Below are positions 1 to 64,000 of a stretch of DNA of 64,000 nt, piece after piece (the stretch's first letter is position 1; each line of letters starts with the position of its first letter). Below the pieces are notes generated by a model, which was not told the DNA's origin, made no database searches, and saw only the letters and a program-made list of their open reading frames with translations. Origin of the DNA: a bacterium (GTDB lineage: Bacteria; Electryoneota; Electryoneia; Electryoneales; Electryoneaceae); the NCBI GenBank assembly GCA_963675295.2, contig CAXXKJ010000002.1, forward strand, positions 1,696,001-1,760,000, in the 5' to 3' direction. The position numbers were made by a program, and so were the translations under genes.

Positions 1-430
1 ACCCGCCAAGCATGAACGAAAGCATCATGCCGTTGCTACATACCAGCCGAACGGCGTTGAATTCCAACCCGAAGGTTGTACTACCGTCGTAGGAATTGAC
101 CGCATCCAGCGTACACGCGACAACATCACCCACCTTGACTTCACCCGTGGTCTGTGTCAGCAGATACCGCTGCCGAAGCTTCTTCCCATTCCACAACGTC
201 TGATGTTCTTCGACGGGCATTCCCGTTCGGTTCAACAGGTCTTCTGCGACTTGCACAACCTCGCTGTTTTTCACGAGCTTGTACTCGGGGGAAACAACAC
301 CCACTTCCGTGGCATCAGCATTGGGATTCAACACTACAGCCAAACGGCTGCTGTGATCCCCGTTCGCCCTGCGAAGTGGTTGTAGTTCGACTGGTGCAAA
401 CGGTGATAGCACCGTCTTCGAATCGGTCAT
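1..430 (-). CDS. DUF932-family phage/plasmid protein (runs off the window start)
   Basis: Not in the ORF track; translated by hand from ATG at 430 (RBS AGGAGG at 435-440): MTDSKTVLSPF...VGVVSPEYKLVKN...NSYDGSTTFGLEFNAVRLVCSNGMM. The NSxDGS...RLVCxNG signature is typical of DUF932. Confidence 0.8.
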   Translation of the reverse strand, partial: MTDSKTVLSPFAPVELQPLRRANGDHSSRLAVVLNPNADATEVGVVSPEYKLVKNSEVVQVAEDLLNRTGMPVEEHQTLWNGKKLRQRYLLTQTTGEVKVGDVVACTLDAVNSYDGSTTFGLEFNAVRLVCSNGMMLSFMLGG

Positions 431-484
431 ACGTCCTCCTGGTTGCTTTGTTCGGGTTCACGTTCTTATGCCGGAAAACTGAAG

Positions 485-1201
485 ATGAAGCACTACCACT
501 ACATCGACGCGCCGGAAGCGCCACACCGAAGTGTGATCGAAATGGATCCGTTGAACATGCCGGGGATGCCGTATGGCGCCATCGAATGGATGTATGATCC
601 GAAATCCACCGAAGCTGATTTCGTATCAAACCGGCTTGAGGAAATTCAACCGTTCGTGCGGAATGGAATCTTGGTCATCCAGGGTGTGTTTGAAGCGGGG
701 ACCGTTATCTCGATCGCGCTTCGAGCGGATCACGTACTACAAGACATTTCGTTGTCCGAGATGAACGAGTTAGACGAACTGGTTGTCGAGACGATACAAC
801 CTGTTTCTAAAGAAATAATCACTGGAATGCTGTATTGGATCGTCGTCGGTCAGACAGGGATCTTCAAATTGAAGGCCAAGGTTGCGCAGGACAAGGATGG
901 TAAGATTAAGAAACTGCGGACCAACCTGAAAGATATTCCGTTGCGCGAGTATTTGGCTCGGAAGGCTCGGGCAAGAACAGGTGAGTTTACCGAAGCCAAA
1001 CACGACGAATATCCGCCGGTCATGGACACGAAAACCGCCGCTAATTATCTTCGGCGGTCAACGTCCTGGCTATATGGGAAAGCGCAAGATGGTGTGATTC
1101 CTCGGACCCCAGACAAACGGTTCCGTCGCGAAGATCTGGATGCCTATTCACGGCATCAGGAGGAACGTCAACTGAAGAGGGGTCGGCGACGGCGCAGGTA
1201 A
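485..1201 (+). CDS. Protein with C-terminal HTH_17/excisionase-like DNA-binding domain
   Basis: C-terminus MDTKTAANYLRRSTSWLYGKAQDGVIP...RFRREDLDAY fits the Xis/MerR-like HTH_17 pattern. ATG 485 preferred over TTG 443. The stop codon abuts the att arm repeats. Confidence 0.7.
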   Translation: MKHYHYIDAPEAPHRSVIEMDPLNMPGMPYGAIEWMYDPKSTEADFVSNRLEEIQPFVRNGILVIQGVFEAGTVISIALRADHVLQDISLSEMNELDELVVETIQPVSKEIITGMLYWIVVGQTGIFKLKAKVAQDKDGKIKKLRTNLKDIPLREYLARKARARTGEFTEAKHDEYPPVMDTKTAANYLRRSTSWLYGKAQDGVIPRTPDKRFRREDLDAYSRHQEERQLKRGRRRRR

Positions 1202-1262
1202 ATATGTGCCAGATATGTGCCAAGGGATCTGACACGGGCTGGTAAAATCTGGTAAAATCTGG
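1202..1262 (+). repeat. Island-end arm repeats, copy 1: ATATGTGCCA x2 (11-bp period) and CTGGTAAAAT x2 (10-bp period)
   Basis: Seen directly. TATGTGCCAGATATGTGCCAAGG (1203-1225) is identical at 3569-3591. Confidence 0.85.
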
Positions 1263-1350
1263 AATTCTCAGTAGAAATCAGATTTGTGTATCAAGCGATA
1301 TAGAAAGAAAATACGGCATTTAGATGCGGTTGCGGGAATCCCATAAATCC

Positions 1351-1378
1351 GAATCCCGGCGTCTCCACGTTTAACGCC
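1351..1378 (+). repeat. att core copy 1: GAATCCCGGCGTCTCCACGTTTAACGCC (3' fragment of tmRNA or tRNA-Ala)
   Basis: Identical 28-mer at 3716-3743. GAAT-CCCGG-CGTCTCC-A reads as T-loop end, T-stem 3' strand, acceptor 3' strand (U70, compatible with G3:U70 Ala identity) and discriminator A. Confidence 0.75.
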
Positions 1379-1413
1379 CTAATGCTTGTTAATACAAGTG
1401 TTAGGGCCTTTTT
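1376..1413 (+). terminator. Rho-independent terminator-like hairpin after att core 1
   Basis: GCCCTAATGCTTGT-TAAT-ACAAGTGTTAGGGC followed by CTTTTT. Confidence 0.65.
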
Positions 1414-1659
1414 CGTTTCTATGGTATCGATTCCAGTCAACCTACTCTCGTCACGTGGACCAATATCAGAATCAATGGGGAGCCGACAATTCAGGAAATA
1501 ATTGAGAGATCCGGGAACAGGAGCCAAATCAGACCGATAAGTGGGAACTGGCTAGTTGGGGGGGGGGTAGTTAGGATAAACAAACTTTTCGGGCACCCCT
1601 GGCCGGACTAATGGCGGCCGGATCCGACCACGCAAACTCCTTACAAGGAGAGTAGTACC

Positions 1660-3495
1660 ATGATTACAATTCGACCCTTTGTGACCGCCGCTGTCGTTAT
1701 GACGGCCATGACCGCGCCGAATCTTGCAAGCGCCACCGTCCCGCCACTCACGTGGCAGAACACCTATGGAACGGGTCAGGAACACTCGTTCTATGATTTG
1801 GTTTCAGCCGATACGGACGGTGTGTATGCTGTCGGAAGCCGGTTCAATTCTGGCACAGGTGAGGATGAGGCCTGGCTGGCTCGTGTTGACGCAGACGGCA
1901 ACCTCCTCTGGCAGGAATTCTACGGAGAGCCCAATGATGAGATCGAAGCTTTTGCGGCCGCCCGGGCAGGCGATGACATCGTTCTCGCCGGACGCATCGA
2001 TGGTGACGTTTGGGTAGCTCGTCTCGACAATGCAGGCAACCTCCTCTGGCAGGAGGAATACGGCACCGGAGGTATTGATGTCGCATTTGACGTCGCAGTT
2101 ACTGGCTCAGGTGCTAGCGAGCGACTTTGGCTGGCCGGACGCTGGAACGGAAGCGGTTTGCTCGGTGGTGACGGGATGGTCCTGGAGCTGAACGCGAACG
2201 GCATCCTGCTCAACGCTTATCCATACTCAGGATCCGTTCAAATCAACAGTATCACACCAACCACTGGTGGCGTGCTGCTGGCCGGTGAGGCTGCTCAGGG
2301 AAGCAACCGCCAAGCTTGGACGGCATTGATGGATCCAACCGATGGTAGCCTGGACTGGACCCACACCGATGGTGGTGCTGGTCGTGATGTGGCTATGATG
2401 GCCATTGAGGGGCTGGACGGCGATGTGGTAGTTGTTGGTGAACGTCGCTTCTCAGGTGATCCTCGGGTGTGGCTGTACAAACTGGACGCTTTGAACGGCA
2501 GCCTGATCTGGTCGCGTGACTACGGTACGGCAGAAGGTGACGAATACGGTCGTGCTGTGACTGTTTGGGAAGATGGATATATGGTGCTGGCAGAGGCTGA
2601 TAACTTCCAGACACAAGGTGAGGACGTGTGGCTGGTGGGCACCAACAGCATGGGCAACCAGCTCTGGACCGAAGTCTATGCCAGTTCTCAGCAGCAGAGT
2701 CCTGAAGCCTGGCTTCTCAACGGCGATGGACTTTTCGTTGCCGGTGAACAGGAAGGTGGTGGTCCTGAGCGCGGTTTGCTAATGAAGTTCGCAGCAGACC
2801 AGAACATCAGTGAGCTCTCTGTCGAAGTCATTCCGACGTCGCTGACGGATCTGCCGGCGGCAGGTGGGATGCTTGAATTTACTGTTACCCTTGAGAACAC
2901 GACGCCGAATGCATTCCAGGGTCAGGCATGGTCCATGGTCACGTTGCCCAACGGCAATGAATTCGGCCCGCTGGTCGTCGCGCAACTGACGTTGCCGAAC
3001 GGTATTGTGGTGGCTTCCGGGTTGACGCAAAATGTTCCGGGATTTGCCCCTGATGGCAGCTATACCTTCATGGTGAACCTGGGTGTGTTCAACAGCGGAA
3101 CCGTGCTCGCCACAGACAGCTTCGGATTCACCAAGAGTGGGGTGACCACAGGCGTAAATGATTGGGATGTGAGAGGTTGGGATTCGTTTGACTCTGCAGC
3201 TGGTATCGGTTCGGCTGCTGCGCAGCCGGCAGAGTTCAGTCTGGGTTCAGCGTACCCGAACCCGTTCAACCCGACCACCAGTCTGAACGTCGCTCTACCG
3301 GTTGCATCCGATTTGAGAGTCGTGGTATATAACAGTGTCGGACAGCAGGTTGCTGAACTTGCCAGCGGCATGTACAGCGCTGGTACCCACAACCTGTCGT
3401 TTGACGGCAGCAACCTGGCTAGTGGTCTCTACTTCGTGCGGGCTGTCGTGCCGGGTCAGTTGAACGCCATGCAAAAGGTGATGCTGGTGAAGTAG
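1660..3495 (+). CDS. Secreted beta-propeller-like protein with Ig-like module and T9SS type-A C-terminal domain
   Basis: Signal peptide; repeated W-L-x-x-x-D-x-x-G-N-L-L-W-x-x-x-Y-G units; C-terminal AYPNPFNPTT...LASGLYFV...KVMLVK. Confidence 0.8.
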   Translation: MITIRPFVTAAVVMTAMTAPNLASATVPPLTWQNTYGTGQEHSFYDLVSADTDGVYAVGSRFNSGTGEDEAWLARVDADGNLLWQEFYGEPNDEIEAFAAARAGDDIVLAGRIDGDVWVARLDNAGNLLWQEEYGTGGIDVAFDVAVTGSGASERLWLAGRWNGSGLLGGDGMVLELNANGILLNAYPYSGSVQINSITPTTGGVLLAGEAAQGSNRQAWTALMDPTDGSLDWTHTDGGAGRDVAMMAIEGLDGDVVVVGERRFSGDPRVWLYKLDALNGSLIWSRDYGTAEGDEYGRAVTVWEDGYMVLAEADNFQTQGEDVWLVGTNSMGNQLWTEVYASSQQQSPEAWLLNGDGLFVAGEQEGGGPERGLLMKFAADQNISELSVEVIPTSLTDLPAAGGMLEFTVTLENTTPNAFQGQAWSMVTLPNGNEFGPLVVAQLTLPNGIVVASGLTQNVPGFAPDGSYTFMVNLGVFNSGTVLATDSFGFTKSGVTTGVNDWDVRGWDSFDSAAGIGSAAAQPAEFSLGSAYPNPFNPTTSLNVALPVASDLRVVVYNSVGQQVAELASGMYSAGTHNLSFDGSNLASGLYFVRAVVPGQLNAMQKVMLVK

Positions 3496-3525
3496 TATTC
3501 CGCTGACGTCTAATACTGGATCTAT

Positions 3526-3561
3526 CAACACCCCCGGAATGAAAAATTCTGGGGGATGTTG
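3526..3561 (+). terminator. Hairpin downstream of 1660-3495
   Basis: CAACACCCCCGGAAT-GAAAA-ATTCTGGGGGATGTTG. Confidence 0.5.
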
Positions 3562-3568
3562 TTTCTGG

Positions 3569-3630
3569 TATGTGCCAGATATGTGCCAAGGAACCTGATA
3601 CGTATTGGTAAATCTGATAAAACCTGGAAT
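3569..3630 (+). repeat. Island-end arm repeats, copy 2
   Basis: 23-bp identity to 1203-1225, then diverged TGGTAAATCTGATAAAACCTGGAAT matching 1240-1265. Confidence 0.85.
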
Positions 3631-3715
3631 CATCGATTCTATCAATAAGGCGGAAATGGCAGCTATAGACGGCAATTGCGGGTGTCAATGCCGGTCTGCT
3701 ATCACCCCCAAACCT

Positions 3716-3743
3716 GAATCCCGGCGTCTCCACGTTTAACGCC
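3716..3743 (+). repeat. att core copy 2 (tmRNA/tRNA-Ala 3' fragment)
   Basis: Identical to 1351-1378. Confidence 0.75.
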
Positions 3744-3778
3744 TTAAGCCGTGTTTGCACTTGACTTAAGGCGTTTTC
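3738..3778 (+). terminator. Hairpin after att core 2
   Basis: AACGCCTTAAG...CTTAAGGCGTT followed by TTC. Confidence 0.6.
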
Positions 3779-4082
3779 TCTCTGACCGAGAGATACAGCG
3801 CCCTCAGGTTGCCAAACCTGGGGGCGTTTCTGGTTTCCACATTTCGCGAGTCTTCACACCAGGGCCATGTCTATGAGAGTATTTATCGGACGAACTCCCG
3901 GTATAAATGTTAGAACAGTTGAACTGGCTCCGGGAGGGCCAGAGAATCATTAAAATACAAGACGTTAGCGATCGTCTCTGCGGTCAGACATCCCGACGAT
4001 CGGTGGCGTGTGCGATCCCACTTTGCCAATACTGAAGGGGTACTATGGGTGAATTGATCGAGACCACAGGAGAGGGAAACAG

Positions 4083-6014
4083 ATGAAACTGTTACGGATG
4101 ATGCTGGTTCTGGCCGCCCTGTTCACGCTGAGTTCCGGGAGTCTGGCCGAAGTCGTGATCGGTGGCCAGGTTACCTGGGCGCTGACCGGTGAGCCGATTG
4201 TGAATGCGGAAGTGGCGTTGAATGGAGGCGTGGATGGTACGGCGATGACAAACGCCGGCGGTACCTATCAGTTCACGGGACTGACCGCGGGCGACTACGA
4301 GATTTCTGTGACCAAAGCAAGCTATGTTGTTGTTGTTCTACCGTCCCAGTTCTATGCGGATGGCACGTACTCACGTCACTTCGAGATGGAAAACGAGCAG
4401 CTCGATCTGCCAGCGGTCGGCTATGCGGACCTGGGAATCTATCCGGCACAGGGGGGGATGGTGGTCGGTGACCTCGCGTACTTCACTCAGGATTTTGGTG
4501 GATTGTGTATCCTTGATGTATCCGATCCCTCAACTTCTATGCCCACGGTGGGTAGCATCGTCGTCGGCCCCTCGGCGTATGAGGTCCTGGTGAATGGGAA
4601 CGCCGCGTACGTCGGGACTGCGGGGGGGTGCAGAGTCGTGGACGTCAGCGATCCAGCGAATCCTGCGCTTGGCGTGTCGATACCGTTTGGTGCGGCCGGT
4701 GGGTTTGTCATGGCAGCAAACTACCTGTTTGCCGCCTCCGAAACGAATGGCTTGGTCGTGTTCAACGTGACAGATCCGTTGAATCCGGAACTCATGACCA
4801 CGTTTGCGACGTCGGATGCCGCACTGGACATCGACTTCGCGGGGAACTACGTGTTCATAGCGATCGGCGACGGCGGCCTCGCGGTGATCAATGTCAGCAA
4901 TCCCGGTTCACCCGACCAGGTGGCGGTGTTGGATCTTGGCGGCTATGCGAGTTCGATTGAAATCGCGAGCAACTTCGCGATTGTCACGCTGAGCGACGTA
5001 GGCCTGGCGGCGGTGGATATCAGCAATCCGGCGAATCCGGTGTTGGTGAGCACATTGGCGATAGGCGGCAGCTCCGATCACCTCACGATCTGGGGTTGCT
5101 ATGCGATGGTGGCGAACGCGACCGGGGGTGTCGGTGCGTATTACATCGGCGACCGTAGCAACATGGTCGAGGTCGGCTATTCGCTGCTGGACGGGTCCAC
5201 GAACAACGTTGCCTACGGTGGTGATGTGGTGTACGCATCCATGGCCGGGCAGGTTGTTGCGTTTGACGGGTCCGCGTTCCTCGGCGGATTCATGGAGAAT
5301 GCTGCGGTGTTGACACTGAACGGCACGCAGACCGAGGTCCCGGCTGGTGGCGGCACGGTCATGTACGACGCGACGGTCGAGTCCCGCTGTCACATGTGCC
5401 ACACCCCGCCGTACACGGTGACCAATTGTTATTACAAGACCTATGTCCAGATGCCGGACAACAGCCTCGTCGGTCCGTTGACGAGCCGGCGGTTCACGTT
5501 GGCCGGGTACATGAACACGACGGTGCCGGATCTGACGCTTGATGTTCCGGCGAACGCGCCGAGCGGGACGTACACGTTCCTCGGCGAGGTGTCGAAGCCG
5601 CCGGGTTTTGTGCCGACGGCGACCGGCATCTTCACCTTCACCAAGGCTGGAAACGTGTCGGACGAGGGTTTCACGTTTGATCCGTCCGAGTGGCGAGCCG
5701 GGGACGGTCGCACGGTTGCGTCTGGCGGCGAAGCGGCAGCCGCGCCGTCACGTTTCGCGATGCAGGCCGCGTACCCGAACCCATTCAACCCGGCGACAAG
5801 CGTCGCGGTCACCCTCCCGGAATCGGCGGCGCTGACGGTCAGCGTGTTCAACGTTGCCGGTCAGCAGGTCGCCGAATTGGCGAACGGCCAGTTCACCGCC
5901 GGGCAGCACAACCTGACGTTCGACGCGCAGGGTCTGGCCAGCGGCTTATACTTCATCCACGCGACCGTTCCCGGTCGGCTCGACCAGACGCAGAAGGTGA
6001 TGCTGGTTCGCTGA
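4083..6014 (+). CDS. Secreted LVIVD-repeat protein with carboxypeptidase-regulatory-like N-domain, Ig-like module and T9SS CTD
   Basis: Signal peptide; TNAGGTYQFTGLTAGDYEISV; repeated GL.V.DVS.P.NP units; AYPNPFNPAT...LASGLYF. Confidence 0.8.
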   Translation: MKLLRMMLVLAALFTLSSGSLAEVVIGGQVTWALTGEPIVNAEVALNGGVDGTAMTNAGGTYQFTGLTAGDYEISVTKASYVVVVLPSQFYADGTYSRHFEMENEQLDLPAVGYADLGIYPAQGGMVVGDLAYFTQDFGGLCILDVSDPSTSMPTVGSIVVGPSAYEVLVNGNAAYVGTAGGCRVVDVSDPANPALGVSIPFGAAGGFVMAANYLFAASETNGLVVFNVTDPLNPELMTTFATSDAALDIDFAGNYVFIAIGDGGLAVINVSNPGSPDQVAVLDLGGYASSIEIASNFAIVTLSDVGLAAVDISNPANPVLVSTLAIGGSSDHLTIWGCYAMVANATGGVGAYYIGDRSNMVEVGYSLLDGSTNNVAYGGDVVYASMAGQVVAFDGSAFLGGFMENAAVLTLNGTQTEVPAGGGTVMYDATVESRCHMCHTPPYTVTNCYYKTYVQMPDNSLVGPLTSRRFTLAGYMNTTVPDLTLDVPANAPSGTYTFLGEVSKPPGFVPTATGIFTFTKAGNVSDEGFTFDPSEWRAGDGRTVASGGEAAAAPSRFAMQAAYPNPFNPATSVAVTLPESAALTVSVFNVAGQQVAELANGQFTAGQHNLTFDAQGLASGLYFIHATVPGRLDQTQKVMLVR

Positions 6015-6050
6015 CGATCCTTGCGTAAATGCACCAGACGGGCGATTCTT

Positions 6051-6085
6051 CACCCCCCACCGTGAAATACTGTGGGGGGTGTTTG
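6051..6085. terminator. Hairpin between convergent genes
   Basis: CACCCCCCAC-CGTGAAATACT-GTGGGGGGTG. Confidence 0.55.
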
Positions 6086-6154
6086 TATTGGGTGGAGGTG
6101 GCAGGTTGGCCACATTCTGAACCATGCGATTGCGGAACTGGGCTGCTTCCATGC

Positions 6155-8812
6155 TCACTCGGCAACAGATCCATATTTCACGAACTCAATCGAGTCCGTC
6201 GCGTCAATCACAACTGGATCGCCATGCCCGATGAATGTGTGCAGCCGGTACGATCCCGGCTGGGCTCCGGACGGAATCGGCAAAGCCAGGCCGGAGAAGG
6301 TTCGTGTGCCGGGTGGAAGTGTCACCTGCCGCTGCAGCAACGGCGCGGTGACAGTCCCATCCGGCTTTTCAATGCGGATCCAGGCGGTTCGTGTCAGCGG
6401 CGAGTTGGAGCGATTGATCACGATGCCATCAAAGACGACATCCCCGCCGGACGGGGGAATCGCCGTTGTCACCGGAACCAGTGACAGCGTCAAATCGTCT
6501 GGGAGGAATGGCTCACGGTCGATCACCAGCACGCGGCCCTCGTTCGCGCCGAGCGGCACGCGCAATGATAAGAGCTGATCGCCAGATTGCGTCGTATGCT
6601 GCCCACTTAACACGTCGGTGACGACGTATTGGCTGTCAGGTTCGATCCAGACGGATGCCGGGAGGATGACATCCGGCGCGACGGCCTGTTGACTCAGGTT
6701 CAGGGCGACGACTGCCGCAGGCAAGCCCGGAGCGTGGCGCAGGTAACTGTAGACAGTTTCTCCCGCGCTGTTGGACAGCTGGCGCACGAAATTACTTCGC
6801 AGTGCCGGTAGTCGACGGCGGGCGTCGACGAGGCGCGCGTAGTGATCGAACAGGTTGTGTGGATCGTGCTCCCAGTTGATCGGACCACGCATCAGTGTCG
6901 CGCCGATTTCCTGCCCGGCGTACAGCATCGGGACGCCGGGAATGGTCAGCAGCATCGTCGCTGCGGTACGTGTTTGTTCGGGCGTGTGCTCGCTGATGTA
7001 ACGGGTTTCGTCATGATTCTCGATGAACCTGAACGGGAACGATTCAGCGGGGAAGTAGTCACCCTGGTTGGTGATCCGGCCATGGACCTGGCTGGCGCTG
7101 GACCCATTGAACAGCAGCCGGAAACCGCCCGGATCGAAGTACAGAGGCCAGTCCATCACCGAATCAAAGCGGTCGGTGAGGATGGAAAAGTCCATCACGG
7201 ACGCTTCCCCCTGAAGAAACAGGTCGGGCTTGCGTGTTTTCAGGGCAACGCGCCAGTCCGCCCAGAAGTCTGGACGACGTTCATGCACGCCCCAGGCGAC
7301 ATCCGCGCGGAACCCATCGACATATGCTTCTTCCAGCCACCACTGGCACATCTCGATCATGTAGCGGCGCACATCCGGGTTATCGTAATTCAGGTTCGGC
7401 AGTGAATCCCAGTCGTTGTAGTAGGTATAGTCGCCGTTTTCGTCACGGTCATACCAATCCCAGGTGGGGGAGATGGTGCCTTTCTCCGCCGCATCCATGA
7501 ACCACGGGTGCCAGATGCCGGTGTGGTTGATTGGAATGTCCAGCAGCACACGGATGCCGAGGGCGTGCGCAGCGTCCATCAGCGCCCGGTAGTCGTCCAT
7601 TGTGCCAACGTCCTGCTCGACGGCGTAATAGTCGGCGATCGCGTAGGAGTTCCACGGCGGCGCTTCGAAGATCGGCATGATCCAGAGGCAGTTGACGCCG
7701 AGTGTAACCAGCCGTGGCAGGTCGGCGGTGATCGCGTTCAGCTGCCCGCTCGGATGATGGTAGCGTGGGAAGATCTCGTACACCACCGCGTCCCGAATCC
7801 AACCGGCGGCCTCGTCAAGGTCCACCGGATCGGCGGTGCAGGATTGATCCACTTCGATCAGCAGCTGGGCGTGGGTGATGTTCCCGTCCGGATCGTCCAG
7901 CCGCAGGTGATAGCGGTAGGCGCCCGGTGCGGATGGTGTGGCGCAGGTCGCGTGCGCGGTGTTTGAGCCGGCCAGCGGCGTGGGGGCCGGGTTGGCGGGG
8001 TCAACCGTCCACTGGAACTGCAACGGTTGGTCCTGCGGATCGTAACTCTGCCCGGCGAACAGGTGAACGGTGCTGCCGGAGATGGTCGCCGAACGGATGG
8101 CTACCGGGGCTTGGGGGACGTGCTGAACGACGGTAAGCGTGTCAGACGTGCCGGTGAAGCCGTCGTGTTCGGCGGACAGCACAAACTGGTTGTCGCCAGG
8201 ACGAAGAGTGACCGGCACCGCAAACACACCCTGCTGCGGGTCGAGGGTCACGTTCTGCGATCCATCCGTCCACAGGTGCTGCAGGGTCATGCTATCGACG
8301 GGCGGAATCTGCTCGCACCAGAGGGTAGTCGTGTCCTGCACGGTTTCATGATCCGTGGTCAGCAGCAGCGGGGCGGGTGTGGCGTTTCCGGGCTCAAGGT
8401 GCCAGCCCAACAGGAAATGGTTGTCCCAGTTCCCGGCGTTATCGGTGAACAGGAAGTCGATGGCTGTTGTTGTCGCTAGCGTGGGAAAGGTCACTGTCCA
8501 CAGGCCGTCGCCGTCGGGTTGCATCGGCGAACGCACAGCGGCGTCTCCAGCGGGGACGGTTCCGTCCGGCCACAGAGAGGGCGGCGGTGCCTGCCAGCCG
8601 TTGATTCCCCAGTGCAGCCACACCGGACCCGAGGGTAACGTGCCCCGATCCGCGAGGTCATAGCTGATCGTGATCGAGTCGCCCGGCGTCGGCCACGTTG
8701 GCTCCCAACCAGCCCAATCGGCGTGAGTTGGTTGAACCATGGCAAACAGCAGCACAACAATCAGGAGCAGCGGCGTTCGCCGCGGGATGGTCGTCCGTGT
8801 GGTAATGATCAT
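6155..8812 (-). CDS. Secreted GH13 alpha-amylase family glycosidase with N-terminal starch-binding-like module
   Basis: GH13 motifs DIPINH, DGFRADVA, GEA and FIENHDE; N-terminal VWLHWGINGW...FTDNAGNWDN; signal peptide; ends in the Ig-like module with no CTD. Confidence 0.85.
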   Translation of the reverse strand: MIITTRTTIPRRTPLLLIVVLLFAMVQPTHADWAGWEPTWPTPGDSITISYDLADRGTLPSGPVWLHWGINGWQAPPPSLWPDGTVPAGDAAVRSPMQPDGDGLWTVTFPTLATTTAIDFLFTDNAGNWDNHFLLGWHLEPGNATPAPLLLTTDHETVQDTTTLWCEQIPPVDSMTLQHLWTDGSQNVTLDPQQGVFAVPVTLRPGDNQFVLSAEHDGFTGTSDTLTVVQHVPQAPVAIRSATISGSTVHLFAGQSYDPQDQPLQFQWTVDPANPAPTPLAGSNTAHATCATPSAPGAYRYHLRLDDPDGNITHAQLLIEVDQSCTADPVDLDEAAGWIRDAVVYEIFPRYHHPSGQLNAITADLPRLVTLGVNCLWIMPIFEAPPWNSYAIADYYAVEQDVGTMDDYRALMDAAHALGIRVLLDIPINHTGIWHPWFMDAAEKGTISPTWDWYDRDENGDYTYYNDWDSLPNLNYDNPDVRRYMIEMCQWWLEEAYVDGFRADVAWGVHERRPDFWADWRVALKTRKPDLFLQGEASVMDFSILTDRFDSVMDWPLYFDPGGFRLLFNGSSASQVHGRITNQGDYFPAESFPFRFIENHDETRYISEHTPEQTRTAATMLLTIPGVPMLYAGQEIGATLMRGPINWEHDPHNLFDHYARLVDARRRLPALRSNFVRQLSNSAGETVYSYLRHAPGLPAAVVALNLSQQAVAPDVILPASVWIEPDSQYVVTDVLSGQHTTQSGDQLLSLRVPLGANEGRVLVIDREPFLPDDLTLSLVPVTTAIPPSGGDVVFDGIVINRSNSPLTRTAWIRIEKPDGTVTAPLLQRQVTLPPGTRTFSGLALPIPSGAQPGSYRLHTFIGHGDPVVIDATDSIEFVKYGSVAE

Positions 8813-9148
8813 CAGGTTCCTCGGTTCGCAGCCAGCTGTGCACGTGGTTTCCGGACTCTGGTATCACAATCCTGCGTGATGAAGAAATGATACGGAGGTC
8901 GCGTTCAAGCGGCAAGCGTCCGTGTGACTTCCCGGAAATTGGTTGCCAGGGATTATCTGAGCGAACAGGTTGGAGGTAAGGAGTTTTGCCTCCATTCTCA
9001 GTCGGTTTGCAAGTCTTTTCTTTTCGGAACGCTTGCTCTACCGACTTTGTTTGATTATCGTACAAAGTACACAGAAACGCTACCACGCCATCACCGTCCT
9101 CGTGTGCAATTGGAACCGTGATGACACCATTTAAGCACGGGACGACTT

Positions 9149-10963
9149 GTGAAATCACGAGCCATCGTACTCACACTGTTGTTGGTCGCGGTCAGTCTGG
9201 CTGCCAATCCGATCCTCAGTGTCAGCCTTGCCCAGATCGGTGATTTGATCTGGACGGAGGACTTTAACAATCTCGACAACTGGATTGTTGCCACCGGAAA
9301 CGGGGCGTGGGGCTGGGGTAACGGCGAGCTGCAATTCTACCACGCAGACAACGTGTCCATCGTCGAGATTCCGGATGATCCGGGCAACACCGCACTGAAG
9401 ATCCTCGCCCGCGAGCAGAGCGGTCCCGGCATTGTCGACCAGTGGGGCAACCCGTTGAATCATACGTCTGGCCGGGTATCCTCCCAGTCGCTGGTATCGG
9501 TGAAGTATGGTGTGATCGAAGTGCGTGTCCGTGTGCCGGACCTGGACCTCGGCGGCTGGCCGGCGATCTGGATGCTGGGCACGTCCAACTACAACTGGCC
9601 TCGACGTGGCGAACTGGACATTATGGAGATGGGGTCAACGCAGGCGTTCCGTGATCTGCACGACGAACACAACGGCGGCAACGGACAGAACAATTCCACG
9701 GTCAACCAGGTTGTCAGCGCGAACGCGATCTTCTATTCGGCCGACGCGGTCACTCCGGACAACCCGAGCGGCGCGGCGAGCTTGTCGTGGGACCCGGAGG
9801 ATGTCAGCTGCCGGCCGTATTACAACTATGACGATCCATTCACCGATCGGTTCCTAACCTACCGGCTGTACTGGGACGAGAACAGCCTGCGCTACACGGT
9901 GATCGACGGCGAGGACGAGTTTGACCTCTACGCCGAGCCGTTCGCGATTGACAGCGTTTCGGCGGAGTTTCAGGAACCGTTCTTCTTCACGATCAACCTG
10001 GCGATTGGCGGGGTGTTTACGGACGTGTTCAACCTCGGCGATCCGGGGTCTGGTGAACCGGTGTCGATGCCGTTTCCGGCGGAGATGTACGTCGATTACA
10101 TCAAGGTGTACGAGTGGAACGGGCAGGGCGCGGTTCAGCTTGGCCCGCCGGTGAACCAGGGCGGCACGTTTGGCATTTTCACCGACCTGACGCCGGCCGA
10201 CGGCGCGTTGACGGTGGGCGATGACGCTGAGATCTATGTCTGGGAAGGCACGTTGTCGGAGGGCAGCATCCCGCCGTACGAGGGCGACAACGGGATCTCG
10301 TGGGTCACGAACGGGCTCGGCTGGTTCGGAGCGGGGATCATGTCGGTGCAACCGGTGAACCTGTTTTCGTTCGGGGATGGCCACCTCAAGTTCATGATCA
10401 ACATCCCGCCGGAGGTAACGTTCAAGATCGGCATCATCGACGCGTGGGGGAACCAGTCGTACGTCACCTTCCCCGCACATCAGACAACGTACGGGCTGGT
10501 CCGTGACGGTCAATGGGGCCAGGCCGCGATCCCGGTCAGCGACATCCGTGGCGAATTCATCGACTTACGGATGTTGAGTTACGAGTTTGTCATCCTTGAG
10601 GAGAATGGGGTGGCCTGCGAGTTCGCGCTCGATGACATCTACTGGGACGGTGGCGGCGAGGTGCATGTTGTCGAAACAGACCATGGTTCGGCGCTGCCCA
10701 CGTTCCAGCTGCATCCGGCCTACCCGAACCCGTTCAACGCGACGACGCAGGTGACGGTGGATCTTTCCGTGCCGGCACAGCTGAAGCTGTACGTGTACAA
10801 CACGGCCGGGCGGCAGGTCGCCGTGCTTGCCGATGGGGTATTCTCCGCGGGGCAGCACAGCCTGGCGTTCAAGGGGTCCGATCTGGCGAGCGGGTTCTAC
10901 TTTATCCAGGCGACAGTACAAGGTCAGCTCAGTCAGGTGCGGAAGATTGCGTTGATTCGCTAG
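9149..10963 (+). CDS. GH16 beta-1,3-glucanase/laminarinase-like protein with T9SS CTD
   Basis: WPAIWMLG...WPRRGELDIME catalytic motif; GWGNGELQFY; C-terminal AYPNPFN. Confidence 0.85.
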   Translation: MKSRAIVLTLLLVAVSLAANPILSVSLAQIGDLIWTEDFNNLDNWIVATGNGAWGWGNGELQFYHADNVSIVEIPDDPGNTALKILAREQSGPGIVDQWGNPLNHTSGRVSSQSLVSVKYGVIEVRVRVPDLDLGGWPAIWMLGTSNYNWPRRGELDIMEMGSTQAFRDLHDEHNGGNGQNNSTVNQVVSANAIFYSADAVTPDNPSGAASLSWDPEDVSCRPYYNYDDPFTDRFLTYRLYWDENSLRYTVIDGEDEFDLYAEPFAIDSVSAEFQEPFFFTINLAIGGVFTDVFNLGDPGSGEPVSMPFPAEMYVDYIKVYEWNGQGAVQLGPPVNQGGTFGIFTDLTPADGALTVGDDAEIYVWEGTLSEGSIPPYEGDNGISWVTNGLGWFGAGIMSVQPVNLFSFGDGHLKFMINIPPEVTFKIGIIDAWGNQSYVTFPAHQTTYGLVRDGQWGQAAIPVSDIRGEFIDLRMLSYEFVILEENGVACEFALDDIYWDGGGEVHVVETDHGSALPTFQLHPAYPNPFNATTQVTVDLSVPAQLKLYVYNTAGRQVAVLADGVFSAGQHSLAFKGSDLASGFYFIQATVQGQLSQVRKIALIR

Positions 10964-11000
10964 CTTCTTGGCAGTAGTTCGGCAGCATTGAACAGCGAAA

Positions 11001-11028
11001 GATAACCCGTCAGATTGGCGGGTTATTC
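11001..11028 (+). terminator. Hairpin after GH16 gene
   Basis: ATAACCCGTCA-GAT-TGGCGGGTTAT. Confidence 0.55.
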
Positions 11029-11374
11029 ATCTCATGTATGGGTAGCTTTGCATACTTAGGAGAGCCAAATGGACTCCAAACCTGTGGCACAACAGATCGA
11101 TTTGATGGATTACAGCGCCGGAACTGGTTTCATAGCTTCTGGATCGCACTAAACAGACGCTGTGGTTGTCGCTAAAGATACAGTCACTTTCACAACATGG
11201 AGATCAACTGAATTTTTCTGGAATCAAATACTTTCAATGGTTTACCCCATTGTTGCATTCTATATTCCACCTAATTGGAAACGTGTGATGTTCATTGAGT
11301 ACCAATCGTTTTTCCTCATCGAAAGGGTTCATGTTCGCATGAACCGGGGTCCACATGCACTGAAGGGAGGAAGT

Positions 11375-13231
11375 ATGAAAGGCGTTCTCACATTCTTGTT
11401 GATCCTCGCAGTTCCGCTGCTGGCCGTTGCCACTCCGTATACTCAGATCGGCTACGAAACCTACGAGACACCGAATTGGGTCGAGAACTATGTCGACTGG
11501 ACGCGTACGTCCGATGGTGGCGTGGCGGCATTGTACTACGCCTATGAGTGGAACTCGTACTACTATCCCGGCATCTTCGGCTTCCAGCTGTTCAATGCCA
11601 CTGGTGAAATGCGGTTGGAATGGACGGATGATTTCGTTGGGTCTGACGATTGGCCGGACGCGATCTGTGAAATGCAGGATGGTTCATTCGCCATGTTTTT
11701 CTGTGAATGGAGCACGGAAAGCGTGGACGTTCGCCTGGTAGATCCGACAGGGAACGAGCTCGATCCGATGACGATCGATCTGGGCTTCGCGCCGCGTGAC
11801 CTGCATGTCTATCCGATCCCATTGGCCGCGGGTGGCGGGTTGATGCTGGCGGTGAACCCCTCGGTTGGTGATTACTGGCACTTGGTGCGTGTCTCCAGCG
11901 ACTTTAATGTGGTGTACGATGTGTCCACCGCGTTAGACGATGGCAAACGTCTGATCATGCACCTGCTGGGTGACGGCGTGCTCGGCATGTTCGGCTACAA
12001 CGATGGCCCGTGCCTGTACAAGGCGAACTTCGCGGATGGCTCGCCGGTCGGGTTCAACCGTTTCGCGGCGGCTGACTACAGCAACATCCATCTCGCGGAA
12101 CGGCTGACACCCTCTCTGTTCGCCATGGTGTATTCCAGCAACAGCGTAAACTTTATCCTCAAGCTGGTGCGGGCAAACGGCAACCCGGTCGCGACACTCG
12201 AGCTGAACGGTATCGACGATGTCGCCGGAGTCTTCCTGAATGGCGAAGGGGGCGTGTTTGTGCTGGGTGACCAGCGTACAGATCCGGCACTTACCTGGGC
12301 GACCGTTCTCCAGTCGTACGACAACCAGGGAACCAGGTTGTGGACGCAGTATGTCGACCTCGGTCTTGAGCTGCCGAACCAGGAGCAGTGGTCGAACAGT
12401 GTCCGGCCGCTGGATGCGTGGAAGCTCCCGAACGGGCAGCTCCTGGTGGCAGAGTTGCGTGAATACCTGCCGCCGGATCCGGCAATGGTCTGGCCGATGG
12501 AACGGGACATCGCCTTCCACCGAATGGGTGTCGACAACGATCTGTCCGCTGTCATTGACCTGCAACTGCAGAGCGAAAGGGCGAGTGGATCTCGTGGGCA
12601 GGTCAGAGAAATCCCACTGAAGATCTGGCATCAGTCGGACTCTCCAGTCAATGTGGACGTCTGGTTTGACTGGTCGTGGACGATGGAAGATCCAAACGAT
12701 CCGTACGCCCTCCCATGGTATGTGCACAACACCGAACCCGCGCAGAGTGTGACACTGCTTCCTGGCGAAGTGTATTACGATCCGGAATTCGAGTACGTCA
12801 TCCCGGACCTTCCGGATAACGCCAGGTACAACGATGTGGCGATTCGTTACAACGTCGGGCACTATCCGGATGTGATCTGGTCGTCTGACTATTTCACGTC
12901 ATACATCTCGGGGAATGAACCCGCCGGGAACACGGAGGCCGCCGTTCACGCCAACGAGCTGCCGGACGCGTACGAACTGGCGTCGGTGTACCCGAACCCG
13001 TTCAATCCGACGACGACTGTCGGCGTGACGCTGCCTCAGACGGCGGAGCTGTCGGTCACGGTACATGACGTGCTCGGTCGTCAGGTCGCGCAGTTGGCGC
13101 AAGGCCAGTTTCGTGCCGGTGCGCACCGGTTCGTGTTTGACGGGTCGAATCTCGCGAGCGGCGTGTATTTTGTCCATGCGACGGTGCCTGGTGAGCTGAA
13201 CGCGGTGCAGAAAATGGTGCTGATGAAGTAA
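11375..13231 (+). CDS. Secreted hypothetical protein with T9SS CTD
   Basis: ATG 11375 after GGGAGG; signal peptide MKGVLTFLLILAVPLLAVA; C-terminal VYPNPFNPTT...LASGVYFV...KMVLMK. Confidence 0.8.
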   Translation: MKGVLTFLLILAVPLLAVATPYTQIGYETYETPNWVENYVDWTRTSDGGVAALYYAYEWNSYYYPGIFGFQLFNATGEMRLEWTDDFVGSDDWPDAICEMQDGSFAMFFCEWSTESVDVRLVDPTGNELDPMTIDLGFAPRDLHVYPIPLAAGGGLMLAVNPSVGDYWHLVRVSSDFNVVYDVSTALDDGKRLIMHLLGDGVLGMFGYNDGPCLYKANFADGSPVGFNRFAAADYSNIHLAERLTPSLFAMVYSSNSVNFILKLVRANGNPVATLELNGIDDVAGVFLNGEGGVFVLGDQRTDPALTWATVLQSYDNQGTRLWTQYVDLGLELPNQEQWSNSVRPLDAWKLPNGQLLVAELREYLPPDPAMVWPMERDIAFHRMGVDNDLSAVIDLQLQSERASGSRGQVREIPLKIWHQSDSPVNVDVWFDWSWTMEDPNDPYALPWYVHNTEPAQSVTLLPGEVYYDPEFEYVIPDLPDNARYNDVAIRYNVGHYPDVIWSSDYFTSYISGNEPAGNTEAAVHANELPDAYELASVYPNPFNPTTTVGVTLPQTAELSVTVHDVLGRQVAQLAQGQFRAGAHRFVFDGSNLASGVYFVHATVPGELNAVQKMVLMK

Positions 13232-13249
13232 GCGTGTGCAGATTCAGAC

Positions 13250-13286
13250 AATCCCGCTGCGAGGTTATTTCGTGGCGGGATTTTTT
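13250..13286 (+). terminator. Rho-independent terminator
   Basis: AATCCCGCTGCGAGG-TTA-TTTCGTGGCGGGATT followed by a T-run. Confidence 0.7.
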
Positions 13287-13482
13287 GTGTCGTCTCTGAT
13301 GCAATTGAAGGGAAGATAGGTGAAAAAGCGAATACAACCAGAGTTGGTGCTGTAGTACACAATGCAATTATCGAGTATCAAGTTGCAACGAGTTCACTAG
13401 TTCTGTTGCATGAATGTGACCTGCATCCTTGTGTGACTCGATTTCTGCTCCGTACCTTAAATGAAACCCAGCGGAGTTCGTT

Positions 13483-14700
13483 ATGGACACCACCTTTTTT
13501 GCGCCGGCAGAGGTCTACGGCGACGCCGAACTGCGCCATCAGCGTGAGTTAATCCGTTCGGTGCCGATGCTGGAAATCTTACTCAACTCCGTTCATGTCA
13601 GCGTTCTGGTGCTCAACAATCTCCGTCAGATCGTGTACTACAACAAGGTTTTCTACGATCTCGTGCACGCTCTTGGCACAGACGAAGTGTATGGCAGACG
13701 GCCTGGCGACGTTTTTCGTTGTATCCACGCGAAGGAGCTGCCGAGCGGTTGCGGCACGACCGAATTCTGCCGCACCTGCGGCGCGGTAAAGGCCATCCTC
13801 GATTCGCAGAAGGGGGCTAGCCGCCAGGAAGAATGCCGTATCATGACGCAGAAAGACGTCGAGGTCAACGCGTTGGACGTGCGCGTCTGGTCAACGCCGT
13901 TTGAATACCAGGACGTTCCATTTACCATCCTCTCGCTGGTCGATATCAGCAACGAGAAACGCCGGACCGCGCTGGAACACATCTTCTTCCACGACATCAT
14001 GAACGCTGCAACGAGTGTTCTCGGTTACGCCTCGATGATGCGGTTCGATGAAGAAGCGAACCCGGAGAATCTCGGTGTGCTCGAGGAGAGTGTGTCGCTG
14101 CTCATCGACGACATCGCGGCGCAACGGGATCTCAAGTACGCCGAACAGGGCGAGTTGCAGGTCGATGTAAAGCAGCACAATAGCGGTACGATTCTGGATA
14201 GTCTCTTCACCCGTTTCCGGCATCAGTTCAACGCTGAGGGACGCGAGCTGCAGCTGGACAGCAAGATTGACCGAGTCGAATTTGAGACTGATTTTAGTTT
14301 GCTGAACCGTGTGCTCGGCAACATGGTGAAAAATGCGTTCGAAGCAACGGCGAAGGGGCAGGCTGTGCGTGTGGGCTGCCGTAAATACCGGAACCACCTG
14401 GAGTTCTGGGTGAACAATCCAACAGCGATACCTCGCAACCATCAGCTGCAAGTGTTCAATCGATCCTTCTCAACCAAGGGGAACGGGCGCGGGTTGGGCA
14501 CGTACAGCATGCGTCTGCTGACGGAAAACTACCTCAACGGCCGCCTCAGTTTCGTCACCTCGAAAGAACAGGGCACGACCTTTTCCGCGTACCTGCCGAT
14601 CCGCTTCGCCGACCACAGCAACGGATGGCGGGACGGGATTCCGACGTATCCGATAGGCGACCGTAGCGTGGCGGGACACGAAATACCCCGCAGCGGATAG
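13483..14700 (+). CDS. Cytoplasmic sensor histidine kinase with Cys-rich PAS-like input domain
   Basis: H-box FFHDIMN, N-box NMVKNAFEA, G-box FSTKGNGRGLG; motif CIHA..SGCGTTEFCRTC. Confidence 0.85.
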   Translation: MDTTFFAPAEVYGDAELRHQRELIRSVPMLEILLNSVHVSVLVLNNLRQIVYYNKVFYDLVHALGTDEVYGRRPGDVFRCIHAKELPSGCGTTEFCRTCGAVKAILDSQKGASRQEECRIMTQKDVEVNALDVRVWSTPFEYQDVPFTILSLVDISNEKRRTALEHIFFHDIMNAATSVLGYASMMRFDEEANPENLGVLEESVSLLIDDIAAQRDLKYAEQGELQVDVKQHNSGTILDSLFTRFRHQFNAEGRELQLDSKIDRVEFETDFSLLNRVLGNMVKNAFEATAKGQAVRVGCRKYRNHLEFWVNNPTAIPRNHQLQVFNRSFSTKGNGRGLGTYSMRLLTENYLNGRLSFVTSKEQGTTFSAYLPIRFADHSNGWRDGIPTYPIGDRSVAGHEIPRSG

Positions 14701-14736
14701 CCACGGGGTGAATTGTTGTTGTTGCGCTTTATGCGG

Positions 14737-15051
14737 TCAGTCGATATAAAACCTTTTACGGTCCAAGCCAAGCGCGTCCAGAATTTCTTCCGCGGTACAG
14801 TCGCCACAATCTGACCACACGCGGTATTTCTTCTGTTCTTCTTCCCAGATGAAATACAAGACTGTCGAGCCCGCACACTGCCCGGGTGTATAGCAGACCG
14901 GGCAACGGTTCATGCCGATGCGGTAGTCCTTTTCGTACGACCAGAATGTGTAGCCGCTTTCGATCAGCTTGCCGACGACATACTTGCAATCCTTAACGAC
15001 GTCAGCGGGTCTTCTTTCGGGCTTCTTCTTTGCTAATCTGTCGAACATCAC
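14737..15051 (-). CDS. Small stand-alone primase-type Zn-binding-domain-like protein (C)
   Basis: CPVC...DCGDCTAEEILDALGLD; start overlaps the upstream stop (GTGA). Confidence 0.65.
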   Translation of the reverse strand: MMFDRLAKKKPERRPADVVKDCKYVVGKLIESGYTFWSYEKDYRIGMNRCPVCYTPGQCAGSTVLYFIWEEEQKKYRVWSDCGDCTAEEILDALGLDRKRFYID

Positions 15052-15542
15052 CGCCTCCCGGAGCTGGGATCACGCCGGTTCAGCAGTGCTTGGCGGTCTT
15101 TCTCCTTCTGGCGCTGCTGCGCACTACGCTCCTTATCGTAGTTCCGATCCAGCATCATCAGGTAAAGATCAGCCATCTTGAAGTCTTCATCCGTCATTTT
15201 GCTGCGTTCCTGCCAGTATGCCTGCTGGTCGAATTCCGCATGCAACAGGTTTTCGTTGTAGCCCAGGCACTCGCAGAAGTCGGATTCGGTCAGACCGCAG
15301 GGCACGCGCCCGTAGCGTTGCAGCTTGATCTTGCGCTTTTTCCAATCGTACGTAAGCCCCCAGGAGCAGTCGCGGCGATGGCGGCAGTAGTTGTTGAGGC
15401 AGAACGGGCACGACAAGGCGATGCCGCCCGCTTCGAAGTTGTGCCACCAGAGTCCGGCGTCGTTCGCCGCCTGAAGCAAGTCATTGGCGACGTTCTGGAC
15501 GACCTCGACGTCTGGCAGTTCTTTGATGAACAGCTTTTTCAT
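15048..15542 (-). CDS. Small Cys-rich protein with primase-type Zn-binding-domain-like motif and charged tail (B)
   Basis: ATG 15542 after AAAAGGA; CPFC...KIKLQ...PCGLTESDFCECLGYNENLL. Confidence 0.6.
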   Translation of the reverse strand: MKKLFIKELPDVEVVQNVANDLLQAANDAGLWWHNFEAGGIALSCPFCLNNYCRHRRDCSWGLTYDWKKRKIKLQRYGRVPCGLTESDFCECLGYNENLLHAEFDQQAYWQERSKMTDEDFKMADLYLMMLDRNYDKERSAQQRQKEKDRQALLNRRDPSSGRR

Positions 15543-15828
15543 GGCGGTTCCTTTTGTTGTTGTTGCGGTGGGATGGTAGAGGAGGGGTGAAGCCTTTGAC
15601 GTGGTTGCCATAGCAGACATTCATGTCAAGGCCCAATTCTTTGAGGATCACTGTTTCGCTACAACCGTTGAAGCACGTGAGGACTAACCTGCTATTGCCG
15701 GTATGCCACTCGCCTTCGAGTTCGTTTCCGCAGTGTGGGCACTTCGCAAAGAAGCCGTCGTACACATAATGCGGATCACAACCCATGATTGATAGCATGA
15801 CACCAATCAGCCGGATAGCATAATTCAC
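15481..15828 (-). CDS. Small stand-alone primase-type Zn-binding-domain-like protein (A)
   Basis: GTG after GGGGGG; DGFFAKCPHC...LTCFNGCSETVILKELGLD. Confidence 0.6.
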   Translation of the reverse strand: MNYAIRLIGVMLSIMGCDPHYVYDGFFAKCPHCGNELEGEWHTGNSRLVLTCFNGCSETVILKELGLDMNVCYGNHVKGFTPPLPSHRNNNKRNRHEKAVHQRTARRRGRPERRQ

Positions 15829-15947
15829 TTTATTCCCCCCATGTCAAGTAGGACAACAACAACAAGTTGTAGCTTACAGTACCTGGTGAGTAAGTACAAT
15901 ACATACAAAGAGTTATGATAAACTCTATGTATATATGTAGTTACACT

Positions 15948-17792
15948 CTAGAAGGGCACCGACTCACCCGAATTGTTGTTGTTGCTCTTCTTGTCCTGCC
16001 TTTCGGGTAGGTCGTATGTGCCCCGCGAGACGCACACGAGAAGTCCTTCGGCAGTCATGCGTTTCAGTACCCGGCTGCAGTAGGCGTACGAAATCCCGGT
16101 CGCAGCCACGATATCGGTCAGGCACATGGCCTTCTTCTCGATCCCCAGCACGTCGATGATCTTGCGCCGGGACCCTTCGACCGACGGCTGGTCTTCGTCG
16201 ATCTGACCGGTGATCTGCCATCCGGTGTGTTCAAGTGGGTCCTCTTCGTCGATCTCACGTTTGAATTCCATCCGGTGCCGGGCTTCGTCGATATCACGAC
16301 CGGTGACAAACAATTCGGCTTCGTCAGCACCGCGCTTGCGGCGCATGACAAGGATGGTATCAGCAGCACCGGAAAGACCGAAGCTGCCACTGATCTCGAC
16401 CAGTGGATCGGCTTCGTCAGTAGCCTTGCGGGTGTGGTGGACAAGGCAGATGCAGACCTTGTGCTTCAGGGCGAGGGTCTGCAATGCGGCAGCGACTTGC
16501 GTGTCGTAGTCGTACAGCGACTGCTGTTTCTCCTGTGGTTCACGCCAGCGTCCAAAGGTGTCGATCACAATCAGCTTCGGGTTGTCGGCCTGCCGCAGCC
16601 AGTAGTCCAGCTGCGAAAGGGACGGTGCCTGCGCAATAGTAAAAAAGAGTCTTTTGAGGCTTTCCCTTTCCAGATACATCCCGCCAAGCTGTTTCATCCT
16701 GTACTGGATACGGCGTTCACTGTCTTCCAGTGACACAATCAGCACCTCGCCAGGGTCGCACTTGCCGAGCCCAAGGGCCCGCTGGCCGGAAGCGACCGCC
16801 ATGCCCATCTCAAGGGCGATCCACGACTTGCCGGACTTCGGTTTGCCCGCGAAGATGCACAATCCCTCGCAGATCAGGCCGGGCACGACCCACACCGGCG
16901 GGTCCATCACCTTTGCCATCAGATCCTGACCGCAGTACGAAGAATTCGATGGTAGCAGCTGTGCTTGCGTCGTTTCCGGTACTTCCTTGGCCCGGGTCGC
17001 GACTGGCGGAAGACTGCGGGATACCTGGGACACGATTTCTTCCAATTCTTCCGGCTTGTGACCCAGTGCGAACCAGTCGGTAACATCCTTCACCCCCTTG
17101 AACGGCGGCAGACAGAGGACAAGAGCAGCAAGAGCAACAAGACTGTCTGCTACCATCTTCTGATGTTTGAGCCCGGGCTCGTCACCATCGCAGAGCACCA
17201 CCATCTTGCGGTCCTTGAAATACGAGGCATGGTTACGACCCCACTTCCCAGCGCCGCCGTGGTTGCAGGTAGCAACAAAACCGTGCTTGCGAAGGGTCTC
17301 GACGTCCTTTTCGCCTTCGACCACGTAGATGTACTGGTCCATCGGAGCACGCAGGCACTCCGGCAGGTTGTAAGGGATCGGCTTGACCTTCTTCAGGTTC
17401 CAGACCCACTGGGATTCGTCGTCCGGGTCGATACGGCGGGCGAGGAACTTCTTCCCGGGCTTCCGCACGATCTGGTACAACAGCACATTGTCTTCGGTGT
17501 AGTAGTCGTACACCGCTTCGTAGTCTTTCGACAGACCGTACCCTAGCATCTCGGGGGTGATGCCGAGGTGCGATTCGATATCGCGGCTGTCGCATCCAGC
17601 GTGGCACTTGAACTTGATCTTGCCGAACGGGGTGACATAGACAGAAAGCGACGGGTTCTTGTCGCCGCGTCCCTTGCCGTGTGTTGGCAAAGGACAACAG
17701 CAGACAAAGCCATCGCCTTTGATGTCTCCGGGGTTCAAGCCTTCCTGTTTGCACAGGGACCAGGCGTTGAACAGGTTGTCTGTCAGGTTCAT
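15948..17792 (-). CDS. Phage/plasmid primase-helicase (Zn finger, Toprim, AAA_25/RepA-like helicase, wHTH)
   Basis: CPLPTH..DKNPSLSV..KCHAGC; VVEGEKD and DGDEPG (Toprim); Walker A GKPKSGKS, Walker B LIVIDTF, VHHTRK and ISGSFGL; C-terminal HTH. RBS AAAGGAG. Confidence 0.9.
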   Translation of the reverse strand: MNLTDNLFNAWSLCKQEGLNPGDIKGDGFVCCCPLPTHGKGRGDKNPSLSVYVTPFGKIKFKCHAGCDSRDIESHLGITPEMLGYGLSKDYEAVYDYYTEDNVLLYQIVRKPGKKFLARRIDPDDESQWVWNLKKVKPIPYNLPECLRAPMDQYIYVVEGEKDVETLRKHGFVATCNHGGAGKWGRNHASYFKDRKMVVLCDGDEPGLKHQKMVADSLVALAALVLCLPPFKGVKDVTDWFALGHKPEELEEIVSQVSRSLPPVATRAKEVPETTQAQLLPSNSSYCGQDLMAKVMDPPVWVVPGLICEGLCIFAGKPKSGKSWIALEMGMAVASGQRALGLGKCDPGEVLIVSLEDSERRIQYRMKQLGGMYLERESLKRLFFTIAQAPSLSQLDYWLRQADNPKLIVIDTFGRWREPQEKQQSLYDYDTQVAAALQTLALKHKVCICLVHHTRKATDEADPLVEISGSFGLSGAADTILVMRRKRGADEAELFVTGRDIDEARHRMEFKREIDEEDPLEHTGWQITGQIDEDQPSVEGSRRKIIDVLGIEKKAMCLTDIVAATGISYAYCSRVLKRMTAEGLLVCVSRGTYDLPERQDKKSNNNNSGESVPF

Positions 17793-17990
17793 CGGTACTC
17801 CTTTGGTTGGTGGTACTGCGGAGAGTGTGAGGACGCTGGCAGGGAGCCAGCAGGGCGTACAAGATAGCGTGTTGTCTTTACGTTGTCAATACCCAACAGC
17901 GCAACAACAACAATTTGCTGTTGCCGCCACCTCCCTGCGGTCGTATTTTCCCTCACTTCTGATTGGGTCCTGGTTAACGCGGAGTAGAGG

Positions 17991-20018
17991 ATGAAGACGT
18001 GGTCACTTCTTGGCGTCCTGACGCTGTTGTTTGCCACCGTGGCATTCGGACAGGCGGTCGAACGCACGCATGATATTGTCCCGGAAGACTATTTCACGCA
18101 GGTATTTCTCACCGATTGCGCGGTATCCCCGGACGGTGAGCTGACGGCATTTGTCGATTACCGTTGGGACAAGGTGAATGATCGCCGCTCGCGCGACTTG
18201 TGGGTGGTGAACAACGAGACGCTGGCGACTACGCGTCTCACGTTTGACCCGGGCAACGAGTTCAGCCCGCAGTGGTCCCCGGACAGCAAGTGGGTCTATT
18301 TCCTCGGTCACATGAGCCGTGGCGGCGACATGACCAAGGCACCGTACGATGGCAGCTCGCAGGTCTGGCGTGTCAACCCGGACGGCAACGGCCTGATGCC
18401 GGTGACCAGCGTGCCGGGCGGGATTTACGGGTACGAGCTGTCGGCGGACGGCAAAACGTTGTATTACACCCTCGCGAAAGAGATCAGCGTCGGCGAGTGG
18501 CAGGACATGAAGGCCACGTACGCCAATGTCACCTACGCCGAGGGCACGAACGAAGTCTGCGAGCTGTGGAAGCTGAACCTGGTGACGTGGCGTGCGGACA
18601 AGCTGTTCGCGCCCGAGCTGCACATCCATGAGTTTTCCGTCTCGCCGAACGAGCAGAAGGTTGCGATGATCACTACCGAGAGCGGCAAACTGATCGAGCT
18701 CGAGGGGTGGTCCAATGTGACGATCTACGATGCCGAGACCGGCGACTCGTATGACCTGTACGACCAATTGTGGCGTGACGATGCGCCGTCCCCGCACGGG
18801 TGGCTCGGCGAACCAACGTGGAACGATTCCGGCAACAAGCTGGCGTTCACCGTCGACTTTGACGGCTATCCGGCCGAGGTAATTGTCTCCGACTTTTCGG
18901 AACGTGCGGCGAATCTGATGCGCATGCCGCGTCCGGAGATGGTGCACGTCGCCGGGCATATCCACTGGCTGCCGGAGAGTGACGAGGAGATTGCGTTTGT
19001 CGGGCACAACCTCGCCCGTCAGCGGGTCTACAGCGTGGAGCTGGGTACCGGTGACTACAAGACGTTGACCAACGGCGACGTGGTCATCGACAACTTCGGG
19101 TTCACCGGTGACGGGGAAGATCTGGTCGCGATCCAGAGCACGTTGACCTACTACCAGGATCTCGTCTACTACAAGGGCAACAAGTCAACGCGGATCACGA
19201 AGCTGAATCCGCAGGTGGACACATGGAAGCTTCCGCAGATCCAGATCGTCGAGTGGGAAGGTGCGAACGGCGACATGGTCTCCGGCATTCTTGAGCTTCC
19301 GCCGGACTATGAGCCGGGCCAGAAGCTGCCGCTGCATCTCACGTTGCACGGTGGCCCGACCGTTGCCGAACCGTATTGCTTCCAGTTGTGGATTTACGGA
19401 CGCGCGTCCTTCGCCGCCAAGGGCTGGGCGATGCTGTCGCCGAATTATCGTGGCTCGCTGGGGTACGGTGACGAGTTCCTCACCGACCTGATCGGTCACG
19501 AGAACGATTGGGACGTGAAGGACATCATGGCCGGCGTTGACTATCTCATCGCGGAAGGTATTGTCGACGAGGACAAGATGGGTGTCAGCGGCTGGAGTAA
19601 CGGCGGATTCCTGACCAACGCGCTGATCGCGTCGAACCGTTTCAAGGCGGCGAGCACCGGCGCTGGTGTGCTTGACATGACGATGCAGCTGGTGATGGAG
19701 GATACTCCTGGCCACGTGGTCAACTTCATGCAGTCGTTGCCGTGGGAGAATCCGGAAGCGTACATCCACGGATCCCCGATCTTCACGTTCCACGATGGCA
19801 TCAAGACGGCGGTGTTGATCCACGTCGGCGAAAATGATCCGCGAGTTCCGCCCGCGCACAGTGTCGGCCTGCATCGCATGCTGAAGCATTACCTCGGCGT
19901 CAACAGCGAATTGATCATCTACCCGGGTGCCGGTCACAACCTGACCAAGTACACGCACCGTCTCGCGAAAGCGAAGTGGGACCACGCGTGGTTCGACAAA
20001 TACGTGCTCGGGAAGTAA
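17991..20018 (+). CDS. S9 family (prolyl oligopeptidase/acylaminoacyl peptidase-like) serine peptidase
   Basis: Signal peptide, PD40-like propeller (PQWSPD), HGGP, NYRGS, nucleophile GWSNGG, D(PRV) and GAGH. Confidence 0.9.
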   Translation: MKTWSLLGVLTLLFATVAFGQAVERTHDIVPEDYFTQVFLTDCAVSPDGELTAFVDYRWDKVNDRRSRDLWVVNNETLATTRLTFDPGNEFSPQWSPDSKWVYFLGHMSRGGDMTKAPYDGSSQVWRVNPDGNGLMPVTSVPGGIYGYELSADGKTLYYTLAKEISVGEWQDMKATYANVTYAEGTNEVCELWKLNLVTWRADKLFAPELHIHEFSVSPNEQKVAMITTESGKLIELEGWSNVTIYDAETGDSYDLYDQLWRDDAPSPHGWLGEPTWNDSGNKLAFTVDFDGYPAEVIVSDFSERAANLMRMPRPEMVHVAGHIHWLPESDEEIAFVGHNLARQRVYSVELGTGDYKTLTNGDVVIDNFGFTGDGEDLVAIQSTLTYYQDLVYYKGNKSTRITKLNPQVDTWKLPQIQIVEWEGANGDMVSGILELPPDYEPGQKLPLHLTLHGGPTVAEPYCFQLWIYGRASFAAKGWAMLSPNYRGSLGYGDEFLTDLIGHENDWDVKDIMAGVDYLIAEGIVDEDKMGVSGWSNGGFLTNALIASNRFKAASTGAGVLDMTMQLVMEDTPGHVVNFMQSLPWENPEAYIHGSPIFTFHDGIKTAVLIHVGENDPRVPPAHSVGLHRMLKHYLGVNSELIIYPGAGHNLTKYTHRLAKAKWDHAWFDKYVLGK

Positions 20019-20056
20019 CGCGGCGACGTGTACAGGATTGCGTTCTGAACCGTCTG

Positions 20057-20087
20057 ACGGCCCGGATTTCACACTCCGGGCCGTTTT
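20057..20087 (+). terminator. Rho-independent terminator
   Basis: ACGGCCCGGA-N8-TCCGGGCCGT followed by TTT. Confidence 0.65.
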
Positions 20088-20267
20088 CCGTGTTGGCGGC
20101 TATAAGCCGTGATCGTATATTGCGAATCCAATTGCGGCACCCCTCCCCCGGAAATCCCTCAAAGCCTTGTCCAATCTTTCACAGGGTAAGGAGTTAGCTT
20201 GTGACAAACGTTTCTTAAGCGTACATTGCTACAGATTGTGTGGACAAACGCGACCTGAGGTGAGCCA

Positions 20268-22514
20268 ATGGCGCCCACTGCTGCCCGGAAAGAACCGAAC
20301 TCCAAATCCGGACGTCGGTTTTCCGTGCTGAATCTCCTTCCCTTTCTGGGTTGGTTCAAGGGGTATACGGTAGGCAAGCTGCGACTCGATTTTATCTCGG
20401 GGTTGACAGTTGCGCTTGTTCTCATTCCACAGTCGATGGCGTACGCGCAGCTGGCGGATTTGCCAGCGTACTACGGCTTGTACGCAGCCTTCCTCCCGCC
20501 GGTCATCGCGGCGCTCTGGGGATCCAGCCATCAACTTGCCACGGGTCCGGTTGCGATTGTATCGCTGATGACCTCGACCGCGCTGGCGCCGATGGCGACA
20601 GCCGGCAGCGAGAGTTTCATCATGTATGCGATTCTGCTCGCTGTCACGGTCGGCCTGTTCCAGTTTTTCCTCGGTGTGTTCCGGCTCGGGATGGTGGTCA
20701 ATTTCCTTTCGCATCCGGTGGTGAATGGTTTCACCAACGCCGCCGCGATCATCATCGCCACCTCGCAGCTGTCGAAACTGTTCGGCGTGAACGTTGACAA
20801 GGCCGAGCATCATTACGAGACGATCTACCGTGTCGTGATTGCGGCGTTCCATCACACGCACTGGCCCACGCTCGGCCTCGCGGTGCTGGCTTTCGCGATC
20901 ATGATCATCCTGCGGCAGATTGATCGCCGCATTCCGAATGTGCTCATCGCGGTGGTGGTGACCACGATCATCTCCTGGGCGATCGGGTTTGAACAGAACA
21001 TTCACATTTGCGAATCAGCGATTGTTTCCGGAGACGTTCACGAGCAGATCGACGCATACAACTCGACATTGAACCAGATCGACAGCCTGATGACGGAACG
21101 AATTGCGATCAGTTCGCAAATTCGTGAGGCCGAATCGACCTATGGCAAGAACTCGGAAGAGATCATCGAGCTGGAATCGCAGCGGGCGAAGTATGACGTC
21201 AAGGTTAACCGCTTGCGTGAACTCGCGAGCGAACATCGTGCAGAGATTCGCGAATACCGCCTGGTTCGAACCGCCGCCGAAGCTGAAACGTTCATCCGCG
21301 CCGCCACCCGGGAGAAGGACCCGGTCTCCGGCCATCACTGGAAGCTGCGTGTCGGCAACCGGCAGTTGAACGTGGAGGATTTGACGCTTGTCGGTGGGGG
21401 GGATGTCGTCGGGGTTATCCCACGCGGCTTGCCGTCAATTACGGTACCCAAGTTTGACTGGGTGATCATGGTGCAGTTGCTGCCGATGGCGATTGTGATT
21501 TCGCTGCTTGGGTTCATGGAAGCGATTTCAATTGCCAAGGCGATGGCGGCGCGCACTGGCCAGCGACTCGACCCAAACCAGGAGTTGATCGGGCAGGGGC
21601 TGGCGAACATGGTCGGCGCATTCAGCCTCAGTTACCCGGTATCGGGCTCGTTCTCGCGTTCGGCGGTCAACCTGCAGGCGGGCGCGGCGACCGGTCTTTC
21701 GAGCGCGTTCAGCAGCATCGTGGTGATGGTCACGCTGCTGTTCTTCACGCCGCTGTTGTATCACCTTCCGCAGTCAGTGCTGGCGGCGATCATCATGATG
21801 GCGGTGATCGGTCTGGTCAACGTCAGCGGGTTCATTCACGCGTGGAAGGCACAGAAGTTCGACGGCGTCATCTCGATTATCACCTTCGTGCTGACGTTGC
21901 TGTTCGCGCCGCACCTGGACAAGGGGATCATCGTTGGTGTGTTGCTGTCGCTGGTGCTGTACCTGCTGCGCAACATGAAGCCGAGCATTGCGATGCTTTC
22001 CCGCACGGCGGACGGCCACTACCGCAACGCCGAACGTTGGGACCTGAAGTTGTGCAAGCATGTCGCGGCGGTACGGTTCAACAACTCGCTCATCTTCGCC
22101 AACGTTAATTATCTCGAAGACAAGATCATGGACGTGGTGATGCAGATGCCGGAGTTGAAGCACATCATCATCGTCGGTAACGGGATGAACGAGCTGGATG
22201 CGTCCGGTGAGGTAACCATCTCGAAACTTGTCACACAGCTTCGTGAGAAGAAAATCGAGATTTCATTCTCCGGGTTGAACGATCACGTGATGGACGTGTT
22301 GCATCGAACTCACCTGTATGAAAAGATCGGCAAGGAACATTTCTACCTGAGTCTCACCCAGGCGATTGAGACGATTCACAAGGGAACGTGCATCGCGACT
22401 GGCGCGATGGATTGCCCCTTGATCATCGGCAGCTTCAAGGCGTTCGAAATCGCGGAAGAGTTCAAGCACGAGGTGCACGGTTCGCCCCTCGGTATGAAGA
22501 AGCCGAAGTCATAA
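20268..22514 (+). CDS. SulP family inorganic anion transporter with STAS domain
   Basis: DFISGLTVALVLIPQSMAYA, NQELIGQGLAN, GSFSRSAVN; C-terminal STAS (FAN...ELDASG). Confidence 0.92.
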   Translation: MAPTAARKEPNSKSGRRFSVLNLLPFLGWFKGYTVGKLRLDFISGLTVALVLIPQSMAYAQLADLPAYYGLYAAFLPPVIAALWGSSHQLATGPVAIVSLMTSTALAPMATAGSESFIMYAILLAVTVGLFQFFLGVFRLGMVVNFLSHPVVNGFTNAAAIIIATSQLSKLFGVNVDKAEHHYETIYRVVIAAFHHTHWPTLGLAVLAFAIMIILRQIDRRIPNVLIAVVVTTIISWAIGFEQNIHICESAIVSGDVHEQIDAYNSTLNQIDSLMTERIAISSQIREAESTYGKNSEEIIELESQRAKYDVKVNRLRELASEHRAEIREYRLVRTAAEAETFIRAATREKDPVSGHHWKLRVGNRQLNVEDLTLVGGGDVVGVIPRGLPSITVPKFDWVIMVQLLPMAIVISLLGFMEAISIAKAMAARTGQRLDPNQELIGQGLANMVGAFSLSYPVSGSFSRSAVNLQAGAATGLSSAFSSIVVMVTLLFFTPLLYHLPQSVLAAIIMMAVIGLVNVSGFIHAWKAQKFDGVISIITFVLTLLFAPHLDKGIIVGVLLSLVLYLLRNMKPSIAMLSRTADGHYRNAERWDLKLCKHVAAVRFNNSLIFANVNYLEDKIMDVVMQMPELKHIIIVGNGMNELDASGEVTISKLVTQLREKKIEISFSGLNDHVMDVLHRTHLYEKIGKEHFYLSLTQAIETIHKGTCIATGAMDCPLIIGSFKAFEIAEEFKHEVHGSPLGMKKPKS

Positions 22515-22580
22515 GTACATTGGGATACGTGGCAGGTCTGGTTTGCACGCAGGCTACCCCCAGCCCGGAAGGAGTTGAGG

Positions 22581-23801
22581 ATGGCGATAGTATCGATTTT
22601 CAGCGGTCCGTTCTGCCATGGTGACGATGTTGTCACCCTGATCACGGAGGAACTGGGGTACCGTCGTATCGAGACGGACGTGCTGGATCTGGCGGCCCGG
22701 GAATTCAGTGTGTCGAAAGACAAGCTGGTCAATGCGATGGCCGGGTCGGCGTCGTTTTTCGACCGGTTCACCAAGGACCGGGAGAAGCACATTGCGTACA
22801 TCCGGTATGCTCTCGCGCAGCTGGTTCAGGACGACAACGTTATCCACCATGGGTTCGCCGGGCACCTGATCCCGCGCAGCTTGAGCCATGTGCTTCGGGT
22901 GTGCCTCATCGCCAACCACGAGTACCGGGTCAAGGTCGCGATGGAAGAGTCCAACGTCGGTGAAAAGCAGGCGGCGGACCTCGTGCAGAAGATGGACAAG
23001 AAGCGGGCGCAGTGGACGCAGTACGTCAACAACCAGTCGCCGTACGATCCGGACGAGTACGACCTGCTGCTGGCGATGCACGACCTGACGGTTGAAGAGG
23101 CGGCGAGCAAGGTGCTGCTGACGGCGGGCAGTGATGCGTTGCGCACCACCGACGCCAGCAAGCAGGCGGCGGTCAACTTCCTGCTTGCGGCGAAGGTGCA
23201 CGTTGCGCTGGCGGAAAAGGGGCACCTGGTCGATGTCCAGGCGGACAACGGCGCGGTGACCATCGCGATCAACAAGTACACCGCTCGTCTGGAAACGTTG
23301 CAGAAGCAGTTGCAGGAGATCGCGCTTGGCATTGACGGTGTGCGTTCCGCGAAGAGCATCCCGGGAATCGGGTTTGTGCCACCCTCGCTGATGCCGAAAA
23401 TGGACCTGCCGAAGAAAGCACTGCTGGTGGATGACGAGGTGGAATTTGTCCACAGCCTGTCCGAACGGCTGGAAACGCGACAGCTGGATTCGTCCGTTGT
23501 CTATGACGGCGAGCAGGCGCTGGAGTATATCCGTAGCGAACAGCCGGATGTGATTGTGCTTGACCTCAAGATGCCGGGCATTGACGGAATCGAGGTGCTG
23601 CGGCGGGTGAAGCAGGATTACCCGGAAGTCGAGGTGATCATACTGACCGGCCACGGGTCTGACCGTGAAGAGCAGATTACGCGGGAGCTGGGCGCGTTTG
23701 CCTACCTGACAAAACCTGTGAATATCGAGGTGTTGGCGGACGCGATGAAGGCGGCGTACGGCAAGGCCGCCCGAAACCTTGCGGGCAGCGATGACGACTG
23801 A
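22581..23801 (+). CDS. Cytidylate-kinase-like/BON-like/receiver fusion response regulator
   Basis: N-terminal CMP-kinase-like fold (HVLRVCLIA...YDPDEYDLLL); C-terminal REC (LLVDDE, LDLKMPG, LTGHG, KP). Confidence 0.75.
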   Translation: MAIVSIFSGPFCHGDDVVTLITEELGYRRIETDVLDLAAREFSVSKDKLVNAMAGSASFFDRFTKDREKHIAYIRYALAQLVQDDNVIHHGFAGHLIPRSLSHVLRVCLIANHEYRVKVAMEESNVGEKQAADLVQKMDKKRAQWTQYVNNQSPYDPDEYDLLLAMHDLTVEEAASKVLLTAGSDALRTTDASKQAAVNFLLAAKVHVALAEKGHLVDVQADNGAVTIAINKYTARLETLQKQLQEIALGIDGVRSAKSIPGIGFVPPSLMPKMDLPKKALLVDDEVEFVHSLSERLETRQLDSSVVYDGEQALEYIRSEQPDVIVLDLKMPGIDGIEVLRRVKQDYPEVEVIILTGHGSDREEQITRELGAFAYLTKPVNIEVLADAMKAAYGKAARNLAGSDDD

Positions 23802-25563
23802 ACAGAGCACCGTGGAGAAGATGGCGGCGTCGGTAGCGGATAAGGACGTCCGTCCAGCCAACTTCTTCATGCAGATGATCCTGCCGCGCCGTTACCTGAA
23901 GCGCGCGGACCGGATCAAGGACTTGCGGCGGTACCGCCGACTGTGGTGGTACACGCTCCTGCTCACTCTGTTCGTTGCCTACCTGCCGCTGTTCGTGATG
24001 ACCGGCGTGAACTACTATATGTATGGCAATAACGTCACCGCCGAATACCGCTACGACATCTCACGCAGCCTGTTCAACGTGTCTCGCTCGCTGGAGTTCG
24101 TGATCGAGGAACGGCTGTCCGTGCTCGAATTGATCACCCACGAAAAGACGGACGCGGAGCTGCTCGACCACACCGACCTGGCCGTCACACTCAGCCACCT
24201 GAAGGAAACATTCGGCGGGTTTGTCGACCTCGGGGTGATCGATCATGAGGGCCGGCAACTGACGTACGTCGGCCCGTACCAGCTGGAAGGCGTGGACTAC
24301 ACTGACCAGGTGTCGTACCAACAGGCGGTGGTGCGCGGGGCGTGCGTCACGGAGGTGTTCATGGGGCACCGGAACGTGCCCCACTTCGCGATCACGGTGA
24401 AGAAGGACACGCCCGGCGGGCAGTTTTACGTGCTGCGTGCGACGATCGACATGGAAATGTTGACCCGGATGATCTATACGCAGACGATGAAGCATTCGGA
24501 CGACATTTTCATCCTCAGCCATTCCGGAATTCTGCAGACACCGTCCCGGTCGCACGGCAACCTGCTCGAACCGGCAAACATTGAGGTGCCACCCTATTCG
24601 CAGAACGGGGAAGTGATCGAGAACGTCGACGAATCGGGTACGGTTCTCGGCTACAGCTACATTGAGGATACGCCGTTCATCCTGATGATCACCAAGGAAC
24701 AGGGTGATGTGTTCGACATGTGGCTCGGCGATCAGACCGAACTGATTGTCTTCCTCGTGCTCAGTGGGTTCCTGATTCTGCTCGTGGTGTTGTGGTCATC
24801 GACGCAGATGGTGCGGCAGATCCGGCAGGGCGACCAGCGGCGGGTCTCGATGCTGATGAATGTTGAGTACACGAACAAGATGGCAACCATTGGCCGGCTG
24901 GCAGCGTCGGTCGCGCATGAGATCAACAACCCGCTCGCGATCATCAACGAAAAGGCCGGTTTGCTGCTGGACATGGCCAATTACATCGATGATTTCCCGG
25001 AGCGGGACAAGACGGTCGCGGCGTTGCAGTCGATCATCCGTTCGGTGGAACGCGGCGGGGATGTGACCCATCGGCTGCTGGCGTTTACGCGCAAGATGGA
25101 ATCGCGATTCGAACCGCTCGATCTGCGGGATGTTCTGTCGGAGGTGATCAGTTTCCTTGAAAAGGAGGCGCGCCATCGCAACATCCAGATCTACCGGGAC
25201 TTTGCGGAGCATGTCCCGCCGATCGAAAGCGACCGCGGGCAGTTGCAGCAGATTTTCCTGAACATCGTCAACAACGCCTTTGCCGCGGTGCCGGACAGCG
25301 GCAAGGTGCGACTGGTGGTCGAACCGCAGGACCACCATCATGTGCGGGTGCAGATCGAGGATAACGGCACCGGGATCTCACCGGAGAACCTGAAGCACAT
25401 TTTCGAACCATTTTTCTCGACACGCGGCGACTTCGGCACCGGCCTCGGGCTGTCGATTACCTACGGCCTGGTCAACAAGCTCGGCGGAACAGTCAATGTG
25501 GAATCCGAGCTCGGCGAGGGGACAACGTTCACCATCGTCCTGCCGACGACGCGTCCGGAATAA
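23791..25563 (+). CDS. Membrane sensor histidine kinase (Cache-like extracytoplasmic domain, NtrB-like core)
   Basis: Two TM segments; AHEINNPL, QIFLNIVNNA, DNGTG, FEPFFST, GTGLGL. Confidence 0.9.
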   Translation: MTTEQSTVEKMAASVADKDVRPANFFMQMILPRRYLKRADRIKDLRRYRRLWWYTLLLTLFVAYLPLFVMTGVNYYMYGNNVTAEYRYDISRSLFNVSRSLEFVIEERLSVLELITHEKTDAELLDHTDLAVTLSHLKETFGGFVDLGVIDHEGRQLTYVGPYQLEGVDYTDQVSYQQAVVRGACVTEVFMGHRNVPHFAITVKKDTPGGQFYVLRATIDMEMLTRMIYTQTMKHSDDIFILSHSGILQTPSRSHGNLLEPANIEVPPYSQNGEVIENVDESGTVLGYSYIEDTPFILMITKEQGDVFDMWLGDQTELIVFLVLSGFLILLVVLWSSTQMVRQIRQGDQRRVSMLMNVEYTNKMATIGRLAASVAHEINNPLAIINEKAGLLLDMANYIDDFPERDKTVAALQSIIRSVERGGDVTHRLLAFTRKMESRFEPLDLRDVLSEVISFLEKEARHRNIQIYRDFAEHVPPIESDRGQLQQIFLNIVNNAFAAVPDSGKVRLVVEPQDHHHVRVQIEDNGTGISPENLKHIFEPFFSTRGDFGTGLGLSITYGLVNKLGGTVNVESELGEGTTFTIVLPTTRPE

Positions 25564-25575
25564 CGGAGGTCAGCC

Positions 25576-25941
25576 ATGGATAAACCGAGAGTCTTGTTAA
25601 TCGACGATGAGGAGGAGTTGGTTCACACCCTCGTCGAACGGCTGGCCTACCGGAACATCGAAGCCGTCGCCGAGATGGACGGCCACAGCGCGCTGGAACG
25701 GATCACGACCGAACAGTTCGACGTCGTGATCGCGGATCTGAAGATGCCCGGCCTCAGTGGCATGGAGGTGGTGGAGATTCTGCGGGAACGGTATCCGCAT
25801 GTAAAAATCCTGTTGATCACCGGTCATGGACGGCTGGACGAAGAGATCGAGATGGACATTGAGGGAGTGCACGAGGTGCTGATCAAACCGTTCAAGATCG
25901 ACAACCTGGTCGCCTCGATTCACCAGGCGCTGGCGAGCTGA
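25576..25941 (+). CDS. Single-domain response regulator
   Basis: LLIDDE, ADLKMPG, ITGHG, KPF. Confidence 0.9.
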   Translation: MDKPRVLLIDDEEELVHTLVERLAYRNIEAVAEMDGHSALERITTEQFDVVIADLKMPGLSGMEVVEILRERYPHVKILLITGHGRLDEEIEMDIEGVHEVLIKPFKIDNLVASIHQALAS

Positions 25942-25959
25942 GCGAGGGATGTATTGACG

Positions 25960-26640
25960 ATGGACGAACACGGACATCCGCAGCCCCTCAGCGACGACCT
26001 TGCGTTTTTCGGCCGCATCTCCGCCGGGGTCACGCACGAACTGAACAACGTTGTTTCGATCATCGAACAGGTGACCGGCCTGCTCGAGGATCAGCTTTAC
26101 AGCGCCAATTCCGGCGGCACGCTCGACGTGGACAAGCTCCAGTCGGTGCATGACCGGATCATGGCGCAAATTGACCGTGGCGTGGAGCTGATTCACAATC
26201 TGAACCGTTTCTCGCACACCGTTGACGAAGCCGAACGCGACACCGACCTCGCTGAGCTGATGGCGATCCACAGTGTGCTCGGACGGCGGTTCGCGGCGCT
26301 GAAGAACGTCTCGTTCGAGGTATCGTTGAGCGCGGCGTCAATCATCGTTCGCTGCAGCCCGTTCCGGTTGTTGGAAGCGGTGTTCGCGGTTGAGCTGGCG
26401 GCGTTGGCGACAATGAACCCGGACGATCAGTTGACGCTCGCGATGATTCATGAACCCGGCCGGGCGGGGATCCGGGTGACTGGGGGAGCGTTCGAGAACC
26501 TCGGTGACAATGATGAATTGACCCGGGCGAAAGCGTTGCTGGCGGAGATGAACGGCGAGCTGCAGCTCCTCGACGATGACAACGGCGGCCAGAAAATCGA
26601 GATCTGGCTTCCGGCAACGGTCATCAGTGATGTATTTTGA
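25960..26640 (+). CDS. HisKA protein with degenerate ATPase domain (possible phosphotransferase)
   Basis: H-box GVTHELNN present; N, G1, F and G2 boxes not recognisable. Confidence 0.7.
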   Translation: MDEHGHPQPLSDDLAFFGRISAGVTHELNNVVSIIEQVTGLLEDQLYSANSGGTLDVDKLQSVHDRIMAQIDRGVELIHNLNRFSHTVDEAERDTDLAELMAIHSVLGRRFAALKNVSFEVSLSAASIIVRCSPFRLLEAVFAVELAALATMNPDDQLTLAMIHEPGRAGIRVTGGAFENLGDNDELTRAKALLAEMNGELQLLDDDNGGQKIEIWLPATVISDVF

Positions 26641-26694
26641 CCGGTAGACATGGATGTGCCGCCTCAACCGGGCGACCTTGATTCGGGGGAACCG

Positions 26695-27138
26695 ATGGAA
26701 AACGAAGCTCTGGGAATCCGGGTACTGCTGGTGGATGACGAAGTCGAGTTCACCAGTGCGCTGGCGGAACGGATGCGCACTCGCGGGCTCGATGTTGATG
26801 TGTCATCCAACGGCGCGGAAGCGTTGCGGATGGCGGAGTCGGAGGTTTACAACGCGGTCGTGCTCGATCTCGCCATGCCCGGCATGGATGGCATCGAAAC
26901 CCTGAAGCGCATGCTCGGCAACAATCCCGACCTGCAGGTGATCCTGCTGACCGGTCACGCGACGCTGGAGAAAAGTGTCGAGGCGATGAAGTCCGGCGCG
27001 ATGGAATTCATGACCAAGCCGGCGAAGATCGACGTGCTGGTGGAGAAGATACGGGAAGCCCATCAGCACCACGAACAATTGACCATCGCCCGCATCGAGG
27101 ATACAATGAACGAGATCCAGAAACGGATGGGGTGGTAA
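26695..27138 (+). CDS. Response regulator (receiver domain with short helical tail)
   Basis: LLVDDE, LDLAMPG, LTGH, KP; RBS GGGGGA before ATG 26695. Confidence 0.9.
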   Translation: MENEALGIRVLLVDDEVEFTSALAERMRTRGLDVDVSSNGAEALRMAESEVYNAVVLDLAMPGMDGIETLKRMLGNNPDLQVILLTGHATLEKSVEAMKSGAMEFMTKPAKIDVLVEKIREAHQHHEQLTIARIEDTMNEIQKRMGW

Positions 27139-27193
27139 ACTGACGTAAGCCGCCGAATACTGCAGTCCTGTTCAACGTCAACTTGATACTTCT

Positions 27194-27223
27194 AGCCCGT
27201 GCTTGCTTGCAAGCGCGGGTTTT
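27194..27223. terminator. Hairpin between convergent genes
   Basis: AGCCCGTGCTTG-CTTG-CAAGCGCGGGTT followed by TT. Confidence 0.55.
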
Positions 27224-27260
27224 CTCACGGCTGGGTTTCTATCGTTGAGTGCGCAGGTTT

Positions 27261-28142
27261 TCAGTCTTGATTATCGGTGCGTGGTTTTTTCCGCACCCGT
27301 AGCACCACCGTTTCCGAAATACGATCGTGGACAGCTTGCCGGTTCGGGTGCCACAGCGCCTCGAGGAAGCCGAGGCCGAGTGTCGCGACGCTCGCGCTGT
27401 AGCCGCCGGCCCGGCCGAACGCATCCCACAGGTTCAACCGTTTGTTGTCGATGCGGATCACCCGGATGCGGAAGATCCATTTCCCCGGCGTGAATCCGTG
27501 CAGCAGCCAGATACAGAACGTGAAGTACACGATCAGCACCGCGCCGAAGTTCGCAATGATCGAGATGTGGCCCATGTAGATGTACATCCCGGCGTGGACG
27601 GTCCGTGTGCGTTCGTCGAAACGTGTGATTGGTTTGTCGGAAAAGGCGACCTGGAAGTTCCATTCCCACGTTGCCGCCAGCGAATCAACCGTTGCCGAGT
27701 CGATGTAGGTGGCATAGGTGAAGGTCGTATCGCCGCTGACGGTATCGATTTCCGTCGCAATGACCGTGGTCGAATCCACCGTTTCAAACGCCTCGATGAA
27801 TTCCCCTGGCAATCGTTCCGGCATCCGTTTGTAGATCAGGTACATCGTTTCGTTAATGAACTCACGCCACAACGGTTCACGTGCTTCCTCGTCCTCGGTG
27901 GTTCGGATTTCGTGCAGCAGTTCAATCGCACGCGGTGCGGCGAGTTTGGTCGAGAAATAGGCGACACCAAACAGGGTGGGGATGCTGAACAGGACGATCA
28001 GCAGCAGGTCAAAGGCAAAGGCAACGAGTCGGCGGCGGAAAGAGGCCAGTTCCGCGCCGGCCACATCTGGAGCGACACGCATCGCCTCCTCGGTGACAGT
28101 GCGGAATCGTGTGCTGCGCCTGAACTTGTGTTGACTGCTCAT
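27261..28142 (-). CDS. RDD family membrane protein
   Basis: ASFRRRLVAFAFD; GFTPGKWIFRIRV; QAVHDRISETVV. Confidence 0.88.
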   Translation of the reverse strand: MSSQHKFRRSTRFRTVTEEAMRVAPDVAGAELASFRRRLVAFAFDLLLIVLFSIPTLFGVAYFSTKLAAPRAIELLHEIRTTEDEEAREPLWREFINETMYLIYKRMPERLPGEFIEAFETVDSTTVIATEIDTVSGDTTFTYATYIDSATVDSLAATWEWNFQVAFSDKPITRFDERTRTVHAGMYIYMGHISIIANFGAVLIVYFTFCIWLLHGFTPGKWIFRIRVIRIDNKRLNLWDAFGRAGGYSASVATLGLGFLEALWHPNRQAVHDRISETVVLRVRKKPRTDNQD

Positions 28143-28188
28143 GGTACGCCGGGAATTGTCTTGCTGTTTGCACTGAGCCGGATCTGTT

Positions 28189-28980
28189 TCATGTGGATTT
28201 CTTTACTCGCATGACGACGGTTTCCGAGATGCGGTCGTGCACCGCCTGCCGGTTCGGGTGCCACAGCGCTTCGAGGAAGCCAATGCCCAGCGTCGCGATG
28301 CTCGCGCTGTACCCCCCGGCTCGGCCAAACGTATCCCACAAGTTCAGTCGCTTGTTGTCGAGCCGGATCACCCGGATGCGGAAGATCCACTTGCCCGGAG
28401 TATACCCACGCATCAGCCACGTCGCCAGGGTGAAGTAGACGATGAACATGAAGCCAATATTGGCGAGGTAGGATACCTTACCCAGGTAAACGTAAAGCCC
28501 GACATCCACCGACTTTCGTTCAACGTCGAACAGAACCTTTTCTTCGGTGCCGAAGGACAGGTCGAACGCCCACTCGTACTCACGCACAAGCGAGTCCAGT
28601 GCAAGTGAGTCGTTCCTGACGATCGCGCGCTGAAATTCTTCGGGCATCTGGTCCGGCATGCGTTGGTAGATCAGGTGGGCGGTGGCGACGTTCAGCTGAT
28701 GCCAGAGCAGTTCCTTTTCATCGGGATCGTCGCAGCGACGGAGTTCGCCGATCAGCTCGAGCGCGTGCGGTGAGTTGTATTTCATCGCGAGCCAGGACAG
28801 CAGGAACAGGGAGGGCATGCTGAGCAGGCCGACGAGCAGCAGGTCAACGAGAAAGGCGGCTAGTCGCCGCCGGAAGGTAGCCAGCTCCGCACCGAACACC
28901 GAGGGATCGACTCGCATCGACTCCTCGGTGATCGTGCGGTAGCGGGCGTCGTGTTTCTTATCGCTGTGTTTGCCGGACAG
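28189..28980 (-). CDS. RDD family membrane protein (tandem paralog; start probably non-canonical near 28980-28983, first ATG at 28917)
   Basis: ATFRRRLAAFLVD; GYTPGKWIFRIRV; QAVHDRISETVV. Similarity to the neighbour extends upstream of ATG 28917. Confidence 0.8.
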   Translation of the reverse strand: MSGKHSDKKHDARYRTITEESMRVDPSVFGAELATFRRRLAAFLVDLLLVGLLSMPSLFLLSWLAMKYNSPHALELIGELRRCDDPDEKELLWHQLNVATAHLIYQRMPDQMPEEFQRAIVRNDSLALDSLVREYEWAFDLSFGTEEKVLFDVERKSVDVGLYVYLGKVSYLANIGFMFIVYFTLATWLMRGYTPGKWIFRIRVIRLDNKRLNLWDTFGRAGGYSASIATLGIGFLEALWHPNRQAVHDRISETVVMRVKKST

Positions 28981-28982
28981 GA

Positions 28983-30728
28983 TTACCTCACCAGCACCAC
29001 TTTCTGCACCTGATCAAGCTGACCGGGCACGGTCGCGTGGACAAAGTACAACCCGGACGCGACGTTTGCCGCGTTAAACGTGAACGGGTGCAGCCCGACG
29101 GGGTACAAACCGTTCGCCAGTTCTGCAACCTGCTGGCCGGCCACGTTGTACACCTTCACCGTCAGCGGCGACGCTTCCGGCAGCTGCACCGAGAAGGTCG
29201 TCGTCGGGTTGAACGGGTTCGGGTAGGCGGCGTTCAGCGCATAGCCGTTCAATTGACCGGCGGCTGCTTCGTTGCCGGCGAGTTGCGCTTCGGCTGCGAA
29301 GGCGTCCATGCCGCTCACGGTCCATTCGTCCGCAGCCTCCGCGACAAACATCGAATCGGTAACGGTGAACGGGAAGGAATCGCTGGTGAATGTGTTCCCC
29401 GGTGTCGCTCCAACGGCGACCACCCATTCGTAGTTACCCGCCGGGGCGTTGTAGGGAACGGTGACGCCGATGTTGGTCACGCTGATGTGCATGAACGGCC
29501 AGAACTGCACGTAGGTCTGGTAGACCGGCCCGTAGGTGGACCCGTTCGGCAGGATTGCTTCGGTCCAGATCCAGCCTGGAACCATGCCCGCCATGCCACC
29601 AACCATCAGCTCGGCGTTGTAGAAGAATGTCTCACCACGGTGGACGAAGATGTTCGGATTGTGCGGCATCAGCTGCACGTTCACGATCGGTACAACGTTG
29701 ATCGTATCCATCATGGCGTTGTTCAGCTCGTCCGGTTCATCCACTTCGAGTAAGGCGTCCAGAAATGCAGTGAAGATCAGCTGCTGCGGCTGCGCCGGCG
29801 CAGTGAATTCCTGGTCAAACAGCACGTCGTAAATGATCCCGACCTGGCTCGCCGGGTACGGGTTTCGCACCGCCGCGATCACCTGGTTGTTGCCATCGTA
29901 CAAGGCGTGTGTCACCGGCGGGGTGATATCAGAGCCGTACACCTTGAACCGCAGCATCACCTGGTAGTCCTGGCCGGCAAAGAGCGAACCGAGTTCGATG
30001 TCCGGATTGTTCGGATCGACGAAGGACATATCGAGCATCCGGAAATCGTAGTCGCCGAGGTACTTCATCATCGCGATGTCATCGACGAACACACCATAGT
30101 GATCGTTGTTGTCGCCATCAGACTGGAAGATGAAGTCGATGTAGAGGTTGTCCATGTCGAGGTAGCTGACCAGTGAGTCGCCCGACATCGCCTGCGACAG
30201 GTCGAAGTCAACCTGATGCCATGTCTGGTCGCCACCGCCATCCAGTTCGTAGAGGACGTCCCAGTCGCCGACAACCGGCGAGAACGGTCCCTGCTTGATG
30301 CCGAGCATGAACAGGTCGCCGTCCCCGTTGCTGTTGTCCTCGACGTCGGCCCAGTACCAGAAATTGCCGACGGCCTCGACAGCCTCTTCCGTGCTGAAGG
30401 GGCCCCAGTACATGTGGGACATCGTGTTGTCCGGATAATAATCGACACCGGGCAGCAGCGAGGCGTCCGAACCGACGCACCACGCCGCAGTGGTTTGTCC
30501 GGGTACTCCCTGGTGATAGATGGCGTCGCGTTCGATGTCCCAACGGGCCGGCATCGGCGTTGGCGGATCGACCTGCCAGAAGTGTCCGTAAGATTCCCAC
30601 GGGAACGGTGTTCCGATCGGGCGTTCGAAATTCTCTTGCAGGATGGCGACTTGCGCGTAAGAAAGGAGTGGTGTGATCAACATCGCCAGAATGATCAGTG
30701 CGAAAACCGTACGACGTGTGCGAATCAT
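28983..30728 (-). CDS. Secreted protein with beta-sandwich/CARDB-like domains, Ig-like module and T9SS CTD
   Basis: Signal peptide; FQSDG....GVFVDDI; VDEPDELNN; AYPNPFNPTT...VASGLYFV...KVVLVR. Confidence 0.8.
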   Translation of the reverse strand: MIRTRRTVFALIILAMLITPLLSYAQVAILQENFERPIGTPFPWESYGHFWQVDPPTPMPARWDIERDAIYHQGVPGQTTAAWCVGSDASLLPGVDYYPDNTMSHMYWGPFSTEEAVEAVGNFWYWADVEDNSNGDGDLFMLGIKQGPFSPVVGDWDVLYELDGGGDQTWHQVDFDLSQAMSGDSLVSYLDMDNLYIDFIFQSDGDNNDHYGVFVDDIAMMKYLGDYDFRMLDMSFVDPNNPDIELGSLFAGQDYQVMLRFKVYGSDITPPVTHALYDGNNQVIAAVRNPYPASQVGIIYDVLFDQEFTAPAQPQQLIFTAFLDALLEVDEPDELNNAMMDTINVVPIVNVQLMPHNPNIFVHRGETFFYNAELMVGGMAGMVPGWIWTEAILPNGSTYGPVYQTYVQFWPFMHISVTNIGVTVPYNAPAGNYEWVVAVGATPGNTFTSDSFPFTVTDSMFVAEAADEWTVSGMDAFAAEAQLAGNEAAAGQLNGYALNAAYPNPFNPTTTFSVQLPEASPLTVKVYNVAGQQVAELANGLYPVGLHPFTFNAANVASGLYFVHATVPGQLDQVQKVVLVR

Positions 30729-30939
30729 GATGCAGTCCCCCTGATGGCTGGATTTGCCGGCGGCAAATCTTTGGAATCATTGTCAGGTTCAATCCTCCAA
30801 TCACTATCTTTGCAATTAGGCCAAACTTAATACATCGTTGCGGTAGACAAAATGCAGTTGCCCAATTTGCCAAACAAAATCATGGATTTCGAGAGTCAGA
30901 TGGCGGGACAGCCGACGCCAGCGCCCGCTATCTTGTCTA

Positions 30940-30967
30940 CCCATAGCCCATAGCCCACAGCCCAGAG
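30940..30967 (+). repeat. Heptamer tandem repeat (CCCAnAG x4)
   Basis: CCCATAG CCCATAG CCCACAG CCCAGAG. Confidence 0.7.
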
Positions 30968-30974
30968 CAAGCTT

Positions 30975-31718
30975 ATGACGTTCAACGACCATTTTTCCCA
31001 CGGATCGGACGAGTACAACCGCTACCGTCCGGCGTATCCAGCCGAACTGTTTGCGTGGCTGCGTGAACGACTGCCGGACGTATCGACGGTCTGGGACTGC
31101 GGTTGCGGCACCGGGCAGGCGTCCCTGTTGCTCGGCGAACACTTCCCCCATGTCATCGCCACCGACCCCAGCGAGCAGCAGATCGCGCACGCACGTCCGC
31201 ACCCGAACATCGAGTACCGTATCGCCCGGGCGGAAGAATCGGGGCTGGGGGACGGGGTTGTCGGACTGGTCGTTGTCGCGCAGGCGTTGCACTGGTTCGA
31301 CCTGGGCAGGTTCTATGCCGAGGTGCGGCGGGTGCTTCAACCGGGCGGGTGGCTGGTGGCGTTAACGTACAATTTGCCTGTGATCGCGGGGATTGATAAC
31401 GGGCCGTTCGAACGGTTTCACTGGGATACGTTGATCGACGACTGGGCGCCGGAACGGGTGCATGTGGACTGCGGATACGCCGATCTGCCGTTCCCGTTCG
31501 AACGTGTCGACACACCGGCGTTCCCGATGCTCTCCCACTGGGGCCTCGACCGGTTCCTCGGCTATGTCAACACGTGGTCCGGGTTGAACCGCTACCGTAA
31601 ACGCACTGGCGACGATCCGTTGCCACAGTTCCGCGCGGAAATGGAGGCAGTATGGGGCGATCCGGCGACCGAACGTGAACTGAATTGGAGGTTAACCATA
31701 CACATTGGCGCGGTATAG
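30975..31718 (+). CDS. Class I SAM-dependent methyltransferase
   Basis: YNRYRPAYP; WDCGCGTGQ; AQALHWFD; RVLQPGG. Confidence 0.9.
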   Translation: MTFNDHFSHGSDEYNRYRPAYPAELFAWLRERLPDVSTVWDCGCGTGQASLLLGEHFPHVIATDPSEQQIAHARPHPNIEYRIARAEESGLGDGVVGLVVVAQALHWFDLGRFYAEVRRVLQPGGWLVALTYNLPVIAGIDNGPFERFHWDTLIDDWAPERVHVDCGYADLPFPFERVDTPAFPMLSHWGLDRFLGYVNTWSGLNRYRKRTGDDPLPQFRAEMEAVWGDPATERELNWRLTIHIGAV

Positions 31719-31763
31719 CTTTATCTTTTCTTTGTACTGTATTTGGCCACAAAGGGGGGAAGT

Positions 31764-32456
31764 ATGAACCTAAGACGTTTGGCCAGCCTACTGTCGATCC
31801 TATCGATGGCTTTCATTTGGTGCGGTTGCGAGCGCGATACTGTCAGCTCACCCGTATCATCCGTCTCCACCTGTAACTATTTCCCGATGGATTTGCAACG
31901 GACTTGGACCTACGATGGCTTTGTCGAGGTGCGTGACGGCGATATTGTGGTTTCGCAAGATTTCACAGAAACATATGCGGTACTCGGTGCAAGCGAAATG
32001 TATGACCGCGATTGCATCGAGTTTGAGGTGGAAACCTCTTTCGATCCCGAGACTCGGTATTCCGTCTACTATTACACTGAGGGCAATGCTTTGTATTATG
32101 CGGACATGGACATATGGGGCTGGAGACTGGTGCTGGATTTTGACGTCGTGGTCAATCATTCAACCGGTGACACACTCAACGCGGCAGATCTGGATACGAC
32201 GGCAGCCCAGTACCAGATCCTCATCCTGATCGCTAACCAGGATACCGTGACGTTGGAAACGCGGACTTTTGAGATGTGTGTCGGGTCGCGGCGAGAAACC
32301 CACTACGAGTCAGGCGGTCTGGATATCAGTACAGTGTTCTTCTCATACGATGTTGGCATGGTGTACTACGAATATCTCCATTACGAGGATGAGGCCCAAG
32401 AGCTACCCAACCTGACGCGAAGAGGTGTTTTGACGAGTTGGTCGTCGATGGAATAA
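31764..32456 (+). CDS. Hypothetical lipoprotein
   Basis: Lipobox-like IWCGC; NYFPM...WTY; RBS GGGGGA. Confidence 0.7.
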   Translation: MNLRRLASLLSILSMAFIWCGCERDTVSSPVSSVSTCNYFPMDLQRTWTYDGFVEVRDGDIVVSQDFTETYAVLGASEMYDRDCIEFEVETSFDPETRYSVYYYTEGNALYYADMDIWGWRLVLDFDVVVNHSTGDTLNAADLDTTAAQYQILILIANQDTVTLETRTFEMCVGSRRETHYESGGLDISTVFFSYDVGMVYYEYLHYEDEAQELPNLTRRGVLTSWSSME

Positions 32457-32485
32457 TCTGCACGTTTGGCACAACAAAACTTCGC

Positions 32486-33559
32486 TTAGTCTATTGTTCC
32501 CATCGCATTGATCGTGATGGGATTTTCATTGTAGTCTAGTGAGATCGTCGTCAGGTACTGGAACACGTCGGCACGTTCAACGGATTCCAACGCCACCGGC
32601 CGAAATCTCACCTCCACGTTGTACACATTCACCGGCACGACACGCGCTTCCGAAACCGATCTGTCTTCGAAGGTGATGTCGGCGATCAGGCCGACCTTTG
32701 CGGTTTCGCTGTAGGACGCGAACGCGAAGTTGCCTAGCGAATAGAAAATCGGTGTGTCCTTGTAGATTTCGATGCCTTGCGGGACGTGCGGGTGGTGGCC
32801 GACGACAAAGTCCGCGCCGTGATCGATGCACAGGTGCGCGAGGTCGACCTGGTAGTCTTTCGGCGTCTCACGTTTTTCCGCGCCCCAGTGGAAGACGGTG
32901 ACGACGATATCATACGCCGCCGCGCACTCGTCCACCCGGCGGATCACGTCCTGCTCGTATGGGAACGCGGTCCCCGCCGAGGTGTCGCTCGCCCAGAATT
33001 CTTCCGGGAAGGTGGCGGAGAAGCCAAGCAGCGCGAGGGTCTGCCCGTTGAACTCGAACGACGCTTCTTTCAGCGCTTCGGTCTTGTTCATCCCCGCGCC
33101 GAAGTGCTGGATGCCGGTCGCGTCCAGTTCGGCCATCGTGTCACGCAGTCCCTGGACACCGTAGTCGAGGATGTGGTTGTTGGCCAGGGTGACAGCGCGG
33201 ATGTTGGCGTTGTACAGGCCCTGTGTCACGCCCGGTTCCGCTTTGAGGTAGAAGGTTTTCTCGAGGTACGGTTCTTCCACCGAGGTGACCGGATTCTCGA
33301 GGTTGCCGACGACGAGGTCCATTTCGTGGAACAGGTCGCGCGTTTTCTCGAACGGGTAGTCCACGCCGAAGGTGTCAATGTAGGCCGTCGCCCAGCTGCC
33401 GAGGAAGATGTCGCCGGTGAAGCCGAGGCGGACGGTGGTGTTGTCCGGGGCGGTTTCGTCCTGCGCGACGGTGGCGAACGGAATCGCCAGCAGCATCATG
33501 ATGGCCAGGGTGAACCCTCGAACTGTCGATTTTTCAACTACTCTCGGAACGGAAATCAT
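32486..33559 (-). CDS. CapA/PGA_cap family metallophosphoesterase-like protein (start uncertain, 33559-33586)
   Basis: FTGDI, GNLE, LANNHILDYG, FHWG, GHHPH, YSLGNF. Confidence 0.9.
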   Translation of the reverse strand: MISVPRVVEKSTVRGFTLAIMMLLAIPFATVAQDETAPDNTTVRLGFTGDIFLGSWATAYIDTFGVDYPFEKTRDLFHEMDLVVGNLENPVTSVEEPYLEKTFYLKAEPGVTQGLYNANIRAVTLANNHILDYGVQGLRDTMAELDATGIQHFGAGMNKTEALKEASFEFNGQTLALLGFSATFPEEFWASDTSAGTAFPYEQDVIRRVDECAAAYDIVVTVFHWGAEKRETPKDYQVDLAHLCIDHGADFVVGHHPHVPQGIEIYKDTPIFYSLGNFAFASYSETAKVGLIADITFEDRSVSEARVVPVNVYNVEVRFRPVALESVERADVFQYLTTISLDYNENPITINAMGTID

Positions 33560-33654
33560 CAACTTATCCTGAAACGTGGATCTCACAGTACCTTCCTAGA
33601 GTAACCATGAAAGAAGCCAACAATCCAGCGCATTTCTGATCCACGGGGGGCACG

Positions 33655-34473
33655 GTGAAGCTGCCGAGTGTTGTTGCCGCTATCGCGTTGTTGCTGCTGA
33701 TCGGGTGTTCGGATGGTGAAGTTGTTGGCGAGCGGAACCCTGCCGATGAGGTCGCGATCTCGGACCTGGAACCAACGGGCTTGATTCCGTCAGCGACCGA
33801 AGAGTTTGTGCGTAAATCGGGGATTGCGCCTGGCGATACGGTACGTGTGCTGGGGTTGTTTTCATCGGAGCGGCTGCCCTCGGCATCGGACGATGATGCG
33901 GTCAGCTATTTCCTCGATTCCACCCGGATTGTGATTCAGCCGAATAATGATGGCCGTTCACCTGATCCGTACTGGATACAATATCTGGATGTGGATACGC
34001 AAGGCCGCCCGCTGTTCCGTTTCCTCGACGTTCGATTAGCGGGCGAAATCGTGCCCGATTTCCGTGGCACGGCAAGCCTTTGCAGCCTGGTCGTTCTCGA
34101 TACCACCGCAAATCCACGACGATCCAGCCCCACCTGGCACCGTAGAACCTTCCAGACACGGTTTGGTAACTTGACCGTCACACCTGATCCCGCGGCGTAT
34201 GATACCGTCAATTTCGGAATTCTTGGCCCGCCGGGAGCGGCGGATGTGTATGCCGAATTCAACGGGAAACGTTCCCGGTTGATTACCGGCGTGCGGCTGG
34301 TGCAGTACAACCTGATCGATGTCAAGTGGGTGGGTGATCTGGACGATGACAATATCCCCGACCTGATCATGGATTACGGCGCAGGCACAGGGTTCCATTA
34401 TTACCTGTCGAGCCTGGCGCGGGACGGTCAGTTGTTCGGGTTGGCGGCGAAACAGACGACCCACGGGTGCTGA
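33655..34473 (+). CDS. Hypothetical lipoprotein
   Basis: Lipobox LLIGC; C-terminal WVGDLDDDNIPDLI...YLSS. Confidence 0.65.
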   Translation: MKLPSVVAAIALLLLIGCSDGEVVGERNPADEVAISDLEPTGLIPSATEEFVRKSGIAPGDTVRVLGLFSSERLPSASDDDAVSYFLDSTRIVIQPNNDGRSPDPYWIQYLDVDTQGRPLFRFLDVRLAGEIVPDFRGTASLCSLVVLDTTANPRRSSPTWHRRTFQTRFGNLTVTPDPAAYDTVNFGILGPPGAADVYAEFNGKRSRLITGVRLVQYNLIDVKWVGDLDDDNIPDLIMDYGAGTGFHYYLSSLARDGQLFGLAAKQTTHGC

Positions 34474-34510
34474 CAGGAAACGCGCGAGTGTCCAGATTGA
34501 ATCGGGGCGG

Positions 34511-35599
34511 CTAGCGGTTGGGCAGGACACGCCGCGCGTAGTTGGCGAGGCTGTTGAGCGTGTGCCGCACGCCCTTGTTGCGCAGTTTGCTGTAGACACG
34601 TTCGCCGAGCTTCGGGATGCTGACCAATGCGGTGAACACACTCGTGGCGCGGTCGATTGGGCGTAGCAGCTCGACCGGGTAGCCGTGCTGGCGCAATTCG
34701 GCGTGCAACAGCCGCGTAGACAGCGCTTTCTCGCCACGGTTCAGCGTCGTGTGCCACCGTCCCACTGCGGACGCGACAATCCCCTTGCCCGCGTCTCGTT
34801 CGAGTTTGTCCTTGCCGGCGATGTTGGACCGTTCGGTCTCCAGCATTTGCGGCTGAAAGTCGATCCCGATGAAGTCGCAGACTCGGCGGATGGTGCCCTC
34901 TGGATCGGCGGTGAGGTCCTCGTAGCGCAGGGAGAGGATGCGTTCGGGAAACTCAGCGCGCGCACGGTTTACCGCCCGCACCGCCGAGCGCCACGCGAGG
35001 CTGTTCCAGAACGCGTCGTACTCGGTGATCCCACGGCTGGCCTTGTCGTCGATGGTCGCAGTGCCGTCCTTCAGCCGTGCCTTCATCCGCTGCTCGCGCA
35101 GCTTTTTCGAGCTCAACGTGTCACGTCCATCGCGCACGATCTCAATCGCCAACGCGTCCGGGATCTCACCCAGGATCTGAACAGCTTGCTGCGTGTGGTC
35201 GGGAGTTTTCTCGACCCAGAGGCGTTTGCCGTCTCGTTGTGCGAGAAACGTGAACGTTGCCGGAAACACCAGCCGGTGCGGCGGATTGTCGGGCAGGGTG
35301 GCACGGATCGCGGCGAGTTCGTCCGGGGCCAGGATATCCGGATCAAGCGGCTCGGTCTTGACTTCATACAGACGGCGGTGCCCGGTGATGATCAGGTTCG
35401 CGCAGAATGCGATCATCGCGTTGAGCGCGGTTTCGGTGTCCAGCGTCGGGTACAGCGGCTTGTAATAATGCGGCATCTGGTAGAACGCCGACTCCGACCG
35501 TTGCGAATAGACATGCGGATGCTGCCGCAGCACATTCTGCAGCAGGCTGGTGCCGGAATGGGCGTACCCGAAGATGAAAACTGGCTGGATCGATGCCAT
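34511..35599 (-). CDS. Sulfotransferase family protein
   Basis: FIFGYAHSGTSLL (PAPS 5'-PSB), WVEKTP, IVRDGRD, LRYEDL. Confidence 0.88.
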   Translation of the reverse strand: MASIQPVFIFGYAHSGTSLLQNVLRQHPHVYSQRSESAFYQMPHYYKPLYPTLDTETALNAMIAFCANLIITGHRRLYEVKTEPLDPDILAPDELAAIRATLPDNPPHRLVFPATFTFLAQRDGKRLWVEKTPDHTQQAVQILGEIPDALAIEIVRDGRDTLSSKKLREQRMKARLKDGTATIDDKASRGITEYDAFWNSLAWRSAVRAVNRARAEFPERILSLRYEDLTADPEGTIRRVCDFIGIDFQPQMLETERSNIAGKDKLERDAGKGIVASAVGRWHTTLNRGEKALSTRLLHAELRQHGYPVELLRPIDRATSVFTALVSIPKLGERVYSKLRNKGVRHTLNSLANYARRVLPNR

Positions 35600-35721
35600 C
35601 GTGCGACCGCGTGTTCGTGGAACAGTAATGCCCGGACAAGGTACGCGCGATACCGTATCCGGGCAATTCTCACTCGCGAGATTGCGGGGTCAAACGTGGG
35701 AATGGGTTAACTGGTCGTCGG

Positions 35722-36348
35722 TTAGTCCTTCCACGTCCGCTTGATGAAGCCATCCCGTCCCGATCCCACCTTGTACGCGTTGTAGTGCAACGGGTTCTTC
35801 TTGTAGTAGTCCTGGTGGTAATCCTCGGCCTTGTAGAATTCGGTGACCGGCAGGACTTCGGTGACGATCGGATCGTCAAACTTGCCCGATTCTTCCAGCT
35901 CCCGCTTCGATTCCTCCGCCAACCGTTTCTGCTCCTCGTTGTGGTAGAAGATCGCAGTTTTGTAATGATCGCCACGGTCGGCGAACTGGCCGTACTTGTC
36001 GGTCGGGTCGATGTTTCGCCAGTAGGTGTAGAGAAGCTTCTCGTAGCTGACGACGGACGGATCGTAGGTCACCTGCGCCGATTCACGATGCCCGGTGCGG
36101 CCGTTGACCACATCCTTGTAGCTGGGATTCTTCTCGCTGCCGCCGGTGAAGCCGGCGACGACGTCAATTACGCCGTCCAGCTGCTGAAACGGCGGTTCCA
36201 TGCACCAGAAGCAGCCACCGGCAAAGGTGGCGACGGCCAGGTTCTTATCGTTCACTTGAACATCCTGAGCATGAGTATTTTTGGGAGTAGTCATCACGAC
36301 GATCAAGCTGAACGCAATGAGGGTCACTTGCAAAAGTTGGCGAATCAT
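35722..36348 (-). CDS. msrA: Peptide-methionine (S)-S-oxide reductase, exported
   Basis: FAGGCFWC, GHRE, AEDYHQDY; signal peptide. Confidence 0.93.
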   Translation of the reverse strand: MIRQLLQVTLIAFSLIVVMTTPKNTHAQDVQVNDKNLAVATFAGGCFWCMEPPFQQLDGVIDVVAGFTGGSEKNPSYKDVVNGRTGHRESAQVTYDPSVVSYEKLLYTYWRNIDPTDKYGQFADRGDHYKTAIFYHNEEQKRLAEESKRELEESGKFDDPIVTEVLPVTEFYKAEDYHQDYYKKNPLHYNAYKVGSGRDGFIKRTWKD

Positions 36349-36629
36349 CCTGTATCCTCGTTCATCAAGACTTCATTCATTTCTACGCCTGAGGGTGAAA
36401 GCTGGTTTCATCCGATGCGGGAACTACGAGACCGGGTACCAGCATAGTGTTGAAGTTTTCCACCAGGATCACTGTATTATGTTGCTCATGCGGGACTGTG
36501 TTTGGTCAGTTCGTTATCCAGGCCCGTCGTTCATCAATCAGCTGCCGTTAGTCTGGGTGTGCTGGAGCCGACCACCAGAAAGAACGATGAAGTAGCTTTG
36601 GCATCAGGCAAGAACGATCTGGGAGATAC

Positions 36630-38996
36630 ATGCTACTCGCAGTTGCTGGCTGTTTTGCTTTGGCGGTGATCTCTCCCGGTTTGTACCGCATTTTCGGGAA
36701 GCGGTCTGGCCCACTCATGGCACTCCTCCCGGCCAGCGTGTTTCTCTTTCTGCTCTCGAAGCTGCCGTCGCTTACTGAATCATCCAGTGAAGGACCGAGT
36801 GCGCTGTTGGAATCCTATACGTGGGTACAACAGTGGGACATCGGGCTTTCCTTCCGTTTGGATGGATTATCCTTACTTTTTTCCTTGATGATCACCGGAA
36901 TAGGTGCTCTGGTTTTCGCATATTCCGGTTCCTACATGGCCAAGCATGGCAGTAGCGGTCGATTCTATCCTCTACTTGCAGCATTTATGGGGGCAATGTT
37001 GGGCCTTGTCCTCGCGGATGACCTGATCGCAATGTTCGTCTTCTGGGAGTTGACCAGCATTACCTCCTATCTCCTGATCGGATTTGACTATGACAAATTG
37101 CAATCGCGGAAATCGGCATTACAGGCTTTGCTTGTCACCGGCGCTGGTGGTTTGGCGCTGCTGGCTGGTTTCATTTTGTTGATACAGGCTTCCGACGCGA
37201 GAACATTCACTGAGTTATTGTCAGGAAGCTTGAATCTTACATCACACTCTTTGTATCCAGGCATATTGATTTTGATTGCCCTGGGCGCATTTACGAAAAG
37301 TGCCCAGTGGCCATTCCATTTCTGGCTTCCATCAGCAATGGTTGCTCCAGCACCTGTCAGCACCTACCTCCATTCAGCGACGATGGTTAAAGCGGGGGTA
37401 TACCTGTTGGCAAGGCTTCAACCGGTATTGTCGGGAACTCCGTTCTGGGAAAACCTGTTTGTCGTGGCAGGCTTGATGACTCTGCTTACGGGTGCCGTCA
37501 TGACACTATGGCAGAGCGATCTAAAAAGCCTGCTCGCCTATTCCACGGTTGCGGCGCTTGGAACAATGGTCTTGTTGATCGGGATTGGTGGCAAATATGC
37601 TGCTGTGGCACTGGGAGTCTATATCGCGGCGCACGCCTTATATAAAGCCGCCTTATTTCTCATCTCTGGCATTATCGATATGCAAACTGGCACCAGGGAT
37701 ATCAACAAGTTGGGGGGACTTTTCAAGAAATTGCCGGTCACTGGTACGGCAGCTTTACTGGCAGGGTTGTCATTCGCGGGTCTTCCCCCTGTTACCGGGT
37801 ATATTGCAAAAGAACTGTTATACAAATCGACCTGGTCTGCGCCGTACGGACTTGTGCTCAGCCTCTTGGTCGTTACCGCCAAAGCAATTCTGTTTTACAC
37901 AGCTTACCAGGTTGCCATAAAACCCTTCTTCGGAAAAATGCTGACAGAACCCAAGTCTGATCGTAAAGCACCCATGTTCATGGTGCTCGGTCCGATCTTG
38001 CTTGCGGTGTCTGGTTTCCTGCTCGGTGTGTTCGGGACTGGTGCTACTGGGTTTTTCGAGTCGGTTGGCAGTGCAGTTGCAAACGCCCGGGTCACTGCTG
38101 ATTTATCGCTGTGGCATGGCCTGATCCCAGCATTCTGGTTATCAGTGGTGACTGTGCTACTGGGCTTTGCTTTGATGTCATTGAAGCGTTTCATCCTGCG
38201 GTCACGAAACCCCTTTGATACCCTTGGCCGATTCGGACCAACTGCCATCTACAACGCCTGGCTAGAGGGTACAATCTGGCTTGGACACTGGCAGACAGCA
38301 CTTATTCAGAATGGTCGTCTCAGAATCTACATCCTGATTGTTTTAAGCGTGATTCTGGTGCTCGGCGGGGGAACTTATCTTCTGAACCTGGAGGCATCGA
38401 GTATTCAGTTGAAGTGGGATGGAATTCGTTTCTATGAGCTGCTGATCGCTATTATCACTCTTTCAGGCGCACTTGGAACAGTACTATCGAAAGGAAGGTT
38501 GACCGCAATCGTAACGCTTGGTGTTGCTGGATTGGGCGTGGCTTTGATTTTCATGTTCTTTGGCGGGCCTGACCTTTCCGTCACCCAGATATCAGTTGAA
38601 ACCTTGAGTGTCCTCCTGCTGGTTGTGGCGTTGTACAGTCTGCCGAAATTCCGCCGTTTAAACTCAACTGGAACAAGGGCGCGTGATGTGACTGTCGCTG
38701 TCCTGACTGGTATGTTTTTATCGGTACTGACTCTGGATTCGTTCACCGGGAACCGTGTGTCCGAGTTGGGCCGATGGTTTGCCGAGCAATCATATCTGGC
38801 GGGGAAGGGGCGCAATGTTGTTAATGTGATCTTGGTGGATTTCCGTGCCATGGACACATTGGGTGAGATCACAGTGGTGGCAATTGCTGCGATTGGGGTG
38901 TTGTCTCTACTCCGGGTTCGCAGTGGTCGAGATGGAACGGCTCCGCAAAATCTGCCTGAGCTTCCGGTATGTGAAGACAAGGAGGCCAGCCGATGA
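36630..38996 (+). CDS. mrpA: Mrp Na+/H+ antiporter subunit A
   Basis: [49 protein letters not shown]. Confidence 0.93.
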
Positions 38997-39403
38997 AATC
39001 ACTGATTCTGCAGATGATGGTGAGAGCGCTTCTCCCATTGCTACTTCTTTTCAGTTTGTATCTGCTTCTGCGTGGACACAACAGCCCTGGCGGTGGGTTT
39101 GCCGGTGGTTTGATCGCGGGAGCTGTCTTCGTCCTCTTCGCGTTGGTATTCGGGGTCGAGGAGACCCGTCGAGCATTGCATGTAGAACCCATATCCATCA
39201 TGGTATCCGGTCTCGCCATAGCGGTTGTGAGCGGGTTATACGGATTGATATGGGGTGATGCTTTCCTCCAGGCATGGTGGTGGGACCGGGAGATCGCTCT
39301 TCTCAAACACTTCGGCACTCCACTGGTTTTTGATGTCGGCGTTTACCTGACGGTGTTGGGTGCTGTACTCGTTGTGGTGCTCACTCTGATCGAGGAGGAA
39401 TAA
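38993..39403 (+). CDS. mrpB: Mrp antiporter subunit B
   Basis: [14 protein letters not shown]; FDVGVYL. Confidence 0.92.
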
Positions 39404-39753
39404 TGCTTGTACTATCCCTCCTTATCGGAGGTCTTGCTGCGGCGGGAATTTACCTGATGCTGCGTCGAAGCGTTGCGAAACTGATTTTCGGTATCGCCCT
39501 GCTTGGACATGCGGTGAACCTGATCGTGTTTTCATCGGGTGGATTGATGCCTGCTGGATCACCCATAATCAGTGAGAACGCTAAGATCCTGCTTGAGCCA
39601 CATCCGGACCCGCTTCCCCAGGCTCTGGTGCTGACAGCAATTGTCATTGGCTTCAGCGTGCAGGCGTTTGCCATCGTTTTAATCAAACGGGCTCATCAGG
39701 AAGCCGAAACGGACGATTTTGACCAGATGGACACAACGGAGCGGGATGAATGA
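39403..39753 (+). CDS. mrpC: Mrp antiporter subunit C
   Basis: DPLPQALVLTAIVIGF. Confidence 0.93.
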   Translation: MLVLSLLIGGLAAAGIYLMLRRSVAKLIFGIALLGHAVNLIVFSSGGLMPAGSPIISENAKILLEPHPDPLPQALVLTAIVIGFSVQAFAIVLIKRAHQEAETDDFDQMDTTERDE

Positions 39754-41264
39754 ATACTGTCGCGCTTCTTCTCACACTTCCCGTGCTGATCCCGCTATCT
39801 GCTGCCATACTCTGCATTGTCGTCAGGTCGAACCGAGCGGCTCAACGCATATTCAGCATTACTGGATTAGTTGCACTATTCTCTTCGTCAGTTTGGTTGC
39901 TGGCTTCCGTTCAGAACGAACCAGTAATTGCGACTCAACTCGGTGGTTGGGTTGCACCTTATGGCATCACTTTTGTCGCGGATCGGTTCAGTGCATTAAT
40001 GGTTGTCGTCTCATCCTTGATGGGGCTTGCCGTCGGTATATACTCTCTCGCTGATCTTGATCGGGATCGTGAACACTACGGTCATCACAGCCTGTTTCAC
40101 ATTTTACTCATGGGCGTGAATGGCGCCTTTCTGACGGGTGACTTGTTCAATTTGTATGTCTGGTTCGAAGTCATGTTGATCGCATCGTTTGTGCTCACCA
40201 CGCTGGGTGGGCGTCGCGGTCAATTGGAAGGTGGGTTGAAATACATGACATTGAACCTTCTGGGATCCATGGTCTTTCTGTTGTCGATAGGCCTGTTGTA
40301 CAGCCAGACGGGCACCTTGAATATCGCCAAGCTTCATCTGATCCTAGCCCAAGTCCAGGGAAACGCAATCCTGCTAACCGTTGCTGTCTTGCTTATGATT
40401 GCATTCGGGATTAAAGCTGCGGTATTTCCATTGTTTATGTGGCTCCCAACCTCTTACCATACTCCACCAACTGCTGTTTCTGCTATTTTCGCTGGTCTTC
40501 TTACAAAAGTGGGTGTATATGCTCTTATCCGCACTTTCACCATGCTTTTCGTCTTCAATTTGACATGGACTCACACGATACTATTATGGATTGCGGGTTT
40601 CACAATGGTATCAGGTGTACTTGGCGCAATGATTCAGGGATCCATACGTCGAATACTTAGTTTCCACATTATTAGTCAGATCGGATATATGCTTCTTGGA
40701 TTAGCCCTGTTTACAAGCGCGGGAATTGCCGGAGCGGTGTTTTATATCATCCATCACATTGTGGTGAAGACAAACCTGTTTTTGATCGGGGGATTGATTG
40801 CCCGAATCCGTGGAACAAGTGTACTCAGCAGAATCGGGGGGCTGCTTAAGGACAGGCCTGTACTTGCGGTGTTGTTTCTCATTCCCGGATTGTCGCTGGC
40901 GGGCATTCCTCCGCTAAGTGGTTTTTGGGCAAAGTACGCAGTAATCAAAGCCGCTCTGGATGCGGAAAGCTGGATCATTGCAGGGGTAGCACTCCTGGTT
41001 GGACTGCTGACCTTGTTTTCCATGATGAAGATCTGGTCGGAGGCATATTGGAAACCGCAGCCGGAGAACTCGGTTTCAACTCCTGGACCAATGCCTGTTT
41101 CGACACGTCTTCTTGGATATGCGCCTGTGATCATGCTTGCAATGGTGACGTTGGCCATTGGTTTCTACCCGGGTTGGTTGCTGGATCAAGCCAACGCTGC
41201 TGCATCCCAGTTGCTGGACACAGAGAGTTACCTTCATGCCGTACTGGGAGGGACGATACCTTGA
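39750..41264 (+). CDS. mrpD: Mrp antiporter subunit D
   Basis: GDLFNLYVWFEVML, KAAVFPL, LTKVGVY, AGIPPLSGF. Confidence 0.93.
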   Translation: MNTVALLLTLPVLIPLSAAILCIVVRSNRAAQRIFSITGLVALFSSSVWLLASVQNEPVIATQLGGWVAPYGITFVADRFSALMVVVSSLMGLAVGIYSLADLDRDREHYGHHSLFHILLMGVNGAFLTGDLFNLYVWFEVMLIASFVLTTLGGRRGQLEGGLKYMTLNLLGSMVFLLSIGLLYSQTGTLNIAKLHLILAQVQGNAILLTVAVLLMIAFGIKAAVFPLFMWLPTSYHTPPTAVSAIFAGLLTKVGVYALIRTFTMLFVFNLTWTHTILLWIAGFTMVSGVLGAMIQGSIRRILSFHIISQIGYMLLGLALFTSAGIAGAVFYIIHHIVVKTNLFLIGGLIARIRGTSVLSRIGGLLKDRPVLAVLFLIPGLSLAGIPPLSGFWAKYAVIKAALDAESWIIAGVALLVGLLTLFSMMKIWSEAYWKPQPENSVSTPGPMPVSTRLLGYAPVIMLAMVTLAIGFYPGWLLDQANAAASQLLDTESYLHAVLGGTIP

Positions 41265-41734
41265 TTTATCTACTGATTCACGCATTCATCGTTATCGTCT
41301 GGTTGCTGCTCAGCGGTAGTTTCACCCTGTGGAATGCGCTTCTGGGGCTTGTGATTGGTTACGTACTGGTTGCCATTGCTTCTCCAGCTGAGGATAAGCG
41401 AAGCTATGTTAAGCGTCTTCCCGCTGCTATAAATCTATTTATATATTTTATTTTTGAGTTAATCAAAGCTAATCTGGTTGTCGCATGGGAGATGATTGAT
41501 CCAAGGCATACGATGAATCCTGGAATAGTGTCAATACCTCTGGATTTACAGTCGCCAGTTGCAATAACATTGCTTGCAAACCTTATAACCCTGACTCCAG
41601 GAACGTTGACCCTGGAAGTCACTGAAGACAGGAAAACACTGTTTGTTCATGCGATGTACATTTACGATCAACAGAAGTTCAGGGATTCTATTAAACGTGG
41701 GTTCGAACGCAGAGTGATGGAGGTGTTTGAATGA
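41261..41734 (+). CDS. mrpE: Mrp antiporter subunit E
   Basis: TTG start overlapping the mrpD stop; LANLITLTPGTL, LFVHAM. Confidence 0.9.
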   Translation: MIYLLIHAFIVIVWLLLSGSFTLWNALLGLVIGYVLVAIASPAEDKRSYVKRLPAAINLFIYFIFELIKANLVVAWEMIDPRHTMNPGIVSIPLDLQSPVAITLLANLITLTPGTLTLEVTEDRKTLFVHAMYIYDQQKFRDSIKRGFERRVMEVFE

Positions 41735-42006
41735 CGCTGGAGGCTTTTGCAATCTACGTTATTTTGCCGATTTTGGGCATTTCCCTGGTGCTGACGGTCA
41801 TCAGGCTGTTCTTAGGACCAAGTCTTGCTGATCGAGTCGTAGCTTTGGATTTAATGAGCATGCTGGGCATCAGCCTTGTGACGGTATTCTCCCTGGCGTT
41901 CAGCCGCACAGTTTTTTTCGACATTGCGATCGTCATCGCGTTGGTGTCGTTCATGACCACGATTGCGTTTGCTCGATTCCTTGAGAAACGAAACCAGACA
42001 AAATGA
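41731..42006 (+). CDS. mrpF: Mrp antiporter subunit F
   Basis: GPSLADRVVALD; AFARFLE. Confidence 0.92.
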   Translation: MTLEAFAIYVILPILGISLVLTVIRLFLGPSLADRVVALDLMSMLGISLVTVFSLAFSRTVFFDIAIVIALVSFMTTIAFARFLEKRNQTK

Positions 42007-42332
42007 GCATTGTTGACTACATAGCCGCGGCACTGATTCTGCTTGGCGCGCTGTTGATGCTGCTATCCTCGTTTGGACTTCTGCGGATGCCTGATCTCTA
42101 TATCCGATTGTCCGCAGCTTCCAAAGCAACGTCACTCGGCGCGATTTTACTGCTTTCCGGATTCGCGCTGGTTCAGACTGATTCGGCTCTGGTTTTTCGA
42201 GTCATCCTGACGATCTTATTCGTACTGATTACTGTCCCGGTTTCATCTCATGCCATTGCGCGTGCCGGGTATCGGGATGGTGTCCCCTTATGGAAAAAAA
42301 CTGTTGTTGATGAGTTAAAAGACTCTGAATAA
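42003..42332 (+). CDS. mrpG: Mrp antiporter subunit G
   Basis: GLLRMPDLYIRL..ASKA; PVSSHAIARA. Confidence 0.92.
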   Translation: MSIVDYIAAALILLGALLMLLSSFGLLRMPDLYIRLSAASKATSLGAILLLSGFALVQTDSALVFRVILTILFVLITVPVSSHAIARAGYRDGVPLWKKTVVDELKDSE

Positions 42333-42523
42333 TGGTTGAACCGCTTCTCATCGTTCTGGCATTCGAGTAGTGAATTCGATTTTTGCCCTGCCTGCGTTCC
42401 TTCCCGTCCACCCAACTCGTATTCTCCCTTGTGCAGCAGGACGCCCTTTATTCGTCGCCATGCACGTGCTATCGTCTCTGTGCTGTGCCGTCGTCAGACC
42501 CGTACCCCCACCGGAGACTGTTT

Positions 42524-45500
42524 GTGATCCCGAGACCTTCGACCATCGACACCGACCCGCAGTGGTATCGTGACGCCGTCATCTACCAGTTGCACATCAA
42601 GGCGTTTCAGGACTCCGACGGCAACGGCACCGGCGATTTCAACGGCATCATCCGCAAGCTCGATTACCTGCAATCTCTGGGGATTACGGCGATCTGGGTA
42701 CTGCCGTTTTTCCCAAGTCCACTCCGGGATGACGGCTACGACATCGCCGATTACTACAGCGTTCACCCGCAATACAACACCCTGCGTGAATTCAAGGCTT
42801 TCCTGCGCGAGGCGCACAAGCGCGGCATCCGTGTCATCATCGAGTTGGTGATCAATCACACCTCGGACCAGCATCCGTGGTTTCAACGGGCGCGTACCGC
42901 GAAACCGGGCTCGGTGTACCGTGATTTCTATGTCTGGTCCGACATCGCCGACAAGTACCAGGACGCGCGTATCATCTTCAAGGATTTCGAAACCTCGAAC
43001 TGGACGTGGGACCCGGTCGCGAAAGCGTACTACTGGCACCGCTTTTACTCGCACCAGCCGGACCTGAACTTTGAGAATCCGCGCGTGCAGAAGGAAGTGC
43101 TCAAGGTGCTCGATTTCTGGTTGGGGATGGGGGTGGACGGCGTGCGGCTGGATGCGATCCCGTACCTCTACGAACGCGAAGGTACCAACTGCGAGAATCT
43201 TCCGGAGACGCATGAATTATTGAAGAAGTTACGCGCTCATGTGGACTCGAAGTACGATGACAAGATGCTGCTCGCGGAAGCGAACCAGTGGCCGGAGGAT
43301 GCGGTCGCCTACTTTGGCGAGGGCGACGAATGCCACATGAGCTTCCACTTCCCGATCATGCCGCGGATGTTCATGGCGGTACAGATGGAGGACCGTTTCC
43401 CGCTCACCGACATCCTCGACCAGACGCCGGACATTCCGGACGGCTGCCAGTGGGCGATCTTCCTGCGGAACCATGACGAGTTGACGCTCGAGATGGTGAC
43501 AGACGAAGAGCGCGACTACATGTACAAGGTGTACGCCCGTGATCCGCGCGCCCGGATCAACCTCGGCATCCGCCGCCGGCTCGCGCCGCTACTGAAGAAC
43601 AACCGGCGCAAGATTGAGCTGATGAACTTCCTGCTGTTCAGCCTTCCGGGCACACCGATCATCTATTATGGCGACGAGATCGGCATGGGCGACAACTACT
43701 ACCTCGGCGACAGGGACGGTGTCCGCACACCGATGCAGTGGTCGCCGGACCGTAACGCTGGTTTTTCCCGTGTCAGCCCGCAGAAGCTGTACCTGCCGGT
43801 AGTGATCGATCCGGAATATCACTACGAAGCGGTGAACGTCGAGAACCAGGAGGCGAATGCGTCCTCGCTGCTGTGGTGGATGCGGCGAATGATCGCGATG
43901 CGGCAGCAGTTCAAGGCGTTGGGGCGTGGCACGACAGAAATGCTGTTCCCGGACAACCCGAAAGTGCTGGCGTTTCTGAGAAAATTCGAGGATGAGACGG
44001 TGCTGGTGGTGGCGAATCTCTCCCGATTCTCCCAGGTTGTGCACCTCGACCTCGCCGAGTACGAGGGCTGGGTGCCAGAGGAAGCGTTCAGCCGAAATCG
44101 TTACCCGGCGATTTCATCGCGGCCCTACCTGCTGACATTGGGCGTGCACGACTATTACTGGTTCCGTCTGCTCGACGAAGAGCATCGCATCAGCGACGAC
44201 GACAGCGTCCCCGCGCTGAAGCTGCGCGCCGGGCAGGGTTGGGCGAAGGTGCTGGACGGCAAGGTCGGCGAAACACTTCGTTCGGACGTGTTGCCGCAAT
44301 TCCTCGACCGGGCGATGTGGTTCCGTGGACGCAATCGCAAGCTGCGTGAAATCGAGATCGTTGACCGGATTCCGGTGCAGTCGGAGGGGCAGTCGTTTGT
44401 AATCGTGCTGCTCGAGGTGGTGTACACCGAGGGCAACCGTGAACGCTACATCCTGCCGTTATCGTGGCTGCCGGGCGAACTGGCGCAGCATACGCTGGAG
44501 AACCAGTCCCGCGCGGTGCTGACCATGCTGCGGGTCGACAATGAGGACGGTCTGCTGTTTGACGCTTTGTACAGCCCCGAGCTGAACAACCTGTTCCTGA
44601 AGACGATTTCCGGCCGCCGCAAATTGAAGGGGAAGCACGGATCTCTGGTGGGACTCACCGGCAGCCGCTTCCGCAAGCTTCGAGGCAAGGGTGAGCTTGG
44701 ATCGCCGCGCGTGCTGAACATCGAACAGAGCAACAGCTCGATCCTGTATGGCGACAAATTCTTCTTCAAGCTCTACCGTCTGCTTGAGGAAGGGCCGAAC
44801 CCGGACGTCGAGCTGACCCAGTTCCTCACCGGATCGCGGCAGTTTGAAAACGTGCCGCCATTCGCCGGGATGATCGAATACCGTGGCACGGACGAAGAAC
44901 CGATGGCAGCCGCGCTGTTGCAGGGGCTGGTGTCGAACCAGGGGGACGCATGGACGTTCGCCATCGACACGCTCGAAGGCTATGTCGAACAGCTGCTGAC
45001 CTTCCGTGGCCGGATGAATGAACGGCGCGGGGCGTCGCTGTTGCCGGCGTTGCCGGAGCCGCTTCCGTCCGTATTTGACGCCGTCTGGTGGGATCTGCCG
45101 GAGAACGTCGAGCATCTATTCGATTCGTTCTTCCTCGAGATGATCACGTTGCTCGGGCAGCGTACGGCGGAAATGCACCAGGCGCTGGCGTCCGATCCGA
45201 CCAAGGCTGACTGGCGGCCGGAAGCGTTTTCCACGCTCTATCAGCGGTCGATGTACCAGTCGATGCGGTCGCTGACACGTCGCACATTGACGCAATTGAA
45301 ACGCGAGCGGAAGCGTGTCCCGGATTCCGATCTCGATCGTGCGGACTGGGTGCTGAATCGTGAAAAAGAGGTGCTTGCCCGGTTTGAGCGAGTGCGGGGT
45401 CACAAGATCGACTCGCAGAAGATTCGCATTCACGGCGACTACCATCTCGGCCAGATCCTGTTTACCGGCAAGGATTTCGTCGTCATCGACTTCGAGGGCG

Positions 45501-45889
45501 AACCGGCGCGCACGTTGAGCGAACGGCGGCTGAAACGGTCACCGTTGCGCGATGTCGCCAGCATGATTCGCTCGTTCCACTACGTCACGATGACCGAACT
45601 GCGGCGCTACGAAGAGCAGGACGCCGAGCTCGGTGCCTGGCTGCGGCCGTGGCTCGAGGCGTGGTACCTGCGGGTCAGCGGCCAGTTCCTGCGGTCGTAC
45701 CGAGAGCAGATGAACGGCGGCCATATGGTCCCGGACGACAACGCCGACTTCGCGTTGCTGTTGAACAGCTTCCTCGTCGAAAAGGCGGTGTACGAACTTG
45801 GCTACGAACTGACCAACCGGCCGGAGCGGGTGTGGTTGCCGCTTCGTGGGCTCGAGGACCTGCTGCAGGATGACGGGGGAAAGGGGTGA
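42524..45889 (+). CDS. treS: Trehalose synthase (maltose alpha-D-glucosyltransferase) fused to maltokinase
   Basis: GTG 42524 after GGAG; WYRDAVIYQ, NHTSDQHPWF, RLDAIPYL, LRNHDELTLE; C-terminal EQSNSS, IHGDYHLGQ, DFEGEP. Confidence 0.93.
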   Translation: MIPRPSTIDTDPQWYRDAVIYQLHIKAFQDSDGNGTGDFNGIIRKLDYLQSLGITAIWVLPFFPSPLRDDGYDIADYYSVHPQYNTLREFKAFLREAHKRGIRVIIELVINHTSDQHPWFQRARTAKPGSVYRDFYVWSDIADKYQDARIIFKDFETSNWTWDPVAKAYYWHRFYSHQPDLNFENPRVQKEVLKVLDFWLGMGVDGVRLDAIPYLYEREGTNCENLPETHELLKKLRAHVDSKYDDKMLLAEANQWPEDAVAYFGEGDECHMSFHFPIMPRMFMAVQMEDRFPLTDILDQTPDIPDGCQWAIFLRNHDELTLEMVTDEERDYMYKVYARDPRARINLGIRRRLAPLLKNNRRKIELMNFLLFSLPGTPIIYYGDEIGMGDNYYLGDRDGVRTPMQWSPDRNAGFSRVSPQKLYLPVVIDPEYHYEAVNVENQEANASSLLWWMRRMIAMRQQFKALGRGTTEMLFPDNPKVLAFLRKFEDETVLVVANLSRFSQVVHLDLAEYEGWVPEEAFSRNRYPAISSRPYLLTLGVHDYYWFRLLDEEHRISDDDSVPALKLRAGQGWAKVLDGKVGETLRSDVLPQFLDRAMWFRGRNRKLREIEIVDRIPVQSEGQSFVIVLLEVVYTEGNRERYILPLSWLPGELAQHTLENQSRAVLTMLRVDNEDGLLFDALYSPELNNLFLKTISGRRKLKGKHGSLVGLTGSRFRKLRGKGELGSPRVLNIEQSNSSILYGDKFFFKLYRLLEEGPNPDVELTQFLTGSRQFENVPPFAGMIEYRGTDEEPMAAALLQGLVSNQGDAWTFAIDTLEGYVEQLLTFRGRMNERRGASLLPALPEPLPSVFDAVWWDLPENVEHLFDSFFLEMITLLGQRTAEMHQALASDPTKADWRPEAFSTLYQRSMYQSMRSLTRRTLTQLKRERKRVPDSDLDRADWVLNREKEVLARFERVRGHKIDSQKIRIHGDYHLGQILFTGKDFVVIDFEGEPARTLSERRLKRSPLRDVASMIRSFHYVTMTELRRYEEQDAELGAWLRPWLEAWYLRVSGQFLRSYREQMNGGHMVPDDNADFALLLNSFLVEKAVYELGYELTNRPERVWLPLRGLEDLLQDDGGKG

Positions 45890-46794
45890 TGGCCGTGACT
45901 CAACCCAAAGTGTTCCCGGATGGGATGCTGCTCGGCCACGCGACCCACGAATCCGGCACCACCGGCGTGACGGTGATGCTTTTCCCCGAGGGTGCGTCCG
46001 CCGGGCATCACATTCACGGCCACGCCACCGGATCGCGGGAGCTGGACACGTTGTCACCGTTGCATTCGACGCGTCAGATTCATGGTCTCTGCTTCGCAGG
46101 TGGATCGGTGTTCGGGCTGGCGGCGGTGGACGGGGTAGTGCGTGAACTGGCCGAACGTGGGATTGGACTGAAGACACCGCACGCGACGGTCCCGATTGTC
46201 CCTGCGGCGATCCTGTATGATCTGGATGGCGGCGAGGTTCGTCCCGATGCTGAGCTGGGCCGACAGGCCACACGCAATGCGTTCAGTGGATCGTCTGGGC
46301 CGCTCACTGGACGTATTGGCGCGGGGGCTGGCGCGCGTGTCGCCCGCATCACCGGTGCGGAACAACCCGGCGGAATCGGAATTCACACGCGCACGCATGA
46401 CGGCTTCACCGTCACCGCGATCGTCGCGGTCAATGCACTCGGCGCGATCCGTGATCCGGAAACCGGCGACTGGGTGGCGGGCGAATTGGCGGCGGACCAA
46501 AACAGTTTTGACAACTTCCCATTCGGCAACACCACGCTGGCGGCGGTGATCACCGACGCCCCGTTGAACCGTGACCAGTGCATCCTCGTCGCACGCATGG
46601 CGAGTGCGGGGATAAGTCGCACACACTACCCGGCGTCGACTCCGTTAGACGGCGACGTGGTATTCGCGGTGTCGTTGGCGAAGGATGCGGAAACGGATCC
46701 GGCGGGCGTGAAACGGTTGACTGAAACCGGGCATCTTGCGGCGGTTTGCGTTGAACGGGCGGTGGTTGCGGCGGTTACGTCTACGCGGACGTGA
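45886..46794 (+). CDS. P1/S58 (DmpA-like) peptidase
   Basis: TGVTV, GSRE, FAGGSVFGL, GRIGAGAG, GNTTL, DGDVVF. Confidence 0.85.
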   Translation: MMAVTQPKVFPDGMLLGHATHESGTTGVTVMLFPEGASAGHHIHGHATGSRELDTLSPLHSTRQIHGLCFAGGSVFGLAAVDGVVRELAERGIGLKTPHATVPIVPAAILYDLDGGEVRPDAELGRQATRNAFSGSSGPLTGRIGAGAGARVARITGAEQPGGIGIHTRTHDGFTVTAIVAVNALGAIRDPETGDWVAGELAADQNSFDNFPFGNTTLAAVITDAPLNRDQCILVARMASAGISRTHYPASTPLDGDVVFAVSLAKDAETDPAGVKRLTETGHLAAVCVERAVVAAVTSTRT

Positions 46795-46840
46795 TGACCG
46801 AGGCCGGTCGATCTTGCACAGTACGTAGTACGGTTCGCAC

Positions 46841-47794
46841 TCAGGATGATTTGAAGTTGATCGCGGGTTGGTCGTGAGTCGGGGAGTCGTGATTCCAGAT
46901 TTCACTCGCGAATTCGTGGATGGCGTGCACGGATTGAAGCCGCCGGTTGGTGAACCGGTCCGCCAGCACTTCAATCAACTGGTCGAGCACCAGTTCGGCC
47001 TTCTCCCCTTCGGTAATCACCACTTCGTCCCGGTGATGCGCTAAAAAGCGGATCGCCGTTTGGCAGTCGTTCATCTCTCCGAGTTTATCCTGGATCTTCT
47101 TCAAGCTGTTGCGCACAGTGCCCGCTTCCTTTTGCGCCATGATCGGCAAGTAGGCTTCCAACTGATATCGCATCACTTTCACTTGGATCCGGGTTTTATG
47201 CAACGCCGGCAGGGGAGTATTTTCGTTGATCGCCCAGGCATGCCGAATCATCCGTGACATCAATTTGCTCAGGGTCTGGCAGGCGTGATCGAGGATGGAG
47301 ATGGTCGCGTGTTCGGCAAGTGCTGGTTTGGTGTTGCCATCAAGCACGGCGAACCACTCATCGAGAATGCCGGAATAGCTGTCGCGCCGCAATTCGGCTT
47401 CGAGCCCACGCCACGCGTTCTCACGCTTTCTACTCAGCCAGTTGCGCAGCTGTTCGGTGCCGGTGGCTGATGAATTCGGTAGCGCAAAGGTGAGTTCGGG
47501 CAGTTGCAGGATGAAGACATCGATTTCGCGGATGAGGTTGGTGATGCGTTGCAGATCCCGCAGGCGGGCGTAATAAAACTTGATTTGATCCGTGGCGAAA
47601 ATACCCTTCATGCCCTTCAGTAGCGCGCGGCTGCGCCGCAAGGCCACCCTGAATTTGTGCAACTGTTCAATATTACGTGCAACCAGGGCGTTCGCGTCGA
47701 ACTGCAACAGTGGTTTTCGATACATGCCGAGAACCACCAGCGCGGCTTCATGCGCGGGCATATTTGGGGTTAATCTTGTCAAAGTCCACTCCAT
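46841..47794 (-). CDS. CHAD domain protein
   Basis: LHKFRVALRRSR, REIDVF, LHKTRIQVKVMRY, QDKLGEMND. Confidence 0.85.
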   Translation of the reverse strand: MEWTLTRLTPNMPAHEAALVVLGMYRKPLLQFDANALVARNIEQLHKFRVALRRSRALLKGMKGIFATDQIKFYYARLRDLQRITNLIREIDVFILQLPELTFALPNSSATGTEQLRNWLSRKRENAWRGLEAELRRDSYSGILDEWFAVLDGNTKPALAEHATISILDHACQTLSKLMSRMIRHAWAINENTPLPALHKTRIQVKVMRYQLEAYLPIMAQKEAGTVRNSLKKIQDKLGEMNDCQTAIRFLAHHRDEVVITEGEKAELVLDQLIEVLADRFTNRRLQSVHAIHEFASEIWNHDSPTHDQPAINFKSS

Positions 47795-47922
47795 TCGACT
47801 TTCACAATAAAAATGTGAAATGGAGGCATACAGGGAAGTTATGCGAGAAAAGCGATCAATGCCAGTGATGTAACGCACAAGGCAGGAGAATGTTGAAGAT
47901 ATAGCTATTATTCTTGTTTTTA

Positions 47923-48612
47923 TTATACTTGGAGCTTTTTATCATCCCGAAAGATCTGGCCTGACGGACCATCATCCGGCAGTGTCGCCGCACGTACAAT
48001 GCCCCACGCGCCTTCCTCCACACTCCGTTGTGCGTTCTGCCCACCCATCCGTGTGCGCACCCAACCCGGCCCGACGGCGTTCACTTTCACCGTTGGCGGG
48101 ACTTCATGGGACAGCTTGTAGGTAAACGCGGTCAGCGCGGCCTTGGTCACGCCGTACGTCGCCGGTGAACTGGCGAGCGCTTGCGAATACAGGCCATAGC
48201 CGGAGACGACGTTGACAACTCGTCCCCAATTGCGCTTGGTCATCGCGGGTACAAACGCGCGGCAGGTCCAGATCGGACCGTGCAAGTTGATTACCAGCGC
48301 GTTCTCCCACTCTTCGTTTGTGGCTTCCAGCGAATCACTGTTGAACAGCACGGCGGCGTTGTTGATCAGGATGTCGACGTTGATGCCCTGTTCGACCAGT
48401 TCGGCGGCGCAGGTGTCGATACTCTCCCGGTCCGCCACGTCCATCCGCATCGGCAGCGCGATTCCGTAGCTGCTGAGCTCGTCGGCGGCCGCTTCGGCGG
48501 CGGCGAGATCCCGCCCGGTCAGGATCACACGGATATCTTGCTGCAGCAGTTGACGGCAGACTTCTTTTCCGATGCCGCGATTGGCACCGGTAACGAGGGC
48601 GGTTCGATTCAT
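47923..48612 (-). CDS. SDR family oxidoreductase
   Basis: TGANRGIG, LINNA, YGVTK, PGWVRTRM. Confidence 0.92.
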   Translation of the reverse strand: MNRTALVTGANRGIGKEVCRQLLQQDIRVILTGRDLAAAEAAADELSSYGIALPMRMDVADRESIDTCAAELVEQGINVDILINNAAVLFNSDSLEATNEEWENALVINLHGPIWTCRAFVPAMTKRNWGRVVNVVSGYGLYSQALASSPATYGVTKAALTAFTYKLSHEVPPTVKVNAVGPGWVRTRMGGQNAQRSVEEGAWGIVRAATLPDDGPSGQIFRDDKKLQV

Positions 48613-48787
48613 GGCCGACTCCTGAGTGGGTTTGGATGGAGGATAAGGTTTTCGGCGAGCGACGTTGGCAGGAATCGTTCACGATCCGCTCGGGAGACGC
48701 CGAAACTACGAATACGGAGTGATATTTGCTACGAATTTCACATACACCCTCGATCGTTTCATCGTGGAACAGTTTGGGGAGTTGATC

Positions 48788-49534
48788 ATGCAGCTGTCGA
48801 AAAAACAATTGGATCAGTGCAAGGAAAGCCAGTGGGACTTCAGTGATCTGCGCGCATTGTTCCTGAATTGTACGCTGAAGCGCTCCCCTGAGATGTCGCA
48901 CACTGACGGCCTGATCAACATTTCCAGGTCGATCTTCGAGAAGAATGGTGTCACGGTCGATGTCCTGCGACCGGTGGACTTCAAGGTTGCGGCGGGTGTC
49001 TACCCGGACATGCGCGAACGTGGCTGGCCGGACGATGAGTGGCCGGAGATCTACGACAAGGTGCAGGCCGCTGATATCCTCGTGTTGACGACTCCGATCT
49101 GGCTTGGTGACAAGTCGTCGGTCGCGACACGGGTTATCGAACGGTTGTATTCGACATCCGGCGATCTCAACGAACACGGCCAATACACCTACTACGGCAA
49201 GGTCGGCGGGACGCTGATTACCGGCAACGAGGATGGCCTCAAGCATTGCGCGATGAACATCCTCTATTCGCTGCAACACCTGGGATACACCATTCCACCG
49301 CAAGCAGACGCCGGCTGGCTGGGCGAGGTCGGGCCGGGGCCATCCTACCGTGATCCCGATTCCGGCGGTCCGGCGAATGATTTCACCAACCGCAACACGA
49401 CGTTCATGACATGGAACCTGATGCACCTGGCCCGGATGCTGAAGGATCGAGGGGGTATACCCGCGCACGGCAACCAACGGTCGCTGTGGGAGGCGGGCTG
49501 CCGTTTCGATCATCCGAATCCGGAGTACCGATAA
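48788..49534 (+). CDS. Flavodoxin-like NADPH-dependent FMN reductase family protein
   Basis: FLNCTLKRSP, TPIWLG, TGNEDG. Confidence 0.85.
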   Translation: MQLSKKQLDQCKESQWDFSDLRALFLNCTLKRSPEMSHTDGLINISRSIFEKNGVTVDVLRPVDFKVAAGVYPDMRERGWPDDEWPEIYDKVQAADILVLTTPIWLGDKSSVATRVIERLYSTSGDLNEHGQYTYYGKVGGTLITGNEDGLKHCAMNILYSLQHLGYTIPPQADAGWLGEVGPGPSYRDPDSGGPANDFTNRNTTFMTWNLMHLARMLKDRGGIPAHGNQRSLWEAGCRFDHPNPEYR

Positions 49535-49566
49535 ATCCAATGTGTGGGGAGAGGGTGCCGGGGGAT

Positions 49567-49600
49567 GGAGCCCGTGCCGGATAGAATCGGCACGGGTTCC
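49567..49600. terminator. Hairpin between convergent genes
   Basis: GGAGCCCGTGCCGG-ATAGAA-TCGGCACGGGTTCC. Confidence 0.6.
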
Positions 49601-49605
49601 TGCAT

Positions 49606-51165
49606 TTACTTGTTGGACAGCGAACGAATCAGTTTGCGACCTTCCCGGACCGCATTCCGGCCACGCGGGGTCATGAACACGACCAGCGACACCACCACAC
49701 CTGACAGCAGGGTTGCGGCAAGCAGGTCAGTGAGATGGATCGCGAATTCGGGCTTTTCCACGACACCCATCATCTCAGCCACCTGGCGACCCACGGCAAG
49801 GTAGCTGCGATACACGTAGCATACCACAGCCACGATCACCGATATCCCGAGCGGGAACGGCAGCAATTTGAGGATGTCAGCCGTTCGGACATGCCCCCGC
49901 CGTCCGGCGAACCAGAAAATGAATGGCATGCGCACAAACACGGCACTTAGCGAAATGCCCCACGCCACCCCGATTGTTCCCCACTGTAACCCGATGACGA
50001 TCCCGGCAACGGTGATTGAACTCGTGATCAAGCCCATTTGCAGGATTTCACGGGTGCGATCCTGACTGTACAGCAGCCATGGGACGGAATAAGAATACGG
50101 TGTTATGATAGCGGTAATGCCGAGGATCGCAAACAGCGCCGCGGTCTGTTGCCAGCCCGGTCCCAGTGCGACATAGATCAGTTCTGGTGCCATGACCACG
50201 CTCAGGGTGACCGGCGGAGCGACCAGCAGCGCCATCAATGTCACCGCCCGGCGGTAATAGTGCAGGTACCGTTGCGGCTCCTTCTGCAGCCGGCTCAGCG
50301 CGGGCAGCGCGACGTTGGTCAGCGGTTGCTGCACCTGCGACATCGGTTGAATCACCAGCCGGAACGCGCGTTCGTAAAAGCCCAGCGACGTCGCGCCGAT
50401 GAATTTGCCAATCAGCATCTGGTCGAGGTTGCGGCTGAGGTAGCTGACCAGGTTGTACGCAGCCGAATTGCCGCCGAAATTCAGCAACGGCCGTATGTTC
50501 GCACCGGGGTGAATCCAGCCGGGCATCCAACCGCTGGCGATCCAGAAACCGATCCCGATCCCAAATCCCTGCACCAGGTGATAGAACACCAGCGCCCAGT
50601 AAGATGCGCCCATCATCGCCGCGACGATCCCGACCGCAACCGCGAGGCCGTAGCTGATGATCTCTACCAGCGCGATCCGGCCAAATTGCATCTGGCGGGT
50701 GAGGATTGCGCGATGCTGTGAGAACACGCCGAACGGCCAGTACGAAATGGCGATCCAGATCCCGATCGGGAACACCTCCGGCCGTCCGAACCATGATGCG
50801 AGCAACGGGGAGAAACCGATCAGTGCCAGCACCATCAGTGAGATGAATCCGGTGCTGACCCAGAACAGGTTGGAGGCGAGGGCGTGGTTCATGTCCTCGC
50901 GTTGGATGGCGGCGGTGGTCAGGCCCATGTCCTTGATCACCATCGTCACTGCCATCACCGAGGTGACCATCGCGACCACACCGAACTCGTCCGGTGTAAG
51001 CAGACGGGCGAGGATCACGTTCATCGCAATCTGCATCACAAACCGGACCATCTGCCCGCCGCCAGTCATCAGTCCACCACGCACGGACCGTTTGCCGAGA
51101 GTGGCGCGGATTTCTTCCGTGCGGAAGAAACGATCAGGATCGTGATGACGGGATGCTGGATTCAC
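49606..51165 (-). CDS. Polysaccharide flippase (WzxC-like, MOP superfamily)
   Basis: LARLLTPDEFG, DMGL..A.IQR, NLDQMLIGKF.G...LGFY; many TM helices. Confidence 0.85.
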   Translation of the reverse strand: MNPASRHHDPDRFFRTEEIRATLGKRSVRGGLMTGGGQMVRFVMQIAMNVILARLLTPDEFGVVAMVTSVMAVTMVIKDMGLTTAAIQREDMNHALASNLFWVSTGFISLMVLALIGFSPLLASWFGRPEVFPIGIWIAISYWPFGVFSQHRAILTRQMQFGRIALVEIISYGLAVAVGIVAAMMGASYWALVFYHLVQGFGIGIGFWIASGWMPGWIHPGANIRPLLNFGGNSAAYNLVSYLSRNLDQMLIGKFIGATSLGFYERAFRLVIQPMSQVQQPLTNVALPALSRLQKEPQRYLHYYRRAVTLMALLVAPPVTLSVVMAPELIYVALGPGWQQTAALFAILGITAIITPYSYSVPWLLYSQDRTREILQMGLITSSITVAGIVIGLQWGTIGVAWGISLSAVFVRMPFIFWFAGRRGHVRTADILKLLPFPLGISVIVAVVCYVYRSYLAVGRQVAEMMGVVEKPEFAIHLTDLLAATLLSGVVVSLVVFMTPRGRNAVREGRKLIRSLSNK

Positions 51166-51369
51166 AGGTTGCTTGCGATGGTTGCCGGCATGTGAAAGCC
51201 GCGTGAACGTGACGGGTCAATGTACATCGGCACGGCGGCGGTTTGAGCGGCGGCAGAGGCGATTCCGTGGCAACAGGGCCGGGCGTAGCGATACCTGACA
51301 GGTTTGTTTCACCGTGTGATCGTGGCCGGGCTCGGGAGGACCTCGAAACCGGTTGATCGGCGGATCTCA

Positions 51370-51395
51370 TTTTCACATTTTTGCAAATGTAAAAA
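51370..51395. promoter_or_regulatory. Probable ArsR operator (inverted repeat)
   Basis: TTTTCACATTT-TTGC-AAATGTAAAAA (10/11 match) 13 bp before the arsR start. Confidence 0.6.
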
Positions 51396-51408
51396 CGAGG
51401 GCGGGAAG

Positions 51409-51822
51409 GTGGATCAGACGGTAAAACGGCTCAAGGCGTTGTCGGACAGCACCCGGTTGCGGATTCTGCATTTGATTTCGTTGACGGAGGAGTGTTGTGT
51501 CTGCGAAATCCATGAGGTGCTCGAGTTGACCGCGCCGACGGCTTCGCGCAGCCTGCGGATTTTGGAGGAAGCGGGTTTTGTCGCCAGACGCCGGGCGGGA
51601 AAATGGATGCATTACCGGCTGCGTGAGATGGACCCGGAGTGGGAACAGGTGCGCGAGCGTATTCTCAATTCGATGCGAGACTCGATGGAGGCGCGTTTAG
51701 ATCGTGACCGTTTCAAAGCGTGGAAACAGACGGGCAGTTGCGGAGTCAATCCCGAACCTGCGGCGATTCGTGATGCGATCAGCAAGCAATCCAGTCAACA
51801 AACCATCAAGGATAGGGTCTGA
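51409..51822 (+). CDS. arsR: ArsR/SmtB family arsenic-responsive repressor
   Basis: [28 protein letters not shown]; first gene of the ars cluster. Confidence 0.88.
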
Positions 51823-51842
51823 TACCTGAAGCAAACGCAGAT

Positions 51843-52913
51843 GTGCAGGGATTCAAGCCGCGCCGGCTGTCGGTGCTGGACCGTTACCTGACGGTCTGGA
51901 TTCTGTCGGCGATGGTGCTCGGCGTGCTGCTCGGCGCGTGGCTGCCGGCGGTTCCGGCGGCGCTGGACAGGATGAGTGTCGGCACCACCTCGATCCCGAT
52001 CGCCATCGGGTTGATCCTGATGATGTACCCGCCGTTGGCGAAGTTGCGCTACGAGCAGTTGCCGAGGGTATTCGCGGATGTCAAGGTGCTCAGTCTTTCG
52101 CTGCTGCTCAACTGGGTGTTGGGCCCGTTGCTGATGTTCGCATTGGCGGTGCTGTTTCTGCGTGACCACCCGCAGTACATGACCGGTCTGATCCTGATCG
52201 GGCTGGCGCGTTGCATCGCGATGGTGATCGTCTGGAACGACCTCGCGGACGGCAGCCGTGAATACGCTGCCGGGCTGGTCGCGTTCAACAGCATTTTCCA
52301 AGTGTTCTTCTATGCGCTGTACGCATGGGTGTTTATCACGCTGATCCCGCCGCTGCTTGGCATGGAAGGGTACGTCGTCGACATTTCGATGGGCCAAATC
52401 GCGAAAAGCGTGCTGATTTACCTCGGGATACCGTTCCTCGCCGGCTTCCTGACACGCCTGATTCTGCGCCGCATCAAGGGCGACGAGTGGTACACGAAGG
52501 TGTTCATTCCGAAGATCAGCCCGCTGACGTTGACCGCGCTTTTGTTTACCATCGTCGTCATGTTCAGTCTGCAGGGCGGGAATGTGCTTGCGTTGCCGCT
52601 GGATGTGCTGCGTATCGCGTTGCCGTTGCTGATCTACTTCGTCCTGATGTTCCTGCTGTCGTTCGTACTGGCGAAATGGACACGGACCGGCTATCCGGAG
52701 TCGGCGTCGATTTCGTTCACGGCGGCGTCCAACAACTTCGAGCTGGCGATCGCGGTGGCGGTGGCGGTGTTTGGCATCAACTCGGGCGAGGCGTTCGCCG
52801 CGGTGATCGGCCCGTTGGTCGAGGTGCCGGTGTTGGTGGCATTGGTCGGGGTGGCGCTTTGGCTCAGAAAAAAATGGTTCAGTCAACCGAAAACACGGGA
52901 GCGGACGGCATGA
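51843..52913 (+). CDS. acr3: ACR3 family arsenite efflux transporter
   Basis: [46 protein letters not shown]. Confidence 0.95.
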
Positions 52914-53329
52914 AGAAGGTGCTGATCTTGTGCACGGGCAACTCGGCGCGCAGCATCATGGCCGAATACCTGGTCAACACGGAGCTGGGTGACCACTGGC
53001 AGGCGTTTTCGGCGGGGGTGGACCCGTCGAAAGTGAACCCTTACGCGGTTAAGGCGATGGCCGAGCTGGGGATTTCGCTGGACGGCGCCCGCTCGAAGTC
53101 AGTGGATGAATTTCTCCAGCGGGATGATCTCGACCTGGTGATCACGGTCTGCGATCACGCCCGCGAGACCTGCCCGGTGTTCATGCAGCCGGTTCCGCAG
53201 GAACACGTCGGTTTCGAGGACCCGGCACCGTTCTCGGACATGGGGGACGAAGTCGCGCTGGCGAAGTTTCGCGAGGTTCGCGACCGGATTCGGAACGAGT
53301 TGATTCCGTTCCTCCGCGAACGCGCTTGA
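52910..53329 (+). CDS. arsC: Arsenate reductase (LMW-PTP/thioredoxin type)
   Basis: ATGA overlap with acr3; [14 protein letters not shown]...CPVF, FEDP. Confidence 0.9.
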
Positions 53330-53330
53330 G

Positions 53331-53510
53331 GGTGTCATCCTGAACGCAGTGAAGGATCTCCAGATTATCAGCGGTAATTCGACACATCATTCTGAATCCG
53401 GCATATCCGGATTCAGAAGGTTCTGCTGTCCCACCATTCGATTGTCAGGAGATTCTTCCGATTCCTGCGGAATCGTCAGAATGACACCTTGAACGCAGTG
53501 AAGGATATCC
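53331..53510. repeat. REP-like palindromic element (GTCATCCTGAACGCAGTGAAGGATCT type)
   Basis: GGTGTCATCCTGA (53331-43) and TCAGAATGACACC (53476-88) form an inverted repeat; TGAACGCAGTGAAGGAT repeats directly at 53341 and 53490; internal hairpin TTCTGAATCCGG-CATAT-CCGGATTCAGAA. Confidence 0.7.
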
Positions 53511-53519
53511 TGGTTCAGC

Positions 53520-53642
53520 GGGCTTGGGGCTTCGGGCTTCGGGCTCTGGGCACAACACACAAACCTCACCTGCCAGTGCCTTGCAGATGATCGATTCGAG
53601 CCTGAGTGTCGTCGCTCAAGACTCAGGACTCAAGACTCAAGA
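53520..53642 (+). repeat. Two heptamer tandem repeat tracts
   Basis: GGGCTTG GGGCTTC GGGCTTC GGGCTCT (53520-47); CTCAAGA CTCAGGA CTCAAGA CTCAAGA (53615-42). Confidence 0.7.
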
Positions 53643-53661
53643 CTGTAAAAGAGGAAGAACC

Positions 53662-54531
53662 ATGCCGGACAACGAACAGATTCGCACACATGTCGCGGAT
53701 TCATATGCGAAAGCCGTGACGCGCGGCACGGGCTGCTGCTGCGGCGGCAGTGACGCCAGCACTCGTGGTGTCGCGGCGCAATGGGCGGGGTATGCCATCG
53801 GCGACACGGAGGGCTTGCCCGATGACGCCGTGATCAACTCCTTCGGTTGCGGCAACCCGCTGGCATTCAGCGAGGTGCGGGACGGCCAGACGGTGCTGGA
53901 CCTCGGTAGCGGCGCGGGGATTGACCTGCTGCTCGCGGCGCGCAAGGTGGGACTGTCCGGACGAGTGATCGGCATTGACATGACGGACGAGATGATCGCC
54001 GCCGCCAACCGCAACATCGCGGCATCGGGTCACCAGAATGTCGAGGTGCGCAAAGGCCTGATTGAAGAACTGCCGGTGGACGACAACTCGGTCGATTGGG
54101 TGATCTCGAACTGCGTCATTAACCTGTCGCCGGAAAAGGACAAGGTGTTTCGCGAGGTTTTCCGTGTGCTGAAACCGGGCGGGCAGATGCGGGTCAGCGA
54201 CATCGTGGTTGACGACCTGCCGGACTGGGTGCGCACGAACGAGCACCTCTACAACATCTGCATCGCCGGGGCGATTTCGGAGGTGGAGTATCTGCAGGGT
54301 CTGCGTGACGCCGGGCTGACCGATGTCCGTGTCGCTGAAACGTTGACCTATGAGCCGAGCCAGGTGAAGGCGTTGTTTGTCTCCGAGGTGGATGGCTCGG
54401 GCGACGACTGCGGTTGCGGCTGTGGATGTGGTTCGGCGGATGCGTTCGACGATCCCGCCGTGATTGACCATGCGGTACAGGATCTCGCTGGGAAGGTGCG
54501 CAGCTCGATCTTCGTCGCGAGGAAGAAATAG
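53662..54531 (+). CDS. arsM: Arsenite S-adenosylmethionine methyltransferase
   Basis: SFGCGNP, LDLGSGAGID, GIDMTDEM, VISNCVINL, CIAGA; RBS GAGGA. Confidence 0.92.
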   Translation: MPDNEQIRTHVADSYAKAVTRGTGCCCGGSDASTRGVAAQWAGYAIGDTEGLPDDAVINSFGCGNPLAFSEVRDGQTVLDLGSGAGIDLLLAARKVGLSGRVIGIDMTDEMIAAANRNIAASGHQNVEVRKGLIEELPVDDNSVDWVISNCVINLSPEKDKVFREVFRVLKPGGQMRVSDIVVDDLPDWVRTNEHLYNICIAGAISEVEYLQGLRDAGLTDVRVAETLTYEPSQVKALFVSEVDGSGDDCGCGCGCGSADAFDDPAVIDHAVQDLAGKVRSSIFVARKK

Positions 54532-54750
54532 GTCTCTCTCAAACTGACTCCAGGTATTGGCGGACTGTCCATTGAAGCCGGCATGATCCGCGGAATCCGG
54601 CACCGGCAGGCCTTGATTCTCGAACGAGAACTGGTGCACACTCCGGGTTGAAGATGATCCATGGACAGGATCATGAGACCTGGCTTGACGTCACCCGTCG
54701 GGCCACCCGATCTGAGCACTTGAACTGCCTGCCAAAGGGAGAGTTACAAG

Positions 54751-56856
54751 ATGAAGCAGTACTTGCCTGTAGTAGCGATCTTCAGCCTGATTCTTGCGTT
54801 CAGCCCGAACGTGGGCGCATTCACCACGCCCGGCACCGGCGTCAATTGGGACGACGCCGACCTCGCGGCGAACTCCGGCGGCGTGATCGTCTGGGACGCT
54901 GACAACCAGCGTTATGTATCCAGCGAAACGATCACCGTCGCGGTATCCGACACCGTTCGCATTAACGCCGATTTCCAGGTGAACGCGACAGGCGTGGACG
55001 AAGATTTCATGATCGAAGGCATGCTCAACGTCGGCGATCCGAATGGTGCGCCAGCGGACTCCGTGTTCATGTACGGCGACATCACCGATGGGTTCGGCGG
55101 GTTCCGTGTTGCGGACGAGCCGGACGCGCATCTCATCCTGACTCGAGTGGTATTCAGCGGCGGAGGTGCAAATGGTGTCGATGACGGTGTCCGCCAGAGC
55201 GGCGGTGAAGCGCTCATCCAGGGTTGCCGCATTTCGAACTGGCCCGGCTACGCCGCCCGTACAAGCGGCGGGCATATGACCATCCGCAACACGCTGTTCC
55301 ATGACAACCTCGAGTACACGATTGCCACCAACCTCACGTCGACTCTGACGATGGTTGGAGATACGCTTGTGCGGAACAACATGTCGTCCCCCGCGAGCGG
55401 CAAGACGGCGATCACGGTCGGCACCCAGGGCGAAAACAGCGCGACGATCGATTCCTGCTACATCTCCGGTACCCCCGGCAACCGCCAGGGCGGGATCGCG
55501 GTCTGGAACCTGCTCGGCACCGGCCAGCACGCGACGATTACGAACACTACCATCGAAGACTGCGCCTGGGGTATCACGGTGCAGGGGTCGGACGCGTCCG
55601 CGATCATCACCGACTGCCGGTTGATCAATAATACAGCCTACGACAACCCGCAGATTTCCGGGTCCGGGATTTCGGTGTATCCGGGTGGTACGGTCGAGGC
55701 GGCCTACAACGAGATTTCCGGCAACTGGTGGGGCATCACCATCCCGGGGGCCGGTTCGGCGGTGGACGTGACCCTCGGTGAAACCGGCGCGTCCGAGTAC
55801 GCCCGGCAGGGCCGCAATCGCATTTTCGACAACGTCAACAACGACGAAACGTGGGCGCTCTTCAACAACGACGTCTACGACATTCTCGCGCAGGAAAACT
55901 ACTGGGGCAGCACCGACAGTAGTGAGATTGCCGAGACGATCTACGACTTCAACGATGATGCCACCAAGGGCACGGTGACGTTCATGCCGTTCTGGGACGG
56001 CGAACCCGACCCGCAGCCACCGGTCCTGGTCAGCGTCGAACCGGACAGCGACAGTGTCAATGTCTGGAACGAGTGGTTTGTGCGATTCTCGGTCAACGCG
56101 GACGATCCGGACGGCGACAACGCGCTGCTCGAGTACCAGTGGATGGTGGACGGAACCGATTGGGGCACCGACACATCCATCGTTGCCCAATTCACCGGGG
56201 ACGGCACGATTCCGGTGCAGGTGACCGTGACCGACGAGCAAGACCTGACGGTGCAGCGGAACTGGACCGTGATCCTGAACGGGGAATCGGACCTGATGAC
56301 CGCGACACTGGTCAACCCGGATTCCTCTGAAGTCGGCATTGTCACCGGCGAAACGGTCGAGTTTTCCGCCGATGCGAACAGCCCGTCCGGCGAGCCGCTG
56401 GTGTACTGGTACTGGTTCGACGGCGAGCTCGTCAGCCAGGAATCACCAACCTGGACGCACCTGTTCGCCGACGAGGGCGACTTTACCGTCATAGCGACCA
56501 TGCAGGATACCGTCGGCAACCCGTGGCCGGCGGAAAGTACAAGCTGGACGGTTCATGTTTCGGAAAACAGCGTGGCGGAATCCGGTCTGCTTCCGGCCGA
56601 ATTCTCGCTGGCGACGTATCCGAACCCGTTCAACGCCGAGTTGCGGATGCGGTACAGCCTGCCGCACGCCGCGAATCTGCGGGTTGGCATCTACGACGTT
56701 CTCGGTCGCAAAGTGCGGACAATGACCCGCGATCAGGTTTCTGCCGGCCAGCATGATCTCGTCTTTGACGCGTCCACCCTCGCCAGCGGCCTCTATTTCG
56801 TGCAGTTTCGCGCTGGTGAGTGGCAGGTCTCGCGGAAGGTTGTGCTCGTCCGATAG
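54751..56856 (+). CDS. Secreted right-handed beta-helix protein with PKD-like domains and T9SS CTD
   Basis: Signal peptide; I.N..I..N repeats, AQENYWG; TYPNPFN...LASGLYFV...KVVLVR. Confidence 0.8.
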   Translation: MKQYLPVVAIFSLILAFSPNVGAFTTPGTGVNWDDADLAANSGGVIVWDADNQRYVSSETITVAVSDTVRINADFQVNATGVDEDFMIEGMLNVGDPNGAPADSVFMYGDITDGFGGFRVADEPDAHLILTRVVFSGGGANGVDDGVRQSGGEALIQGCRISNWPGYAARTSGGHMTIRNTLFHDNLEYTIATNLTSTLTMVGDTLVRNNMSSPASGKTAITVGTQGENSATIDSCYISGTPGNRQGGIAVWNLLGTGQHATITNTTIEDCAWGITVQGSDASAIITDCRLINNTAYDNPQISGSGISVYPGGTVEAAYNEISGNWWGITIPGAGSAVDVTLGETGASEYARQGRNRIFDNVNNDETWALFNNDVYDILAQENYWGSTDSSEIAETIYDFNDDATKGTVTFMPFWDGEPDPQPPVLVSVEPDSDSVNVWNEWFVRFSVNADDPDGDNALLEYQWMVDGTDWGTDTSIVAQFTGDGTIPVQVTVTDEQDLTVQRNWTVILNGESDLMTATLVNPDSSEVGIVTGETVEFSADANSPSGEPLVYWYWFDGELVSQESPTWTHLFADEGDFTVIATMQDTVGNPWPAESTSWTVHVSENSVAESGLLPAEFSLATYPNPFNAELRMRYSLPHAANLRVGIYDVLGRKVRTMTRDQVSAGQHDLVFDASTLASGLYFVQFRAGEWQVSRKVVLVR

Positions 56857-56997
56857 CGGATTTCCGGCAACGTAACCCGCGCCGGGCTGGCCGGGCTTGG
56901 TCTAAAAAGCATGTGGCCGTGTCTGCTAGTCAGACGCGGCCGCGTTGCTCCTGACTCCGGGCTGCGGGGGTGGCGCGGGTCATCTGCGACCCGGGTG

Positions 56998-58545
56998 TCA
57001 TTCCACTTGGGCAGTGACGATTGGCCCGTCGAACGGTGCGGCAACAACACCTCGCACACGCGGCGGATCGAGGTTGACTTCCGGGCCGCCGGTGACGGTC
57101 AACGGGAAATACGCCTGGATCGTGTGCTGCGGGTTGTCTGGATCGTACGTGCCCGCGCGGAGGATGTAGTTGTACTCACCCGACGCCGCATCCGTCGGGA
57201 CATTCTGCCGCAAGTCGGCCTCGTAGACACCGTTTGCCGGGACAGTGATATCTTGCCACACACGCAACGGCTCGCTCGGATAGCCGTCCGGCCCGCGCAC
57301 GATGACCCAGACGTCGGTAACGATGTCGGCGTCCGTGTTGTTGGTCAGCATGCCATGCCAGAAGAAGCGGCCGGGAGCGGGCACGGCGGACACGTCGCCG
57401 TACCCATCAACCGTTATTTCAAGATCGGTGGGATCGGGAGTGAACTTGCTGAGGAAAACAAATTCGGGTTCATCGTAACCAACATCATCTGCTTGGCCAA
57501 ACAGGACTATGTCACCGTGTGAATCAATCAAAACGTCATAATCATAAATGTAGTAATATTCTTGTTGATGATTATCGTAGTCATACTGCCATAAATGCGA
57601 AAAGTTTGCATCATATCGATCAAGTAAGATTGATGTATGATCGGGATACTCGTCCATACGAACTGTTGTTGTCAAATAACCACCATCCGGCATCAGCCAG
57701 ATATTCGCATCCCATTCATCTTCAATTTCTGGTATTATATATTCGTGTACTAGCTCTGCATCCTGATTTATGATAATACCAGCAAGATAGAGGTCTGGAT
57801 AATCATCACTTGACGAAACAGAAAGGAACATATTTCCATCAGGCAGTAGATCTATATTCCTGGTTCCCCTGTAGTCAGTATAATTGTACTCATTCAGCAG
57901 ATTCCCATTCAGATTATATTTCAACAGAAACATGTTGGGATATCCAGAAACTGGCATAAAGATGTTTCCTGAAACACTCGAACAGACGTCATTCGTACTA
58001 GTGGATTGTCCTATTGATCTTTCATCTGACCATATCACCGCACCATTCGAATCAAACCGACTCATTACGGTTCCGTTCGCACCATAATCAGAACTTGCAA
58101 TATAACCTCCCAAGCTGTACGGGTGAACGACACCAATTCCGCCCGCAACTAGTTGTGATGTAAATACAATGATACCTGGATATGATAACAAACAAAAACC
58201 ACTTGAATCAGACACTCCCGAACGGTATAGTGCAAGTATTTGATTTGAAACAATTTCTTCCAAGTAATAGGCGTTAACCATTGGTGGTTCAGGAATTGTG
58301 TGTAAAAGCGCACCGTTGACACCAATTTCAGAAATGAAAGCATCATAATCTGGATAAACACCTGCAAGATACGAAACCAGGTAATGTTGATTTTCTAACT
58401 GCGTAATATCCCAAGTTTTTATACCTTGATCCCCCCCAATAAGGCGCTCCCACTGTACGGTGAGCTGGGCTGTGGCTGGAGCTGCCAAAGCCAACATGGC
58501 AATTACAATAATCCTGCTCAAGTTTACACAGATAGCCTTTCTCAT
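56998..58545 (-). CDS. Secreted propeller-like protein with C-terminal Ig-like module (no T9SS CTD)
   Basis: Signal peptide; D/N-x-N-G-x-L-L repeats; Ig-like module VWVIVRGPDG...QNVP..AASGEY; RBS AGGAG. Confidence 0.75.
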   Translation of the reverse strand: MRKAICVNLSRIIVIAMLALAAPATAQLTVQWERLIGGDQGIKTWDITQLENQHYLVSYLAGVYPDYDAFISEIGVNGALLHTIPEPPMVNAYYLEEIVSNQILALYRSGVSDSSGFCLLSYPGIIVFTSQLVAGGIGVVHPYSLGGYIASSDYGANGTVMSRFDSNGAVIWSDERSIGQSTSTNDVCSSVSGNIFMPVSGYPNMFLLKYNLNGNLLNEYNYTDYRGTRNIDLLPDGNMFLSVSSSDDYPDLYLAGIIINQDAELVHEYIIPEIEDEWDANIWLMPDGGYLTTTVRMDEYPDHTSILLDRYDANFSHLWQYDYDNHQQEYYYIYDYDVLIDSHGDIVLFGQADDVGYDEPEFVFLSKFTPDPTDLEITVDGYGDVSAVPAPGRFFWHGMLTNNTDADIVTDVWVIVRGPDGYPSEPLRVWQDITVPANGVYEADLRQNVPTDAASGEYNYILRAGTYDPDNPQHTIQAYFPLTVTGGPEVNLDPPRVRGVVAAPFDGPIVTAQVE

Positions 58546-58816
58546 TGGAACTCTCCTTGATCACAGGGTTAAGGAAGAGTGTTCCGATTCGCTATGTCAA
58601 ATCGGGTTCCATGGTGTACAATCTTCCCGTTTACCATTCAGAACCGCTGCATTATTGCAAACTAAGACCAGATTTCTGAATTCTCCACCGTTTCCAGAAA
58701 GCGAATAAAAAAACGGGAAGGCAGTCTTCCCGTTTCAAGTCCATACATGTGACGATGTTACCGTGCAGGGTGTCTCCCGGCACACAGCCTTTCGCATGCC
58801 GGGCAACGTAGTCCGT

Positions 58817-58865
58817 GAGACGACAGAAGAATCCCGAGAGACGAAGGACCAGAGACAAGAGACGG
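58817..58865 (+). repeat. Degenerate heptamer tandem repeat (GAGACnA-like)
   Basis: GAGACGA ... GAGACGA AGGACCA GAGACAA GAGACGG with a 7-bp period. Confidence 0.5.
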
Positions 58866-58867
58866 CC

Positions 58868-61741
58868 TTACTTCGTCAGCACCACTTTCTGCACCGCCTG
58901 CTCGCCGGCGTGCTGCACCTGCAGGACGTAGACACCGGTCGCCAGCGACACGCCCGCGTCATTAGCGCTCAGGGTCAGGGTGTGGTAGCCGGGCTGAACG
59001 GTTCGCGCCTGGGTCAGCACACGTTGGCCGAGCACGTTGTACAGCGCCAGCTTGACCTCGCCCGGGCTCGGCACCGCGACACGCACGGCGAAGCTCGGGT
59101 TGAACGGGTTCGGGTAGGCCTTGCCGACCTCGAACTCACGCGGCAGGGCGGAGGCGAGCTGATCGTCTACACCGCTCGGCGCGTACAACGACAGCCGGGT
59201 GTAGTTGCCGCTGCCGAAAGTGCCGTCGCCGGCGTGCAACTGGCCGATAACCAACGTTTCGCCGGTGTTTTCGACCGTGTTCCAGATCTCGAAGGTCATC
59301 GTGTTGCCGGGGGTGAAACCACCGTTGCCGAGGTCTTCGTAGGCGTTCAGGATTAACGGGAAGACGTCATGTTCCGGCGCGATCGCGCCAACCACCGTGC
59401 CGCCGTCAAGCACCGCAATCTCGTAGTCGGTCAACGGTTGCGGCAGTCCGCCGGTGATCACGATCGGGTACGGCGCTTCGTTGGGCGCGACCGGGACAAA
59501 GTGGTCGAGATCAGCGGGGAACGGCTTGACCGTTACCACATCGAAGAAGCTCCAGCCGTTGTTAAGGTCGCGTGATCCGAGCAGGATGCCGTCGATGGGC
59601 AAATTGGCGACGGTGCGAACATCATGCAACCGAAGCTGGAATTCGTCGTTCAGCAGCGTCGTTTCGAGCAGACCGTCCTGGTAGTTCAACGTCAGGTGAT
59701 ACCACGCGTTGTAGTCGACGTCGAAGATGTCGGTCAGTTGGACCGGATCGTTCATGTCCGGGTCCTGCAACCACAGGTGATGGTTGCTGCCGACATAGAG
59801 CTTGATCCGTTCGTCACCGGAATAGAGGTGTACCGAACCAGCCTCGCCGCCGGCACTTGGATACCCCGAGAGGTAGAACCAGGTTGAAACCTGCAGACCG
59901 CTTGTCTCTGCGAAATACCGTTGCACGCCCTCGATGATGTTCGCCGGTGCGGAGGTGCCGACCGAATACTCGCCGTTGTAGACTCGGCTGGTGAAGCGAT
60001 AGGTGTTGATCGAGTTGATGAACTCCCAGACGTCTGGGTCATCCGCCTCGAAGTCGTCCACTATCGGCAGACCGAAGAGGCCGGAATAGAAGATCGGCTC
60101 GTTCATTGGCAGCGATTCGATGTCGCCGTAGAGTGCGCGTACGGTATACGTGTAATGACCCGGTTCCGGTAGTTGATCCACGACCGATTCGAGCAAAGTC
60201 GCTTCGAGAATCAGGTTGCCGTCACGGTACACGTTGTAGCCGTTGAAGTCGTTGTTTCCACCCGGATCGGAGTACCATGAGAGGGTGACTTCGCCATTTT
60301 CGCGGTCGACGTCCGAATTGACGTACTCCATCATCGGCACGGTCGCGGAGGGCGCGTATTCCAGTGCCCGGCGAGCGTTGACCCGTCCCGCGCCGAGCAG
60401 ACCGGCGTAGGAGGGGTTGAGGTCGTCAATGTCGTCCGCGGCGGCCTTGATTACGAATTCGACCTGATCGTCGGTCAGCTCCGGCATGTAACTGAGGATC
60501 AACGCGGCGACCGAAGCGGCATTCGGGCTGGCCATCGACGTTCCCTGCCATGCGATGTAATCCTGCGGGCGGTAGTTTTCGCCGACCATCGTGCTCCAGA
60601 TACTGGTGCCCGGGGCGGTGATGCCAACCCAGTCGCCGTAGGTGGAGAAGCTGGCTTTGTAGTCTTCCGGAGTGCTGGCGACGACGGCAATCGCTCCGTC
60701 GTAGGCGGCCGGGTAATTCCGTGCAGCGTCGCCGTTGTTGCCGGCGGACGCGAACAGGATGACACCGTTCTCGCGGGCGTAGGTGACCGCGTCCTGGTAT
60801 GCCTGCTGCGAACCGGACCCGCCGAAGGAGATGCTGATGACGCGCGAGCCGTTGTCGGTCGCATATTGAATCGCGGCCATGAAATCGGAGCTGATGCCGC
60901 TGCCCTGCAATGAACCGCCGGAAAGCCAGGCAAATCCGGCACGGAGGGGCATGGAGATCACGTTCCACGAGGCCGACGCCACGCCGATCCCGTTGTTGGT
61001 CGTCGCGGCGGCGGTGCCCTGGACGTGGGTGCCGTGGCCGTGCACGTCGGGGAAGACTTCATTATCGCGGGGACCGTAATCTTCGCCGACTGCTGGATCG
61101 CCCCAAGGCTGCCCGGAGACGAAGTCCCAGCCGGTCAGGTCGTCGACGAACCCGTTGTTGTCGTCGTCGATGCCGTTCATGTCGGAATCATCCCAGGCAC
61201 CGTTGTTGTTCAGATCTTCGCCGGGGTTGATGTACATGTTCGCCCACAGGTCTTCGTGGGTGATCTTGCAGCCGGTGTCGATGGTGGTGATGATGATGTC
61301 GGTTTCAGCCTGAAAGATGTCCCACGCTTCCGGGCATTCCATGATGTCCAGCGCCCACATGTTGTAGATGTCGATATCGTCGGGCATCAGCATCGCGTCA
61401 TGGATCTGATCCAGCTCAGCGGAGAGGATCGCGCCGCCGGTGGTGAGACTGGAGAGCAGCGTTTGTCCTTCCATCGAGGATTCGACCTTGAACCAGCGAT
61501 TGAGGCCGATCTCGTACCACGAAGCCCGGTGTTCTGGATCGTTCGGCTCGTAGAAGATGGGTGTCACCTGCATGTCTGGCGCGTTGAACCGTGTCAGCTC
61601 GGCTGGTAACACGTTGTGCTCGCGTGCGTCGAACGCCGCGGCATCAGTAAGCTCCACCAGCACCGGTTGAGTCGGTGCGGCAAGTGTCGATATGGAAACC
61701 ATCAAAAGCAGTGCGAAGACGCTGAGAACCGTACGCGTCAT
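58868..61741 (-). CDS. S8 subtilisin-like serine peptidase with T9SS CTD
   Basis: IDTG, HGTHVQG, SAGN, GTSMASP; NGIDDDNNGFVDD; AYPNPFNP. Confidence 0.9.
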   Translation of the reverse strand: MTRTVLSVFALLLMVSISTLAAPTQPVLVELTDAAAFDAREHNVLPAELTRFNAPDMQVTPIFYEPNDPEHRASWYEIGLNRWFKVESSMEGQTLLSSLTTGGAILSAELDQIHDAMLMPDDIDIYNMWALDIMECPEAWDIFQAETDIIITTIDTGCKITHEDLWANMYINPGEDLNNNGAWDDSDMNGIDDDNNGFVDDLTGWDFVSGQPWGDPAVGEDYGPRDNEVFPDVHGHGTHVQGTAAATTNNGIGVASASWNVISMPLRAGFAWLSGGSLQGSGISSDFMAAIQYATDNGSRVISISFGGSGSQQAYQDAVTYARENGVILFASAGNNGDAARNYPAAYDGAIAVVASTPEDYKASFSTYGDWVGITAPGTSIWSTMVGENYRPQDYIAWQGTSMASPNAASVAALILSYMPELTDDQVEFVIKAAADDIDDLNPSYAGLLGAGRVNARRALEYAPSATVPMMEYVNSDVDRENGEVTLSWYSDPGGNNDFNGYNVYRDGNLILEATLLESVVDQLPEPGHYTYTVRALYGDIESLPMNEPIFYSGLFGLPIVDDFEADDPDVWEFINSINTYRFTSRVYNGEYSVGTSAPANIIEGVQRYFAETSGLQVSTWFYLSGYPSAGGEAGSVHLYSGDERIKLYVGSNHHLWLQDPDMNDPVQLTDIFDVDYNAWYHLTLNYQDGLLETTLLNDEFQLRLHDVRTVANLPIDGILLGSRDLNNGWSFFDVVTVKPFPADLDHFVPVAPNEAPYPIVITGGLPQPLTDYEIAVLDGGTVVGAIAPEHDVFPLILNAYEDLGNGGFTPGNTMTFEIWNTVENTGETLVIGQLHAGDGTFGSGNYTRLSLYAPSGVDDQLASALPREFEVGKAYPNPFNPSFAVRVAVPSPGEVKLALYNVLGQRVLTQARTVQPGYHTLTLSANDAGVSLATGVYVLQVQHAGEQAVQKVVLTK

Positions 61742-61945
61742 GGTCTACCCTCCAGGGATAACGTCTACGTTGTGCCAGTTAGATGCACTTAACTCACATT
61801 CCGCTCACCGAGCAAGAACCGGACCCTCCGGCACAGACGAGCTTGTGGGATTTGAATACGAAAAAACAGGATAGGCTCGAGCGTGGCCTGTTTCCAAGTG
61901 TGAATCGTGTCTGAGCTGAGATTCGTGGGGATACTGCTTAATCGA

Positions 61946-62464
61946 TCAGGCGCGGTCGTACACGGAGCGAACGGCGTCGGCAAATTCGTCCGCCCGCTGC
62001 GATCCGATCAGCAGCTTCTTGCCGTCGATGAATTCGAACTGAACACCACGGTTGCCGGACACATTGTACGCCAGGTTTCCGGGCAAACCGCGCACCCCCC
62101 ATCCGCCGAACTGACCGATCGGACTATAGTTGATCGCCTCGAACTCCTTGATTTCCGCGATGGGAATCACCCGATGAAACACCAGCGGCCAATAGCGAAC
62201 ATGGATTACGTCGTCCATCACCCAAACCTGAAGGTGAATCCGGCGGAAGAACAGGATCAGCAATACCATTAATCCGCCCAATCCGATCACGATATTCCAC
62301 ATTTCCTGCGGTTTTTCAGTACCCTGCACCAGTTCGATCACCGGCCCGATGATGACCGCCACCAGGCTGGCGACCAGGATCAGCGTCAGCCACCATTGAC
62401 GGAAGTACTGTTCTTCATAAAACCGTGCGGCTTCCGGGACGGGGAGCGGGAGTTTCCGTTCCAT
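61946..62464 (-). CDS. Two-TM membrane protein with PH-like C-domain (DUF6141-like)
   Basis: FYEEQYFRQWW; YSPIGQFGGWGVR...AYNVSGNRGVQ...LLIGSQR. Confidence 0.7.
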   Translation of the reverse strand: MERKLPLPVPEAARFYEEQYFRQWWLTLILVASLVAVIIGPVIELVQGTEKPQEMWNIVIGLGGLMVLLILFFRRIHLQVWVMDDVIHVRYWPLVFHRVIPIAEIKEFEAINYSPIGQFGGWGVRGLPGNLAYNVSGNRGVQFEFIDGKKLLIGSQRADEFADAVRSVYDRA

Positions 62465-62467
62465 CGA

Positions 62468-62866
62468 TCAAAGCTCCTGATCATGCACGAAGGCGTCCGC
62501 CTCGATTTCAACCAGCAATTCCGGCCGCACCAGCCCGCTGATTGCGACCATGGTCGCAGCCGGACGGATTCCCTCGAAGAATTCGCGGTGCGCACGTCCG
62601 ACCTCGGCTTCGACGCTCATATCGGAGACAAAGATCCGCGTGCGCACGACATGCTCGAGTTTCGCGCCGGCGCCATCCAGGGCGGTCTTGATCTTCTCCA
62701 GCACGGCGACGGTCTGGCCGTAAGCGTCACCCGGCGCGATCGGTTCTCCCTTGCCGTCGACTGGAGCGGTTCCGGCGACCCAGATGTGCTGTCCGATACG
62801 AACGGCACGGGAAAAACCAACCGTGTCCTCCCACGGCGATCCGGATCGTATCAGCAGGCGTTCCAT
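62468..62866 (-). CDS. RidA/YjgF family protein
   Basis: SPWE..VGFSRAVR, VAGTA, VVRTRIFV, RPAATMV, VEIEA. Confidence 0.9.
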   Translation of the reverse strand: MERLLIRSGSPWEDTVGFSRAVRIGQHIWVAGTAPVDGKGEPIAPGDAYGQTVAVLEKIKTALDGAGAKLEHVVRTRIFVSDMSVEAEVGRAHREFFEGIRPAATMVAISGLVRPELLVEIEADAFVHDQEL

Positions 62867-62874
62867 GTAATCTC

Positions 62875-62923
62875 CAGTGTTCAGTGGTCAGTACTCAGTA
62901 GTCAGTGGATTGTGGTCAGTTGT
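62875..62923 (+). repeat. Heptamer tandem repeat (CAGTnnT, about 7 units)
   Basis: CAGTGTT CAGTGGT CAGTACT CAGTAGT CAGTGGA TTGTGGT CAGTTGT. Confidence 0.75.
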
Positions 62924-63479
62924 CCGAAACCAGCAGCGTGGAAAACGCGTGCACCGTCTTCGAATCAAACAGGCACATCCGGACCTGTTCCAACTGTGTG
63001 TCCTCGTGATCGTTCAGCCAGGATTGGATGCTCGCCAGGATGATCCGAGCCGCCCGGTCGAGCGGGAACGCGTAGATCCCGGTCGAGATCGCCGGCAGGC
63101 TGATGGTCTTGATCTGCAGGTCGGGCTGGCTGGCGATGTCAAGGGCGGAGTGGACGGCGTTCACCAGCTTCTGGTCTTCGTCGCCTTCGCCCCAGCGCGG
63201 GCCGACGGTGTGGATCACGTGCCGCGCGGGCAGATTTCCCGCGGAGGTCCAAGTCGCGTTCCCGACCGGGATCGGTGCAAGCCGGTCGGATTCATCCTGG
63301 ATGATCTGGCCGCCCTTGCGGACAATCGCGCCGGCAACACCGCCACCGTGCTGCAGGTAGCTGTTGGCGGCGTTGACGATCGCGTCAACCGCTTCGATCG
63401 TGATGTCGCCCTGAACCAGCACGAGTTCGACGCCGCACGTATGCCGGACGCTTAAAATCGTTTCGTTTCCGGTAGCCAT
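62916..63479 (-). CDS. Macro domain protein (ADP-ribose binding/O-acetyl-ADP-ribose deacetylase-like)
   Basis: GDIT, IVNAAN, GGGVAGAI, VIHTVGP, PAISTGIYAFP. Confidence 0.92.
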   Translation of the reverse strand: MATGNETILSVRHTCGVELVLVQGDITIEAVDAIVNAANSYLQHGGGVAGAIVRKGGQIIQDESDRLAPIPVGNATWTSAGNLPARHVIHTVGPRWGEGDEDQKLVNAVHSALDIASQPDLQIKTISLPAISTGIYAFPLDRAARIILASIQSWLNDHEDTQLEQVRMCLFDSKTVHAFSTLLVSDN

Positions 63480-63751
63480 GATGAGTGCCCCCCACTGTGA
63501 GCCGAAACCCTCTCACGTTGAAGTATTTTGATACGGATTTCCGGGTTCAACCACCACAATTCCCGGCCAAAACCGCCTCTCGAGCGGAACGATCAAGCGG
63601 GGATACCGTTCACGTTGTAGTGTGAAGCCGGTATTATGTTGGTATAACCGTAAAAATGCCTCACTTCGAGACGCTTTCGGAGGCATGCAGATTGCGCTCA
63701 ACACTACTGTTTGGGTAACCTAACCCTAGACGCGAGTCCCTGGGGGGATGC

Positions 63752-64000
63752 ATGGCAAAACTGCTGAAAACACTGGAACGGATCGCCGTGGTCGTGGGGA
63801 TTGGCCTGTCCTTCTTTGCGGTCATCGAAACACTCCGTGCCTACCAGATTCTGTATGATACTCATCCATGGCTCGGCTATGGTTTCCTCGCCGTGGTCGC
63901 GGCATTGCTATTCTATGTCATTTGGCAGCTCCGATCGCTGTTCACTCTCGGCGCGGCGCTGGTACCGCCGGAATTGCCCGGCGAAGGGCCGGTCAGTCCA
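63752..64000 (+). CDS. Membrane protein, N-terminus only (runs off window; possibly YcjF/DUF697-like)
   Basis: Translated by hand: MAKLLKTLERIAVVVGIGLSFFAVIETLRAYQILYDTHPWLGYGFLAVV...; two TM segments, open to the window end. Confidence 0.55.
   Translation, partial: MAKLLKTLERIAVVVGIGLSFFAVIETLRAYQILYDTHPWLGYGFLAVVAALLFYVIWQLRSLFTLGAALVPPELPGEGPVSP

Follow-up and report, generated by a model that had tools for sequence, protein, structure and literature searches.

The locus is a strain-specific island of about 3.27 kb (14655..17920, no strand assigned) within the 64-kb window, that is, the whole stretch of DNA that was analysed, and its borders were placed by comparing its flanks with those in a same-genus genome, G027. 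Homology between the window and G027 stops at 14654 (80% identity) and starts again at 17921 (92%), and the syntenic site of G027 is free of the island, its two flanks lying about 92 bp apart. According to Pfam, the genes flanking the island encode a histidine-kinase-like protein and an S9 peptidase. Between them lies a single minus-strand operon of four genes, encoding a primase-helicase, ORF A, ORF B and ORF C, with SD-like sequences upstream of the three small ORFs; the peptides and coordinates given for four minus-strand ORFs in a preliminary description of this DNA agree with the window. No ORF or domain of an integrase, transposase or other recombinase was found within 14655-17920, no tRNA was found in the whole window, and no duplication is visible at the island junctions by comparison with the empty site of G027. 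A phage satellite or integrative island of the P4-like or PICI-like kind was considered and rejected, since the island has no recombinase and no att or target duplication. A DNA transposon or MITE was rejected in the same way, for want of a target duplication or transposase and because the perfect 18-nt inverted repeat lies inside the homology breakpoints and not exactly at them; the 18-nt repeat described below occurs three times in the 4.8-Mb genome at up to one mismatch, and all three copies lie in the island.

The first gene (15948..17792; this and all other genes, protein domains, promoter-like sites and the terminator are on the minus strand) encodes an intact primase-helicase of 614 aa, assigned by PHROG 239 ("DNA primase/helicase"; E 1.1e-36, aa 77-491), Pfam AAA_25 and PDB entry 1g8y. 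Its N-terminal zinc-binding domain (ZBD; aa 1-85, 17538..17792) was recognized from residues C33, P34, H38, C63 and C67, which are unchanged throughout a five-protein primase alignment, and this conservation makes C33, H38, C63 and C67 the likely metal ligands. The consensus of the domain in 94 relatives reads ...CPAHDDRNPSLSI...KCHAGCSTEDILAALGL, and none of the Pfam and NCBIfam zinc-finger families matches the domain at E<=1. The Toprim catalytic domain at about aa 151-240 (17073..17342) is indicated by a weak match to Pfam Toprim_2 (aa 156-236, E 0.059), by primase matches to PHROG 6088 and 849 (aa 136-271) and by acidic motifs, with E159, G160, D163, D202 and D204 invariant in the alignment of five proteins. 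It is followed by a RepA/DnaB-like helicase core (aa 296-458, 16419..16907), which matches Pfam AAA_25 with an E value of 9.3e-27 (94 bits against a cut-off of 27) and RSF1010 RepA (1g8y) with an E value of 1.1e-7; G316, P318, K319, G321, K322 and S323 of its P-loop (GxPKxGKS) are likewise invariant in the five proteins. The C-terminal part (about aa 541-603, 15984..16172) is assigned as a winged-helix DNA-binding domain on weak matches to MarR_2, HTH_IclR, AbiEi_4 and HTH_24 (E 0.0025-0.048, all below the curated cut-offs) and to an ArsR/SmtB-type HTH (E 0.0016). The last codons of the island gene, which coincide with a repeat copy, read KSNNNNS, a tail that is lacking in the p2 and G027 proteins, where the sequence ends ...GLPKQLN. 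With its Toprim domain, P-loop helicase and predicted four-ligand ZBD, the protein belongs to the Toprim (DnaG/T7-type) primase-helicases of mobile elements represented by PHROG 239. The earlier view of the large gene as an intact ZBD-Toprim-helicase protein is thus borne out by its domains and its invariant catalytic motifs.

The three small ORFs had been described as paralogs of this ZBD on the basis of a shared pattern of helix-G, CPxC, strands, a second Cys pair and helix-LG. The pattern is readable in all three and rises above chance in two, so that the description holds for ORF A and probably for ORF C and fails for ORF B. Pairwise BLASTP among the ZBD and the three ORFs gave nothing significant, the best pair being ZBD and ORF A (E 0.099) and the remaining five pairs giving E >= 0.29 or no alignment. 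When a profile built from eight primase ZBDs was run against all 50,453 six-frame genome ORFs of at least 50 aa, ORF A ranked fifth (21.6 bits, E 4.4e-4), first after four training primases, and ORF C ninth (11 bits, E 0.93); ORF B was not among the best 40 matches listed. Against the three candidates only, the profile gave E values of 2.5e-8 for ORF A, 5.2e-5 for ORF C and 0.11 for ORF B, and a 94-sequence ZBD profile scored them at 21.3, 9.9 and -1.1 bits, respectively. In hhalign comparisons with the ZBD profile, ORF A reached 96.2% (P 2.7e-9, 54 columns), ORF C 66.7% (P 5.3e-5, 33 columns) and the three-member ORF B family 0.9% (P 0.06). Global hhalign scores were compared with those of 60 composition-preserving shuffles per ORF. 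The score of ORF A (39.8 against 2.1+-2.1) and that of ORF C (21.6 against 2.7+-2.0; z 9.7) were reached by none of the 60 shuffles, and that of ORF B (0.9 against 2.9+-2.4) was reached by 52. These results bear on the explanation that the resemblance to the ZBD is accidental and that the genes are ordinary small Cys-rich ORFs with CxxC pairs. The silence of pairwise BLASTP would fit such an account, which is true of ORF B, but it is refuted for ORF A by the genome-wide rank and by the reciprocal matches given below, and it is unlikely for ORF C, the global alignment of which is collinear and includes the first CP knuckle; for the set of small ORFs as a whole, we regard it as highly improbable. 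The Pfam families Zn_ribbon_DnaG (PF01807) and Zn_Ribbon_Prim (PF08273) match neither the primase nor any of the three ORFs at E<=1.

ORF A (15481..15828, 115 aa) starts with GTG, overlaps the start of ORF B by 62 nt and carries a strongly basic tail behind a domain at about aa 16-74, in which Cys30, Cys33, Cys52 and Cys56 form CxxC/CxxxC knuckles. In phmmer searches with ORF A alone against 16,702 ORFs from 160 related loci, 22 matches were obtained at E<=1 (best E 0.0016), and each of the 22 is a long ORF coinciding with the primase match at its locus; the lengths are 365-918 aa, except for one 248-aa fragment at a contig end. It also matches, weakly, the N-terminus of the PHROG 6088 primases (E 0.012). 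Profile, hhalign and reciprocal phmmer results together point clearly to ORF A as a homolog of the primase ZBD, at an identity of 21-24% over the hhalign-aligned columns. By phmmer, every one of the 94 primase ZBDs collected gives a match to ORF A at E<=10, and since the ZBD of the neighbouring primase ranks only 90th among them (2.8 bits), ORF A is not a recent local duplicate; its best matches are ZBDs of primases from viral contigs (L152, L121, L148, L119 and others; best E 3e-7 within the ZBD set). The wording "paralogs of its own zinc-binding domain" therefore does not apply to ORF A, which by these rankings is an old or foreign ZBD lineage.

ORF C (14737..15051, 104 aa, with an ATG at 15048) has Cys50, Cys53, Cys82 and Cys85 in a CxxC/CxxC arrangement, ends in TAEEILDALGL and appears among existing gene calls at a length of 103 aa. 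Its local match to the ZBD profiles (9.9-11 bits) spans the second knuckle and the following helix only. A single-sequence AlphaFold2 model (pLDDT 71) contains a helix, two strands, a knuckle, two strands, a knuckle and a helix; fold searches with this model returned nothing significant, the DnaG ZBD (1d0q) appearing at rank 11 with an E value of 1.2. In the PF01807/PF08273 test, the feature-based leads for ORF C scored 0.85 and 0.84, under the lead threshold of 0.9. On the strength of the profile and hhalign results, ORF C is probably a second free-standing homolog of the primase ZBD.

ORF B (15048..15542) encodes a Cys-rich protein of 164 aa when counted from the ATG that follows a ribosome-binding site of sequence AAGGA; the ORF at its longest extends to 15620, and existing gene calls include an identical 164-aa protein. 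Two homologs were found among 1.84 billion representatives, P0006 (46% identity, E 1.7e-40) and P0007 (48%, E 8.3e-32), and their alignment defines a separate, rare family in which five cysteines, C45, C48, C53, C59 and C82, are invariant. The CEC-LGY element on which its earlier assignment drew is not conserved in the two homologs. A structural model of ORF B, of low confidence (pLDDT 47), has its secondary-structure elements in the same order as the ZBD, and this is the sole similarity between the two.

The layout was surveyed in relatives. The same ZBD is found at E<1e-5 in 93 of 160 related primase loci, and at least 1 kb of downstream sequence is available for 61 of the 93 ZBD-bearing primase ORFs; none of the 160 loci has a free-standing ZBD gene, so that the downstream ZBD arrays for which such a survey had been suggested were not encountered. 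The closest paralog of the primase in the same genome (55% identity) is likewise without a free-standing ZBD ORF. By this survey, a primase accompanied by stand-alone ZBD genes appears to be a rare layout, represented by a single instance. The genome contains three further primase-helicase elements, and the related primase-helicases of this genome sit in integrative-element-like contexts.

Under one reading, ORFs A and C, perhaps with ORF B, would be ZBD-only decoys that compete with the ZBD of another primase, that of an infecting phage, a helper or the host, and in this way block or redirect its priming, and the island would be a defence or interference module. The closeness of ORF A to viral ZBDs and the low rank of the neighbouring domain are consistent with this reading, and the three further elements offer possible partners or targets; defence islands are often small and strain-specific, as this island is. 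The higher scores against viral ZBDs, however, may simply reflect closeness to the family consensus, and the layout is missing from the related loci. Furthermore, the PADLOC-DB 2.0 defence models gave no match to ORF A or ORF C, and the matches of ORF B (13.4 bits) and of the primase (to a DRT DnaG-like model; E 3.2e-4, 17.5 bits) are at chance level. The decoy reading is rather unlikely.

The five copies of a (CAA)4 repeat (no strand assigned) mark the island ends, both promoter-like sites and gene ends. Copy 1 (17898..17915) lies just upstream of the primase promoter and forms the right arm of a perfect 18-nt inverted repeat, the left arm of which is copy 5 (14711..14728), located between the ORF C stop codon and the terminator; the two arms are complementary at 18 of 18 positions and sit about 5 bp (right) and 56 bp (left) inside the homology breakpoints. 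Copy 2 (15971..15988, 17/18 identical) lies within the last primase codons, copy 3 (15850..15867, 15/18) immediately upstream of the promoter-like site of ORF A, and copy 4 (15552..15569, 15/18) inside the tail of ORF A, just upstream of the ribosome-binding site of ORF B. The exact 12-mer CAACAACAACAA occurs five times in the 64-kb window, always in the island, and with one mismatch allowed there are seven matches against 0.23 expected, a number that none of 100 shuffles reached. Two sigma-70-like promoters, each recognized by a consensus match of 10/12, lie directly downstream of copies 1 and 3, namely TTGACA-17-TATCTT upstream of the primase gene (17861..17889) and TTGACA-16-AATTAT upstream of and overlapping the GTG of ORF A (15820..15847); if the latter is used, ORF A would start from a downstream ATG. 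An intrinsic-terminator-like hairpin of 10 pairs with a T-rich tail (14685..14709) follows copy 5 and closes the operon inside the island.

This arrangement bears on two further explanations. ORFs A and C could be decaying, functionless leftovers of truncated primase genes that accumulated here from earlier, related elements, leaving only the primase, and perhaps ORF B, to matter. A unit of repeat, TTGACA promoter, ZBD-coding ORF and Asn-codon repeat occurs twice, at the primase (copies 1 and 2) and at ORF A (copies 3 and 4), as expected if ORF A is an internally deleted copy. ORF A overlaps ORF B and was apparently missed by gene calling, with neither a copy as a called protein nor a homolog in a word-based search of 5.8 billion proteins; ORF C has no homolog there either, nor do the two in phage genomes, and the layout is unique. 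Against decay, the coding statistics favour the annotated frames of the ORF A domain (coding score 0.32), ORF B (0.52) and ORF C (0.34), the yardstick being a mean of 0.29 in 110-codon windows of 1,337 long ORFs. The frames of ORFs A and C are intact and both Cys pairs are kept despite the low identity of ORF A, which argues for selection, because neutral decay that far should have broken the frame. In addition, ORF C is a called gene and is translationally coupled to ORF B, the stop codon of which overlaps the ORF C start codon (TGATG). Functionless remnants are a rather improbable account. The second explanation is that the small proteins are zinc-ribbon regulators derived from the ZBD fold and working outside priming, with the (CAA)4 repeats beside the two promoters as operators through which they would control expression or copy number. 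A ZBD is a module that binds DNA and reads its sequence, each of the two TTGACA boxes has a repeat (copy 1 or copy 3) 6-12 nt upstream, and the basic tail of ORF A would suit such a role. However, the repeats could equally well be read by the winged-helix tail of the primase, three of the five copies lie away from promoters, and no regulator family was matched. We consider regulation of this kind unlikely.

The explanation that we tentatively prefer, at somewhat less than an even chance, is that the island is a mobile-element replication operon in which ORFs A and C are diverged ZBDs that tune priming in trans and the (CAA)4 repeats are bound sites. The first gene encodes a mobile-element-type primase-helicase with a CHC2-like ZBD, a Toprim primase, a RepA-like helicase and a winged-helix tail, and the island would be a remnant or minimal replication module from a mobile element. 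The winged-helix tail, the zinc modules or both may, purely by inference, bind the (CAA)4 repeats, which could serve as origin, priming or operator sites. ORFs A and C may operate in trans, upon the Toprim core or its template, and thereby alter or limit the sites and the frequency of primer synthesis. The model for this role is the ZBD of DnaG and of the T7 gene 4 protein, which can serve, in trans, the catalytic domain of a neighbouring subunit. ORFs A and C may be zinc modules that assist or regulate priming. A bolder version, which is quite improbable, makes the island a mini-replicon of a new kind, in which the outer (CAA)4 copies would be inverted single-stranded DNA priming sites and ORFs A, C and B exchangeable template readers or decoys. 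Primers would be made on the CAA strand at both ends and extended inward across the 3.2-kb unit, and RSF1010-like ssiA/ssiB logic would thus be spread over the whole element. ORFs A and C, with ORF B, would either attach in trans to the Toprim core and guide it to the (CAA)4 sites or serve as decoys that deny a competing primase access to these sites.

Primase ZBDs set primer start sites, and their action in trans between subunits is known. If real, a complete primase-helicase with separate ZBD-only proteins encoded next to it would offer a natural test of swappable or throttled priming specificity. It would also allow a second idea to be tested, namely that mobile elements interfere with one another's replication by means of ZBD mimics. 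Weighing against the case are the single instance, the lack of the layout at the 160 related loci and the support for only two of the three ORFs; with 3.3 kb, four genes and five repeats, the island is cheap to synthesize and test.

Several known systems can be compared with the island. Like the T7 gene 4 protein and DnaG-type primases, the island protein has an N-terminal ZBD and a Toprim domain, with a RecA-fold hexameric-type helicase in the same polypeptide. In contrast to the T7 protein, its helicase is RepA/AAA_25-like and not a close relative of DnaB or gp4, and it has an extra winged-helix tail; the Pfam primase zinc-finger families give no match to it at E<=1. T7 makes an isoform that lacks the ZBD, and to our knowledge it makes no additional ZBD-only proteins. 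RSF1010 and other IncQ plasmids use the RepA helicase, the RepB' primase, the iteron binder RepC, an oriV and the inverted priming sites ssiA and ssiB. RepA is the closest solved relative of the island helicase core, and the island is similar in that it brings a helicase, a primase and a DNA-binding domain together with short repeats that are inverted relative to each other. Its activities, however, all reside in a single protein, its primase is of the Toprim and not of the RepB' type, and its (CAA)4 runs extend over 3.2 kb in place of a compact oriV. The alpha protein of satellite P4, with ori and crr iterons, and the pri-rep modules of PICIs combine a primase, a helicase and an origin-binding winged helix with repeated sites kilobases apart, an organization resembled by the multi-domain island protein with its C-terminal winged helix and the spaced repeats. 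The island differs from these elements in that genes for an integrase, an excisionase, packaging or capsid redirection are all absent from it, as is an att duplication, and its helicase is of another class than that of P4 alpha. The preliminary description had named no described system with this layout, and this needs to be qualified. According to the sections of Iyer et al. (2021, PMC7824862) that deal with group 2 jumbo phages, stand-alone primase-type Zn-ribbons accompany DnaG-like primases there, so that these phages, like the island, pair a Toprim primase with a separately encoded zinc ribbon of the primase type. Because the same sections describe this ribbon as a domain fused to Toprim in cellular primases, the jumbo-phage case may be read as a split primase. 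Set against that description, the island stands apart in that its primase retains its own ZBD and is then followed by one or two ZBD-like genes and an unrelated Cys-rich gene.

Four consecutive open reading frames, all on the minus strand of the window, make up the gene set considered here, and the peptide strings quoted from it in the preliminary description are all present. A gene for a protein of 614 aa (15948-17792) is followed by three small Cys-rich ORFs: A (15481-15828; 115 aa), which starts at a GTG following GGGGGG, B (15048-15542; 164 aa), read from an ATG behind AAGGA and extending to 15620 in its longest form, and C (14737-15051; 104 aa), whose ATG at 15048 overlaps the TGA of B (TGATG). 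A sigma-70-like promoter is found upstream of the primase gene, a second upstream of A, and a terminator-like hairpin past C. The large protein is predicted from its sequence to be an intact primase-helicase. It matches PHROG 239 "DNA primase/helicase" (E 1.1e-36) and Pfam AAA_25 (E 9.3e-27), with weak Toprim_2 and winged-helix matches, its helicase core matches RSF1010 RepA (1g8y; E 1.1e-7), and in every feature tested it conforms to the Toprim primase-helicases of mobile elements. When it is aligned with four relatives, the invariant positions include the acidic residues of the Toprim domain, the P-loop and C33, H38, C63 and C67, the latter four being the presumed metal ligands. None of the Pfam primase zinc-finger families matched the protein at E<=1. 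The consensus of the zinc-binding domain (ZBD) in 94 relatives, ...CPAHDDRNPSLSI...KCHAGCSTEDILAALGL, is of the Cys-His-Cys-Cys type, which we take to resemble that of DnaG.

The preliminary description regarded A, B and C as three free-standing, diverged paralogs of this primase's own ZBD. A first profile, built from eight ZBDs (that of the neighbouring primase, those of its three paralogs in this genome and four taken from further genomes of the family), was searched against the 50,453 six-frame ORFs of at least 50 aa in the genome. ORF A came next after the four training primases (21.6 bits, E 4.4e-4) and C was ninth (11 bits, E 0.93); B was not among the best 40 matches. With the three candidates counted alone, the E-values were 2.5e-8 for A, 5.2e-5 for C and 0.11 for B, and a profile of all 94 ZBDs gave 21.3, 9.9 and -1.1 bits, respectively. 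Profile-profile alignment by hhalign gave 96.2% for A (P 2.7e-9, 54 columns across both knuckles and the helix), 66.7% for C (P 5.3e-5, 33 columns) and 0.9% for the three-member B family (P 0.06). Global hhalign scores were 39.8 for A (2.1+-2.1 in shuffles) and 21.6 for C (2.7+-2.0), neither reached by any of 60 shuffles, and 0.9 for B (2.9+-2.4), reached by 52 of 60; the global alignment of C is collinear and takes in the first helix, "RCP" and the C-terminal "...ILDALGL". As a reciprocal test, the 16,702 ORFs found in 160 related loci were searched by phmmer with A as the single query; the 22 matches at E<=1 were all long ORFs, each coinciding with the primase match of its locus.

Pairwise methods gave less. 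BLASTP of the ZBD against A, B and C, and of these among themselves, returned nothing significant (best E 0.099), and when A, the B family and C were compared with one another by hhalign, the alignments were collinear, with P of just 0.013-0.17. Word-based searches found no homolog of A and, for B and C, nothing beyond the query; no match to A or C came from tblastn against 50,697 phage records. AlphaFold2 without an alignment produced a moderate model of C (pLDDT 71, pTM 0.62) with the order helix, two strands, CxxC, two strands, CxxC, helix. Foldseek of this model against the PDB found nothing significant (best E 0.3; the DnaG ZBD 1d0q at rank 11, E 1.2, TM 0.23), nor did a fold search against BFVD (best E 0.07). 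In the ESM Atlas, leads for C were all below 0.9, one being a cluster of 53-aa bacterial proteins, all with PF08273 (0.85). The profile comparisons thus identify A as a ZBD homolog and C as a probable one, and no kinship to the ZBD is detectable for B, so that the observation in the preliminary description is confirmed in part, for two of the three ORFs, and the evolutionary side of its interpretation is partly supported. Chance likeness as the source of the resemblance is very improbable and in practice concerns B alone. The proposal that the ZBD of the adjacent primase is the source is not supported for A: phmmer with A matched all 94 collected ZBDs at E<=10, and the neighbouring domain ranked 90th (2.8 bits), the best matches being primases on viral contigs. 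A is therefore no recent tandem duplicate of the adjacent domain.

ORF B is judged to be a real gene by its conservation. Two homologs, P0006 (46% identity, E 1.7e-40) and P0007 (48% identity, E 8.3e-32), were recovered when 1.84 billion representatives were searched exhaustively with HMMER; they are 33% identical to each other. C45, C48, C53, C59 and C82 are invariant in the three proteins; the "CEC-LGY" of B, which had been aligned to the ZBD helix, is not kept in the homologs. Each homolog is recorded on two assembly contigs, the longest of 1,447 bp, and the two may lie in tandem on one contig, in which case arrays of B-like genes would be a recurring theme. Searches of genome contigs and viral contigs with the B family gave no related locus, and 78 other genomes of the phylum gave one weak match of 29 residues (E 0.0023). 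The AlphaFold2 model of B made without an alignment is poor (pLDDT 47), with the order of elements seen in the model of C, and the ESM Atlas yielded no usable match.

The annotated frames are backed by coding scores of 0.32 for the A domain, 0.52 for B and 0.34 for C; windows of 110 codons taken from 1,337 long ORFs average 0.29. That A and C are functionless relics is quite unlikely. B and C are called genes on the record, and A is not. The last 40 codons of A (15484-15620) score 0.40 in the frame of B and -0.39 in their own, about half of this advantage coming from the 62-nt overlap with B. Upstream, the B frame remains open as far as an ATG at 15620, across a linker-like stretch rich in Thr and Pro. 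A fusion of A and B by frameshifting is conceivable, though the B homologs begin where the ATG at 15542 stands.

The layout of a primase with a free-standing ZBD is not conserved in related loci. Three more relatives of the primase occur in the same genome. The closest (C2:1806471-1808408, plus strand; ~55% identity) has no A/B/C-like ORFs after it and adjoins a divergent HNH endonuclease gene (Pfam HNH E 2.8e-11). Another (C2:2551980-2553815, minus strand; ~32%) has small ORFs after it, among them one resembling by eye an excisionase-type HTH protein, and the third (C2:3329335-3331710, plus strand; ~34%) adjoins apparent genes, again judged by eye, for a tyrosine integrase and for a type I restriction enzyme. 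A search of genome contigs with the single primase gave no related locus; of the 160 loci collected, 80 came from metagenomes and 80 from viral contigs, all at 25-45% identity. A ZBD-bearing primase ORF (E<1e-5) was present in 93 of them, 61 of these with at least 1 kb downstream. This survey for downstream ZBD arrays, suggested in the preliminary description, revealed no free-standing ZBD gene in the 160 loci. All eight "short" ORFs at E<=0.1 were of 248-296 aa and lay at the primase match of their own locus; several are at contig ends, and the three inspected start with the primase N-terminus. The best other short ORF had an E of 0.84, and 11 weak ones inspected resemble spurious frames. A loose motif scan matched 7 of 15,514 short ORFs, none adjacent to a primase. 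One of the seven (L122:1172-1510), 3.5 kb upstream of the primase, resembles a genuine zinc ribbon and has no profile match. Since ORFs as weak as C are near noise here, the survey excludes mainly A-like genes.

The gene set is confined to a 3.27-kb island (14655-17920), as defined by a genome of the same genus, G027, in which the flanking genes are ~92 bp apart and homology to the window ends at 14654 and resumes at 17921. The neighbours are a histidine-kinase-like gene and an S9 peptidase gene. At the 3' end of the kinase gene (14655-14700) the window reads ...PTYPIGDRSVAGHEIPRSG and the G027 ortholog ...PTYPISQAG; divergence starts at the left breakpoint, so the insertion apparently took the place of the gene's final codons. 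No recombinase was found in the island, no tRNA in the window, no target duplication at the junctions relative to G027 and no Rfam family at E<=1 in 14000-18500. It does not qualify as a satellite or integrative island, having neither recombinase nor att, and the transposon reading was rejected for the lack of duplication and transposase and because the repeats lie off the breakpoints. PADLOC and NCBIfam gave no informative family for the island proteins, and a known defence system was rejected on the PADLOC result. The island is present in four DNA sequencing runs of one study, three of them from one sample, possibly the source, and in no listed RNA run. No contig of these runs joins across it; the only joint found is that of the paralogous primase. 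The runs bear on neither expression nor excision.

Elsewhere in the window, the protein encoded at 11162-13231 carries a Por_Secre_tail sorting domain (Pfam E 1.8e-8), its C-terminal part (12957-13235) matches dozens of loci in genomes of the family at ~70% DNA identity, and it belongs to a large family of type IX-secretion cargo proteins. The region 36000-42000 has a lower G+C (0.48-0.52) and a strongly negative AT skew. Its two large ORFs are Mrp/complex-I-type antiporter subunits (Proton_antipo_M), so that the composition reflects membrane proteins rather than a foreign island.

The exact repeat CAACAACAACAA, a (CAA)4 element, occurs five times in the window, always inside the island. With one mismatch allowed there are seven matches against 0.23 expected, a number reached by none of 100 shuffles. 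The outermost copies are the arms of a perfect 18-nt inverted repeat (14711-14728/17898-17915). At up to one mismatch this 18-mer has three copies in the 4.8-Mb genome, all in the island; at up to three mismatches, 5 of 13 genome matches are in the island. A 13-mer of the repeat is found in 8 of 187 loci; all eight are from the window's own genome, and the 160 loci from metagenomes and viral contigs lack it. Counted from right to left, copies 1 and 3 lie just upstream of two TTGACA boxes, copies 2 and 4 encode runs of Asn in the C-terminal tails of the primase and A, and copy 5 lies between the stop of C and the terminator. The C-terminus of the primase (15970-15989) has an extra tail, ...KSNNNNSGESVPF, encoded by copy 2; the closest relatives, in the same genome (p2) and in G027, stop at ...GLPKQLN without it. 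The tail of A reads copy 4 as ...RNNNKRN.... A long-range RNA stem formed by the inverted repeats is unlikely for copy 1, because that copy is upstream of the predicted promoter. A conserved inverted repeat of 16-17 nt, GTACCCAAACAA(A/G)CAG... (L008:3452-3519 and L011:1420-1487), follows directly after p2 and after its counterpart in G027. It is A/C-rich like (CAA)4, yet not the same, and could be a terminator or else a cis site for the element of p2.

The window thus contains a primase-helicase operon with two genes of the ZBD family, A and probably C, and a conserved Cys-rich gene, B, in a repeat-bearing, strain-specific island. The island would be a replication module of a mobile element, either minimal or a remnant, in which the repeats could serve as cis sites (origin, priming or operator) and could be read by the winged-helix tail of the primase and/or the zinc modules. 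A and C may work in trans on the Toprim core, in support of it or against it, as ZBDs do between subunits of T7 gene 4 protein and of DnaG. Such an accessory or regulatory role in the replication module is our tentative reading, at somewhat short of an even chance. A complex predicted for primase residues 86-290 and A residues 1-80 scored 0.11 and 0.14, below the mark of 0.32, a result that counts for binding no more than against it. That the small ORFs are regulators with no present link to priming is unlikely. The preliminary description had proposed specificity modules or decoys, and decoys directed against another primase are improbable. The case is a single, non-conserved instance that would be cheap to test. 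Full-text literature searches gave no description of extra free-standing ZBD genes beside a ZBD-containing primase-helicase, and to this extent the claim that no such system had been described stands. It does not extend to stand-alone primase-type Zn-ribbons, which are described beside DnaG-like primases in group 2 jumbo phages (PMC7824862). In contrast to that arrangement, the primase of the island has retained a ZBD, and the free-standing copies come on top of it.
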